From the human T2T-CHM13v2.0 reference genome, Homo sapiens, in NCBI RefSeq assembly GCF_009914755.1, contig NC_060926.1: a stretch of DNA of 64,000 nt; one strand, written 5' to 3'. Each line of letters begins with the position of its first letter. Position 1 is the first letter of the stretch. The position numbers were made by a program, and so were the translations under genes. The notes below the pieces were generated by a model, which saw only the letters and a list, made by a program, of their open reading frames with translations, had not been told where the DNA came from and ran no database searches. Shown piece by piece: positions 1 through 64,000 of the stretch.

Positions 1-1953
1 TCTCTTTATTTTGCAAATTGCCCAGTCTTTATCTGCAGCATGGAAATGGACTTATGCAGTGAATTGGGTACCAGTAGAGTGGGGCACTACTGTAGATACC
101 AGAAAATGTGAAAGCAACTTTGGAACTGGCTAACAGGCAGGGGTTGGAAGAGTTTGGAGGGCTCAGAAGGAGATAGGAAAATGTGGAAAAGTTTGGAAGT
201 TCCTAGAGACTTGTTGAATGGCTTTGCTCAAAATGCAGACAGCAATATGGACAATAAGGTCCAGACTGAGGTAGTCTCAGGTAGAAATGAGGAATTTGCT
301 GGGAACTGGAGCAAAGGTAACTCTTGTTATGTTTTAGTAAAGAGACTGGCTGCATTTTGCCCCTGTGCTAGAGATTTGTGGAACTTTGAACTTGAGAGAG
401 ATGATTTAGGATATCTGGTGGAAGAAATTTCTAAGCAGCAAAACATTCAAGTGGTGACTTGGTCCTGTTAAAGGTATTCAGTTATATAAGGAAAGCAGAA
501 TATAAAAGTTTGGAAAATTTGCAGCCTGACAATGCAATAGAAAATAAAACCCATTTTTTGAGGAGACATTCAAGCCAGTTGCAGAAATTTGCATAAGTAA
601 CAAGGAGCAGAATGTTGATCCCCAAGACAATGGGGAAAATGTCTCCAGGGCATGTCAGAGGTCTTCATGGTAGCCCCTCCCATCACAGGCCTAGGAGGGA
701 AAAATGGTTTCATGCCAGGCCCAGGGTCCCCGTGCTGTGTGCAGTCTAGAGAATTTTTGGTGCCCTGTGTCCCAGTTGCTTCAACAGTGACTAAAAGGGA
801 CCAAGGTACAACTCAGGCCGTAACTTCAGAGGGTGCAAGCCCCAAGGCTTGGCATCTTTCACGGGGTGTTGAGCCTGCAGGTTCACAGAAGTCAAGAATT
901 GAGGTTTGGGAACGTCTGCCTAGATTTCAGAGGATGTATGGAAACACCTGGCTGTCCAGGCAGAAGTTTGCTGCAGGGGCAGGGCTCTCATGGAGAACCT
1001 CTGCTAGGGCAGTACAGAAGGGAAATGTAGGGTCAAAGCCCCCACACAGAGTCCCTACTGGGGCACTTCCTAGTGGAGCTGTAAGAAGAGGGCCACTGTC
1101 TTCCAGACCCTAGAATGGTAGATCTACCTACAGCTTGCACAGTGCACCTGGAAAAGCCACAGACGCTCAATGCCAGCCCATGAAAGCAGCGTACAGGAGG
1201 AAGGCTGTACGTTGGCTGCAAGGCCACAGGGATGGAGCTGCCCAAGACCATGGGAACCCACCTGGATACGAGACACAGAGTCAAAAGAGATCATTTTGGA
1301 GTTTTAAGATTTGACTGCCCTATTGGATTTTGGACTTGCATGGGGCCTGTGGCCCCTTTGCTTAGCCAATTTCTCCCATTTGGAATGGCTGTATTTACCC
1401 ACTGTACCCCCATTGTATCTAAGAAGTAACTAACTTGTTTTTGATTTTACATTCTCATAGGCAAAAGGACTTACCTTGTTATGAATGAGACTTTGGGCTG
1501 TGGACTTTTGAGTTAATGCTGAAATGAGTTAAGACTTTGGGGGACTGTTGGGAAGGTGTGATTGGTTTTGAAATGTGGGGTCATGAGATTTGGGAGGGGC
1601 CAGGGTGGAATGATATGGTTTGGCTCTGTCCCCACCCAAATCTCATCTTGAATTTCCACATGTTGTGGGAGAGGCATGGTGGGAGGTAATTGAATCATGG
1701 GGGTAGGTCTTTCCCTTGCTGTTCTCATGATAGTGATTAAGTCTCTTGAGATCTTATGACTTTATTAACGGGAGTGTCCCTGCACAAGTTGTCCCTTTTG
1801 TCTGCTGCCATGTGAGACATGCCTTTCACCTTCCATTATGATTGTGAGGCCTCTCCAGCCATGTGGAACTGTAAGTCCATTAAATCTCTTTCTTTTTAAA
1901 ATTACTCAGTCTTGGGTATGTCTTTATCAGCAGCGTGAAAACAGACAAATACA
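1..1953 (+). mobile_element. THE1 MaLR element: end of 5' LTR (1-58), THE1-int (59-1610), 3' LTR (1611-1953)
   Basis: 3' LTR starts TGATATGGTTTGGCTCTGTCCCCACCCAAATCTC and ends AAATACA, preceded by a purine-rich tract. The internal region resembles THE1-int (ORF remnants 154..471 and 652..1113). Confidence 0.9.
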
Positions 1954-2160
1954 GCAATGTAAAGAGACCCTGTCTCTACCAAAAAATAAAAATAAAAATT
2001 AGGCAAAATGATAACACCTGTAGTACTAGCTACATGGGGAGCTGAGTTGGGAAGATTCCTTGAATCAGGGGAGAGGTTACATTGAGCTATGATAGTGCCA
2101 CCACACTCTAGCCTGGGCAACAGAGTCAGACCCTGTCTCTAAAAATAATAATAAAAAAAA
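1954..2160 (+). mobile_element. Old Alu (AluJ-like) 3' part, apparently interrupted by the THE1
   Basis: GAGACCCTGTCTCTAC, A-rich linker, right arm, A tail. Starts mid left arm exactly at the THE1 LTR end. Confidence 0.75.
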
Positions 2161-3570
2161 GAAAGTAAAAGTACAACATATAGCAAAATCAGTTGTAAAA
2201 GAGAAGTTTATAGCCATAAATCATCAAAATAAAGAGATCTCAAACAACCTAACACTGCACCTCTAGGAGCTAGGAAAACAAAAACAAGTTAGCAGAAGGA
2301 AGCAAATAATAAAGATCAGAGCAGAAATAAACGAGAGTTGGGAAAATCAATAGACAATATAAACAAAACTAAGAGTTGGTTTTTTGAAGATAAAATTGAC
2401 AAACTTTTAGCTAGGCTAAGGCAGAAAAATAAAATTGGAAATAAAGGAGACACTACAACTGATACAACAGAAATACAAAGGATTATGAGACTATTATGAA
2501 AAATTATATGCCAACAAATTGGATAACCCAGAATAAATAAATTTATTGATGCATTCAGCCTACCAATACTAAATAATGAAGAAATACAAAATTTTGACAG
2601 ACTGAAAATTGTAAGGAGATTGAATCACTAGCAAGTCTTCCATTTAAGAAAAGTCCAGGACCTGACTGCTTTCACTACTGAATTCTGCCAAACATTTAAG
2701 GAAGAACTAATACCAAGTCTTCTTAAATGCTTAAAAAATTGAAGAGAAGGGAATACTTCCGAGCTTACTGTATGAGGTTAGCATTATACTGATACCAAAG
2801 CCAGAAAAGAAACTACAAAAAAGGAAAACTCTAGGTCAATACCCCGATGAATAAAGATGCTAAAATCCTCAACAAAATACAGGCAAACTGAATTCAGCAG
2901 CACATTAGAAAGATCATTCACCATGATCAAAGTGGAATTTATCCCAGGAGTGCAAGAATACTTCAACACACAGAAATCAATAAATGTGAGACATCACATC
3001 AACAGAACGAAGGACAAAAACCATATGACTATTTTAAGAAATGAAGAAAAGGCATTTGACAAAATTCACCATTTTTCATGATAAAAACTCTCAACCAATT
3101 AGATATAAAAGGAACATACCTAAAACAAATAACGGCTATATATGTTAAACCCACAAGCAACATCATACTTAATGGGGAAAAGTTGAAAGCTTTTCCTCTA
3201 AGATTCGGAACAAGACAAGAGTGCCCACTCTTGCCACTTCAATATATTACTGGAGGTCCTAGCCAGAGCAGTTAGTGAAGACAACAAAATAAAACACATT
3301 CGAATTGGAAAGGAAAAAGTTAAATTGTTCCTGTTTGCAGACCGTATACTCTTACATATAGAAAACCCTAAGGACTCCACCAAAAAACTATTAGAACTAA
3401 TAAATATAGTAAAGTTGCAGGATACAAAATCAACATACAAGACTCAGTAGGATTTCTATACACTAACAGCAAACTGTATGAAAAAGCAGGAATTAATATC
3501 TACAAAAAAACTTAAAATGAATGTAACCAAGGAGATGAAAGATCTCTACACTGAAAACTATAAAACATAC
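2161..3570 (+). mobile_element. Degenerate L1 ORF2 fragment
   Basis: Fragmented L1 ORF2 peptides ([21 protein letters not shown]; [20 protein letters not shown]). Confidence 0.85.
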
Positions 3571-6428
3571 AATAATGATTTTCCCAATGATTCCATTTTG
3601 AAGAAATATTATGTTTAAGTATTTTGATAGCTATGGTTAAATTAACAATACACTTAGTATTAAATGAATGATCCATAGAAGAGACTAAGCACCTCTTTAT
3701 TCCCTTCAGTTCCCTCATTTTTCTATCATAAAGAAGAAATTAGATTCTTGGCTGTTAGATCTCTTTCTCTAAACTCAAGCTTGCGGAGAATATTAGCATG
3801 CTTGAAGGTCACTGCTGCGAATAACCTGATATCAGGCTATATTAATATTCACACAACATGTCTATACTAAGTGACACGATTGTAAAATATTCCAGAAGCC
3901 AACCTTCTGTTGCTTCCTGGTAGTATTGTTTCCTAATAAAATCCCATTAAAGAAGGGAGATTACTGTCACTGGTAACAACTTTGTGTATTTCATCTCACT
4001 ATAATTTAATGAAAGAACGAATCAAATGTATATAAACCAATCTTTGAGAGTCGATTATATTTTCTTCATTTTTTTGAGTTACTTAGATGTTTTGTACCTA
4101 TTGTTGGATAACTTTAAAGATAAGTACAATATATTTTAGTATGAACGTCAACAATTAAGTAGCTTCTACTGGCTTCCCCCAAGAAAACTGAATACTTATG
4201 TACACATTACCTTCTCCCTTTCATTTTCCAGAATTCATTGACGTAATCTAAAATTTTATATCAAGATTATTATTTTTATGCATCTTCAAAAAACATTTCT
4301 AAACATCAACAATAATCATTTGCATAATTCTAAAATTTATTTCATATTTCATATCTTCATCTTCCCAAAGTTCTTCTGATTTGTATAACCCACATTGTTG
4401 AATGAAAATTTCAAGACAAGATTTCTGCCAATGCTTCATAACCATAAAACCTTTGTATGTGAGTTGTGGGAAGTTCATGGACACCCCTTCCTATTCTATA
4501 TGAATTCCTGCATCCATCTGGAGGCTCAGGTAAGATTGGGGTTCTTCTCATAGTTATTGCTCCATCCCCTTCTCATCTCCATCTCATCTTCTAATTGAAG
4601 GGATTTTAGTGAGAATGATGGGAAAGTCATTTTTTTTTGTTTGGTTAGGTTCCTCTCGCCGTAAGTAATTATAGGTTTTGGCTTTTTTCTGATTTTTTCT
4701 TGTCATATTTCCTGTAGTATTCACTCAAAATGTCATGTTTTTCATGGGACTTGCAATTCCCTCAGAGACATAGGAATTTTCCTATTACATTGGTTAGATA
4801 ATTGTGGTGAAAAATTGGGAGCAGGAGAGGTTAAAAATGTGGCTCTGGGATGAACATTTTATTGTGGAATTTCTCAATCCATATATAGTTGACTACAATC
4901 CTGTCTTTTCAGATATCCAAATAGTAAGGGTCATTCACAAATTTTGAAAATGACTCAAGTGCTTCCAGGGTATGGGAAAAACTGCTGTCAAACTTGGTTG
5001 TGAGTGTCAGAACTAGAATAGACCTGATTATAGTGCTTAATAAATAACAATGCATGAGTTCCCATTAGAGTAGGGCTAAACTGTCCTTGGGTCTCCTACA
5101 CTAAGAAAATGCCGCTCAGCAAAAATGCCTCAATTCATCTTTGTTACTTCCCTTGTTTACAGTTTTCTGATTAGAATTCTTAGTGTTTTCTTATTTTCAT
5201 AATGATTCTGTATCCAATAGTTGCAGTGTGTTTTCTGTAATTGAAGTACATATATCCATTTATATTTATTCAGTGAAATATTGCTAAATATAGGTAACTT
5301 GTAGTAAGAATTAATATTCACCTCCAATCATTTAAAATTTTCAAAATGCCTAAAAAATGCTTTTAATAACTATATTTAGTGACAAATGTTTGTAAAATTC
5401 TGAAGGTCTCTTTGACAGCATTAATATTTAATACATAGCATGAAATTCTTTAGACATGCACATTCTCTTTCCAGTTGGAGCTTTTGAGGCAGTACAAAGC
5501 TCTCTTCCAAATACAGTACCATAATTGAAGGCTGTTGTAGAATACAATGAGGTTTAAGCTGGTATTTGTGTAATTAGTTCTAAAATACATCTTGTTGTTT
5601 GTGGGAGAGATTCAAAGGGAAAAGAGGGGCAAAGCTCCAGCTATAGTATTAAAATAATAACCAGCTGAATTATTTCTGAGCTCTCTTTCCTGAGTCTGTT
5701 TGTTCTCTGTTCTCAGAGATTATGTGCACAATGATTTTTTCTCCTAAGCAGCTCAGATTGAAATGAATAAAGGGAACAGTCCAGGAAAACAAGGTTGAGG
5801 AATGTTCATAACAATATGACATCTGGAATTGAGAATACTTTTCTGCTAGAAATCTAGATGGCTCAATAATAATGTGTTTTATCTTTTAAATACACTTTAG
5901 TTTGGAGGCTACTAGCTGCCTGATCTCACTCAGTGACATGTATTCTGGGAGCTGGCGTTTTAACAAATGCAGTTGTGATATGATTACAGAATGTTTAACA
6001 TTTTATACTTGCCATGACAAGTTTAAGTTTTATTGGCACATCCATTGGTTCATTTTTTTTTCTCTCTTCTTTGTCATAACTCTTGCTCAGACAGACTTTA
6101 AATGGCAAGAACTATTCATCATTGACAGGGGTGAGTGCCCAAGGTGTATGTGGCATTATGCCATAGGTGCAAAGTGGGATCTGGACAGCCACTGTAGGGC
6201 TGCACTTGCTAGAATCCTGAGGATGCTCTAGGTATTTGCATACCTTATGACTTTGTGGAGACTGGACCCTAAATCCCTCCTGGTTTCTCATCTTACTTTG
6301 TCAGATCACTGTGAGTCTTGATAACTCTTTCTACTCTTTTATCTTAATGTCTGGATGTGAAGTAGTGAAAAAGGCCTATTTCTATTTCCCTTTTGCCAAG
6401 GTCCTTGTGAGGCTTTGGAGTTCACTTA

Positions 6429-6819
<391 letters not shown>

Positions 6820-8649
6820 TCAGTTACCATACTGCCTAGCTGCAAGGGAGAAAGAGAAGGGCAACAGAAAAAACACTATGTAAGGGAGATTGCAGAGGAA
6901 CAGAGTTCTACAAGAAAGTGTTTGCCCTAGGGCCTTTCCACTAAATATTTATGACCTAGAAAAATACATAGGTTCATATATATGTCCCTGATGAGTTTAT
7001 TTTTCCCAGGGCTTATATCTTAGCTTCTGTTCCTGGGAATGGGGGTGGAGGAGGAGAGAGTTTGGAGACTTACTTCTACCACTCTCTCAATAGTCCAAGC
7101 CACATAATGCAAAACACACATCAAGTACTACATTGCTTGTAATTTAAAATTCTTACATTCTTTAAATACATACAGAGTATGATATATATGCATAAGTTAT
7201 TTTAATATATATCCTAGGAGCAGAAATACTCATTACCTCAATGGTTCTTTAGCATTTGAAAATCCCTATTCAGGAACTGATACCCCAGAGGCAGTAAGTA
7301 CTTTAAATGTTGCTCTCTGAACTTACACTAGAATTCATTAGCTTGCATGAGGGAAGTTAGAGATATTCTTTCAATGATAACTTGAGTGATGTTAAAGACA
7401 TGTAGACTGGCTAGAAATAGAGAACGGGTACTTCTAGAAAGAAATTTAAAAATATTAAGAAACCAATAACCTAACACCCTTTGAAAGGTGCTCTATTTCT
7501 AGGACCATTTGTTCATGGTCTCCACAACTTTACAGGAAATTCCATTGCCTTTCCTGACCAGAAAGTTGATCCTGCTGTGACAGCACCATTACATCTGCCT
7601 CAGGACACTTTTTTTTTTTCCTAAGGTGGTTGTCCGAGTGCCCAAAGGACAGTGAGATGGACTTCACAAAGCTCCCAGAACAGGCTGCATGCCTGCTTTT
7701 GTGATTGCTGGACCCTTGATATTTGTATGAGTGACAGACTCTAGTCTGAGATTTGCTTTCTTAGATAATGTGCTAACCTGATAGCCAGGTTACAAGGAGA
7801 TACGGTTCTTAACTTCTCTTTTATTGGTAAAGGCTACTGATATTTACCAAAATGACCAGACAATTGTGAAGGTCAAATTGGTTTAAATCACTTTGCAATA
7901 CTGAGAAGCATATTGATAGAATAAGTCACAATTTAGGAAAGTCTTTCTGAAGGTAATGAGTTGCTCTCTAGAGGAACCAAGTTGCTCTCTAGAGGAACTT
8001 GTTACTTTAAAAAGTGACAGAGAATTCACACCCCATTCTCCAGCTCTTTCCTTTCTCCACCCTATCTTAGCGTACAAGATCTGCAAAAGCCCATCTGCCC
8101 AAAGAATCCTTGGAGAGTTCTCTGAGCTCCTCAGGTAGGTGCTCCATGGCAGATTTGTTTTGATCCCTTTATAAAGTTGAGAATTCTCCAGAGTGAATTC
8201 CAGAAATCTCAGGAGATTTTGGAATCTCTTTGTCTTTAGGAAGGGGAAATGATAAACCTGAACACTAGAAAAGGGCAAAAGTAGAAGCAATCTTTGACAA
8301 GAACAAGTATAATACCTGTGAACCAACTGGCAGCAAAATCAATGATCAAATGTCAGTTTGTAATCACTCAGGAGATTTTACATCCTTGGGAAAGAATGAG
8401 TCTGATTTAGAAAGCTTAAATAATATGTTGCTTTGTATATTTAAACATTCTTGTATTTTGTCTTCTTGTGAGTTATATTCAAAAGAATGTGAAGGGAAAC
8501 CATATTTAAGAAATTTCTCGTATAATTTACCCATGAGTTAAAAATTATTTTCATGAAGTCCTAGTTTTAAAGCTAGAAAGCACCTCCAGAACAACTAAGT
8601 CCATCTCTTTCTTTGTAGATGATAAGTTTGCATTATAACAGCAAATGCA

Positions 8650-8855
8650 TTTCTAGCAGAAAAGTGGTATAAAGGCAGACAAGGTTCGAATCCAGGTTCC
8701 AATACTTACAAATGGTATGATTTTGAGTAAATTGCTTGACATCTCTGGGTCCCCAGATTACTCAAGTGTAAAACAAACAATGACGCTGGTCTCCACTTTA
8801 TAGGGTGGTTGTGAGTGTTCAACAAGGTACAGGGAGTCTCTAGCACAGTGCCTGG
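8650..8855 (+). mobile_element. Probable MIR
   Basis: MIR-core-like sequence (GGTTCGAATCCAGGTTCC..TTTGAGTAAATTGCTTGACATCTCTG..AGCACAGTGCCTGGC). Boundaries approximate. Confidence 0.55.
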
Positions 8856-11800
8856 CTTCCTGCCTCCCTGCTAGTGCGCAATTGAACTTTTTATTTGTTC
8901 ATTTTATTGAGAGCAGGATGTTAAACATGCACATGGCTAGCTGCTTATCTTTTCTGGGGAAAATGAGGAGAAAAGGAGCTGGGCAGTGCCTATTCTCCTT
9001 GTTTATCCTCCTGTCTTGCAGTTTTAGCTCCTTTCCCATTCGATTTCTTACCTATCTTCTTTGGAGTCATGGCAAGACACTACCAGTCCCTGCTGCTACA
9101 GGCTTTGCAGGAGCCTATGGATTCAAAGGGCCTGAGCCCAAATGTAAAACATGACAGTAAGTTTTGAATAGCAACTTTATCTGGAAATCATTCACAACGG
9201 CTTCCCAAGCAGTCACAGTGAGGCCTTCTGAGGTATCAAGACTGTTCTACATCTTGCTCTAGGAGGCAGTAAAAATTCACTGTGCACACTGTGTCAGTGA
9301 CACCTTAATAAAAAGGTAAATTAGAAAAATGACTTTATTTTTGTCTTAGAATCTATCTTTTTACTTTTTAAATTACTGAATAAATGGATTTGTTTTAGAA
9401 GTTTACTTTCTAATTCGTGTTTCCTTTTATCAGCAGTTAATATCTTTGAATAGATTGGGTCAAAGATTTCAAAGATTAATAAAGACTTCACCAGGTGGGA
9501 ATTAAGCATGATCAGAAAGCACAGTGTTTTTCAGCCTTCCTATCTAGAATGAAAACATCTGGTAGAGGAAATGGGACTTTTGGAGGTGAATGAAGTGAAA
9601 ATGGGAATTGACTTTGTGCTGGTGCCTTTCACCCAGGACTCTACCATCCTGTCAACTATAAAGGCAGACATATTCGCTCTTTTTTCCTCACGACTTAGCC
9701 TAATGGCAGGCACGTAGTAGGGTATCAAGAAGTTGGGTGACCACCTATCCTGGGAATATCCTGATTTGTGCCTCTTGGTCATGCTTAGTTAGTCTTCCCC
9801 TTTCACTGTCAAGTTTTTTTTTGTTTGGAAGATAAATTATATGGTCATTCTATCAAGAAGTGTTAGTGTTTATGGAAGATGGGTAGAGTCCTGAATGGGA
9901 ACAAAGACAACAGATCAACTTTTGGTACATTGTATGAGCTAAAATAAACCACTCAATCACACAAATACAGTTTCCTCAGTTGTAAATTCCTGTAAAAAGA
10001 CAAAAATGTTTACAACATTCTTTAATGAGTAAGCACAGGAGTTAATAAAAACAGGTCACTAATTTTGTAAGCACTTTGTAAAAAACAATGCTTTTTTTAG
10101 CATTAATTAATTCAATAAATATTTACTGACTGCCTACTAAGTGCAATGCCTGACACATGAATGCAATGCTAATAAGACAAAGCCAGCACCCGTTGCAAGC
10201 ACTCCTTGTAAGAGCTTGGACTGGTACAGGATATTTGTGTGGAAACACAGCTTAAAAGGCTGTAGTCACATGAGGAATTACAAGTAGGTGTGGAAAAGTG
10301 ATTCTATTTAATAGGCTAAAATAGAGACTATATGGAGATATTTCCAAAGTTAGCTCATTGGTGAGGGACAAACTTGTATTCATTAATTCTGTGCTAACTT
10401 GTATGGCTACATAGTTATATTGAGCTTTTTTATGTTGCTAGTAACCAGGCATTGCGCATCAGTTCTGAATAGTTTATTCCTTTCTCCAGGTGAAAATTTC
10501 AACTTCCCCATGATCTAAAGAGTTTTTGACAGATAAATAATTGGCAAAATAATTTGATTGGCATAAATTTTCTCCAGGCAATAGCTCTAGTGCGTGGTTT
10601 ACAGCTAGTTAAGCAGATAGCAAAAGGTGGCTGACAAACCTCGTTACAATGGTGCTTGTCCTCTTTTTCTGTTTCTGCTAATTCATCTGCCTATATTTTA
10701 TTTGTTATATTTTTGAGGGCAATACATGAACTTGTGAAGAAAACTGTTTCATGTCAGCAGCAAATCAACTATAAGAGAGGCTTCCTAGTAACCCCATGAT
10801 GATGTCATTTGCAGTTACTGTGGTCATGGGATTTCACCTGCCACTAGGAATGTCAAGGGATAGATTCACAGGGAAGTTAAAAAAAGAGAGCTGAATCGAT
10901 TATCTGGAAATATAAATAAATATTTGTTTGAACCATATAAAATTGAAGTTTTTATAGGTAAAAACAGTAGAATACCAGCAAGATAATATGCCTTAACTGA
11001 ATAGAACTGCAATGGCAGAAAATTTGTGATTTGAGTAGTCACTCTCTTCAAAGATAAAATTAGGTCTCATTATTTAACTCTACACCTTATTTTGTTTCTG
11101 GAAACAAAACCAAAGCCTATTTATCCAAGCTTTACACCCTGATCTTAAAAAAGATCTTTTCCACTCTAACAAATAAACTAGTGTACTCTCTCTGGCAGAC
11201 TTCATTAATTTATTTCTGAAGGGAGATGATTTTAAGCATGCTGAGACGAAGAGGTGGCCTCTGTAATGTTACAGAACAGCTGCACTGTTGGTTTGCTGGA
11301 CACTCAGTGTCCCTTAGGACGAATATGGCATGTGGTGCTTCTACTTGAGGAAGCTTCTCTCAGTGATAAGGCAGTGTAGCCTTCACCATTGAGAAAGTGC
11401 CAGGCCTTAAAAAGGAGCAAAGGGACTTGGAGACTAAAATAAAACTAAACCAAATGGTGGAAACATGCTCAACTCCTTAATTTATCTGATTAGCTCCAAC
11501 AGGCGCCACCATGTAGAACATTTGCTCCTATCCCAAATGCTATTAAGGCAGCAGTGGAACTATTTCTAGGCTTGCCTCCAGAATGATGGGGGATGACCTA
11601 ATAGTGGATTTGGTTTCAGCCTGGAGTCGCTACAAAACGGTGACAGACTGCAGTCACTGCAAAAGTCTTTAGGCATCAAGTGTTCTGAACACATACCTGC
11701 CTGGAGGAGATTCCCCAGCCCTGAAGGAATGTTCCTCTAACCTCAGTCCCAACCCAACTCCAACTCCTATTCTATATTATTATGCTTTATTTTTTTAATG

Positions 11801-13246
11801 CAGAAGCATAGTTGCTTGGACTTAAGAATTCTGCCTAGAAATTGGTTAATGCACACAAGGCTAGTTTAATATGGAATAATTGTCTCTTAAAATTGCACTA
11901 TGTTGCTGTGGAGGGTGCCAAGAGGGACAAAGCTATCTTATGCTGTTCTGCGGTCTGGGATAGGAATTATCAGTAGGAGAAAAACTTTGAAGTCTTTGTG
12001 TTCAGGCAGCATATAGAAATTCTGATAACCCTTCTCTAACCGTCTTCAAAATCAATATGCCTGTGCCCCAGTCCTCAATCAATCTCACCACTAGTTGTGT
12101 GTCCTTGAATTATGAATTACTCAACCTCTCTGGGACTGACTATTCATTCATTTGCACACAGAAAACGTCTGGAAGATCTCTAAGGATCTTGAAAATACTA
12201 ACATGCTATGAGTATAAGTGTAAAAATACCTTTAAAAGTTGAAAATGATGTATAGATAATTATTATAAAAAATTCCCAAAATTAGCACTTCCAATTCTGC
12301 TGTTTAGTGACTGGCCAATATTATGAACTCCATTTTACAGATGTGTAGATGATTTTTCAAGTAACTTAATTGAAATGTTTATGGAACACCTATGCTAGGT
12401 ACAGAAGCTTAGAAGCTTATCCAGGTTTGTTGGGCCAGAATCTCTTGATTCAGAGGGCCCTCTTTACTATACCTATATCTATCTATCTATATAAAAAATT
12501 AGGTATGAAGTGAATATTTAAGAGTGAATATTTCTAGAATGAGAAAAGAAATCACAGCAAGTTACCAGAGTCTTAGAGATTCAAGTCTCTTTTTTTTCTG
12601 AGCTCCCTTTAAGTAATTTATCTGAATTGTTTACATAGAAATGCTTTTGATTGAAACCTGGCTTCCCCTCCTTACCTAGACAGAATATTCTGTAGCTTCC
12701 AGCAATGTGCCACACTAAGTGGGGCCTGTGCAAGTGAACAGCCCTGAAAGTTAAGGTTTATGAAGCTTCACATAAATCTGCCTCTGACTAAATTCTTTAG
12801 GGATTCAAGACATATAAGACATGGTTTGCATACCCAAGTAAATTACAGTGACTTACAGCCATTAGACCTACAAGAAAATAGCTACTTGGTATTGTTTATC
12901 CACGTGAAACAGTTCTACTAGCAAAAGGATTCAAATGGAAACACTTTTTTTATTTAAAATTTTATTGTGAATTAAACTTAGACCTACAGAAAAGTTGCAA
13001 AAATGTTACGTAAAGTGCCCATACTTCACTCACCTTCCCCTTATGTTAACACCTTACAATGTACATTTGTTGATACCAGGAAATAAGCATTCTTAGAATA
13101 CCATTAACTAAATTACAGACTTTATTCAAATCTTACCAGGTTTTTAACCAAATTTTCACCATGAATCCATTTCTGTTTCAGGATCCAAATCAGGATCCCA
13201 CACTGCATTCAGTAGTCATGTCTCCTCAGTCTCTTCCTATTTGTAA

Positions 13247-13554
<308 letters not shown>

Positions 13555-13582
13555 GACCATGACACTTTTAAAGAGTCCTGCA

Positions 13583-14005
13583 GGCTGGGCACAGTGGCTC
13601 ACACCTGTAATCCCAGCACTTTGGTAGGCTGAGGCAGGCAGATCACCTGAGATCAAGAGTTCGAGACCAGCCCAGCCAACATGGCAAAACCCCGTCTCTA
13701 CTAAAAATACAAAAATTAGCTGGGTGTGGTGGCGGGCACCTGTAATCCCAGCTACTTGCCTCCAGATTGGTGGAGGATGAACTAATAGTGGATTTGGTTT
13801 CAGCCTGGAGTTGCTGTGAAATGGTGACACACTGCAGTCAATGCAAAAGTCTTCAGGCCTCGAGTGTTCTGAACACATACCTGCCTGGAGGAGATTCTCC
13901 AGCCCTGAAGGAATGAAGGAATGTTCCTCTAACCTCAGTCCCAACCTAGCAATGAGCCGAGATGGCGCCATTGCACGCTGTCTTAAAAAAAAAAAAAAAA
14001 AAAAA
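13583..14005 (+). mobile_element. AluS whose right arm carries a ~190-bp non-Alu insert
   Basis: GGCTGGGCACAGTGGCTC start, A tail, TSD-like ..TCCTGC on both sides. Insert at 13755-13946. Confidence 0.9.
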
Positions 14006-14907
14006 TCCTGCTTAAGTATTTTGTAGAATATTTATCAATTTCTGTTGTCTTATGTTTTCTTATGAATAGATCGAGGCTATGCATTTTTGGCACAAATACT
14101 ACAGAAATGATGTTGTACTCCTAGCTCATAATCCAATATCATTACTTATTTTCTTGCTAAATTGTTTCAACTTCGGTCTTTCAAAGCTACTTTAGGCTGG
14201 CTCCTGTTATCATTTCAACATGCCTTCATCCTTTTTTTGAGCATTTCTTTACTTTGTGGCACCAAAAGTGTTCTAAGCTCATCTTATATTTTCCCTTCCC
14301 CAGCTCTGGAATCAATCAGTTTTCCAGGAAGCCTGATATTAGGTCTTCGTGATTGGTGTGTTCTTCTCTTTTTTCCTAAAGTTCTGGGCCTTCAATGGTT
14401 TATTTCCTGAAACTAATAAATATATGCATTATCATTCACTAGGAGCGGGTCTGTGTATACTTTTTCTAAACTGAAATTGTAAAGGAACCTTGAATATGAG
14501 TTCTGGCCACATTATCAAAGGCCAGGCATAAGCCTCCAGGACATTCAAGCAAGCTTTTCAAGGACATTGCTCAAGAAAGAAGTTATTTCTGACATTTCTC
14601 TTCCCTTATTTCCCATGTCTAACTGGCTGCATCTGTGAATCCTCTCACAAGTCTGTCCCCTCTGCTCATCTTCACTGCCACTTCACTGGTTTTGGTCCTT
14701 CCCTGGCCCATGTCACAGCCTCCTGATGGTCTTCCTGATTTCATTCTCTCTTTCCTTCAACTCATCTTCCACATGGATGCATAAATAATCATTCCATTTG
14801 CAGATCCAACCTCATTGCTTACTCCTAAAGCTAGAAGAGGATGGTTTTTCTACATTTTGATGGTTTTTCTGAGCCTATCATTGGCGATATAGTTCTCTCA
14901 TATTAAT

Positions 14908-15080
14908 AGTGGTGGTTCTCAAACTTTTTGTGTAAGAGAATCATCTGGAGGGCTATTAAAATATAGCTTGCTAGGGTCCACTGCCAGATTTCCATGCTAG
15001 TAGGTCTGGGATGTAGTCTGAGAATGTGTACTTCCTGCAAGTTTCCACGTGATGCTGATGATGCTGCTTCAGGTAACTAC
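14908..15080. mobile_element. MER5A-like hAT-Charlie MITE
   Basis: GTGGTTCTCAAACT..AGAATCATCTGGAGGGC..AGTAGGTCTGGGATG pattern. Confidence 0.7.
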
Positions 15081-15999
15081 TGACCAACAAGATAATGTCC
15101 AAACAGCTTAACGAGAAACTTAAGACCTTTTAACAACTAGGTCTTTGTACCTCCCATCTCTCTACTTTTTTTCTCAAACATGCTGTTCTTTTTCATGTCT
15201 TGCATGACCTCTGCATATAGTAATTTCCCAACAGTTCTGCCTGTTCATCTTTGTCTCCTACGTTTTTCTACATTTTGCAGATTACTATTCTGGCTCCCCT
15301 CTTTCCTATTCTTCCAACTTGAGAAGGCTTGTTATTCCTCTGGGGCCCAATAGTACTTGATACATAGCTTACTATGAAAATTACAACTTGGTGTTGGATT
15401 TAGTAATTTACTCATTCACCCAGTAGTTCTTGAGTTCTCTAGAAGCAGGACAGTTCCAAGTTCTTCTTTAGTCTTGGTTCTCCAGCTCTCAGTCCTCACA
15501 GCACCCAGTCTAGAATAGGCACTGAATAAATGTTGAGAGAAACACAACATTTTCAAGGAAGGTATTATGATCTTTACACTAAAGGAGGTAATAAAGAGTT
15601 TCCAAGAACACTTCAAGATCTATTACTGTTATATTACAGGTGAAAGTTTATTTTAAATAAGAGATTATCTTAAGATATGGAATTAGCTAAAAGATTTAGG
15701 AACTCTGATCACTTATTGAAACCAGGTAATTTGAATCAGGATTCTCACACAAGTTTAGGATGGCCTAGTGGTCTGGCAACATGGCATCAAGTGAAACAGA
15801 TTTGGCAGTTCTGCTGTGATCCAGACTGGTAATTAAGTCTTCTTTTCTGTGTGGGCTGTTAATTGGTCTACCTGAAGAATTGCCAATCCCCATTTGTAGT
15901 CTGTAGACAGTATTATTTACTGTCAACAGATGTCAGCTATTATAGTGACCATCCTTAGTCTTCTTAATTACATCATACCCATCAACTGAAATCTAGAAC

Positions 16000-16485
16000 C
16001 AGGGTTCTTAACCAACTCTTGATGGTCATTGAAAAGATTTGGTGGCCTATGAACATGGATGGAAAACAATCACATATTAATTTTCACCAAGTTATAACTG
16101 AAGTATTTCCTTCAATTAATTACTGATATAGGCAACAAATACAATTGTATTGGGGGTACCTGATAACTTTTTGTCATTGATAGAAATCATCTATATTTTT
16201 ATACTGTATTATAGCAGTTATTTCTGCTTACAATTATTTCAAAATTACAATAGTTATTAGATGTGCTAATAAAGGAGCACATACACTATTATATCACACA
16301 TTTTGAAATATTTTGATATCTGTATTTCAAAATCAGTTGCTTTCTCTATAAGTGTTGTTTACATATTTAACACAGAATCCTATGTGTGCTATTTTATATA
16401 TTTAAAACATTATTCTGAGAGTGGATCCATATCTTTTAAGGGGATCTTGAAGTGGTCCATGACACCAGAAAGGTGAAGAACCTCC
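16000..16485. mobile_element. Probable non-autonomous hAT-Charlie element
   Basis: Imperfect terminal inverted repeats CAGGGTTCTTAACC / GGTGAAGAACCTCC. Family not identified. Confidence 0.4.
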
Positions 16486-19465
16486 ACTGTAGAAGGTAAG
16501 GTTAGGATTGAACTCTGTTGACGTTCACTGCATAACATAGTTTTGTAGGAGAATTTTTAAAAAGCAATAGAAAAAATATCAAGTTTACTTTGGATACTCA
16601 AGTGTCCATTTAAGGAGTTCATAAAATAAAACAATGATTAATGAATTATAGCAGAACATTTTCTCCTATTATGTACAAACTGCAAGTGAAATAGTCTTTG
16701 ATTTCTTGGGCCACATGCTCGCAGTACGGTAATAGTTAAATTAATTTCTAATATGTCTCATCTCATTATGGATCTGTGCAATAGTCTCTTTCAATTTTAA
16801 ATTGAACTTCAGGGGAGATTAAATACTTAGGTATTCCAGTTTGTATAAAATTTCTAGATTCATACAAATTAAACTTCCTCTGTCTAAATGACCCTAATCA
16901 TTCTAATTTAGCTAGATGGAGCTTATTTCCTTTTGACAGGGCTTGTCATGTTGAATCTTACCCAGGGAGATGAACAGCATGCCAAGTGGGTAATAAGTAT
17001 TCCAGATGTTGCCTTGCTGCTTTCCAACAAAGTTATTAATAAAAGTCAGTTGCTTCTTATCTTTTTTTATCCTCTAATATTGCTGAGAATCTAAACTTCC
17101 TTTCTCCCAATTAAGATATGGTAATTTAAAAGTACAGTAAATGGGCTGCTGCAGAGGAAGGTGATTTTTATATAAGTGGCTATCCATCATGAATGGTACA
17201 TCAGGGATTCTTAGGGCAATCTGAGGCTTGATGGGACTGTGGGTGGGAAAAAGTGAAGGAGAATATGAAAAAGATTTGACAGAGCTCTGAGTCTCAGATT
17301 GTTCATGTGTGCTGGGGAAGATTGAGCATCAAAAGAGCCATTTTATTTACTTTTGGCTGGAATAAGAATACAGGTGGGAATAGCTACCACTATAGCCACT
17401 TGATTAAAATTGATCTCCCCTAGTTAGACTGTGGTGGGAAGCCTTGAAAGACTCTTGGTCCACCTTCTATGCATACCTACATCCCGTCTCTGCAGCGGCC
17501 CTGAGAGGCCTCTATGCAACAACTACCAAGGTCCTTTGGTGGGAATTCACGTGTCTGTCATCAAGAAACTGAAATGAAAGTGTGTTTGGACTGCAGAGAG
17601 GAGAACAGTGGTGGCTGAAGGGAGATATGAGCCTGGAGAGAGATTCAGAGGCCAAAAGTTACAAGGCCTGATTTCAGGACAACTTCTACATAAAAACATG
17701 CCTTTTAAAGCTTACTGGAAATATCTAATTTTTATTAGGTATAAGAAAATTAGATATTATTCAGAGCTAGGAAAAGCCTAATCATAATAGATAATGTTAA
17801 TTATAATACTTTGCCAGTGTGATGGCTTGAGTCTCTTTCAAAACACTTTGGGCTTGGTGGATTTTATGTGAATTTTCCTTCAATTAAAAAAAACTGGGCT
17901 TCCTTTTACTTTGCTCTCTCTCCTTTTAAATTCAAAGCCATGGAAAAGCTTTTGTATTTTAAAAGGTATAGAGGGGTGGTTAATATTACTTTAGAGAAAG
18001 AAGAGATGTAAATAATTGGCAAAGTGAAATAAAGTTATTTTCAGAAAACAGTCTTAATCAGCAACAGAACTCACATTTGCACATTCATATATATATATAC
18101 ACACAGCCTTGCACTGTCTCTCATCCTTTGATTTTGGTTATAGCTAACAATAACCTGACATCTAGTTTAAACCACTTTGAACTTTAAAGTGGAAGAAATT
18201 TTGCATTAACACCATGTTTGCTATGAAATCAGTACTTCCAGCGTTTCCAATATGCTTGAATGGTTATGTGGATTTTTTTATTCAGACACAATTTCCTCAA
18301 ATGTCAACAAAGAAATGCCATTCTGGGTGCAAATATTTTTCTCTCCTATCATCTCCATTAGTTTTTCAACTTTATTAACTATTGAAATTATTAAACTGAG
18401 CTATACTGACATCTGCTGGACAAAAATCTGCCTTAATAATTAGACAGATTTAATAACTAGGTAGTTACTATTGAGTAGGAAGCAAAGCTATATTAAACAA
18501 AATAGAAAGTAAAACTAAGTTAAACATAGCATCATTAACTTATATGTAATACATCTAAGTAAACATTTCTAAGTCCATTTCTCTAGCTGGTGAAATTGTT
18601 ATTTCAATTTGGTGGTTTAACACACATTTTCTGTGCACCCATAAGCATTACACACTGCATATACTCAGAGGGTCTGGTGTAGATAACAGGGTCCTTTCTT
18701 GAAAGGAGTGGAGGGTCTGGTGGGGAAGACATACTGTATATATAAACAGATATTTTCGCGAGTGTTCTCTCCAAGCTGCCTTCTGTCAGCATCACAGTGG
18801 ATGGTCCTGTACCCATTGTTCCCAGAACATCTTTGTGCAGGGAACAAACCAGAGCAGGATCATTTTGTCTGTTAAGCAATACAGACATAGTTATTTGGGC
18901 ATAGGAATTTTTCATGGGCCTATAAATATGGGTGTGTATTCTAAAATGCAACACAACAACAGAAAATTAAGATTACCAAATTTCAAATTAAATGTCTATA
19001 GAAAATATAATGTTAACTTCTCTATTTTTAAAACTGAGTATTCATGAATTTTAGGTTAGACACCTTCACTTCTCAGGAATTCCTGGTTATGTGTGATGAG
19101 TTCTAAAAAATCACAGCCAATTATTAAAACCATTAAACAATATTTGTAGCCAAATATTGTCAAAAGAAAAAGCATAACAATCTTTTAAAAATTTATTAAA
19201 ATTTTAATAGAAAAATTAAAGTGAAATGTACATGCACTTTTAATGTACTTGAGGTAACGTGGGGAGAGATTATGATGATCTTTTAATTGCCTTTTAATTG
19301 AGCTAAGACAGAAGCTGAGCAGAAAAGGGGTTGGGATGTGCATGCTCTCAAAGGGAGGGTGTACTACAGTTACGGAGAGGAGAAGTCATGAGCAAAAGAA
19401 CAGAAGTATGACTGATTGACTGACTATAGATCGAATTGGAATAAAGGGATGATTGATATTGAAAC

Positions 19466-19652
19466 AGTGGTTTTCAAACTTGACCAACATCACAATCACT
19501 TGGAGGATTTGTTAAGGCATATTGCTATTCCCTGCCTCCAGAGTTTTTGACTTAGCAGGTCTTGATTGGACCCTAGAATGTGCATTTCTGTCAAGTTCTC
19601 GGTAATAAAAATTTATGTTGCTGTTCCACACTGCATTTTGAAAACCAATGGT
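19466..19652. mobile_element. MER5A-like MITE
   Basis: CAGTGGTTTTCAAACT ... TTTGAAAACCAATG terminal repeats, ~190 bp. Confidence 0.7.
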
Positions 19653-20019
19653 CTGAGATAATATGCAACTTTTTTTGCCTTGAACACCCAGGTATTTGGT
19701 AATACTATTAATTGTCTTAGGAAGTTCAGATGAAGGGACAACATAGAGGAGTGGGAAATAGAAAAGATGATGAATTTGGCTTTTTTAAGGAAACAGAAGA
19801 AAATCCATCAAAGCCAAACCTACAGAAGGTCTTCTAGTATGCCTCAATAAAATGTGAAAGCAACTCCTGTTATTCAAAGTAATATTATTTTCTTATTTTA
19901 AAATCTTATTTTAACTCAAGTTAAAGCATTGAAGTTACCTAAGATGCTAGTATTTGATACATGATACATTGGAATCTGTGTTTTACCCTGGTTTATAAAT
20001 AGCTTAAAATCCACTTTTA

Positions 20020-23000
20020 TTTATTTATTTTTTATTATACTTTAAGTTCTGGGGTACATGAGCAGAACGTGCAGTTTTTTTACATAGGTATACACGTGTC
20101 TTAGTGATTTTCTGCACCTATCAACCTGTCACCTACATTAGGTATTTCTCCTAATGCTATCCCTCCCCTAGACCCTCACCTCTTGACAGGCCCCGGTGTC
20201 CATATGTTCTCATTGTTCCCCTCTCTGTGTCCCCGGTGATGCTCCCCTCTCTGTGTCCATATGTTCTCATTGTTCAGCTCCCAATTATGAGTGAGAACAT
20301 GTGCTGTTTGGTTTTCTGTTCTTGTGTTAGTTTGCTGAGAATGATAGTTTCCAGCTTCATCCATGTCCCTGCAAAGGATGTGAACTCATCCTTTCCATTG
20401 GCTGCATAGTATTCCATGGTTTGTATGTGCCACATTTTCCTTATCCAGTCCATCATTGATAGACATTTGAGTTAGTTCCAAGTCTTTGCTATTGTGAATA
20501 GTACTGCAATAAACATACGTGTGCATGTGTCTATAGTAGAATGATTTATAATCCTTTGGGTATATACCCAGTAATGGGATTGCTGGGTCAAACGGTATTT
20601 CTTGTTCCAGATCCTTGAGGAATCGCCACACTGTCTTCCACAATGGTTGAACTAATTTACACTCCCACCAACAGTGTAAAAGCGTTTCTATTTCTCCACA
20701 TCCTCTCCAGCATCTGTTGTTTCCTGAGTTTTTAATGATTGCAATTTGATACACGATACATTGGAATCTGTGTTTTACACTAGTTTATAAATAGCTTCTA
20801 ATTGGTGTGAGATGGTATCTCACTGAGGTTTTGATTTGCATTTTTCTAATGACCAGTGATGATGAGCTTTTTTCCATATGTTTTTTTCTTGACTACATAA
20901 ATGTCTTCTTCTGAAAAGTGTCTCTTCATAGCCTTCACCCACTTTTTGATGGGGTTGTTTTTCTCTTGTGAATTTGTTGAAGTTCCTTGTAGATTCTGGG
21001 TATTAGCCCTTTTGTCAGATAGATAGATTGCAAAAAATTTCTCCCAGTCTGTAGGTTGCCTGTTCACTCTGATGATAGTTTCTTCTGCTGTGCAGAAGCT
21101 CTTTACTTTAATTAGATCCCATTTGTCAATTTTGGCTTTTGTTGCCATTGATTTTGGTGTTTTAGACATGAAGTCTTTGCCCATGCCTATGTCCTGAATG
21201 GTATTGCCTAGGTTTTCTTTTAGGATTTGTATGATTTTAGGTCTTACATTTAAGTCTTTAATCTATCTTGAGTTAATTTTTCTATAAGGTGTATGGAAGG
21301 GGTCCAGTTTCAGTTTTCTGCATATGGCTGGCCAGTTATCCCAACACCATTTATTAAATAGGAAGTCCTTTCCCCATTGCTTGTTTTTGTCAGGTTTGTC
21401 AAAGATCAGATGGTTGTAGATGTATGGTGTTATTTCTGAGGCCTCTGTTCTGTTCTAGTAGTCTATATATCTCTTTTGGTACCAGTATCATGGTGTTTTG
21501 GTTACTGTAGCCTTGTAGTATTGTTTGAAGTCAGGTATCATGAAACCTCCAGCTTTGTTCTTTTTGCTTAGGATTGTCTTGGCTATGTGGGCTCTTTTTC
21601 ATTTCCATATGAAGTTTAAAGTAGTTTTTTCTAATTCTGTGAAGAAAGTCAATGGTAGCTTGATGGGGATAGCATTGACTCTAGAAATTACTTTGGGCAG
21701 TATGGCCATTTTCATGATATTGATTCTTCCTATCCTTGAGCATGGGATGTTTTTCCATTTGTTTGTGTCCTCTCTTATTTCCTTGAGCAGTGATTTGTAG
21801 TTCTCCTTGAAGAGGTCCTTCACATCCCTTGTAAGTTGTATTCCTAGGTATTTTATTCTCTTTGTAACAATTGTGAATGGGAGTTCACTCATAATTTGGC
21901 TCTCTGTTCGTCTGTTATTGATGCATAAGGGTGCTTGTGATTTTTGCACATTGATTTTGTGTCCTGAGACTTTGCTGAATTTGCTTATCAGCTTAAGGAG
22001 ATGTTGGGCTGAGATGGTGGGGTTTTCTAAATATAAAATCATGTCATCTGCAAACAGAGACAATTTGACTTCCTCTCTTCCTATTCGAATACTCTGTTTA
22101 TTAGCATGAAGGAGCATTGAATTTTGTCGAAGGCCTTTTCTGCATCTATTGAGATAATCATGTGGTTTTTGTCATTGGTTCTCTGTATGTGATGGATTAC
22201 ATTTATTGATTTGTGTGTATTGAACCAGCCTTGCATCCCAGATATGAAGCCAACGTAATCATGGTGGATAAGCTTTTTGATGTGCTGCTGGATTTGGTTT
22301 GCCAGTATTTTATTGAGAATTTTTTCATCGATGTTCCTCAGGGATATTGGCCTGACATTTTCTTTTTTTGTTGTGTCTCTGCCAGGTTTTGGTATGAGGA
22401 TGATGCTGGCCTCATAAAATGAGTTAGGGAAGAGTCCCTCTTTTTCTATTGTTTGGAATAGTTTCAGAAGGAATAGTACCAGCTCCTCTTTGTACCTCTG
22501 GTAGAAGTCGGCTGTGAATCCGTCAGGTCCTGGACTTTTTTTGGTTGGTAGGGTGTTAATTACTGCTTCAGTTTCAGAACTTGTTATTGGTTTATTCAGG
22601 GATTCGACTTCTTCCTGGTTTAGACTTAGGAGGGTGTATGTGTTCAGGAATTTTCCATTTCTTCTAGATTTTTTAGTTTATTTGCATAGAGGTGTTTATA
22701 GTATTCTCTGATGGTAGTTTATATTTCTGTGTGATCAATGGTGATATCCCCTTTTTCATTTTTCAGTGTGTCTATTTGATTCTTCTCTCTTTTCTTATTA
22801 GTCTTGCTAGTGGTCTATCTATTTTGTTGATCTTTTCAAAAAACCAGCTCCCGGATTCATTGATTTTTTTTGTAGGGTTTTTGTGTCTCTATCTCCTTCA
22901 GTTCTGCTCTGATCTTAGTTATTTCTTGTCTTCTGCTGGCTTTTGAATTTGTTTGTTCTTGCTTCTCTAGTTGTTTTAATTGTGATGTTAGTGTGTCAAT

Positions 23001-23681
23001 TTTAGATATTTCCTGCTTTCTTTTGTGGGCATTTAGTGCTATAAATTTCCCTCTACACACTGCTTTAAATATGTCCCAGAGATTCTAGTACATTGTATCT
23101 TTGTTCTTTTTGGTTTCAAAGAACATCTTTATTTCTGTCTTAATTTTGTTATTTACCCAGTAGTCACTTAGGAGCAGATTGTTCAGTTTCCTTGTAGTTG
23201 TGTGGTTTTGAGTGAATTTCTTAATCCTGAGTTCTAATTTGATTGCACTGTGGTCTGAGAGACTGTTTGTTATGATATCCATTTGATTGCATTTGCTGAG
23301 GAGTGTTTTACTTCAATCTATGTGGTCAAGTTTAGAATAAGTGCAATGAGGCGCTGAGAAGAATGTATAGGCTGTTGATTTGGGGTGGAGAGTTCTGTAG
23401 ATGTCTATTAGATCTGCTTGGTCCAGAGCTCAGTTCAAGTCCTAAATATTCATGTTAATTTTCTGTCTCGTTGATCTGTCTAATGTTGACAGTGGGGTGT
23501 TAAAGTCTCTCACTATTATTGTGTGGGAGTCTAAGTCTCTTTGCAGGTCTCTAAGAATATATATATATATATATATATATATGCAACAAGAAGAGCTAAT
23601 ATATATATATATATAAACAAGAAATAACTATATATAGTTAACAAGAAATAACTATACATATATAACTATATTTATTTCTTG

Positions 23682-23724
<43 letters not shown>

Positions 23725-26439
23725 CTCTTCTTGTTGCATTGATCCCTTTACCATTATGTAATGCCGTTCTTTGTCTCTTTTGATCTTTGTTGGTTTAAAA
23801 TCTGTTTTTTCAGAGACTAGGATTACAACCCCTGCTTTTTGCTTTTTTTTGGTTTCCATTTGCTTGGTAAATATTCCTCCATCCCTTTATTTTGAACCTA
23901 TGTGTGTCTTTGCACATGAGATATGTCTCCTGAATACAGCACACCGATGGGTCTTGACTCTTTTTCCAATTTGCCAGTCTGTGTCTTCTAATTGGGGCAT
24001 TTAGCCCATTTACAATTAAAGTTAATATTGTTATGTGTGAATTTGATCCTATCATTATGATGGTAGCTGGTTATTTTTTCCGTTTCTGATGCTGTTTCTT
24101 CATAGCATTGATGGTCTTTACAATTTGGCATGTTTTTGCAGTAGCCGTTACTGGTTGTTCCTTTCCATATTTAGTGCTTCCTTCAGGAGCTCTTGTAATG
24201 CAGGCCTGGTGGTGACAAAATCTCTCAGCATTTGCTTGTCTGTAAAGGATTTTATTTCTCCTTTGCTTATGAAGCCTAGTTTGGCTGGATATGAAATTCT
24301 GTGTTGAAAATTCTTTTAAGAATGTTGAATATTGGCCCCCACTCCCTTCTGGCTTGTAGGGTTTCAGCCGAGAGACCTGATGTTAGTCTGATGGGCTTCC
24401 CTTTGTGGGTAACCTGACCTTTCTCTCTGGCTGCCCTTAACATTTTTTCCTTCATTTCAACCTTGGTGGATCTGACAATTATGTGTCTTGGGATTGCTCT
24501 TCTCGAGTAGTATCTTTGTGGTGTTCTCTGTATTTTTAAAATTTGAATGTTGGCCCATCTTGCTAGGTTGGGGAAGTTCTCCTGGATAATATCCTGAAGA
24601 GTGTTTTCCAACTTGGTTTCATTATCCCCATCACTGTCAGGTACACCAATCAAATGTGGATTTTGTCTTTTCACATAGTCTGATATTTCTTGAAGGGTTT
24701 GTTTGTTCCTTTTCATTCTTTTTTTTTTTTCTAATCTTCTCACTTTATATCATTAAGTTCATCTTCAATCTCTGATATCCTTTCTTCCTCTTGATTGATT
24801 TGGCTATTGATACTTGTGTATGCTTTACAAAGTTCTCATGCTGTGTTTTTCAGCTCCATCAGGTCATTTACATTCTTTAAACTGGTTATTCTAGTTTGCA
24901 ATTCATCTAACTTTTTTTTTGAGGTTCTTAGCTTCCTTGCGTTGGGTTAGAACATGTTCCTTTAGCTCAAAGGGGTTTGTTACTACCCGCCTTCCAAAAC
25001 CTGCTTCTGTCAATTCATCAAACTCATTTTCCATCCAGTTTTTTTTCCCTTGCTGGTGAGGAGTTGTGATCCTTTGGAGGAGAAGAGGCTTTCTGGTTTT
25101 TGGAATTTTCAGCCTTTTTGCACTGGTTTCTCCCCATCTTTTTGGATTTATCTACCTTTGGTCTTTGATATTGGTGACCTTCGTATGGGGCCTCTGAGTG
25201 GATGTGCTATTCCTTTCTGTTTGTTAGTTTTCCTTCTAACAGGCCCGTCTGCTTCAGGTCTGTTGGAGTTTGCTGGAGGTCCACTCCAGACCCTGTTTTT
25301 CTAGGTATCACCAGTGAAGGCTGCAGAACAGCAAAGATTGCTGCCTGTTCTTTCCTCTGGGAGCTTTGTCCCAGAAGGGCATCCACCAGATGCCAGCCAG
25401 GGCTCTCCTGTATGAGATGTCTCTCAGCCCCTACTGGGAGGTGTCTCCCAGTCAGGGACCCACCTGAGGAGGCAGTCTGACCCTTAGCAGAGCTCGAACA
25501 CTGTGCTGGGAGATCCACTGCTCTCTTCATAGCCTTCAGGCAGGGATGTTTAAGTCTGCTGAAGCTGCACCCACAGCCACCCCTTCCCCCAGGTGCTCTG
25601 TCCCAGGGAGATGAGGGTTTTTATAAGTCCCTGACTGGGGCTGCTGCCCTTTTTTCAGAGATGCCCTGCCCAGAGAGGAGTAATCTAGAGAGGCAGTCTG
25701 GCCACAGTGGCCTTGCTGAGCTACAGTAGGCTCTGCCCAGTTTGAACTTCCCCATGGCTTTGTTTACACTGTGAGGGTAAAACCACCTCCTCAAGCCTCA
25801 GCAATGGCAGACGCCCCTCTTCCCACCAAGCTCGAGTGTCCCAGGTCAACCTGACTGTTGTGCTGGCAGCGAGAATTTCAAGCCTGTGGATCTTAGCTTG
25901 CTGGCCTCCTTGGGGTGGGACCCACCAAGCCATACCACTTGGCTCCCTGGCTTCAGCCCCCTTTCCAGGGGAGTGAATGGTTCTGTCTCACTGGCATTCC
26001 AGGCACCACTGGGGTATGGAAAAAAAAATAACTCCTGCAGCTAGCTCAGTGTCTGCCCAAATGGATGCCCAGTTTTGTGCTTGAAACCCAGGGCCCTGGT
26101 GGTGTAGGCACTGGAGGGAATCTCCTGGTGTGTGGGTTGCGAAGACTGTGGGAAAAGTGCACTATCTGGGCTGGAGTGCACCATTCCTCAGGCACAGTCC
26201 TTCATGGTTTCCCTTGGGTAGGGGAGAGAATTCCCTGACCCCTTGTGCTTCCCGGGTGAGGCGACACCCCATCTGCTTTGGTTTGTCCTCCACAGGCTGC
26301 ACCCACTGTCTAACCAGTCCCAATGAGATGAACCGGGTACCTCAAGTGGAAATGCAGAAATCACCTGCCTTGTGCATCAGTCTCTCTGGGAGCTGCAGAC
26401 CAGAGCTGTTCCTATTTGGCCATCTTGCCAGCAGTCTCA
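20020..26439 (-). mobile_element. Full-length inactive L1PA (about L1PA7/8 age)
   Basis: 5' UTR, ORF1 (24276..24743) and ORF2 EN/RT fragments ([15 protein letters not shown]), 3' UTR and A-rich tail. 14-bp TSD AAAATCCACTTTTA at 20006-20019 and 26440-26453. Many stops and frameshifts. Confidence 0.95.
23557..23739. repeat. (TA)n microsatellites within an AT-rich inverted repeat inside the L1
   Basis: ATGCAACAAGAAGAGCTAAT(AT)n at 23581 is the reverse complement of (TA)nTTAGCTCTTCTTGTTGCAT ending at 23739. Confidence 0.9.
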
Positions 26440-27432
26440 AAAATCCACTTTTAATAATGAAATTTAATATAACATTTTCAGAACTGCTTCAGACTTGAGC
26501 TTGAAAATGACCAATCTGGCACAAAATTCTCAATGTATGGCAAGTATTGTGAAGCTCAAAGTGGTGAAGTGATATTTAAATGTAAGGTACAATATTGTTA
26601 AGTACAATATGGTATAGCAGATGTCTAGAATTTTTTCATCTTGCATGACTGAAACTCTATACTCATTGAACTTCCCATTTTTCCCCTTCCCCCAGCCCCT
26701 AGAAACCATCATTCTTCTTTCTGCTATTATGCATTTGACTATTTTAGGTATCTCATATAAGTGGAATCATGAAGTATTTATCCTTCTGTGATGGGCTTAT
26801 TTCACCTAGTGTAATGTCCTCAAAGTTCATACAGGTTGTAGCATATGTCAGAATTTCCTCCTTTTTTATGGCTGATAATATTCTATTGTATGTACATACC
26901 ACATTTTCTTTATCCATTTATCCATGGATAGATTATACCACTTGGCTACTGTGAATAATGTTCCAATAAACATGAGAGGACAGATATCTCTTTGAGATTC
27001 TGATTTCAGTTCTCTTGGAAAAATATCCAGAAGTGGTATTCCTGAATTACATGGTGGTTCTGTTTTTCATTTTTAGAAGAAACTCCATACTGTTTTCCAT
27101 AATGGCTACACCATTTTAGATTTGCATTAACCATGTGAAAGCATTCCAATTTGTCCACATCCTTGCCGACACGTGTTATTTTCTGTATTTTTTTTTGTAT
27201 TTTTTGTTTTTAATAATGGTCATCCTAGCAGGTATGATATGTTACCTCATTGTAATTTTGATTTGCATTTTTCTGATGATTCGTGATGTTGAGCATCTTT
27301 TCATATACTTGTTGAACATTTGTATGTCATCTTTAGAGAAGTGTCTATTCAGGTACTTTGCCCATTTTAATTATATATATTTTTTGCTATTGAGTTATAG
27401 GAGCTCATTACATGCTTTAGATATTAACCCCT

Positions 27433-27793
27433 TGCTATTGTCTGAATTTTGTGTCCTTTTAAAATTCATATGTTAAAATCTAATCCTCAATGTGTTTGTA
27501 TTAAGAGGTAGAACCTTTGGGAGGTGACTAGGTCATGAGGGCATAGCTCTCATCACTGGAACTGGTGCCTTTATAGGACCAACTGAGGGAGCTCATTTGC
27601 CTCTTCTGCCATGTGAGGATGCAGCAAGAAGGCACCATCTTTGAAGCAGAGAGAGAGCCCTCATCAGACACAGAATCTGCTGGTATCTTGATCTAGGACT
27701 TTCTAGCATCCAAAACTAAGAGCAATAAAATTGTTGTTTATAAATTACCCAGTCTAAGATATTTTGTTACAGTAGCCCAAACAGACTAAGACA
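27433..27793 (+). mobile_element. MLT1A-type MaLR solo LTR
   Basis: TGCTATTGTCTGAAT..CAGACTAAGACA with 5-bp TSD CCCCT (27428-27432, 27794-27798). Confidence 0.85.
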
Positions 27794-27807
27794 CCCCTTA
27801 TTATATA

Positions 27808-30160
27808 CAAACATACCTTGAAGATATTGCAGGTTTGGTTACTGAACACTGCAATGAAGTATTGCAATAAAGTGAGTCACACAAGTTTTTTGGTTTCCCA
27901 GTACATATAAAAGTTATGTTTATACTATACTGTAGTATATTAAGTGAGCAATAACATTATGTCTTCAAAAAGTACATATCTTAATTCAAAAATACTGTAT
28001 TGCTGAAAAAAATCATAATAATTATCTGAGTTTTTTGCTGGTGGAGGGTTTTACCTCAATCTTGATGGCTGCTGGCTGATCAGTGTGGTGGTTGCTGAAG
28101 GTTGGGTGGCTGTGGCAATTTCTTAAGATGAGACAACAATGAAGTTTGCCACATCAATTGACTCTTCCTTTCATGACAGATTTCTTTGCATCATGTGATG
28201 CTGTTTGCATGTGATAGCATTTTACTCACAGTAGAACTTCTTTCAAAATCAGAGTCAGTCCTCTCAAATCCTGCTGCTGCTCCATCAACTAAATTTATTT
28301 AACATTCTAATTGTTTTGTTGTCGTTTCAACGATGTTCATTTCAACGATGTTCATAGCGTCTTCATCAGGAGAGCTTTCATCTTAAGAAACCACTTTCCT
28401 TGCTCATTCATAGAAAGCAACTGCTCATCCATCCAAGTTCTATCATGAGATAGCAGCAATTTAGTCATATTTTCAGGGTCCATTTCTTTCTAGATCTCTT
28501 ACTGTTTCTATCACATTTGCAGTAATCTCCTCCACTGAAGTCTTGAATGCCTCAGTTATCCATGAGATTACATTAAGTTCTAAACTCCTGTTAGTGTTGA
28601 TATTTTCACCCCTCCCATGAATCATAAATGTTCCTAAATGGCATCTAGAATGCTGGCTCCTTTTCTGAGGTTTTCAGTTTACTTTGACCAGATCATCACA
28701 CAAATCACAATCTATGGCAGCTATGGCCTTACAAAATGTATTTCTTAAGTCATAAGTCTTGAAAGTCAAAATTACTCCTTGATCCACAGGCTGCAGAAAG
28801 AATGTTGTGTTAGCAGGCATGAAACCATTAATCTCCTGTACCTCTCCGTCAGAGCACTTGGGTGACCAAGTACATTGTCAGTGAGCAGTAATCTTATAAA
28901 ATAAATCTTTTTTTTTCCTGATCAGCAGATCTCAATAGTGGGCTTAAAATATTCAGTAAACTGTGCTGTAAACAGATGTGCTGTCATCCAAGCTTTGTTG
29001 TTCCATTCACAGAGCACAGGCAGGGTATAATTAGCATAATTTTCCAAGGCCCTAGAATTTTTGGAATTGTCAGTGAGCACAGGCTTCAAGTCATCAGTTG
29101 CATTAGCCCCTAACAAGAGAGTCAGAGTGACTTTTGAAGCTATGAAATCAGACATTGGCTTCTCCTCTCTACCTGTGAAAGTCCTAGATAACATCTTCTT
29201 TTAATATAAGGCTGTCTATATTGAAAATCTGTTGTTTAGTGTAGCCACCTTTGTCGGTAATCTAAGCTAGATCTTCTGCTGCAGGTTCTACATCAGCACT
29301 TGCTGTTTCACTTTGTACTTTTATGTTACAGAGATGGCTTCTTTCCTTAAACCTCATAAAACAACCTATGCTAGCTTCGAACTTTTCTTCTGTAGCTTCC
29401 ACACCTCTCTCAGCCTTCAGAGAACTAAAGAGAGGTAGGGTCTTCCTCTGGATTAGGCTTTGGCATAAATGAATGTGGCAGAGTTGATCTCCTATCCAGA
29501 TCACTCAAACTTTTTCCATGTCAGCAATAAAGGTGTCTTACTTTTTTTTATTATTTGTGTGTTCACTGGAGTTGCATTTTTAATTTTCTTTAAAGCTTTT
29601 CATTTGCATTCACAACTTGGTGCAAAAGTCCTCACTTTAAGCCTATCTCAGCTTTTGACATGCTTTTCTCACTAAGTTTAACTATTTCTAGCTTTTGACT
29701 TAAAGGGAGAGAAATGTGATTCTTCCTTTCAGTTGAACACTTACAAGCCATTGTAGGGTTATTAATTCACCTAATTTCAATATTGTGGTGTCTTAGGATA
29801 TAGAGAAGCCTGATAAGAAGGAGAGAGATGGGGGAACAGATGGTGGTAGAGCATTCAGAACACACATAATGTTTACAGGTAAAATTTGACTTTTTATATG
29901 TGGTGTGGTTCACAATGCCCTCAAACAATTGCAATAGTAACATCCAATTTCACTGAGAACAGATCACCATATCAGATATAATAATAAAGAAAAAGTTTTA
30001 AATATTGCAGAAAATACCAAACTGTGATACAGAGACGTGATGTGAGCACATGCTGTTGGGAAAATGGCACCAACAGACTTGCTTGATGCAGGTTTGCCAC
30101 AAACCTTCAATTTGTAAAAATGAAATTATCTGTGAAGTGCAACAGAATGAGGTATGCCTG
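27808..30160 (-). mobile_element. Near full-length Tigger1 DNA transposon with a decayed transposase
   Basis: TIRs CAAACATACCT / AGGTATGCCTG with TA TSDs. Transposase fragments [21 protein letters not shown] (28922..29194) and [19 protein letters not shown] (29262..29504). Confidence 0.92.
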
Positions 30161-30410
30161 TATATGATTTGCAAATAATTTCTCCCATTTCGAAGATTGC
30201 CTTTTCACTGTGTTGTTTCCTTCATTGTGGAGATTTTTAGGTTGATGTAGTCTCACTTGTTTACTTTTGCTTTTATTGCCTGTGCCTTTTGTGTTAAATT
30301 CAAGAAGTCATTGCCAGACCAATGTCATGAAGCTGTTTCTCTGTGTCTTCTAGGAGTTTCATGGTTGCAACTTTTATTTTAAGTATTTAATCCATTTAAA
30401 GGTGACTTAA

Positions 30411-33400
30411 ATATTTTTTTTCATTTTTGTGGGTACATACTAGGTGCATGTATTTATGGGGCACATGAGATATCTCGATACAGGCATACAATGTATAATA
30501 ATCACATCAGGGTAAACAGCATATCTATCACCTCAAGCGTTTATCCTTTCTTTGTGTTGCAAACAATTCAATTCTACTTTTAGTTGTTTAAAAAAGTAAA
30601 ATAAATTATTGTTAACTGTAATCACTCCATTGTTCTATCCAACACTAGATATTATTCATTCTAATTATATCTTTGTATAATAATTAATAATCCCCACTTC
30701 CCCCAACCCACCTCTACCCTTCCCAGCCCGTAGAACCATCACTCTAGTTTCTATCTCTGTAAGTTCTATTGTTTTAATTTTTATCTCCCATAAGTAAGTG
30801 AAAATATGTGAAATTTGTCTTTCCGTGCCTAGCTTATTTCACTTAACATAATGAAGTCCATGTTGTTGCAAAAAAAAAGGATCTCATTCTTATTAATGGC
30901 TGAGTAATACTCCATCATATATATGTACCACATTTTTTTTCCTTCCAACTTTTAGGTTCAAGGGGTACATATGCAGGTTTACTACATGGATAAATTGTGT
31001 CCTGGGGCTTTAGGGTACAGATTATTTCATCACCTAGGTAATGAGCATAGTACCTGATAGGGAGTTTTTTGATCCTCTCCTTCCTCCTAGCCTCCACCTT
31101 TAAGTAGGCCCAGTGTCTATTGTTTCTTTCTTAGTGTCAATATATACTCAATGTTTAGTTCCCACTTATAAGTGAGAACAGGTGGTATTTGTTTTCTGTT
31201 CCTGTGCTAATATGCTTAGGATAATGGCCTCTAGCTCCATCCATGGTGCTGCAAAGGACATGATTTCATTCTTTTTTGGTATTCCATGGTGTATATGTAC
31301 CACATTTTCTTTATCCAGTCCTTCATTGATGGGCATCTAGGTTGATTTCATGTCTTTGCTATTGTGAATAGTGCTGCAATGAACATATGAATGTGTCTTT
31401 ATGACAGAATTATTTATATTCCTTTGGATATATATCCAGTAATAGAATTGCTGAGTCAAATGGTAGTTCTGTTTTAAGTTCTTTGTGAAATCTCCAAACT
31501 GTTTTCCATGGTGGCTGAACTAAGTTACATTTCCACCAGCAGTGTATAAGGATGGCATTTTCTCTGCAACCTTGCCAGCATCTGTTATATTTTGACTTTG
31601 TAACATTAGCCATTCTGACTGGTATGAGATGCTGTCTCATTGTGGTTTTGATTTGCATTTCCCTAATAATTAGTGATGTCAAGCATTTTATTCATATGCT
31701 TGTTGGCTGCATGTACATATTCTTTTGAGAAATGTCTCTTCATGTCCTTTGCCCATTTTTAAAATGGGGTTGTTTTTTACTGGTTAATTTGTTTCCGTTC
31801 CTTATAGATTCTGAATATTAGACCTTTGTCAGATGCATGGTTTGCAAATACTTTCTTCTACGCTGCAGGTTGTCTGTCTTACTCTGTTGATAGTTTATTT
31901 TGCTGTCCAGAAACTTTTAATTAGGTCCTCACTTGTCATTTTTTCTTTTTGCAATTGCTTTTGGAGTCTTTGCCATGAAATCTTTGCCAGGGCCAATGTC
32001 AAGAATGGTATTGTAGGTTTTCTCCTGGGATTTTTATAGTTTTAGGTTTTACATTCAAGTCTTTAATCCATTTTGAGTTGATTTTTGTATGTGGTGAAAG
32101 GAAGGAGTCCAGTTTCAATCGTCTTCTGCATATGGCTGGCTAGTTATCTCAGTAGCATTTATTGAATAGAGAGTCCTTTCTCCATTGCTTGTAGTTGTCA
32201 ATTTTGTTAAAGATCAGATAGTTGTAGGTGTGCAGCTTTATTTCTGGGTTCTCTATTCTTTTCAATTGGTCTATGTGACTGTTTTTGTATCAGTACTAAA
32301 CTGATACAAAACTGATACTTTGGCCTTGTAGCACAGTCTGAAAGTAGTGTTATGCTTTCAGCTTTGTTCTTTGTGCCTAGGATTGCTTTGGTTATTTGGG
32401 CTCTCTTTTGATTTCATATGAATTTTATAGTTGTTTTTTTCTAATTCTGTGGAAAAATGCCATTGGCAATTTGAGAGGAATAGCATTGAATCTATACATT
32501 GCTTTGGGCAGTATGGCCATTTGAGTGATATTGATTCTTCCGATCCACGAGCATGGAATGTTTTTCCATTTGTTTGTGTCATCTCTGATTTCTTTCAGCA
32601 ATGTTTTGTAATTCTTGTTGTAGAGATCTTTTGCCACCCTGATCAGCTGTATTCCTATGTATTTTATTCTTTCTGTGGCTATTGTGAATGGAATTGCATT
32701 CTTGCTTTGTCTCTCAGCTTGGACATTGTTGGTATATAGAAATGCTACTGATTTTGTACATTTATTTATTTATTTATTTTTGTATCTGAAACTGTTGAAG
32801 TTGTTTATCAGACCTAGGAGCCTCTAGGCAGAGACTATGGGGTTTTCTAGGTATAGAATCACACTATCTGTGAAGAGACATAGTTTGACTTCCTTTCTTC
32901 CTTCTGACTTCCTTTCTTCCTATTTAAATGCTTTTTATATCTTTCTCTTGCCTGATTGCTCTAGGTATAACTTCCAGTACTATGCTGAATAGGAGTGGTA
33001 GAGTGAACTTCCTTGTTTTGTTTTAGTTCTCAAGGGGAATGCTTCTAGTTTTTGCCCATTTATTATGGTGTTGGCTGTGGGTTTGTCATAGATGGCTCTT
33101 ATTATTTTGTGGTCTGTTCCTTCAATGCCTAGTTTGTTGAGGGTTTTTTAACATGAAGGGATGTTGAATTTTATTGGAAGCCTTTTCTGCCTTTATCGAG
33201 ATAATCATGGTTTTTGTTTTTAGTTCTGTTTATATGATGAATTACACTTATTGATTTGTGTGTGTTGAACCAACCTTGCATCCCAGGAATAAAGCCTACT
33301 TGAACATGGGATTAGCTTTTGATGTGCTGCTGGATTTGGTTCACTATTATTTTGTTGAGGATTTTTGCATCATGTTCATGAAAGATACTGGCTTGAAGTT

Positions 33401-36400
33401 TTCTTTTTTTCATTGTGTCTCTTCCACGTTTTGGTGTCAGAATAATGCTGGCCTTATAGAATGAGTTAGGGAGGCATCCCTCTTCCTCAAGTTTTTGGCT
33501 TAGTTTCTGTAGGACTGGTAATTTCTTTATATGTTTGGTAGAATTGAGCTGTGAATCTGTCTCATCCAGAGATTTTTCTGATTGGTAGGTTTTTCAATAC
33601 TGATTCAATTTCAGAACTCACTATTTGTTCAATTTTGATTTCTTCCTGGTTCAATCTTGGGAGGTTGTTTGTTTCTAGGAATTTATCCATTTCTTCTATG
33701 TTTTCTACTTTGTGTGTAGAGAGGTGTTTGTAATAGCCTCTGAGGGTTTTTTTTGTTATATTTCTGTGGGGTTGGTAGTAATGTCCCTTTCATCATTTCT
33801 GATAGTGTTTATTTGAATCTTCTCTCTCTCTTTTTATATTAGTCTAGCTAGCAGTCTATCAATCTTATTCTTTCAAAAAAACCAACTTTTGGTTTTGTTA
33901 ATCTTTGTATGGTGTTTCAAGTCTCAGTTTTGTTCAGTATAGCTCTGATTTTAATTATTTCATTTCTTCAGCTAGCTTTGGTATTGGTTTGCGCTTATTT
34001 TTCTGGTTCCTTTAGATGCGATGTTGTTAATTTGAGATCTTTCTAACTTCCTGATGTGGGTGTTTAACACTGTAAGTCTTCCACTTAACACTGCTTTAGT
34101 TGTGTCCCATAGATTCTGGTATGTTGTATCTTTGTTTTTATTAGTTTCAAAGACTTTATTAAGTTCTGCCTTAATTTCATTATTTGTCCAGATGTCATTC
34201 AGGAGCAGATTGTTTAATTTCCATATAATCATATGGTTTTGAGAGATCTTCCTGGTATTGATTTATATTTTTATTGTACTATGGTCCAAGTGTAGTTGTT
34301 ACGATTTAGGTTTTCTTTTAAGAATTGCTTTATTACGAAGCATGTGGTCAGTTTTAGAGTATGTGCCATGTGCAGATAAGAAGAATGTATATTCTGCTTT
34401 TGGTGGCAAGTTTTTTGTAGATGTCTGTTAGATCTATTTAGTTAAGTGTCAAGTTAGATTCTGAATATCTTTGTTAGTTTTCTGCCTCAATGATCTGTCT
34501 AACATTGTCAGTCGGGTGTTTAATTCTTCCACTATTATTGAAAAGTCTGCTGTTAGTCTGATGGGGTAACCTTTGTAGGTGATCTGCCCCTTCTCTATAG
34601 CTTTCTTTAATATTTTTTCTTTCACATTGATTTTGGAGAAGTTGATGACTATGTGTCTTGGGGATGGTCATCTTGTTCAGTATGTCACAGAAGTTCTCTG
34701 AATTTCCTGAATTTGAACGTTGACCTCTCTAGCAAGGTTGGGGAAACTTTTATGGACAATATCCTTAAATATGTTTTCCAAGCTGCTTGCCCTCAATCTC
34801 AATCCTTCTCTTTCAGGGACACCAATGAGTTGTAGGTTTGATCTCTTCACATAATCCCATATTTCTTGGATATTTTATTTATTCTTTTTAATTCTTTTTT
34901 CTTTTTTTTTTTGTCTGATTAGTTAATCTGAAGAACCAGACTTCTAGCTCTGAGATTATTTCCTCAGCTTGTTTCATTCTTCTGTTAATACTTCTGATTA
35001 TATTATGAAAATCTTATAGTGGGGTTTTCAGCTCTATCAGCTTAGTTGGGTTCTTTCTTAAGATGGTTATTTCTTCTTTCAGCTCTTGTATTGCTTCATT
35101 TAATTCCTTTGATTCCGTGGATTGGGTTTCAACTTTCTCTTGAATTTTGATGATCTTTATTGCCATCCAGATTCTAAATTCTATGTCTGACATTTCAGCC
35201 ATTTCAATCCAGTTAAGAACCATTCCTGGAGAGCTAGTGCAGTCATTTGGAGGTATGAAGACACTCTGGCTTTTTGAGTTGCCAGAGTTCTTGCACTGGT
35301 TCTTTCTCATCTGTGTGGGCTGATGTCCCTTTAATGTTTGAAGGTGCTGTCATATATTATACAATGAGATATCATCTCAACCCAGTTAAAATAACTTTTA
35401 TCTAAAAGACCAGCAATAACAAATGCTGGCAGGGATGTAGAAAACATTTTAACTGGGGTGAGATGATATTTCATTTGGATGGGGCTTTTTGCTTTTATAC
35501 TCTTTGAAGCCCTTGAGGATCTGATTGTGGTATAAGTTGGGCTCAGCTGACTGGCTTCATTTCTGGACAATTTCAGGGGGCCAAGATTCAGCTCATTACT
35601 CCCAGATTGCATGCTCTAACCCTGGGGGCTTGAACCAGGCCCATGTCTTTGTTCTCTGGCCCCTTGAGAATAAGTGTCTGCAGCACTGAAAGGACCAAGG
35701 TACTCCCTGTCCATTGGCAACAACACTCTAATGTGGGGTTCTGGCAAAAATGCTTCACTGGGGCAGTGGCAGCAGGGTGCATGTTTGTGCACATGAGCCA
35801 GTGGCAACAGGGTGGCAGTGCAGTGAGGTTCTTGGGCGCATGTGCCAGCAGCAACAGACAGTGACAAGGTAGCTGGGTCTCCACATGCATGTGCATCAGC
35901 AAATCAGTGAGGGAGGCTGCAAGTGAGTGCAAGCTGGCAAAGTGGTGGGGTGAGGCTGTGGGCAGATGCTTGCTGGCAGGGACCCTTCTGCAGAAGCTCT
36001 CTGATGGCTAGATGAGGTCAGCTTGCAAAGGAGCTATGGCAGTGGCTGCTGAGATGCACACAAATTGGAAATCTGAGGCTGTGCTGCAAGCTCATATAGG
36101 GGTTGTATGGTCTTCTGCAGCTAGGATTCTAGAGGCCCAAGTTGAGAGTGGGTCACTCCACACCTATTTAACTAATCTCTTCTCCGGGAGCTACTCAGTG
36201 CCCAGAATGAGTCCTGGTGCTTGGTAACCCAGTGCAGCGTTCCTAGCTTCCTCTTCCTTCAGCCCAGGGTCTGTGTCCTCCCTCTATCTACTCTCAATGG
36301 CTTCCTTCTGAAAATCTGCTCAGTGTGTGCCTGTATTCCTGATGGTCTGGTCTCTTAGTAGAAACAGCTCTTCCTGGCTGTGACTTAGTTGGCAACTTTG

Positions 36401-37060
36401 GATCTTCCCACATTTTCTTTATTCATTCATCTGTTGATGAACACTCTGGTTGCTTCCATATCTTGGCTATTGTGAATAGTGCTGCAATAAATATCAGAGT
36501 GTAGATATTTGACATGCTGGTTTCTATTTTTGGGGAATATACACCTAGCAGTGGGATTGCTGGATCATATGAAAATTCTATTTTTACATTTTTGAGGAAC
36601 CCCCAAATTGTTCTCTATAGTGAATGTTCTAATTTACATTCCAACCAACAGTGTATAAGTGTTTCCTTTTTTCTACATCCCTACCAGCATTTGTTATTGC
36701 CTGTCTTTTGAACAAAAGTTATTTTAACTGGGATGAGATGATATCTTATTATATTTGCATTTTGCTAATGATCAGTGATGTTCATTTCTTTGATTTGCAT
36801 TTCTCTAATGATCAATGATGTTGAGCATCTTTTCGTATATCTTTGCTGTGCATATATCTTCTTTTGAGAAATGTCTACTCAGATGTTTTGCCCATTTTTA
36901 ATTAGGTTATTAGGTTTTTTTCTTATAAAGTTGTTTAAATTTCTTACATGTTCTGTTTATTAATCCTTTGTCAGATGGATAGTTTGAAAATATTTTTTTC
37001 CCATTCTGTGAGATGTCTCTTCACTTTGTGGATTGTTTCCTTTGCTCTGCAGAAGCTTTT
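30411..37060 (-). mobile_element. L1MA-type 3' fragment (30411-30936 and 36408-37060) split by a younger L1
   Basis: TTTTGTGGGTACATACTAGG 3'-end signature. Sequence is continuous across TSD CCACATTTT (30928-30936 / 36408-36416). Confidence 0.75.
30937..36407 (-). mobile_element. Older L1PA/PB element with 5' UTR and an internal ORF1/ORF2 deletion near 34540
   Basis: ORF2 fragments ([26 protein letters not shown]), ORF1 N-terminus (35014..35310) and a GC-richer 5' UTR, flanked by TSD CCACATTTT. Confidence 0.85.
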
Positions 37061-38574
37061 AAATAGCTTTCTTTTTTTAAACTTAATTCAGCCAAAGGTT
37101 TGCCAATTTTGTTGATCTTTACAAGATCAATTCAATTTTGTTTTTTACTATTGTTTTTCTTTCTCCATTTTATTTCTGCTCTAATCTTTTTTTTTCTATT
37201 TTTTTCTTTCTCCATTTTATTTCTGCTCTAATCTTATTTTTCTAGACTTATTCTTCTTTTTGTGGTTTTTGTGAAGTTATGTTGTTTGATATATTTCTTT
37301 TTTAATGTAGATGTTTATCACTATAAAATTTCCTCAGTACTGCTTTTGTTGCATTCCATAAGTTTTGTTATGTTACATTTTCATTTAACTTGTCTCAAGA
37401 TATTTTCTACTTTTCCTCTTGATTTCTTCAACTCATTAGTTGTTCAAGAGTGTGTTGTTTAATTTCCATGTATTCATGAATTTTTGCTTTTCTTCTACCA
37501 TTAATTGCTAGTTTCATTCCATTTTGGCTCAAAAATATAGTTGATACAATTTCAATCTTCTTAAATTTGTTAGGACTTGTTTGGTTACATAATATGTGAC
37601 CTAGTCTGGAGAATGTTCCATGTGCACTCAAGAAGAATGTATATTCTGATGATGTTTTGTGAAATGTTTTGTATGTGTTTGTTAGGTCAATTTGGTCTAT
37701 AGTGTTAAGTTCTCTGTTTCATTACTGATGGTAATTACTGTCTGGATGGTCTAGCCACTATTGAAAATGGGGTATTAAAATCTCCTGCTATTATTGTTAC
37801 TATTTCTCCCTTCAGTTGTGCTGTTTGCTTCATATATTTGGGTGCTCTGATATTTGAGGTATATATATATATTTTTTTCATACATACACAAAATTGTTAT
37901 ATCTTCCTGGTGAATGGACCCTTTTATAATTATATGAGTCTTTTTTGTCTCTTTTGACAGTTTTTATGTTAAAGTCTATTTTGTCTAAGTTTGGCCAACA
38001 CTGTTCTCTTTTGGTTTTAGCTTTTAGTATCCTCTGCATAAAATAGTATCCTTTGCATAAAATATCTTTTTCTATTCTTTCACTTTCAGTTTATGTGTGT
38101 ACTACATGGAAAATGGATCTCTCATAGACAGTACACAGTTGATTCTTCTTTTTTCTATCCATTCAGCCACTGTATATCTTTTGATTACACAGTTAAATTC
38201 ATGTACATATAATTATTGATAGGAAAAGAATTACTATTGCTATTTTGTTGTCTTTTGTCTTACAGCTTTGTTGTCCCTCTTTTTATCTCTTCTTTTGTGT
38301 TTCCATGATTTTTTTGTAGTGACATGCTTTTGATTCCTTTCTCTTTTTGGTGTGTATCTTCTAGAGTTATTTTCTTTGTGCTTATCATGGGGCTTAAAGT
38401 ATCTTATAGTTAAAATAATCTGTTTTAAGCTGATAACAACTTCATTTCAATCTCTTACAAATACTCAAGACTTTTACTCTTTACCCTGACACACTGTTAC
38501 TGTCACAAATTACATTTTATATTGTGTATCAAAGTATTTTTATATTTATTTTATTCTTTTGTCTTTTAATTTCT

Positions 38575-38918
38575 TGTTTTACCCTATTTTTGCTGCTATA
38601 ACAGAATATCTGAAACTGGGTAACTGGGTAATTTAGAATAATTAGAAGGTTTCTTTTTGGCTCACAGTTTTGAAGAATGGGAAGTCCAAGATTGAAGGGT
38701 CAGCACTTGGCAAGAGCCTTGTTGTATGGTAGAAGGCAGAAGGGCAAGAGGGAGAAAAAGAGGGTCAAACTTACCATTTTATAACTGCACCAGTCCCACC
38801 TATGAGGGGGTAACCAACATGGCCTAATCACCTCTTAAGTGTCCTACCTCTTAATACTGTTAAAATGGCAATGAAATTTTAAGGAGTTTTGAAGGAGACA
38901 AACATTCAGGTCAAGGCA
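38575..38918 (-). mobile_element. MaLR (MST/MLT1-type) solo LTR
   Basis: TG..TGCTGCTATAACAGAATATCTGAAACTGGGTAA..GAGACAAACATTCAG..CA. Confidence 0.7.
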
Positions 38919-39363
38919 CTTCTATACCAGAATTAGAAGTGATTTATACATCACTGTTACAGGATTACAGCATTCTGTATTTGTCTATATATTTACCTTT
39001 ACCAGCAAGTTTTATACTTTTATGTGCTTTCATGTTGCTGTTTAGTGTCTTTTCCAAATTGAAGCATGTCCTTTAGGCTTTCTTGCAAGGCAGGTCTAGT
39101 GACAAAATCCCTCAGCTTTTATCTATCTGGGAAAATCTTTATTTCTCTATTTTTAAAGGATAGTTTCATTGGATATAATATTGGTAGTTGGCAGTCTGGT
39201 TTTTCTTTCAGCACTTTTATTATATCATCACTCTCTTCTGGCCTATAAGGTTTCTACTGAGAAATCTGCTGATAGTTTTATGAAGGCTCCCTTGCATATG
39301 ACAAGCTACTTTTTTTTTTCCTGGCTACTTGCAAAATTCTTTGACTTTTGAAAATTTGATTAC

Positions 39364-39723
39364 GATGGTCCCTGATTTAAGATGATTCAACTTGATATTT
39401 TTGACTTTATGATGGCACAAAAGCAATATACATTCAACAAAAACTGTACTTTGAGTATACATAAAACCATTCTCTTTTTCACATTCAGTACAGCATTTAA
39501 TAAATTACATGAAATATGCAACACTTTATTACAAAATAGTCTTTGTGTTAGATGATTTGGCCAAACTGTAGGCTAACCATGTTCTAAGAATGTTTAAGAT
39601 AGAGCAGTCCAAGCTATAATATTCCATAGGTTAGGTGTATTAAATGCATTTTTGACTTATGGTATATTCAACTTATGATGGGTTTATTGGGATGTAACCC
39701 CATGGTAAGTTGAGGAGCATCTG
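39364..39723 (-). mobile_element. MER47A-like Tigger MITE
   Basis: ~360 bp with termini GATGGTCCCTGATTTA / TAAGTTGAGGAGCATCTG. Confidence 0.75.
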
Positions 39724-39960
39724 CATAATGCATCTCAATGTAGATTTCTTTGGGTTCATCCTAGTTGGAGCTTGTTGGTCTTCTTGAATCTGGATGTCTA
39801 TTTTCTTCCCCAGATTTGGGAAATTTTCAACCATTATTTCTTTAAATAAGCCTTCTACCCCATTCTCTCTCTTTTCTACTTATGAAACTCCCATAATTTG
39901 ATTCACTTGATGATGTCTCATAATTTCCTTAGGCTTTCCTCACTCTTTTTGTTTCCCTGA

Positions 39961-40308
<348 letters not shown>

Positions 40309-42536
40309 TATTCTCATTTTTTCATGCATCGTTTTCTTGATGTTTTATTTCATCTTTACAACAATTATTTTGAATTATTTGCCAGGTAATTTGTATCACT
40401 TCATTTTATTAGATTTGTCTGGAGATTTATTTTGTTTCTTAGTTTGGACGGTATATCACTTTTTTTTTTTTTTTAATGTGACTCAACTTTGTGATAGGAT
40501 CCATGCATTTGAAGAGACAGCTACCTCTCCCTGTGTTTACACACTGGATTCATACAAAGGAAGACTTTCACCAAGCTAGACATTCTGGGAACTTCCAAAA
40601 CCTTTTTGGGAGAGATGCAACTTCTCTGGGTCTGTGCACATAATTTCTCAATTAGAGAAGCTTGCCTTTTTTTTTTTTTTTTTAGCTTGTAATCTTTCTC
40701 TCTCTCTCTCTCTGGTGTCTATATGTAGGATTACACATTCTCTGGTCCTACAGTAGCAATCTGCTGCACTCTCACTTGTTCTCAGTGGCCACCAGGAATC
40801 CAAAGTATGCTGTTTTCCTGTCAGCACCCTGTATCAGGAGAGGCAGATATCCCTCAGTCCTCTAGAACGTGCGATGCACAGTTCACTTCTTTTTCCCTCT
40901 TGAGAAAGAAACCACAAGTTGTGCAGCTCCTGATTATGTTGAGTCATGCCAGCTGCAGCAAGCTGACCCATGACTGTCCTTTGTTCTCAGAGACCCCCCC
41001 AGGTATACAAACTATGCTGGTTAAGTCAGTAGTCCGAGAGGCAGAAACCATTCCCTTGGGGCAGCCCTCCAAACAATCAGAATATTGGATGCATGCTTCG
41101 CTATTTTCCCTCCCTCCCAAAAGAGAAGCCTCAACTTGCATACCTTCTCTCAATCACACTAAGTCTTTCTGGCTGCAGCAAGCCTCCCTCCACCTGTTTT
41201 TGTTCTCAGTGATCCTACTGTCCCACCCCAAGCATCCAAATGATACATGGGGTAAGACAGAAATCAGTCACCAGGTTAGTCTTCCAAAAACCCTGAATGC
41301 TGAACTCATGCATGCACCACTCTTTTTTCCACCTTAGAGGAAGTCACAAGCTGGGCTGTTCTCTCCCAGTGCTAAGCTACGCTGACGTGGGTAAAATGAA
41401 ATTGCTTTTCTTACCTATTCAGTGTGGATATTCTGGTTTTGTTCCTGCCAGGGACAACTTCTTACCTGGATTCTGGAATTCTCCTAAAGGTATTTTGGTT
41501 TGCATATTGTTATATCAGTGTTTCTGTGGAGAAACAAGGGCTGGAACTTCCTATTTTGCCATCTTGCTAATGTTACTTCCTAGCAACTCAATTTTTAACT
41601 GGGTAGGTTAAGAACTTGTAAGAGATCAAATAAAACATGTTGGACATTCACTATTATAAGTGGTAGAAAATGCACTGATTATGTGAATCAACCAAACTTG
41701 GATCAATTCTAAAAATAAAACACTCAGGGAATATGCTTTTGTGAACAGGAAGATAGGGTTATTAATAATCACACTTACTGTATCAGGCTTCAATTTAGGA
41801 GTTGAGGAATAATGAGTTTTTCCTATTTACAATTAAGTTTCCAAACTTCCTGGGTCAGCTTTTTTCTTAAGCACTGAAGTGTTCCTGGATAAATGGCCTC
41901 TAAGGCACTATAGACCATCATTTTATGAAATTTTTATATATGAATAATGGTGAATGGCAGATGATGGCAAATAAATAAAAATGACACCTCTAGTATACAA
42001 TTACTACTCATGCTAAGATTTTTTTTTTAAAGAATGTGATTGATCTGCTTTTGTGTTTAATATCTTTAAAAAATTGGTTGGCTAATCTTGAATCCTTATA
42101 AATTCTAAATGAGAAGCAGAGGGACCCCATTTTTCCCATAGGAGCCTTGATGATTCTAGATGACTCAAATGAATTCTTTAGTATAGATATCTTTCCTGTC
42201 ATTCTAATATTACCAGAAGTATGTGAGTCTTTGGATTGAAAAAACATCTGATTCAAATTATAAACACATTTATTCCAATTAATTTTCTTTTACTTGCTGA
42301 AATCACCAGTACAGAATACTGGCCACCTCAAGACCACCCCCTTTGCCTTGAGATTATAAGAATTTGTGTCATATCAGAAATCAGACCCCAATCATTCCAG
42401 CTCTTTCATGCTCCTGCTGCTACTGCATAGTCCTTTGATTTCACAAACATCATTTAATTTCTTCCAACTCATAAGCCAACTCCTGAGTTTACTTTTTCTC
42501 CATTTAGTTGAAATTTATGATGGATAATTTAATTCG

Positions 42537-42688
42537 ATGGTACTCAAAGTAGGCTCGGTGGCCAGCATGGGCATTATCTGGTAATTTGTTAGAAATGCAG
42601 AATCTCAGGCACTTCCTGATCTGCATTTTAGAAATTACTTAAAAAGATCCCCATGTAATTTGTATGCACATTGATGGTTGAGAAGCCC
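42537..42688. mobile_element. MER5-like MITE
   Basis: TGGTACTCAAAGT..TGTTAGAAATGCAGAATCTCAGGC..TGCACATTGATGGTTGAGAAGC. Confidence 0.6.
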
Positions 42689-43238
42689 TAACGTCAAAAT
42701 TTCTTCAACCAGTTTCATTAACTCACATATACTTTCTGGGTCAGCTTTGTTCTTAAGCACTGAAGTATCCCTGGATAAGTCACTTTAGATGCCCCCCATC
42801 ACTTTATGAAATTCTTCCATATGAGTCATGGTGAATGGCAGATGATGGCAAATAAAGAAAAATGACATGTCTAGTATATACATTTGCTACTCATAACATG
42901 GTAGTGCTGGTGTAGTTCCACAGCACATTGAAATTACTTGTTCATACTCATCACATCTAAACAATATTTTGTGAGCAGCTATCATTTTATCTTTTTAATC
43001 TTAGCAAGATGCTGTTACTAGCATGTTCTAGCAACAGTGTTGTTGAGTTCAAGTTAACTTCTCTCTAGGTCATGAACCAATTAATAAGCTGCTTATGACA
43101 TAGCAGGATCAGTAACTATTCTAAAATATTTGCATCTTAATGGAAGATTCCTGAAGAAAAATGAATTTAACCTAAATTATTAATAGTAATACTGTGAATT
43201 TTTGAGAAGTTGGCTGAGTTGAAAATAATTTTGGGGGC

Positions 43239-44321
43239 TGTTGGGTGAAATTCACCCCTGATATTTCACGTAGATTCTTTTCTATTTTCCTTAAGTGTCA
43301 GCCGTTCTGAGAAATAAAGGGACAGAGTACAAAAGAGAGAAATTTTAAAGCTGGGTGTCTGGGGGAGACATCACATGTCGGCAGGTTCCGTGATGCCCCC
43401 TGAGCCGTAAAACCAGCAAGTTTTTATTAGTGATTTTCAAAAGGGGAGGGAGTGTACGAATAGGGTGTAGGTCACAGAGATTCCATGCTTCACAAGGTAA
43501 TAAAATATCACAAGGCAAATGGAGGCAGGGCGAGATCACAGGACCACAGGACCGGGGAAAAATTAAAATTGCTAATGAAGTTTCAGGCACGCATTGTCAT
43601 TGATAACATCTTATCAGGAGACAGGGTTTGAGAGCAGACAACCGGTCTGATGAAAATTTATTAGGCGGAATTTCCTCGTCCTAATAAGCCTGGGAGTGCT
43701 TCGGGAGACCAGGGCATATTTCATCCCTTAGCTATGATCGTGAAAGACAGCCGTCCCCAAAGCGGCCATTTCAGAGGCTTCCCCTTAGGGTCACATTCTC
43801 TTTCTCAGAAATGTTCCTTGCTGAGAAAAAGAATTCAGCGATATTTCTTCTATTTGCTTTTGAAAGAAGAGAAATATGGCTCTGTTCCACCCAGCTCACA
43901 GGCAGCCAGAGTTTAAGGTTATCTCCCTTGTTCTCTGAACATTGCTGTTACCTTGTTCTTTTTTCAAGGTGCCCAGATTTCATATTGTTCAAACACACAT
44001 GCTCTACAAACAATTTGTGCAGTTAATGCAATCATTACAGGGTCCTGAGGCAACATATAACCTTAGCTTACGAAGATGACAGGATTAAGAGATTAAAGTA
44101 AAGACAGGCGTAGGAAATCACAAGAGTATTGATTAAGGAAGTGATGTGTCCATTAAATCTTCACAATTTATGTTCAGAGATTGCAGTAAAGACAGGCATA
44201 AGAAATTATAAAAGTACTAATTTGGGGAACTAATAAATGTCCATGAAATCTTCACAATTTATGTTCTTCTGCCATGGCTTCAGCCGGTCCCTCTGTTTGG
44301 GGTCCCTGACTTCCTGCAACA
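43239..44321 (-). repeat. MER11 3' LTR
   Basis: Preceded on the minus strand by the PPT AAAAAGAAAGGGAGAGA (44322-44338); ends ..CACCCAACA at the TSD. Confidence 0.92.
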
Positions 44322-44339
44322 TCTCTCCCTTTCTTTTTA

Positions 44340-45757
44340 TACAAATGTGCCATGCGATGAAGGCTTGTTCGTTCTCTCAATTTTGACGTGGGATTCTTTG
44401 ACTGGTCCGGCACACTAAAGACAAGCCAATTAAACAGAGAAACATAATTCCAAAATTTACTACAGTGGAGCCCCTAATAGACTTAATCTAAGTTGTGGGG
44501 TTTAGTCTAGAATGATTTTCTGCCATCTGATCTAATGCCTCAGCTCCAGGCACAATGGGTAAGTGAACTTGAGAGGCTTCAAAAATTTGTTTCTTTAATT
44601 TAGTTATGTTCAATGATAAATTATCTTCCCTACCCAGAAGGTGTCCTTTGACCATTTCCCATGAATGATCAGTCTCGTTATAGGAATATGGGGTGATACA
44701 GAAATCCGAAGTATTCCAATCGCACTGCATTTGCATGTGATGTTCGAGACTCACTACCTGATCTCCAAGCCAAATAACAACCTGTCTTAAATCATTAATT
44801 TGATTAGCCAATTTTTGATCAATGCCTTGTTGAGAATTCCACATTTGGGTGGAATTGGCTTGCCAATCATTAACAAAATGAGCCATTTGAATAGAATGAT
44901 GTAACACCATTCTCGCAGTGGTGGCCATTGCAGTGACTGTAATTAGGCCCATGATAACAGCGATTAAAGTGAAAAAAAATCTCTTAGATCTTTTTAGAAT
45001 TTGCTGTAACACTTCATTAATTAAATGTATTGAGGGGGAGGATTCCCAAGCTCTGGGCAAAGTTACCAGAATCCAGATTCCTTCTCGAGCTTGAACCAGC
45101 ATTACACTTTTCTTGGAGTCAAAATGGGAGTTAATATAAGTGTATAAATGACAATTAATGCATTGGACAGTTTGATTGTTCATCCAAATTTTGATATTTC
45201 CCACTAACAGCATGTAAGGAAGCGTAACACAACTCTGTATGTGAACAGTCAGGTTGGAGGTAAGTGAAGTCGAACGTCTGGATCTACGTTGATACTGAGA
45301 GTGGGGGACGGTAGTGGGGACAACAGACATAATAGTTTCCCCTTCCCATACTCACAGTCTAAACATGGCAATAGCCAATTTCTAAAGTTCTGGGTGTTCT
45401 GGGCTCAGAATGGGGAGTATCATATGAGGCCTCGTGGGGGTAATGCCTTTATCTTCCCATTTTAAGGGAATGAGCTGAACCTCCTATGCAAAGTAGAATG
45501 ATGATTCTCATTCTCCCGATAAGAAATAAAATAAGTAGGCTCCAGGCATTCCCTTCCACCAGAGGAGCAATTGTTTTTTAAATAGCCCTTTGGTGCCCAG
45601 TCTATTACTAAGCCATATGAGTCATTTTTTAATACTACTCCATGTGAGTTAAAACACAGTCTTCCCAAATTAAAGTTTTAGATGGGCCCTCAAAATTTTT
45701 AGGGCATGGTTTTCCTGCAGGTTTATATTGAAAGTATGGGGTATCTCTCATTACTCC
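44340..45757 (-). pseudogene. HERV-K11 env remnant (SU C-terminal part and TM); longest ORF 44488..45330, 280 aa
   Basis: VIDWAPKG in SU, furin site RSKR, fusion peptide [31 protein letters not shown] (CX7C) loop. TAG stop lies just before the membrane anchor, with upstream frameshifts. Confidence 0.9.
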
Positions 45758-45776
45758 ACATGCACTTAGGAAAAAA

Positions 45777-45794
45777 AGACCATGTGGGGCGCCA
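45777..45794 (-). other. Primer binding site, tRNA-Lys-like
   Basis: TGGCGCCCCACATGGTC, 2 nt after the 5' LTR end. Confidence 0.85.
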
Positions 45795-45796
45795 GA

Positions 45797-46879
45797 TATC
45801 AGGTGAAATTCACCCGATATTTCATGTAGGTTCTTTTTTATTTTCCTTAAGTGTCGGCCGTTCTGAGAAATAAAGGGACAGAGTACAAAAGAGAGAAATT
45901 TTAAAGCTGGGTGTCTGGGGGAGATATCACATGTCGGCAGGTTCTGTGATGCCCCCTGAGCCGTAAAACCAGCAAGTTTTTATTAGTGATTTTCAAAGAA
46001 GGAAGGAGTGTACAAATAAGGTGTAGGTCACAGAGATCACATGCTTCACAAAGTAATAAAATACCACAAGGCAAATGGAGGCAGGGTGAGATCACAAGAC
46101 CACAGGACCAAGGCAAAATTAAAATTGCTAATGAAGTTTCAGGCACGCATTGTCATTGATAACATCTTATCAGGAGACAAGGTTTGAGAGCAGACAACCA
46201 GTCTGACTAAAATTTATTAGGCAGGAATTTCCTCGTCCTAATAAGCCTAGGAGTGCTACAGGAGACGGAAGCTTATTTCATCCCTTAGCTATGACTGTAA
46301 AAGACAGCCGTTCCCAAAGCGGCCATTTCAGAGGCCTCCCCTTAAGGACACATTCTCTTTCTCAAGGATGTTCCTTGCTGAGAAAAAGAATTTAGTGATA
46401 TTTCTCCTATTTGCTTTTGAAAGAAGAGAAATATGGCTCTGTTCCACCTGGCTCACAGGCAGCGAGATTTTAAGGTTATCTCCCTTGTTCTCTGAACATT
46501 GCTGTTTTCTTGTTCTTTTTTCAAGGTGCCCAGATTTCATATTGTTCAAACACACATGCTCTACATACAATTTGTGCAGTTAATGCAATCATCACAAGGT
46601 CCTAGGCCGACCTACAGCCTCAGCTTACGAAGATACAAGATTAAGAGATTAAAGTAAAGACAGGCATAAGAAATCAAAAGAGTATTGATTAAGGAAGTGG
46701 TAAGTGTCCATTAAATCTTCACAATTTATGTTCAGAGATTGCAGTAAAGACAGGTGTAAGAAATTATAAAAGTATTACTTTAAAGAACTAATAAATGTCC
46801 ATGAAATGTTCACAGTTTATGTTCTTCTGCCATGGCTTCAGCCGGTCCCTCCATTCAAGGTCCCTGACTTCCTGCAACA
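45797..46879 (-). repeat. MER11 5' LTR with hyper-edited U3
   Basis: Direct repeat of 43239-44321, followed by the PBS. AATAAA at 45979-45984 (minus strand). Confidence 0.92.
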
Positions 46880-48140
46880 GGGGGCAAAGGACTCTTTGTC
46901 TTCAAATTTCCCTCCACCTTGCTCATCATCAAGGTAGTCCAAATGAAAGAACTCTGAGTGCTTCTGGGCTGGCTGATTGGCTTTTAAGTTGTCTTCTTCC
47001 TATTAGAGTTCTAAACTCCATCTCCATAGATAGAAACTGCAGGCCATATGAGAGACCCAATATACATGAAGTTATGGAATAATGGGAAGAGTAGTTGGAG
47101 TGGTGATAGGATTATTATAATACATTTCCTTGCAATTGCTTATCCAGTCACCTGTCTTCACCAGACTGAGTTGCCAGAGTAGAGATGTCTACCTTATGCA
47201 AACAGATCCCCTAGCCAGTACCTTGCACATAAAGATAGCATGTTTAATGAATTTTGGGGATAAATGATTTTAAGGCATTGGTCATGGTATGATTAATAAA
47301 ATGGCATATCTGCATCATAAAAACTGAAAGTGCCAGCAGTTCAGATTGCATCAGCAAGGGAGGGCATGTTTATTTCTGAATGCTGAATCCTGAGTAAACA
47401 ATATCATCTTTCACAGTGAGCCACATCAGTATTTTCTGGTTTATAAATGCCTTTCTTAATATCCCAGCTCCATCAAAGAGAAATTAGGCAATTGGAACAC
47501 TATTTTATAAACTGACTTATAATAAAGTCTCGTGTCTCCCTACATGACTAAGTGCCTCACAAATGCTTTGTCTAACACTTACTTGTTGAGTATTAGAACA
47601 TTAGTTGCAGACTTAATGTTACCATGTTGTAATTTTCACGTGGTTGAAAAGTTAACATAATGTAGAAATGTGAAATTGAACTGGTCGACTATGAGCAGCA
47701 GCCCTGCTAAGATCCATTTCTCAATCCTCATTATTTCAGCTCTTGGCTTATTGTCTTTGCTGCCTTCTCCTATTACTCACAAAACTGCCAAATAAGTCCC
47801 TGAGGATGCACTAGCACAGGGCTTCTGGACAATAGTGTTTAGACAGTTTACATCATGGGACCAATAAAGCCAATACGTTTGTCATTGTTACAAAAAAAAG
47901 ATAAAAACAAGCCTGAGTTCTCGTTTTGTTAATTGACCCACAGCTTTAGAAGGAAGAGGGCAAATTTGGATGAGAAACAATGAGAAAGCAAATTTTCAGG
48001 GAACTGACTTGTAGGTTTTCAGTTTAAATGATGCTTAATAGAATAGAGAAGACATGAGAATTTTAATAACTTTGAATCCACAGTGGGAACTATCTTGGAA
48101 AAAAAGAATGACATAAAAATTATTATTCTTTTCTATTCAG

Positions 48141-48227
48141 AGAGTGTGAAGAGGAGGAGAAAGGCTGAAGAGGAGGAGAAAGGCTAAGATCTTTTCCAAT
48201 GCAAAATTAGGAAAAAATATACTACAG
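48141..48227 (+). ncRNA. Candidate 87-nt exon of an antisense lncRNA (possibly LANCL1-AS1)
   Basis: Acceptor TATTATTCTTTTCTATTCAG| and consensus donor CAG|GTAAGT. No transcript evidence is available from the sequence alone. Confidence 0.45.
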
Positions 48228-49082
48228 GTAAGTCACAAAAAACAAATATTTTGAAGTTTTCTTCATTCATGAGGTTACAACTGTGGTGCAACTTATTGTG
48301 CCTGTCATTATTTTTCTCATAGTAGGAGGATAAGCCAGGGAGCGGTAAACTAGAGCTGGCCTTGCCAATGGAAACTAACCTCGTAGAGTTAGCAGGACCT
48401 TTCTAAGCATCATTTTGCAATCTCTGTGTGGCCTTTGCAAGGTAGTGTCCTCTCCATGCCTCACTGCCTACATCTAGAGTCTTGATATTACCATACCTTT
48501 ACTTCATTCAAATGAGAGAAATAAATGTAACTCTGCATTTATCCTCAGTATTATCAGTCACTCAATAAACAGACTTTGGGTATGAAGGACATTTTAATCA
48601 TATGTACCAGCACACAAATTGTAATTTAGAGATGAAAACAAGTATTTTATAATTTATCAATCTCTGTTGTGGTAAGTCACACTAACTAGCTGTGTCATAA
48701 AAAGCAGTGGCACAAAGTCATCCCAAGTGACTCAGCAAAATTTTTCTAACCTCTGCATATATATTTTATAATTATGCCTCATTTAATCCCCCCCTTTTCT
48801 ATTCAAAGCAGAATTGATCATCAGGAAAATAAATTTCTAGAATTAGGCCTTTAGTTATTAACCCCACAGTAGATTCATATATTATGAGATGGTTAATACA
48901 TGTTGTTCTTGAAGGCTAGTAGATTCCTCCTAATTCTATAATGATCAGATTTAAAAATATTTTCCTCTTATAAATCTCTATTTTCAGACAGTAGTGCAAA
49001 TCTTGTTTTATCCAACAATGAAGAAAAAGGAGCAAAGCCTAGGAAACAGGAGTATATATAGGGAAAAAAAACCTTCACTTGC

Positions 49083-49961
49083 TGTAGGGAGAACCCCCTG
49101 AAACTACTGCTACGGAATAAAAGATGAAATGCTCCTGATTATTGTAAATACAAAGTTGCATGCAGGATTGTGTAAAGACAATGCCAGGTTGGACTGCCAG
49201 TATGAGCCAACAGCATGTAATGTGCTTCCCCCTGCAGATAGCCTATGAATGGATCTGCAGTCAGGGAGGTTTCACATCATCACCAAGATTCCTATCCCAG
49301 AAAAGCAGATATTCATAGCTCTGGGAATGGAATGCGACCCTTGTGGAGAGCCTATAAATGGACGCATGGGGGGGCGCCTGTCCATATGGATAAGATAGGG
49401 CTATAAATGCCCTCATCTTGCCATGGCTCTTCTAGGCCTCTTTAGGGTTAAGGCATACTCCCTTCTGAGAATTTCTGGTCTAACCAGTTGTCTAGCTTCA
49501 CGTCCTATTTCTATGGATTGTCTGTAACCAGCTTTTGCTGCAACTGTTACTGCTGATTAATATCTTGCTAATCATAGGTTATGGAAAGAATGTGTTTCTG
49601 TTTTAAGGCTCTGTTAGAAATTACTGATGCACACACTATATTGTAAATTCTTATCCCTGTATACTGTACTTCTGCATACAAATGTTATGTTAAAGCATTA
49701 CTTCATCCCCACGTGACCATCTCACCTCATAATCAAATGACCCTAAATTCCTCACTAACCTACCCCTGCCCTCACTAAACTTAATAATAAATGCTGGTAT
49801 ATCCAGCGCATTGTTGGCACCGCAGAACCAGAAGGCGGTGACCCCCCTGGACGCGGCTTTCACTATCTTGTGTGAGTCTATTATTTCTCAACCTACCAAT
49901 CTGCCTGGGAACAAAGAGAGAGCCCCGTTGCATTGCGGGCTGCTGGCCAGATCCCGCAATA
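49083..49961 (+). mobile_element. Solo ERVK LTR (LTR13-family-like, ~880 bp)
   Basis: TGTAGGGAGAACCCCCTGAAAC..CCAGATCCCGCAATA, 6-bp TSD ACTTGC (49077-49082, 49962-49967), AATAAA at 49786-49791. Subfamily name from memory. Confidence 0.85.
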
Positions 49962-50043
49962 ACTTGCCATTGAGGGAAAATATTTCTCAAGTTTAAACCA
50001 AAGCAAACAAAAAGCACATGATGATATATAGTCCTAATAAAAT

Positions 50044-50049
50044 TTTATT
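50044..50049 (-). terminator. LANCL1: Probable distal LANCL1 poly(A) signal
   Basis: AATAAA on the minus strand, followed ~30-55 nt downstream by a U/GU-rich element (GTGCTTTTTGTTTGCTTTGGTTT). Confidence 0.7.
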
Positions 50050-51136
50050 GAGAACTAGTAAGTCAAATACTTTACAGAACATAGAAATACATATGATCCC
50101 AGCCTTTCCCATTAAATGACAACATAACATTGGGGTAGTTTCCCTGAATATCCCAAACAGTTTGCTTTATAATTAGAGAAACAGTTCGTCTACAGCTCAA
50201 TAGTAGAGAAAACACAGGAATGAGGTGCTCTTACTTAGCGGAAGCAGAAATGAAATTGGAATTCAGTGTAAATAATAAAGGACTACAGATGAGTTCTAGC
50301 AGCCAAAGGAGTATACATGTAAATAGTCACTCTTCACATTTTCTATTTCTAAAGTAGCTAGTAAAAGGCAGGGCATCGTAAGATCAGACAAAAATTAACC
50401 TGAGGACATAGTAGCAGAGTATGTCTCTCAATTCAGTTATTTAGGAAATGTTAATAAAGAAAGTAACCCTAGATCCACTTTTACCTAAAACTCTACCTAC
50501 CATGAAGGTTTTTGATGCCAAATAATTGGAACTGACATCAAAGATGAAAAGAGAGCCACATGACTCAGGATTAAAGACTGACAACTCAGGCCACACCGCC
50601 GTCCATGGTATCTATGGAAATAGGATAATGTTAACTTTTTACATGATGAAAAGTTAACTATTTGCAATTTCTAAATTACTATAGAAACAGAAACATGTGA
50701 CAGGATAAATGAACACTGCTTGATGACCTTTGACAACCTTTGAAGGTTTTATTACCTAGTCCCTGTATAGAGATAAGAGATGATGGTATTGAGTTTTCTA
50801 GGAACCAACTTCTGGGAAAGATTTTTAAAGAAGAAAAATATCTGAGAGAAAAATACAAACTAGAACTGAAACAATGATGCCACTTCCTTTTAAAACTAAG
50901 AAGCCTAGTATAAAAGTTTCTTTAGTTACTACCATGTTGTTAGGGGATTGTCTCAGCGTTGTAGGCTTTGCCTGAATTTAAAATCCCATCAAAACTTTTT
51001 TGCTCTTAAGCATAAATACAACAAATAGCATACATATAAAATTGTGCCAGTTTAGTAAGTTTTGAAAAGCTTAAAAAAAAACCAAACTCTAATTGTGTTT
51101 GTGTGGATGAATTTGCTAACTGATGACAGTAGCTAA

Positions 51137-51264
51137 CCCATTTATGCTGGGGGTTGCAATTTTTTGTGTGAAAAATCAGACCTTGGCAATGACTTTGAGC
51201 AGTAGGATGTAAATGACTCCCACAAGCTTAGCATTCCAATAATGGAACACTAGGCATAAATGGG
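51137..51264 (-). mobile_element. MER85 (piggyBac/PGBD3-derived MITE)
   Basis: TIRs CCCATTTATGC / GCATAAATGGG, TTAA/CTAA target sites, internal palindrome GTTCCATTATTGGAAT. Confidence 0.9.
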
Positions 51265-53262
51265 TTAACAAGAATCTTATTTGAAATGTTCTTCTCCCTG
51301 CCTTGAAATCTTCCTGGGGTTAAGCATTGCTATCACGATGCTTGGAGAACTGTGATCAAGTCTTCTCTGGCTCAGAGAAACTGTTATTTTTCCCTTGCTT
51401 AGTAACGCAGCTAAAAGCATAGGCACAGTAGAGTAAGACATTTAACTAAACCAAATGAGCTTTATTCTTTCAAGCTGAACACCCCAGGCAAAGGCAAATT
51501 AGCTTTGCTGTGCACTACTTTTACTTCTTACTGTAAGTGCTGATATCGCTGATTGAAAACTTTCACAAGAAAGGCAGAGCATGCACATGCTTACCAGCAG
51601 CACTTCAGCAATCTGAGAGGCACAAGGTAGTGCCAACTTACACAAGTGACAGAAGGAGGAAGCTGATCCTGGAAACTGAGCAGTGGGCTGCTTTTTAAAT
51701 CCTACTGCCAGTGGCCTTTAAAAGGTCAGTTTCCAATAATATTAGCTCTTTTGGTGCTAAACAGGAGATAATAGGAGACTGCTACCTGCAGGAACCAGTA
51801 CACACTCAGTGGGGATTTGGTTTGAAGTTCCAATAAAAATAGCATGTTTTTGTGACCAAGAGAGCTGTGAAATAGGCACATTTAAAATACTTAGACCCTG
51901 TTATTTTAAAGCTACAATTTTTTTTTGCAAAATCAGTTGCAAAGAGACAAAACAAGCCAGGCAAAGGCAGTAATAGAAAGAGTAGAAGCTGATGAGTCAA
52001 AACACTTGAACAGAATTTGAAGCACCAGAGAGTCTTTATCTACTACGGAAAACCTGATTCTGTGGTCTCAGAAACTGATGAATTGTTAAGTCTAGGATAC
52101 GCAAAGATGCATTTGTTCTAAGCATGAACTCTGGGTAATACCTCCTCAATAAAAAGCATTTCTATTAAATGCTTAGTTTAGTGTTTTTGTTCAAGTTATT
52201 GGTTAGATAGTATTCCCTTTCTCATCTCCCCTTTTTAAACAGAAGTAGAATACTGTACAATTTAGTGAAAAGACCAAAGTTCAGATAAATTGATAGGAAG
52301 GAAAATATTTTATGGCTTATACCAAAGAGTCAGCACTAATGCATAGTCACTGTAAAAACCCAAGTTAAAGTTTAGAAAGTCAGTCAGAGTGGACTGAAAT
52401 CCTAGGTTAAAGCATATTCATACATAGAAAATTGGCTTCCTGATCTTATTTGAATACTGAAAAACACACATATTTAAATAAAGAGTTCCAAAAAACTCAG
52501 ATTATTTTAGAGAAAACACAGACTGTTATTGTTAGCTTATCTTAAACTAACCTTCAACTCAGAATTTTCACAATGATCATCATGTTTTATAAGTTTTTGA
52601 TTAAAAATGTTGGCTTCTGAAGGCTGTATGCCTTACCGACAAAAACAGGCCAATCTGAAAGTATGTTTACCTCTAGTCCAAATAGGCATCAAGAATTTAA
52701 AAAATGATATTTAGGTACCAAGTCCAGATTGTAACTCTTGGAATTTTTCTCCTGGAAGCATTTAGTTATATTTCTGTCCCCTTTCAAAATGAACCACCTA
52801 GAGAAAAGCAAGTCAGAAAATTGTCTGCCCTCCAGTTGGAGGAAAAATATTAAAGAGAAGTGAAGTGTAATACCCAATAATAGTCACATATTTATCTTTA
52901 TCTGTATTGAGTTTCTTTTAAACATTTTTAGAACAGTAACAGATGGTTATATTCATAAACTTAAATAAGATTTCCTCCAAGTTCTGGAATATATGTATAC
53001 AATCTCAAAACACTGTACATATCACTCACTCTCCCTTTAGGAAGAAATGGAAATTAAAGTTAAAAGACTTCCTTGGATACTTCTAAGTAAAAGTAAATGA
53101 TAATGGAAGGGAACTGAATGAAAGATAAATTCTGAAAAAAGCTAACAAAATCAAGTCCACAGTTTGACTCTTTGTTTCCTTGGAAAGCAACGGAAGCACT
53201 TAGCTTGGGTTTGAATATACAGAAAGGGTCATGCAGTGAGTTGCAGGTGGCATGCTATCCTT

Positions 53263-53339
53263 TCAGAGTTCAAATGCAGGGAACCTGGCTTTTGTGGGGA
53301 CTAGCAGGTCAGCCAGGAAATATATTGTTCCAGCCATTC
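53263..53339 (-). CDS. LANCL1: LANCL1 last coding exon (likely exon 10): (G)MAGTIYFLADLLVPTKARFPAFEL*
   Basis: Acceptor TCTTTCTTCAG|GA, phase 1 matching the previous exon, TGA at 53263-53265. Confidence 0.96.
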
Positions 53340-54162
53340 CTGAAGAAAGAGAAAGAGGCAAAAGTTATTATACCAAATGACTCCATTTCATAGGATGGTT
53401 CTTTTTCCCCCATATCTTTATTGACAAAAAAAGTCACAGCATTTCAGTCTATTCAAACACACAAACATCAACAAAGGGTGCCCACCAGTGATGGCCTCGT
53501 CCCTAAGGTCTGGATCAAGGCCGCACTGGAGGGTGGGGGTGTCCTCTTGGCCCTCCTCCTTCGGCATCCTATGGCTTTTTCCTCACCTCACTGACACCCC
53601 CCGAGAGCAGTTACAACTCTGCAAAAACGAAGGATGGCTCCATTTTTTAACATTAACAACATTACAATATTAACGGCAATGATTTAAATGAAGTGTGAAT
53701 CTATCTACGTTTACATACACTGCAGTTCAACATTAGAAGAGATCACTAGTGAGGTGTTCAGCCTTATATCCCGGTGGAAGACTGGAGAAAGAATGGAGCC
53801 AGACAAGTTCAAGTCACAGCCCTGCCATTTACCAAACATAAGCTCCTGAGCCTCAGTCTCCTCGGCTATGACATGAAGGTAGTAGTGCCTGTATGTTTTT
53901 GCTGAATGATTTATGAGGGCGTCTGCAAAATGCCCAACATGTGCCTGGCTCCATAAAAGGGAGTCACCTGATGACTACCAGTATTGGGACTGTGGTATTA
54001 CATGTGCTAATTGATTTTTAATATCGATTTAGCATATTAGGAAATAAAAAAGTAGTTTAAGAATAATTATAAAATTTTTTGCTAAAACTTAAATACATTA
54101 ATTACCAAGCAGAGAAGTAGATGCTGATATTATAGGGCAAATAAATAAAGTGTACAAAATAC

Positions 54163-54235
54163 CTTCAAAGAGAGAGAAAGGGGTGTCTGGTGTTCTGCAT
54201 CCATGTTCTCCATACTCTAAGCACCATTCAGCAAA
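54163..54235 (-). CDS. LANCL1: LANCL1 exon (likely 9): FAEWCLEYGEHGCRTPDTPFSLFE(G)
   Basis: 73 nt, TTCAG| acceptor and G|GTAT donor, LanC-family SLFEG motif. Confidence 0.96.
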
Positions 54236-54669
54236 CTGAAAATGAGACCAAGTTAAATTAGTATAGTGATTTCTTCCAGAGACAACCCCAAAAGTTAAGA
54301 GGTTGTCTATACAAATTACTCTGAAAAATCAAACACTACCTTCACATCAGAGAAAGGAGATTAATGCAGAGAAAAGGATGGTTTGAAAGAGTACACAGCA
54401 TGGGAGGAATTTAATGAGCTGTCTGAGTCACGTATCTACAAGGTTATTCAAGAAGAAAGGCACAAAATCACCCTACATCTTTATTTTTTTCTCCCATTAA
54501 TGCTGTTGAGTAGAATTATGTCCCTTTAAAGGAATGCTAATTTAATTGAAAGGCTTTTCAAGGTTTTCCTTAAATAACTGTATTTGTTATCCAAGACCTA
54601 TGGTTTTAGGGATAAATGAATTAAATCAGATGAACTAGAACTCTTTCTACAACCTCCTGGGAGACCTGC

Positions 54670-54958
<289 letters not shown>

Positions 54959-54991
54959 AGCTGCTTTCTATTTGGTGGTTCTGACTCCTAC

Positions 54992-55168
54992 CTTACAGGC
55001 CCTATACAGGTACTTCATGTCCTGTGTGAGGTTGTAGAGTGTCAGGAAGGCATAGGCATTCCCTGCAGAACCGTGGCACAGCCCATATCCCTTCTTCAGC
55101 AACCCATATTGCCAGATCACATCAGCACACTGATAGGCATCACAGAGATACTTTTCCTCTCTGAATAC
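54992..55168 (-). CDS. LANCL1: LANCL1 exon (likely 8): VFREEKYL..GYGLCHGSAG..YRACK
   Basis: 177 nt with AG/GT sites; the CHG motif supplies zinc ligands (C322/H323 in human numbering). Confidence 0.97.
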
Positions 55169-55914
55169 CTGCAGAGGCAAAGGACACATTTTATTATACG
55201 GGATATAAAAGAAAGTTCCATTGATATTCCTTCCTGATAGATAAGAAGGAAAGAGGGAGATGGCTTGGCAAGAAAGGGTAAAGGATTTAGTGACAGAGGG
55301 ATGTGTTATGTTGCTAGTGACAATTACTAAAATCGACTAGTTTGGCTTTAAAAAAAACTGTGCATGACTTTGGCATGTACAGTCTAAGTTTTCTGCACAT
55401 GTGTGTATGTTTATGTGGGTGTTACTGAGGAAGCAGCATTATTTAACTTGCAACTTGCTCTTATCATGAGTGACTTTCCAAAGAACACATGCTATCTTCT
55501 TTGTAACTCTGATGCCCTCTTCACTATTAGGAAGTTTCTTTACACACTGGAGAAGAACAACTGTTCTTTATTAAATATGCAGTCAGAAAAATAGAGATAG
55601 ACCTTTACAATCTTTTACTGCCTCCTATATCTTCATCAAAGACTTAGGAAATATTCTGAGTAGATATTTTTAATATCTCATTGCAACCTAAGTGTTCTTA
55701 AAAGTAGGATAAGGCAGTTTAAAAAGTTTTTCTATTATTAACATATCTAATTCTCTGAAATGTAGAATATGATACACTAAAAGCTTATTTATGAGATGCC
55801 AGCGCCCAGCGATAGTCTGCAGAGTTGTAATTTGTTGATTTGGCACCAATGGTCATAGATATCTTTTTTTTTCTCAACTAAAAATCTGCGTTGATTGCAG
55901 TTCTGTGAAGGCAT

Positions 55915-56235
55915 GCTTTCTATTAGTGTTATTTATGCACTACAATGGAATCATACAATATTTGTCCTTTTATATCTATTTATTTCACTTAGCATGTTTT
56001 CAAGGTTCATCCATGTTGTAATATGTATCAGAAAGTCATTCTTTTAATAGCAGAATAATAATCCATTGCATTGTGATATGTTCCATTGTATATATGACAT
56101 TTTATCAATTCATCTGTTGATGAATACTTGGATTATTTTCACCTGTGGCAATTATAAATAATGCCGTTATGAATGCTTGGTTTTGGTTCTTTCGAGTACA
56201 CACCTAGGAGTGGAATTGCTAGATAATATGCTGGA
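55915..56235 (-). mobile_element. Intronic L1M 3' fragment
   Basis: AATGGAATCATACAATATTTGTCCTTT..TTTTCAAGGTTCATCCATGTTGTA..CCTAGGAGTGGAATTGCT. Confidence 0.7.
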
Positions 56236-56465
56236 TCATAAACAATATCTCATTGCAACCTAAGTGTTGTTAAAAGTAGGATATGAAACAATGGCTGCTA
56301 TGGTACAGATAGATGGTGAGAATGAATTATAATTCATTTAGTAAAGTGATCTTAGGTCCCACAAGAGATTTATTTATTGTTCCTTTATGGATTAGGATAA
56401 AACTAATTTTAAATTATAAATTTTTGGTTATTTAAAAAAATTTATTTCAAAAATACACACAGTAC

Positions 56466-56648
56466 CTTATAGGCCTGGATGAGCATGTAGATTACCCCAG
56501 GGGCGCCATGGCACCAATGGACAAGCAGATCTCGATTATCACCTATACATGGAGGGTAATTGCCAGAAGGGAATTTCAGCTGGCAGACGTAGTCTACACT
56601 GGGCTTGACCAAACTATGTAACTTCCCTTGGCTCACTTGAAGGCTGGG
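56466..56648 (-). CDS. LANCL1: LANCL1 exon (likely 7): PSLQVSQGK..VHWCHGAPG..QAYK
   Basis: 183 nt with AG/GT sites; WCHG zinc-ligand motif (C276). Confidence 0.97.
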
Positions 56649-56905
56649 CTAAAAATGAGAAGGAAATTATTAGTTCTGATGAAGCAAATAAACCTTCCTA
56701 GGTCTCAGTATATTTAAACCAGAAAAAAAGCATGGCTAAGGGGAAATGGAAGGTCATTAAGAGGTTTTGGATTTCATCCAATTTTTCCACCTATTGGATG
56801 CCTTTATTTTAAGCTTTTGTGATTTCATTTAAAAATTTTAAACAATGGGACAAAGTAAAATTGCTATCAGTTAACTCTTAGGGCCTTTTGTATATATGGT
56901 TTTTC

Positions 56906-57235
<330 letters not shown>

Positions 57236-59373
57236 TAATTGCTATCTACATACATATAAATAATTTTCCTAAGTCAATGCCTATGAATGTGAGTGTAAGA
57301 GAAGTTTCTCATGGTTTCAATATATAAAACAAGCTTTAAAAGTCACAAAGAGATGCACTGGACAAACCAAGCATGACTTTCGTTATTACATTTAGAGAAG
57401 AGATAGGTGGTATTTTCAATAGAAAAAGGATACTAACAAGTTAAGAGACCTGGAATCTAGATTCCAAACTACAGCATGCCTCTAGATCAAGTCTTTTTGC
57501 AGAGGATTTAGGACTGATCTAAATGCCACATTATTTTGACATAACAACGTACAGATCCATAGGACATACTGACATACAGCATATGAGCCACCATTTTTGA
57601 TACACATTTTAGTTTCTCCTTTTGGTCCTGTTCTTAATTCAATGACTGCTAATGTCTTTAACAGATTCAAAGTGCTGTTTCACTAGGCAAGGTGTGGGGC
57701 ATGTGGTGGTGAGGGGTGGGCAGTGGTGTGAAGCACAGGCAGGAGGCGGTCGTGGTGGGGTCAAAGCAATGCTGACAATATGACTTCCACAAGATTCTGA
57801 AAGTGGACTGAGTTGTTTAGAAGGCAGATTTCATTTCATACAAAGAATAGCATTTAAGCTCAGAGTGTTACAGTAGAATGAGTGGACTCTCCTCAAACTT
57901 GCAGGAATTACCCAACATGGCCTAAAAATAATGATGTTTTATTTTATGTTGATGAAGGCGTACCTACTAGAATAGACTTTCAGGATTAAAAATTAAATCA
58001 TTTCAAAGAGATGATAACCTGCAAATGGAAAAATCAATACTTGGGTTTTCAGATTTCTTACTACAGCTAACACAAGGAGGCAGAGTATGTCTCCTGATTA
58101 TTTGTTTCAATGAAAGTTTGATGAGGCTGTCTAGTCACTAACCAACTATGTCTCCTGATTATTTGTTTCAATGAAATTTCGATAAGGCTGTCTAATCCTC
58201 TTTGGAGAGGGCCTCTAGTATGTTTGATTCTAACTAACCTTGAAACTTCAGAAGACTCTTCTTTCCTGAAAGCTTTTAGGAATCTACATTTACTACTGGG
58301 AATAGAGAGGAAGACATGCACCAGAAAAATAAAGAAATTTAAGTCTAAATGTCAACATCCTAATTATATAACCTCTAATTGAAAAGTGTAGAATAAATAC
58401 GCTAGTCTCTGATTGCCACTAACACTCAATGTGTGACTCTGCATTCAAAAATAATAATAATCTTGAGTTTTTCAGTTCTGTTGTCCTTGTTTATTTATAG
58501 GTAGAGGGCAGGTCCAACACTGATCTTGTATTATAAGAGCCAGCTACTCAAAGAGCTGGTAGTATGTATATCCAAGCACTCCTGCTGAACACGTTAATGA
58601 AACACTTTTCTTTATGCCACAGTGTGCCTTGGGAAGGTGACAGGGGTACCTCTGCTGCCATTAAAAATCAATTTTCTTTGCCATGAATTCTTATTCAGAA
58701 GTGCCAGTTTCTCCTTAAGGAGAGCTTCGTAAGTCTCCCAAAATGATGCTCTCCTGAGAAGTCCTCTTCTGATCTCTCCCAAGTTATGTCTGCTGCAGTA
58801 AATTCTATCTGTCTTTAGTCTATTTGACTTTGGTTGATGTGCCCCAATAGTATTAGATCCCAAGAACTGTAGGGCAGAGCATATTCAGCTGTTTTTCAGG
58901 TAAGTAGAAGTCTCCTCAGCTTTGCTCTCTAAGTGAGCATTAGGCAACAAGTGCTCATTTGTTTTCTATTGATTTTGTTCTTATTCCTGGAATTTGTTGG
59001 AATCAGTTGTACCTTTTAATGTGGAATAATAGTTTTAATTCAAAGCACTGGCTGAAAGAGCAGAGCAGAGGCACTTCATACAGAATTATAAGTCAAAACA
59101 CTTTAGTCTGCACAAGTGGCACTAAGTGGGCAAGCACGATCACCTGCAAATCAAACATCATTTTAAAACGCAGGGCCTTTAATGTTTATACACTTTTAAA
59201 GGCACCTTCGTAAACATTACTTTTGTTTGTCTAGGACAAGTAATTACAAGGAGAGTACTGTAATGCAGTGGTTGACAGAATGACAAACTAGAACTAGAAT
59301 ATCTGTTTTCTCACCCATGATAGTACATGGGTCAGGAAGGACATTTTAAAATTTCACCATAATCACTCCTTAC

Positions 59374-59520
59374 CTGCATCAGGTAGTAATAAATTCCAGC
59401 CAGGCCATGAGCAGCCCCTACATAATATTCCTGGTACCATTCATACATCAGTGGAGACTTTGCCGTGAAGTTTCTCTTCCTAGCTAGGTTTTCTCCAGAG
59501 GTTAAAATTGTTTCACAAAT
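59374..59520 (-). CDS. LANCL1: LANCL1 exon (likely 6): ICETILTSGE..YVGAAHGLAG..LMQ
   Basis: 147 nt, CCCTGTAG| acceptor and CAG|GTAAGG donor; GAAHG motif (H219). Not in the supplied ORF track. Confidence 0.97.
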
Positions 59521-60083
59521 CTACAGGGAGAAAACCAACCAAAATAACAAGTTAACTGAACAAAAATCTTCCTGGAGGAGGTAAAGACTTTTTTGCTAAG
59601 AGGTACTGGGGAACATGACAAATTAGACACCAGCTTATAGCCAGGGAAAGGCACAGTTTAATTCTCCATCAGAGAAGTGTGTGGGACTGTATTTAGCCTA
59701 GAAGGGGGAGGGCGTAGAGGATCTTGAGCTCTTTGCATTACAGTTTACAAGAGTTCGCCTGTCAAAGAAAAGCATAAACTCCTCTAGGCACCACCAAAGG
59801 AGATCCTCCATCTGGGAGGTGAAATTTGGCTCTAATCCTCTTTGGAGAGGGCCTCTAAATTCTGAAATGGAGCAGACTGGCCTTCGGACTCTTGAGACAG
59901 AAATGTTTCCAACAGCACTCCGTAGAAAGCTATTGGTTCTTGGACTGTGCCCAACCTTTAGAGGTCCAGATACACCTTCCTTTATATGGAATGTGCTAAC
60001 TACAGAGACATAAACAATAGTTTAGGCAGATAGTAAGTAAATGGGATCCTAAAAAGGCTCCTAAAAACACAAAAACGTGGTAC

Positions 60084-60219
60084 CTGCTGAATATGGCTTT
60101 GAGGAATCTTTTCCACTCCAAAGTTCTTATTGACAAAAAGAAGAGCATAGATGTAGCCTATTCGCCCATAGAGCATTTCATTTGGAGCATGAGGATCAAT
60201 CTTATTTAGGTGAATTAGC
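60084..60219 (-). CDS. LANCL1: LANCL1 exon (likely 5): (R)LIHLNKIDPHAPNEMLYGRIGY..SHIQQ
   Basis: 136 nt, TTTTTAG| acceptor and CAG|GTAC donor; LanC-family E.LYGR.GY motif. Upstream exons lie beyond the window. Confidence 0.96.
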
Positions 60220-60651
60220 CTAAAAATAAAAATACATGCCCCAAATAATTTGAAAGGAACCAGGTATTGGTGTATACTTAAAAATGGTACATTGAAAAAA
60301 ATATACATGCACACAAAATATGTATTTATACATATATAATATCTATTTATAGAACAGTCACGGTTCACAGATTAGCCCTCCATTAAATTTCTTCACTTAA
60401 CAATGGAACTGACAAATACATTCATAAAATGAAAGAATACAAACGTATGGCTGAGGCTATCTGAAATCTCCCTAGTTCCTCATGGAGGCAGGCCCTAAGG
60501 TGAGTATTTTAGCAGTTGGGGTCAAAGAAGCCAAGAACTGCTGGCTTTTAGGGCATTTAGCCCAGAGAAAGGACTAAGCCAACACTCAAATGGCCCATCA
60601 TCTCCTTCCTTGGTTTATTTCTTAATGTGTCACCAGGCCTACTTGAAGTAG

Positions 60652-60979
<328 letters not shown>

Positions 60980-61299
60980 AATACATGCAAATATTAATAG
61001 TACAAGAGGTGTCAGTCAGGTCTCCATCTCCTCAGTCTCCCAGCCTTCTAGTTCTCCTCAGAAATCACCATGGTTACCATTTTTTTGTGTGTATTCCTAG
61101 ATTTTATGTACACATAAGCATAAATATACATATGTATAAATATTCTACAGCTTGCTATTTAACAATACATCTTGACAATGGTTCCATAACAGCACACAGA
61201 GTAGTCACATTCTTTGTAATACTTGCATAGAACCCCACTGAATTATAGTTCATTCAATCCCTACGGATAGACTCAGTTGAGCTTCTCAGAAAAAGTTAC

Positions 61300-61990
61300 T
61301 TTCAGTTCTGATTTCAGGTAAGATGGAGCAAGCATGCTCTGCACCTTGTGTCTCCCTCAAAATGTGGCTCTAAAACCTGGACAGGATACAGCAGCTATTT
61401 GAGGTCTCTGAAAAGCAAACAGTAACATGCAAAAAGGGGAAGAGGACAGGAATCTGAAGTAGCACCAAACCAATGGTGAGTTTACCATTTTTTCTCTCTG
61501 GTATTCCCCGGTCTGAACTCAGTACAGCACAAAACCCAAAAGTAGGCACAAGTAGGCTTATAGAGACCCAGAAGAAGCCCTCTAGTGCTGTCTGAACAAA
61601 GAGAACTCCTAATATCAGAGAGAATGGGTTAACCCTCCATTTTTCTTTATTTTCCTTTTCTCAGTTCTCTTGTGCCCCAAGCTACAAAGCAATCTCATGC
61701 TGGGAGCAGGTGCGAAGACAAGGGGAGCCCTGGGAGCCTAAACTCTGAGGGAGGGAAATTTCCCCACAGATTGGAGGAACTGCAGTCTTAGGAGGGGGTT
61801 ATAAGCCCCCATTGCTTTACTTCTCTGTCCTCCACATCACCTGGCCCCAGATGCATGCATAGTCATAGACATGGCACAGCAGGGTCATCAAAGCCCCACC
61901 CTTTTCATCAGAGACCAAAAGGGGAAGCCTCAGGAACCAGCAAGTAGGGGAGAAGATCACAGAGGGAAGTCAGTTTAGGAAAGTAACCAT
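61300..61990 (+). mobile_element. Probable old L1M 5'-end fragment
   Basis: ACTT..TCAGGTAAGATGGAG start and purine-rich 5'-UTR-like sequence. Family assignment tentative. Confidence 0.4.
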
Positions 61991-64000
61991 CTTTGGTAGT
62001 TTGACCTCTGAGAATGTTCCCTTTTTGGGGGGAGGGGAGTGGGCAGCAAATATGATAGGGAAGAAAAATGTCCTTGCTATTTTAGATGTTTTGTCACATG
62101 AAATTTTGAAGTGCATCTCAATCATCCCTAAATTAGCCTATAAATTTGATATGATCCTATTTAAGTTAAAACATTTTAATTTTTGGTGAAACTTAACAAA
62201 ATGATATTAGCACAAAGAGCCAATGAAACTCTGGAAGAAAGTAGTAATGAGACGACATTAGCCCTAACAAATGTTATCAGGTAGCTTTCGACACTAAATC
62301 TTTGTTCTTAAAATTTTTCATCTGTGAAATAAATAGTCCCTTCCAGTTTAGAAATTATCGTGTTTATCTATATGGAAATTTAATTTTAAAGTAGTTAAGC
62401 AGAAGCAGTGTGCCGTGCCTGTGCATGTCTGTCATCTAACTTCAGTCTATACACTAGGGATGGTTAATTAGCATTTGAAGTAACAAACATCAGGTCCCTC
62501 CAACCCCCGCCCCAAAGTGATGTATTTGAAGTACTCTAAGCAGGAGTCAACACTCAGAGGTACTCAGCACTGAAGTGCCTCTTTTTCATATAGGAACTTT
62601 ATCAAAATCTACACCAGAGAATTTGTTATTATTAAGGAATGATAGAAAATGGTTTTTCATTGGTGGAATGAGTGGTAAAGATGGGCTGGAGGTTTGGAAG
62701 ATGGTACGGGCTTTCCCACTCTTTGATGAATAAAGTCTAAGAAGGGCTTGAGGGCAATGTGACTTTCTCTGAGCTACAAAAACAGGGTAGGAGACTGTAT
62801 GTATGTATGTATGTGTGTCTAAAGAGTATCTTCTTCCTAAAGTGTTTGCACAGTTGGCAGAATTGGGCACCCACTTGTGCTTTCATTTGAACATACTCAG
62901 AAGGTAGGGGTAGAGCTGAGGGGGTTTACAGCCTTTACTGCCAGTCTCTGGAGACCACCAATATGTACAACAAAAACAAACAAAATCAAACAAAATCCCA
63001 AGCAAACAAAAACCTAACAATTGTTACCACCAGGCTATAGATACAGTGAGTGAAAACATCCTAGCTCAGCAAGGAGGGCAGATATGAAAGAGAACAATCT
63101 TCCTCTCCCATCTCCCTCTCCACTACTTCCACACGCTTGTGGTGAGGGGGGAGAAAACATTTAAAATGAAGAGGATAGGTTTTAAATAAGCAGAATGAGA
63201 TGATTTTAGTGAGTGAAAGTGGCTGACAGTTATGAAAGAAAGACTGAGAGAAACTTATGAAGGAGTCTTTAAGGGAACTGCAGGAAAGTGGGGGTTGAAA
63301 AAGCATGGCTAGTTGCAGTTAGTGAAACAGTTTAAACTTTTTCATATTATTTCCTCATCAAATTGAGGCAACTCAAATTAGTTAAATATGCAAATGCTGG
63401 CTCATCCATTTTTTTCTTCTACAAATATAGGCAACAATTCATAGTGAAACAGTGGTTATCTTAGGAAGAGATATACTGAGAAATAGATAACCAAGAAACT
63501 TGGCTAGAGGTTTCTTTCCTTTTTCTTCTAATACATTTTCTTGTATACTTTGACCTTTTTTAAAACAATAGGGCTTATGGATAGAATTATGGGCCATTTT
63601 GTTTTCTACTTCGATACCATATATATCTACACACACACACTCCCTTAATTTTTAAAAGTAATTTTTAATTTTTGAATACGAATTTTAAATTTTTAATAAA
63701 AACATTTATTAAGAATTTTTTTTCTCATTCCAGAACTGGGAGCTCAGTAACGTTGGGGCCATAAGAAAACAAAATGTGTTTATTAGATACAAATTCAACT
63801 GTTACAGTAAACAATGAATATCTCAAGTTTTGATATGAACCTATTTTTAATATAAATGTGTCAAATTATATAGAAGTTCAATATAAAGTACTTTTGACTT
63901 ACTTTTGCAAAGATTGAAAGAACTATGAAAAAAAATTACTGTAATTTTTTTTAAACACATACTGTTCTATGGAAGTATTACACCGAATTACTGCATTGAT

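What the first reader, a model, noticed from the sequence alone, without database searches (positions are those of the whole stretch)
45990..46879. Fossil plus-strand APOBEC3G-type editing confined to U3 of the 5' LTR of an HML-8 provirus
Seen: aligning the two LTRs by eye gives about 25 G>A differences (about 20 outside CpG) in the 5' LTR on the + strand, nearly all GG>AG. Examples (3' LTR > 5' LTR): GGGGAGGG>AAGGAAGG, TAGGG>TAAGG, CAAGGT>CAAAGT, CAGGA>CAAGA, CTGGGAG>CTAGGAG, TTTGGGGAAC>TTTAAAGAAC. Reciprocal changes are rare, and most G runs on the U5 side of the AATAAA (45797-45975) are intact. The provirus is on the minus strand, so these are CC>CT changes on the viral PLUS strand. Established: APOBEC3G deaminates the 3' C of CC in single-stranded DNA, usually giving sense-strand G>A. 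In vif-deficient HIV-1 it also gives C>T in the 5' U3 and PBS, which are transiently single-stranded during reverse transcription. Inference: this is a germline-fixed record of that rarer plus-strand editing. Screens for sense G>A would miss it, and it would inflate LTR-LTR age estimates.
Basis: partly seen in the sequence, partly recalled or inferred. Interest (0 to 1): 0.8.

Follow-up and report, generated by a model that had tools for sequence, protein, structure and literature searches.

The report
APOBEC3G-type plus-strand editing, 5' LTR
One end (the 5' LTR) of an ancient, largely deleted retrovirus insertion near LANCL1 carries a dense one-strand burst of C-to-T changes of the kind made by the antiviral enzyme APOBEC3G, on the DNA strand that this enzyme is usually thought not to reach.

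Summary
The element is the published HML8 provirus 2q34a (MER11C LTRs), on the minus strand, with an intact 6-bp target-site duplication and only about 1.5 kb left between its LTRs.

I polarised the LTR-LTR differences with 34 other MER11 copies. The 5' LTR has 48 derived changes and the 3' LTR has 24. The whole excess is 20 non-CpG CC>CT changes on the viral plus strand: 20 of 61 CC sites against 2 of 161 other C sites (p=6.5e-11).

- **Context:** CCC sites are nearly saturated, 14 of 15 up to LTR nt 879. The background in 35 other copies is 23 of 812.
- **Upstream limit:** editing runs to within 22 nt of the LTR's outer edge and is absent from the abutting duplication copy and the host flank.
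- **Other regions:** it is also absent from the U5 side, the PBS, the internal remnant and the 3' LTR.
- **Other proviruses:** three other two-LTR HML-8 proviruses lack it.

Best reading (about 0.8): APOBEC3G-type deamination of single-stranded plus-strand U3 DNA before integration.

Still open: the exact reverse-transcription intermediate, where U3 ends and R begins, and whether ape orthologues share the edits. My searches found no ERV example in print. ERV-wide screens used sense C>T clusters as negative controls.

The parts
45797..46879 (-). 5' LTR (MER11C type, 1083 nt), the edited copy
   Evidence: Direct repeat with 43239-44321. Starts TGTTGCAGG and is followed by a 2-nt spacer and the PBS. 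It is 86-90% identical to other genomic copies, against 89-93% for the 3' LTR.
45999..46858 (-). Edited zone: 24 derived sense-strand C>T changes, 20 of them non-CpG CC>CT; 14 of 15 CCC sites changed
   Evidence: CCC trinucleotides on the viral sense strand number 1 here against 17 in the homologous part of the 3' LTR.
45797..45998 (-). Unedited 3' part of the 5' LTR (polyA signal and U5 side): 0 of 9 CC sites and 0 of 4 CCC sites changed
   Evidence: CCC 14/15 vs 0/4, Fisher p=0.0013. Caveat: a GGGGG/CCCCC hairpin is predicted in the single strand.
45979..45984 (-). AATAAA at LTR nt 896, the likely polyadenylation signal; the last edit lies 15 nt upstream of it
   Evidence: Which AATAAA is actually used is inferred from position, not shown.
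45780..45794 (-). Primer-binding site, tRNA-Lys type (the type is recalled); its C run is intact
44322..45796 (-). Internal remnant: PBS plus about 25 nt joined to the last 1436 nt before the PPT (3' part of the internal region); no CC>CT signal
   Evidence: other proviruses match query nt 40-1475 as one block. CC>CT 1/75, GG>AG 6/74.
44322..44338 (-). Polypurine tract abutting the 3' LTR
43239..44321 (-). 3' LTR, the unedited sister copy
   Evidence: 24 derived changes, CC>CT 2.
46880..46885 (.). Target-site duplication copy next to the 5' LTR (GGGGGC on +). Its three CCC-context sites on the viral-sense strand are unedited.
43233..43238 (.). Target-site duplication copy next to the 3' LTR, identical to the other copy

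Best explanation
During the single reverse-transcription cycle that produced this provirus, about 20-30 million years ago in a hominoid ancestor, a cytidine deaminase with APOBEC3G's specificity acted on the viral plus DNA strand. That specificity is the 3' C of CC, and above all CCC. The enzyme acted on what became the U3 part (perhaps also part of R) of the 5' LTR while that stretch was single-stranded.

The 5' LTR is built from plus-strand strong-stop DNA, and its minus strand is copied from that DNA. Uracils made there are therefore fixed as C>T in the 5' LTR alone. The 3' LTR keeps the unedited sequence.

Shown: the polarity, context, strand, density and limits of the changes. Inferred: the enzyme, the timing before integration, and which intermediate was exposed. 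My best guess for the intermediate is strong-stop DNA whose U5/PBS end was already duplex while its U3 part still awaited minus-strand completion.
For: 1. Polarity. The T alleles are derived. At 21 of 24 sites at most 3 of 34 other MER11 copies carry T.

2. Context. Non-CpG CC scores 20/61 against 2/161 for other C (p=6.5e-11). By the -2 base: C 14/19, T 4/15, A 1/12, G 1/13. TC is not enriched. CC/CCC is the APOBEC3G context named in PMC1635257 and PMC4864454 (passages).

3. One strand only. The mirror change GG>AG scores 1/44.

4. One LTR only. The 3' LTR has 2 CC>CT. Without the 20 edits the derived counts are 28 vs 22 (p=0.48).

5. Outlier against an empirical null. CCC>CCT is 14/19 here, against 0-3 per copy and 23/812 in total over 35 other copies.

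6. Limits match the viral DNA. In the first 100 LTR nt, 5/7 CC sites are edited. The three CCC-context sites of the duplication copy, 22-26 nt beyond the outermost edit, are intact and identical to the other duplication copy (0/3 vs 14/15, p=0.005). The 500-nt flank keeps 9 CCC.

7. An intact 6-bp duplication means one integration event, so both LTRs came from one reverse transcript.

8. Precedent. A PLoS Pathogens paper cites Yu et al. [quoted passage not shown]
Against: 1. Minus-strand editing is weak, although it is normally the main APOBEC3G trace. In the 1436 nt just upstream of the PPT, where it should peak (PMC1635257), GG>AG is only 6/74. Non-CpG G>A vs C>T is 13 vs 4 (p=0.03). Saturating plus-strand editing with a nearly spared minus strand is not what the HIV-1 work describes.

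2. In the textbook strand-displacement scheme, plus-strand strong-stop DNA is never free. [quoted passage not shown]

3. The PBS C run is intact. As I recall its abstract, the HIV-1 report also named the PBS as a target.

4. The U5-side limit rests on few sites (0/4 CCC, 0/9 CC). Three of the unedited C's lie in a predicted hairpin, though the fold as a whole is no better than shuffles (z=-0.40).

5. This is one case. Three other two-LTR HML-8 proviruses and 34 other MER11 copies, mostly solo, show nothing similar.

6. Orthologues were not examined.
Confidence: 0.8

Rival explanations
1. Post-integration clustered mutation of chromosomal DNA by an APOBEC3G-like activity in the germline. This would be a strand-coordinated cluster like those reported in hominid genome evolution, for example on resected or transcription-exposed single-stranded DNA.
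For: Strand-coordinated C>T clusters with a CCC motif in hominid genomes are in print (PMC4864454; abstract and passages). Read-through from LANCL1, which lies on the same strand with its 3' end at 50027, would expose the viral plus strand as the non-template strand (gene table; inference).
Against: - The cluster is saturating right up to the LTR edge (all four CCC sites in LTR nt 1-100).
- It then stops: the abutting duplication copy scores 0/3 CCC sites, and the flank keeps 9 CCC in 500 nt.
- The internal region and the 3' LTR, 2.5 kb away on the same strand, are untouched.
- Twenty changes over 860 nt would be a very large cluster.
Confidence: 0.07
2. The 5' LTR is not an edited copy. It would descend from a different MER11 variant, acquired by recombination, gene conversion, or intermolecular plus-strand transfer from a co-packaged genome, so the T alleles would be inherited.
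For: MER11 has several subfamilies and HML-8 proviruses are structurally mosaic (PMC10194239; abstract and passages). A retroviral particle carries two genomes (established knowledge).
Against: - A whole-genome search with the 5' LTR finds its own 3' LTR as the best non-self match (92%), then the same copies found with the 3' LTR, at 90% or less.
- No copy carries the T set.
- An inherited variant would not differ almost only at the 3' C of CC/CCC on one strand.
- The duplication is intact.
- The U3 of a 5' LTR is not transcribed into genomic RNA, so edits made there cannot be passed on to progeny (established retrovirology).
Confidence: 0.04
3. Ordinary neutral decay plus chance or alignment artefact: CpG deamination and mutable C runs.
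For: Three of the 24 C>T changes are at ancestral CpG sites. The LTRs are old, 5.8-7.6% diverged.
Against: - Twenty of the 24 are non-CpG.
- The same procedure on 35 other copies of similar age gives 0-8 CC>CT and 0-3 CCC>CCT.
- The binomial p for 14/19 against the 2.8% background is 2e-18.
- Neutral decay after integration is strand-symmetric, yet GG>AG is 1/44.
Confidence: 0.01

Closest known systems
APOBEC3G G>A hypermutation of endogenous and exogenous retroviruses (HIV-1 lacking Vif; HERV-K proviruses; mouse Pmv/Mpmv by mouse APOBEC3)
   Same: A dense, one-strand run of C deaminations in CC/CCC context. It is confined to viral DNA, was made before integration, and was fixed in the germline as a fossil (PMC2041998 and PMC4866542 passages).
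   Different: - The edited strand is the plus strand, so the change reads as sense C>T rather than sense G>A.
- Only the U3 side of the 5' LTR is affected.
- The region where minus-strand editing should peak is nearly clean.
- The cited ERV studies treat sense C>T as the negative control.
Rare plus-strand C>T changes in the 5' U3 and PBS of Vif-deficient HIV-1 (Yu et al. 2004, Nat Struct Mol Biol; paper not held, abstract recalled, cited in PMC4117599)
   Same: Sense-strand C>T attributed to APOBEC3G at a place where the plus strand may be briefly single-stranded, and the location in the 5' U3.
   Different: - There the changes are rare and sit beside heavy G>A editing. Here they are saturating (14/15 CCC) with little G>A.
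- There the setting is cell culture and a lentivirus. Here it is a germline-fixed betaretrovirus-like HML-8 element.
- The PBS is not edited here.
APOBEC3G-like clustered mutations in hominid chromosomal DNA (PMC4864454)
   Same: Strand-coordinated C>T changes with a CCC motif, inherited through the germline.
   Different: Those clusters lie in host DNA and are defined from as few as two mutations. This one holds 20 changes and ends at the boundary of the viral DNA.
Plus-strand C>T changes in MMTV proviruses lacking Rem, attributed to AID (PMC6692512)
   Same: A betaretrovirus whose proviruses carry plus-strand C>T changes made by an AID/APOBEC family enzyme (abstract and passages).
   Different: The motif there is WRC, studied in env and in somatic tumours. 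Here the motif is CC/CCC, with A or G at -2 disfavoured (1/12 and 1/13).

Membership tests
HERV-K(HML-8) provirus with MER11C LTRs | Two LTRs in direct orientation flanked by a short target-site duplication, with a PBS after the 5' LTR and a PPT before the 3' LTR | tested here: met
   Listed as locus 2q34a, MER11C, minus strand, 3642 bp, within LANCL1-AS1, in PMC10194239 (table passage).
HERV-K(HML-8) provirus with MER11C LTRs | Internal sequence homologous to other HML-8 proviruses | tested here: met
   internal nt 40-1475 match about 30 other loci at 89-94% as one block. gag, pro, pol and most of env are absent.
APOBEC3G editing footprint | C>T at the 3' C of 5'-CC, strongest at CCC, and not at TC | tested here: met
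   CC 20/61 against other C 2/161. The -2 base: C 14/19, T 4/15, A 1/12, G 1/13.
APOBEC3G editing footprint | Strand-coordinated and restricted to reverse-transcribed DNA (made before integration) | tested here: met
   GG>AG is 1/44. The duplication copy and flank are unedited.
APOBEC3G editing footprint | Canonical form: minus strand edited (sense G>A), rising towards the PPT | tested here: not met
   The edits are sense C>T. In the 1436 nt before the PPT, GG>AG is 6/74 and total non-CpG G>A vs C>T is 13 vs 4.
APOBEC3G editing footprint | The enzyme responsible is APOBEC3G itself | not testable with these tools
   Inferred from context alone. Presence of the gene in hominoid ancestors is established knowledge and was not tested here.
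Plus-strand 5' U3/PBS editing as reported for Vif-deficient HIV-1 | Sense C>T in the U3 of the 5' LTR but not of the 3' LTR | tested here: met
Plus-strand 5' U3/PBS editing as reported for Vif-deficient HIV-1 | C>T also in the PBS (recalled from the abstract of Yu et al. 2004) | tested here: not met
   The PBS keeps its run of four C's. No outgroup PBS was compared in depth.
Plus-strand 5' U3/PBS editing as reported for Vif-deficient HIV-1 | A minor by-product beside heavy minus-strand G>A editing | tested here: not met
   only a mild G>A excess in the internal remnant.
Germline chromosomal APOBEC3G-like mutation cluster | Lies in host DNA without regard to retroelement boundaries | tested here: not met
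   Editing ends within 26 nt of the LTR edge, and the flank keeps 9 CCC per 500 nt.

The most novel reading that the evidence does not exclude
This provirus records a separate, late route of APOBEC3G restriction. The enzyme would attack a long-lived plus-strand U3 overhang of a stalled late reverse-transcription intermediate, after most of the minus strand had already been covered. That would wreck the promoter of the new provirus while leaving little or no G>A trace. If so, part of the sense-strand C>T clusters that ERV-wide screens discard as noise (12,857 sites against 137,954 G>A sites in PMC4866542) are real plus-strand editing. 5'-LTR-specific CC>CT would then be a general, overlooked fossil marker of that intermediate.
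Probability: 0.25. Interest if true: 0.75.

Novelty: new variant of a known kind. Interest (0 to 1): 0.62.

Why it matters
- **Plus-strand intermediate.** It is sequence-level evidence from a germline that the plus-strand U3 of a retrovirus can stay single-stranded long enough to be almost fully deaminated. One review says this should not happen (PMC4488724).
- **Host-virus history.** It would add HML-8, active about 20-30 million years ago, to the retroviruses that met an APOBEC3G-type activity in hominoid ancestors.
- **Effect on the provirus.** The 5' U3 is the promoter. This copy was probably crippled at birth in a way that G>A screens cannot see.
- **Screening methods.** Sense C>T clusters serve as negative controls in ERV editing screens. 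Real signal among them would bias those controls.
- **Dating.** The edits raise LTR-LTR divergence from 5.8% to 7.6%. With the formula quoted in PMC10194239 that is 19.1 instead of 14.4 million years.

Tried and rejected
1. Polarising the host flank failed. A genome search with 46880-47879 found only itself, so no repeat copies can act as outgroups. I used the duplication copy and CCC counts instead.

2. Finding 5' ends of other proviruses mostly failed.
- The stretch after the LTR in locus L009 turned out to be a tRNA copy followed by an Alu.
- A junction pattern found only this locus and one unrelated site.
- Searches with five other 3' LTRs revealed three partner 5' LTRs. Only those three pairs could be compared, and without outgroups.

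The internal-region outgroup is therefore 12 of the 30 or so full-length matches, the 12 best.

4. Sources not available.
- Earlier scan findings were not open.
- Yu et al. 2004 and Lee et al. 2008 are not held.
- No supplements were opened. Supplementary tables of PMC4866542 might list C>T control clusters by family.

5. Hairpin. A fold of the U5-side single strand gave a local GGGGG/CCCCC hairpin, but the overall z-score was -0.40. I report this only as a caveat.

6. ARAGORN did not call the tRNA-like stretch in L009.

7. Readings rejected: AID (WRC motif), TC-preferring APOBEC3 enzymes, RNA editing of the genome (which would mark both LTRs), GC-biased gene conversion (wrong direction), and antisense-transcription R-loops (wrong strand).

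8. Not in print as far as I could search. Searches returned no paper describing plus-strand APOBEC editing of an endogenous retrovirus LTR. The HML8 catalogue has no occurrence of 'APOBEC' or 'hypermutation'.

Full report
**What is there.** Windows 43239-44321 and 45797-46879 are two 1083-nt copies of one LTR in direct orientation.
- Read on the minus strand, each begins TGTTGCAGG.
- The upper copy is followed by a 2-nt spacer and a PBS (45794-45780).
- The lower copy is preceded by a polypurine tract (44338-44322).
- Both ends are flanked by the same 6 bases, GGGGGC on the + strand, at 43233-43238 and 46880-46885.

This is therefore one integration event, with the 5' LTR at the higher coordinates. 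Only 1475 nt lie between the LTRs. Nt 40-1475 of that stretch match about 30 other genomic loci at 89-94% as one block that ends at the PPT. So the PBS region is joined directly to the last 1436 nt of the internal sequence.

The locus is in print as HML8 2q34a. The catalogue lists it as MER11C, minus strand, hg38 chr2:210424462-210428103, inside LANCL1-AS1, with gibbon as the oldest carrier and an age of 30.3 My (comparative range 30-20). I saw this in a table passage of PMC10194239. That paper has no occurrence of 'APOBEC' or 'hypermutation'.

**Checking the observation.** A global alignment of the two LTRs has 82 substitutions and 6 indel columns over 1081 columns. On the viral sense strand, written as 3' allele > 5' allele, the counts are C>T 29, T>C 13, G>A 13, A>G 11 and transversions 16.

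To polarise these I searched the window's own genome with each LTR in turn. Each search scored 40 of about 2150 candidates. The two result sets together gave 34 distinct other copies, which I aligned with the two LTRs.

At each column where the LTRs differ, I counted how many of the 34 carry each allele. A change was called derived in one LTR if at least 70% of the 34 share the other LTR's allele.
- Of 84 differing columns, 48 are derived in the 5' LTR, 24 in the 3' LTR and 12 are ambiguous.
- 5'-derived: C>T 24, G>A 10, T>C 4, A>G 1, transversions 9.
- 3'-derived: G>A 10, C>T 6, A>G 2, T>C 2, transversions 4.

**Context and strand.** With contexts read in the sister LTR:

| Comparison | Edited / sites | Fisher p vs 5' LTR CC>CT |
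|---|---|---|
| Non-CpG CC>CT, 5' LTR | 20/61 | – |
| Other non-CpG C>T, 5' LTR | 2/161 | 6.5e-11 |
| Mirror change GG>AG, 5' LTR | 1/44 | 5e-5 |
| CC>CT, 3' LTR | 2/61 | 2.6e-5 |

Without the 20 edits, the derived counts are 28 vs 22 (p=0.48), against 48 vs 24 with them (p=0.006). The edits therefore account for the whole excess of the 5' LTR.

Re-reading contexts in the 34 other copies changes two assignments. Site 46857 is an ancestral CpG (G follows in 25 of 34). Site 46365 is an ancestral CCC (32-33 of 34). The total stays at 20 non-CpG changes with C at -1, 1 with T at -1, and 3 at CpG.

The base at -2 matters strongly: C 14/19, T 4/15, A 1/12, G 1/13. This is the CCC > TCC preference associated with APOBEC3G. 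The CC preference is stated in PMC1635257, and PMC4864454 defines its A3G clusters by a CCC mutation (passages).

**Empirical null.** I ran the same procedure on each of the other 35 aligned copies, using its nearest copy as sister and the rest as outgroup.
- CC>CT was 0-8 per copy and GG>AG was 0-5.
- CCC>CCT was 0-3 per copy, 23 of 812 in total, against 14 of 19 here (binomial p=2e-18).
- No subfamily carries the T alleles. The best non-self genome match of the 5' LTR is its own 3' LTR at 92%, and all other copies are at 90% or less.

**Limits of the edited zone.**
- *Upstream.* In the first 100 LTR nt, 5 of 7 CC sites are edited, and the outermost edit is at 46858. The duplication copy at 46880-46885 carries a run of five C's on the viral-sense strand, giving three CCC-context sites. 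It is intact and identical to the other duplication copy (0/3 vs 14/15, p=0.005).
- *Trinucleotide counts.* CCC on the viral-sense strand numbers 1 in the 881-nt edited zone, 17 in the homologous zone of the 3' LTR, and 9 in the first 500 nt of host flank. The flank is single-copy and could not be polarised further.
- *Downstream.* The last edit is at 45999 (LTR nt 879). From nt 938 to the end, 0 of 9 CC sites and 0 of 4 CCC sites are edited. Up to nt 879 the figures are 20/50 and 14/15 (p=0.02 and p=0.0013).
- *What the limit contains.* It lies in nt 880-957, which holds the AATAAA at nt 896. The U3/R junction is not mapped, so 'U3' should read 'U3, possibly with part of R'.
- *Caveat.* Three of the unedited C's lie in a GGGGG/CCCCC hairpin predicted for the single strand. 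The sharpness of this limit is therefore less secure than that of the upstream one.
- *PBS.* Its C run is intact.

**The rest of the provirus.** I compared the internal remnant with the 12 best of about 30 full-length matches.
- CC>CT is 1/75.
- GG>AG is 6/74, equal to the highest value among the 12 comparison copies.
- Non-CpG G>A vs C>T is 13 vs 4 (p=0.03), with three TGG>TAG changes within 34 nt near the PPT.

That is at most a faint minus-strand trace, in the very region where such editing should peak (PMC1635257 abstract and passages). The 3' LTR shows no GG>AG enrichment, with 2 such changes.

**Is it general?** I found three other two-LTR HML-8 proviruses and compared them without outgroups. 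They have 2, 1 and 1 sites with T in the 5' LTR and C in the 3' LTR in CC context, against 20 here. So this is 1 of 4 pairs examined. The 34 other MER11 copies show nothing similar; judged by their flanks most are solo LTRs, and one is a proviral 3' LTR.

**Mechanism.** The established scheme of reverse transcription says the following.
- Both U3 copies descend from the one U3 at the 3' end of the RNA.
- The 5' LTR is formed from plus-strand strong-stop DNA and a minus strand copied from it.
- The 3' LTR keeps the original minus strand.

A deamination of strong-stop plus DNA is therefore the simplest event that marks the 5' LTR alone, on the plus strand, within the limits of the viral DNA. Those are the features shown above.

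A citing paper states that rare C-to-T changes occur where the HIV-1 plus strand may be briefly single-stranded, and credits Yu et al. 2004 (PMC4117599 passage and reference list). The original was not held. As I recall its abstract, it names the 5' U3 and the PBS.

Which intermediate was exposed is inferred, not shown. The spared U5/PBS end would fit strong-stop DNA already paired at that end, with the minus-strand 3' end or with spare minus-strand strong-stop DNA, while U3 waited for minus-strand completion. Why the plus strand was saturated while the minus strand was nearly spared is unexplained. A short, already deleted genome, or a stalled late intermediate, are possibilities I could not test.

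**Rivals.**
- *Chromosomal APOBEC3G-like cluster after integration* (such clusters are in print, PMC4864454). The stop at the LTR edge and the clean internal region and 3' LTR count against it.
- *Inheritance from a different MER11 variant.* No such variant was found, the changes are confined to CC context, and the duplication is intact.
- *Neutral decay.* The per-copy null and the strand asymmetry exclude it.

**Comparison with what is known.** APOBEC3 footprints in endogenous retroviruses are described as sense G>A. Sense C>T serves as the control for post-integration change. This is so in the mouse MLV study (PMC2041998 passages). It is also so in the vertebrate-wide LTR screen, which reports 137,954 G>A against 12,857 C>T clustered sites and treats the latter as noise (PMC4866542 passages). 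[quoted passage not shown] My full-text searches returned no description of plus-strand editing fixed in an endogenous retrovirus. Subscription papers and supplements were not covered.

**Verdict.** It is a new variant of a known kind: an APOBEC3G-type fossil on the unexpected strand, limited to the U3 side of the 5' LTR. One side effect is that LTR-LTR divergence rises from 5.8% to 7.6%. By the formula quoted in PMC10194239 that is 19.1 instead of 14.4 My.

Noticed in passing
L009:1501-2650 (G000:C7:98370185-98371335): A MER11 LTR is followed by the same 2-nt spacer and then the complement of an almost whole tRNA-Lys(CTT), about 70 nt. The unit is embedded in an Alu, with no HML-8 internal sequence after it. 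It looks like an integrated plus-strand strong-stop DNA that read through the entire tRNA primer. ARAGORN did not call the tRNA-like stretch.
   Followed up: partly
window 44475-44508 and 44322-45757: The internal remnant has a mild sense G>A excess: 13 non-CpG G>A vs 4 C>T (p=0.03). Three TGG>TAG changes fall within 34 nt close to the PPT. This may be a faint minus-strand APOBEC3G trace from the same replication cycle.
   Followed up: partly
window 45757-45796: About 39 nt (spacer, PBS and a T-rich stretch) are joined directly to the last 1436 nt of the internal region. gag, pro, pol and most of env are missing. I could not tell whether the deletion arose during reverse transcription or after integration.
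   Followed up: no
window 43808-43810 and 46365-46367: One ancestral CCC run was changed in both LTRs at different C's: the first two in the 3' LTR and the third in the 5' LTR.
   Followed up: no
window 45837-45842: A G>A change private to the 5' LTR creates an extra AATAAA in U5, which the 3' LTR lacks.
   Followed up: no
window 43239-44321: The 3' LTR's own derived changes include 10 non-CpG G>A changes, 5 of them in GA context, against 5 non-CpG C>T. The number is too small to call editing of the displaced minus strand.
   Followed up: no
L049 (G000:C7:86407633-86408714): This solo MER11 copy has the second-highest private CC>CT count (8/70), but only 3/23 at CCC and no clustering. It is probably background.
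   Followed up: partly
L012, L013, L019 (G000:C15 at 26.47, 28.60 and 20.27 Mb): Three MER11 copies with near-identical Alu-containing flanks are 96.5-98.2% identical to each other. They are evidently copies made by segmental duplication rather than separate integrations.
   Followed up: no
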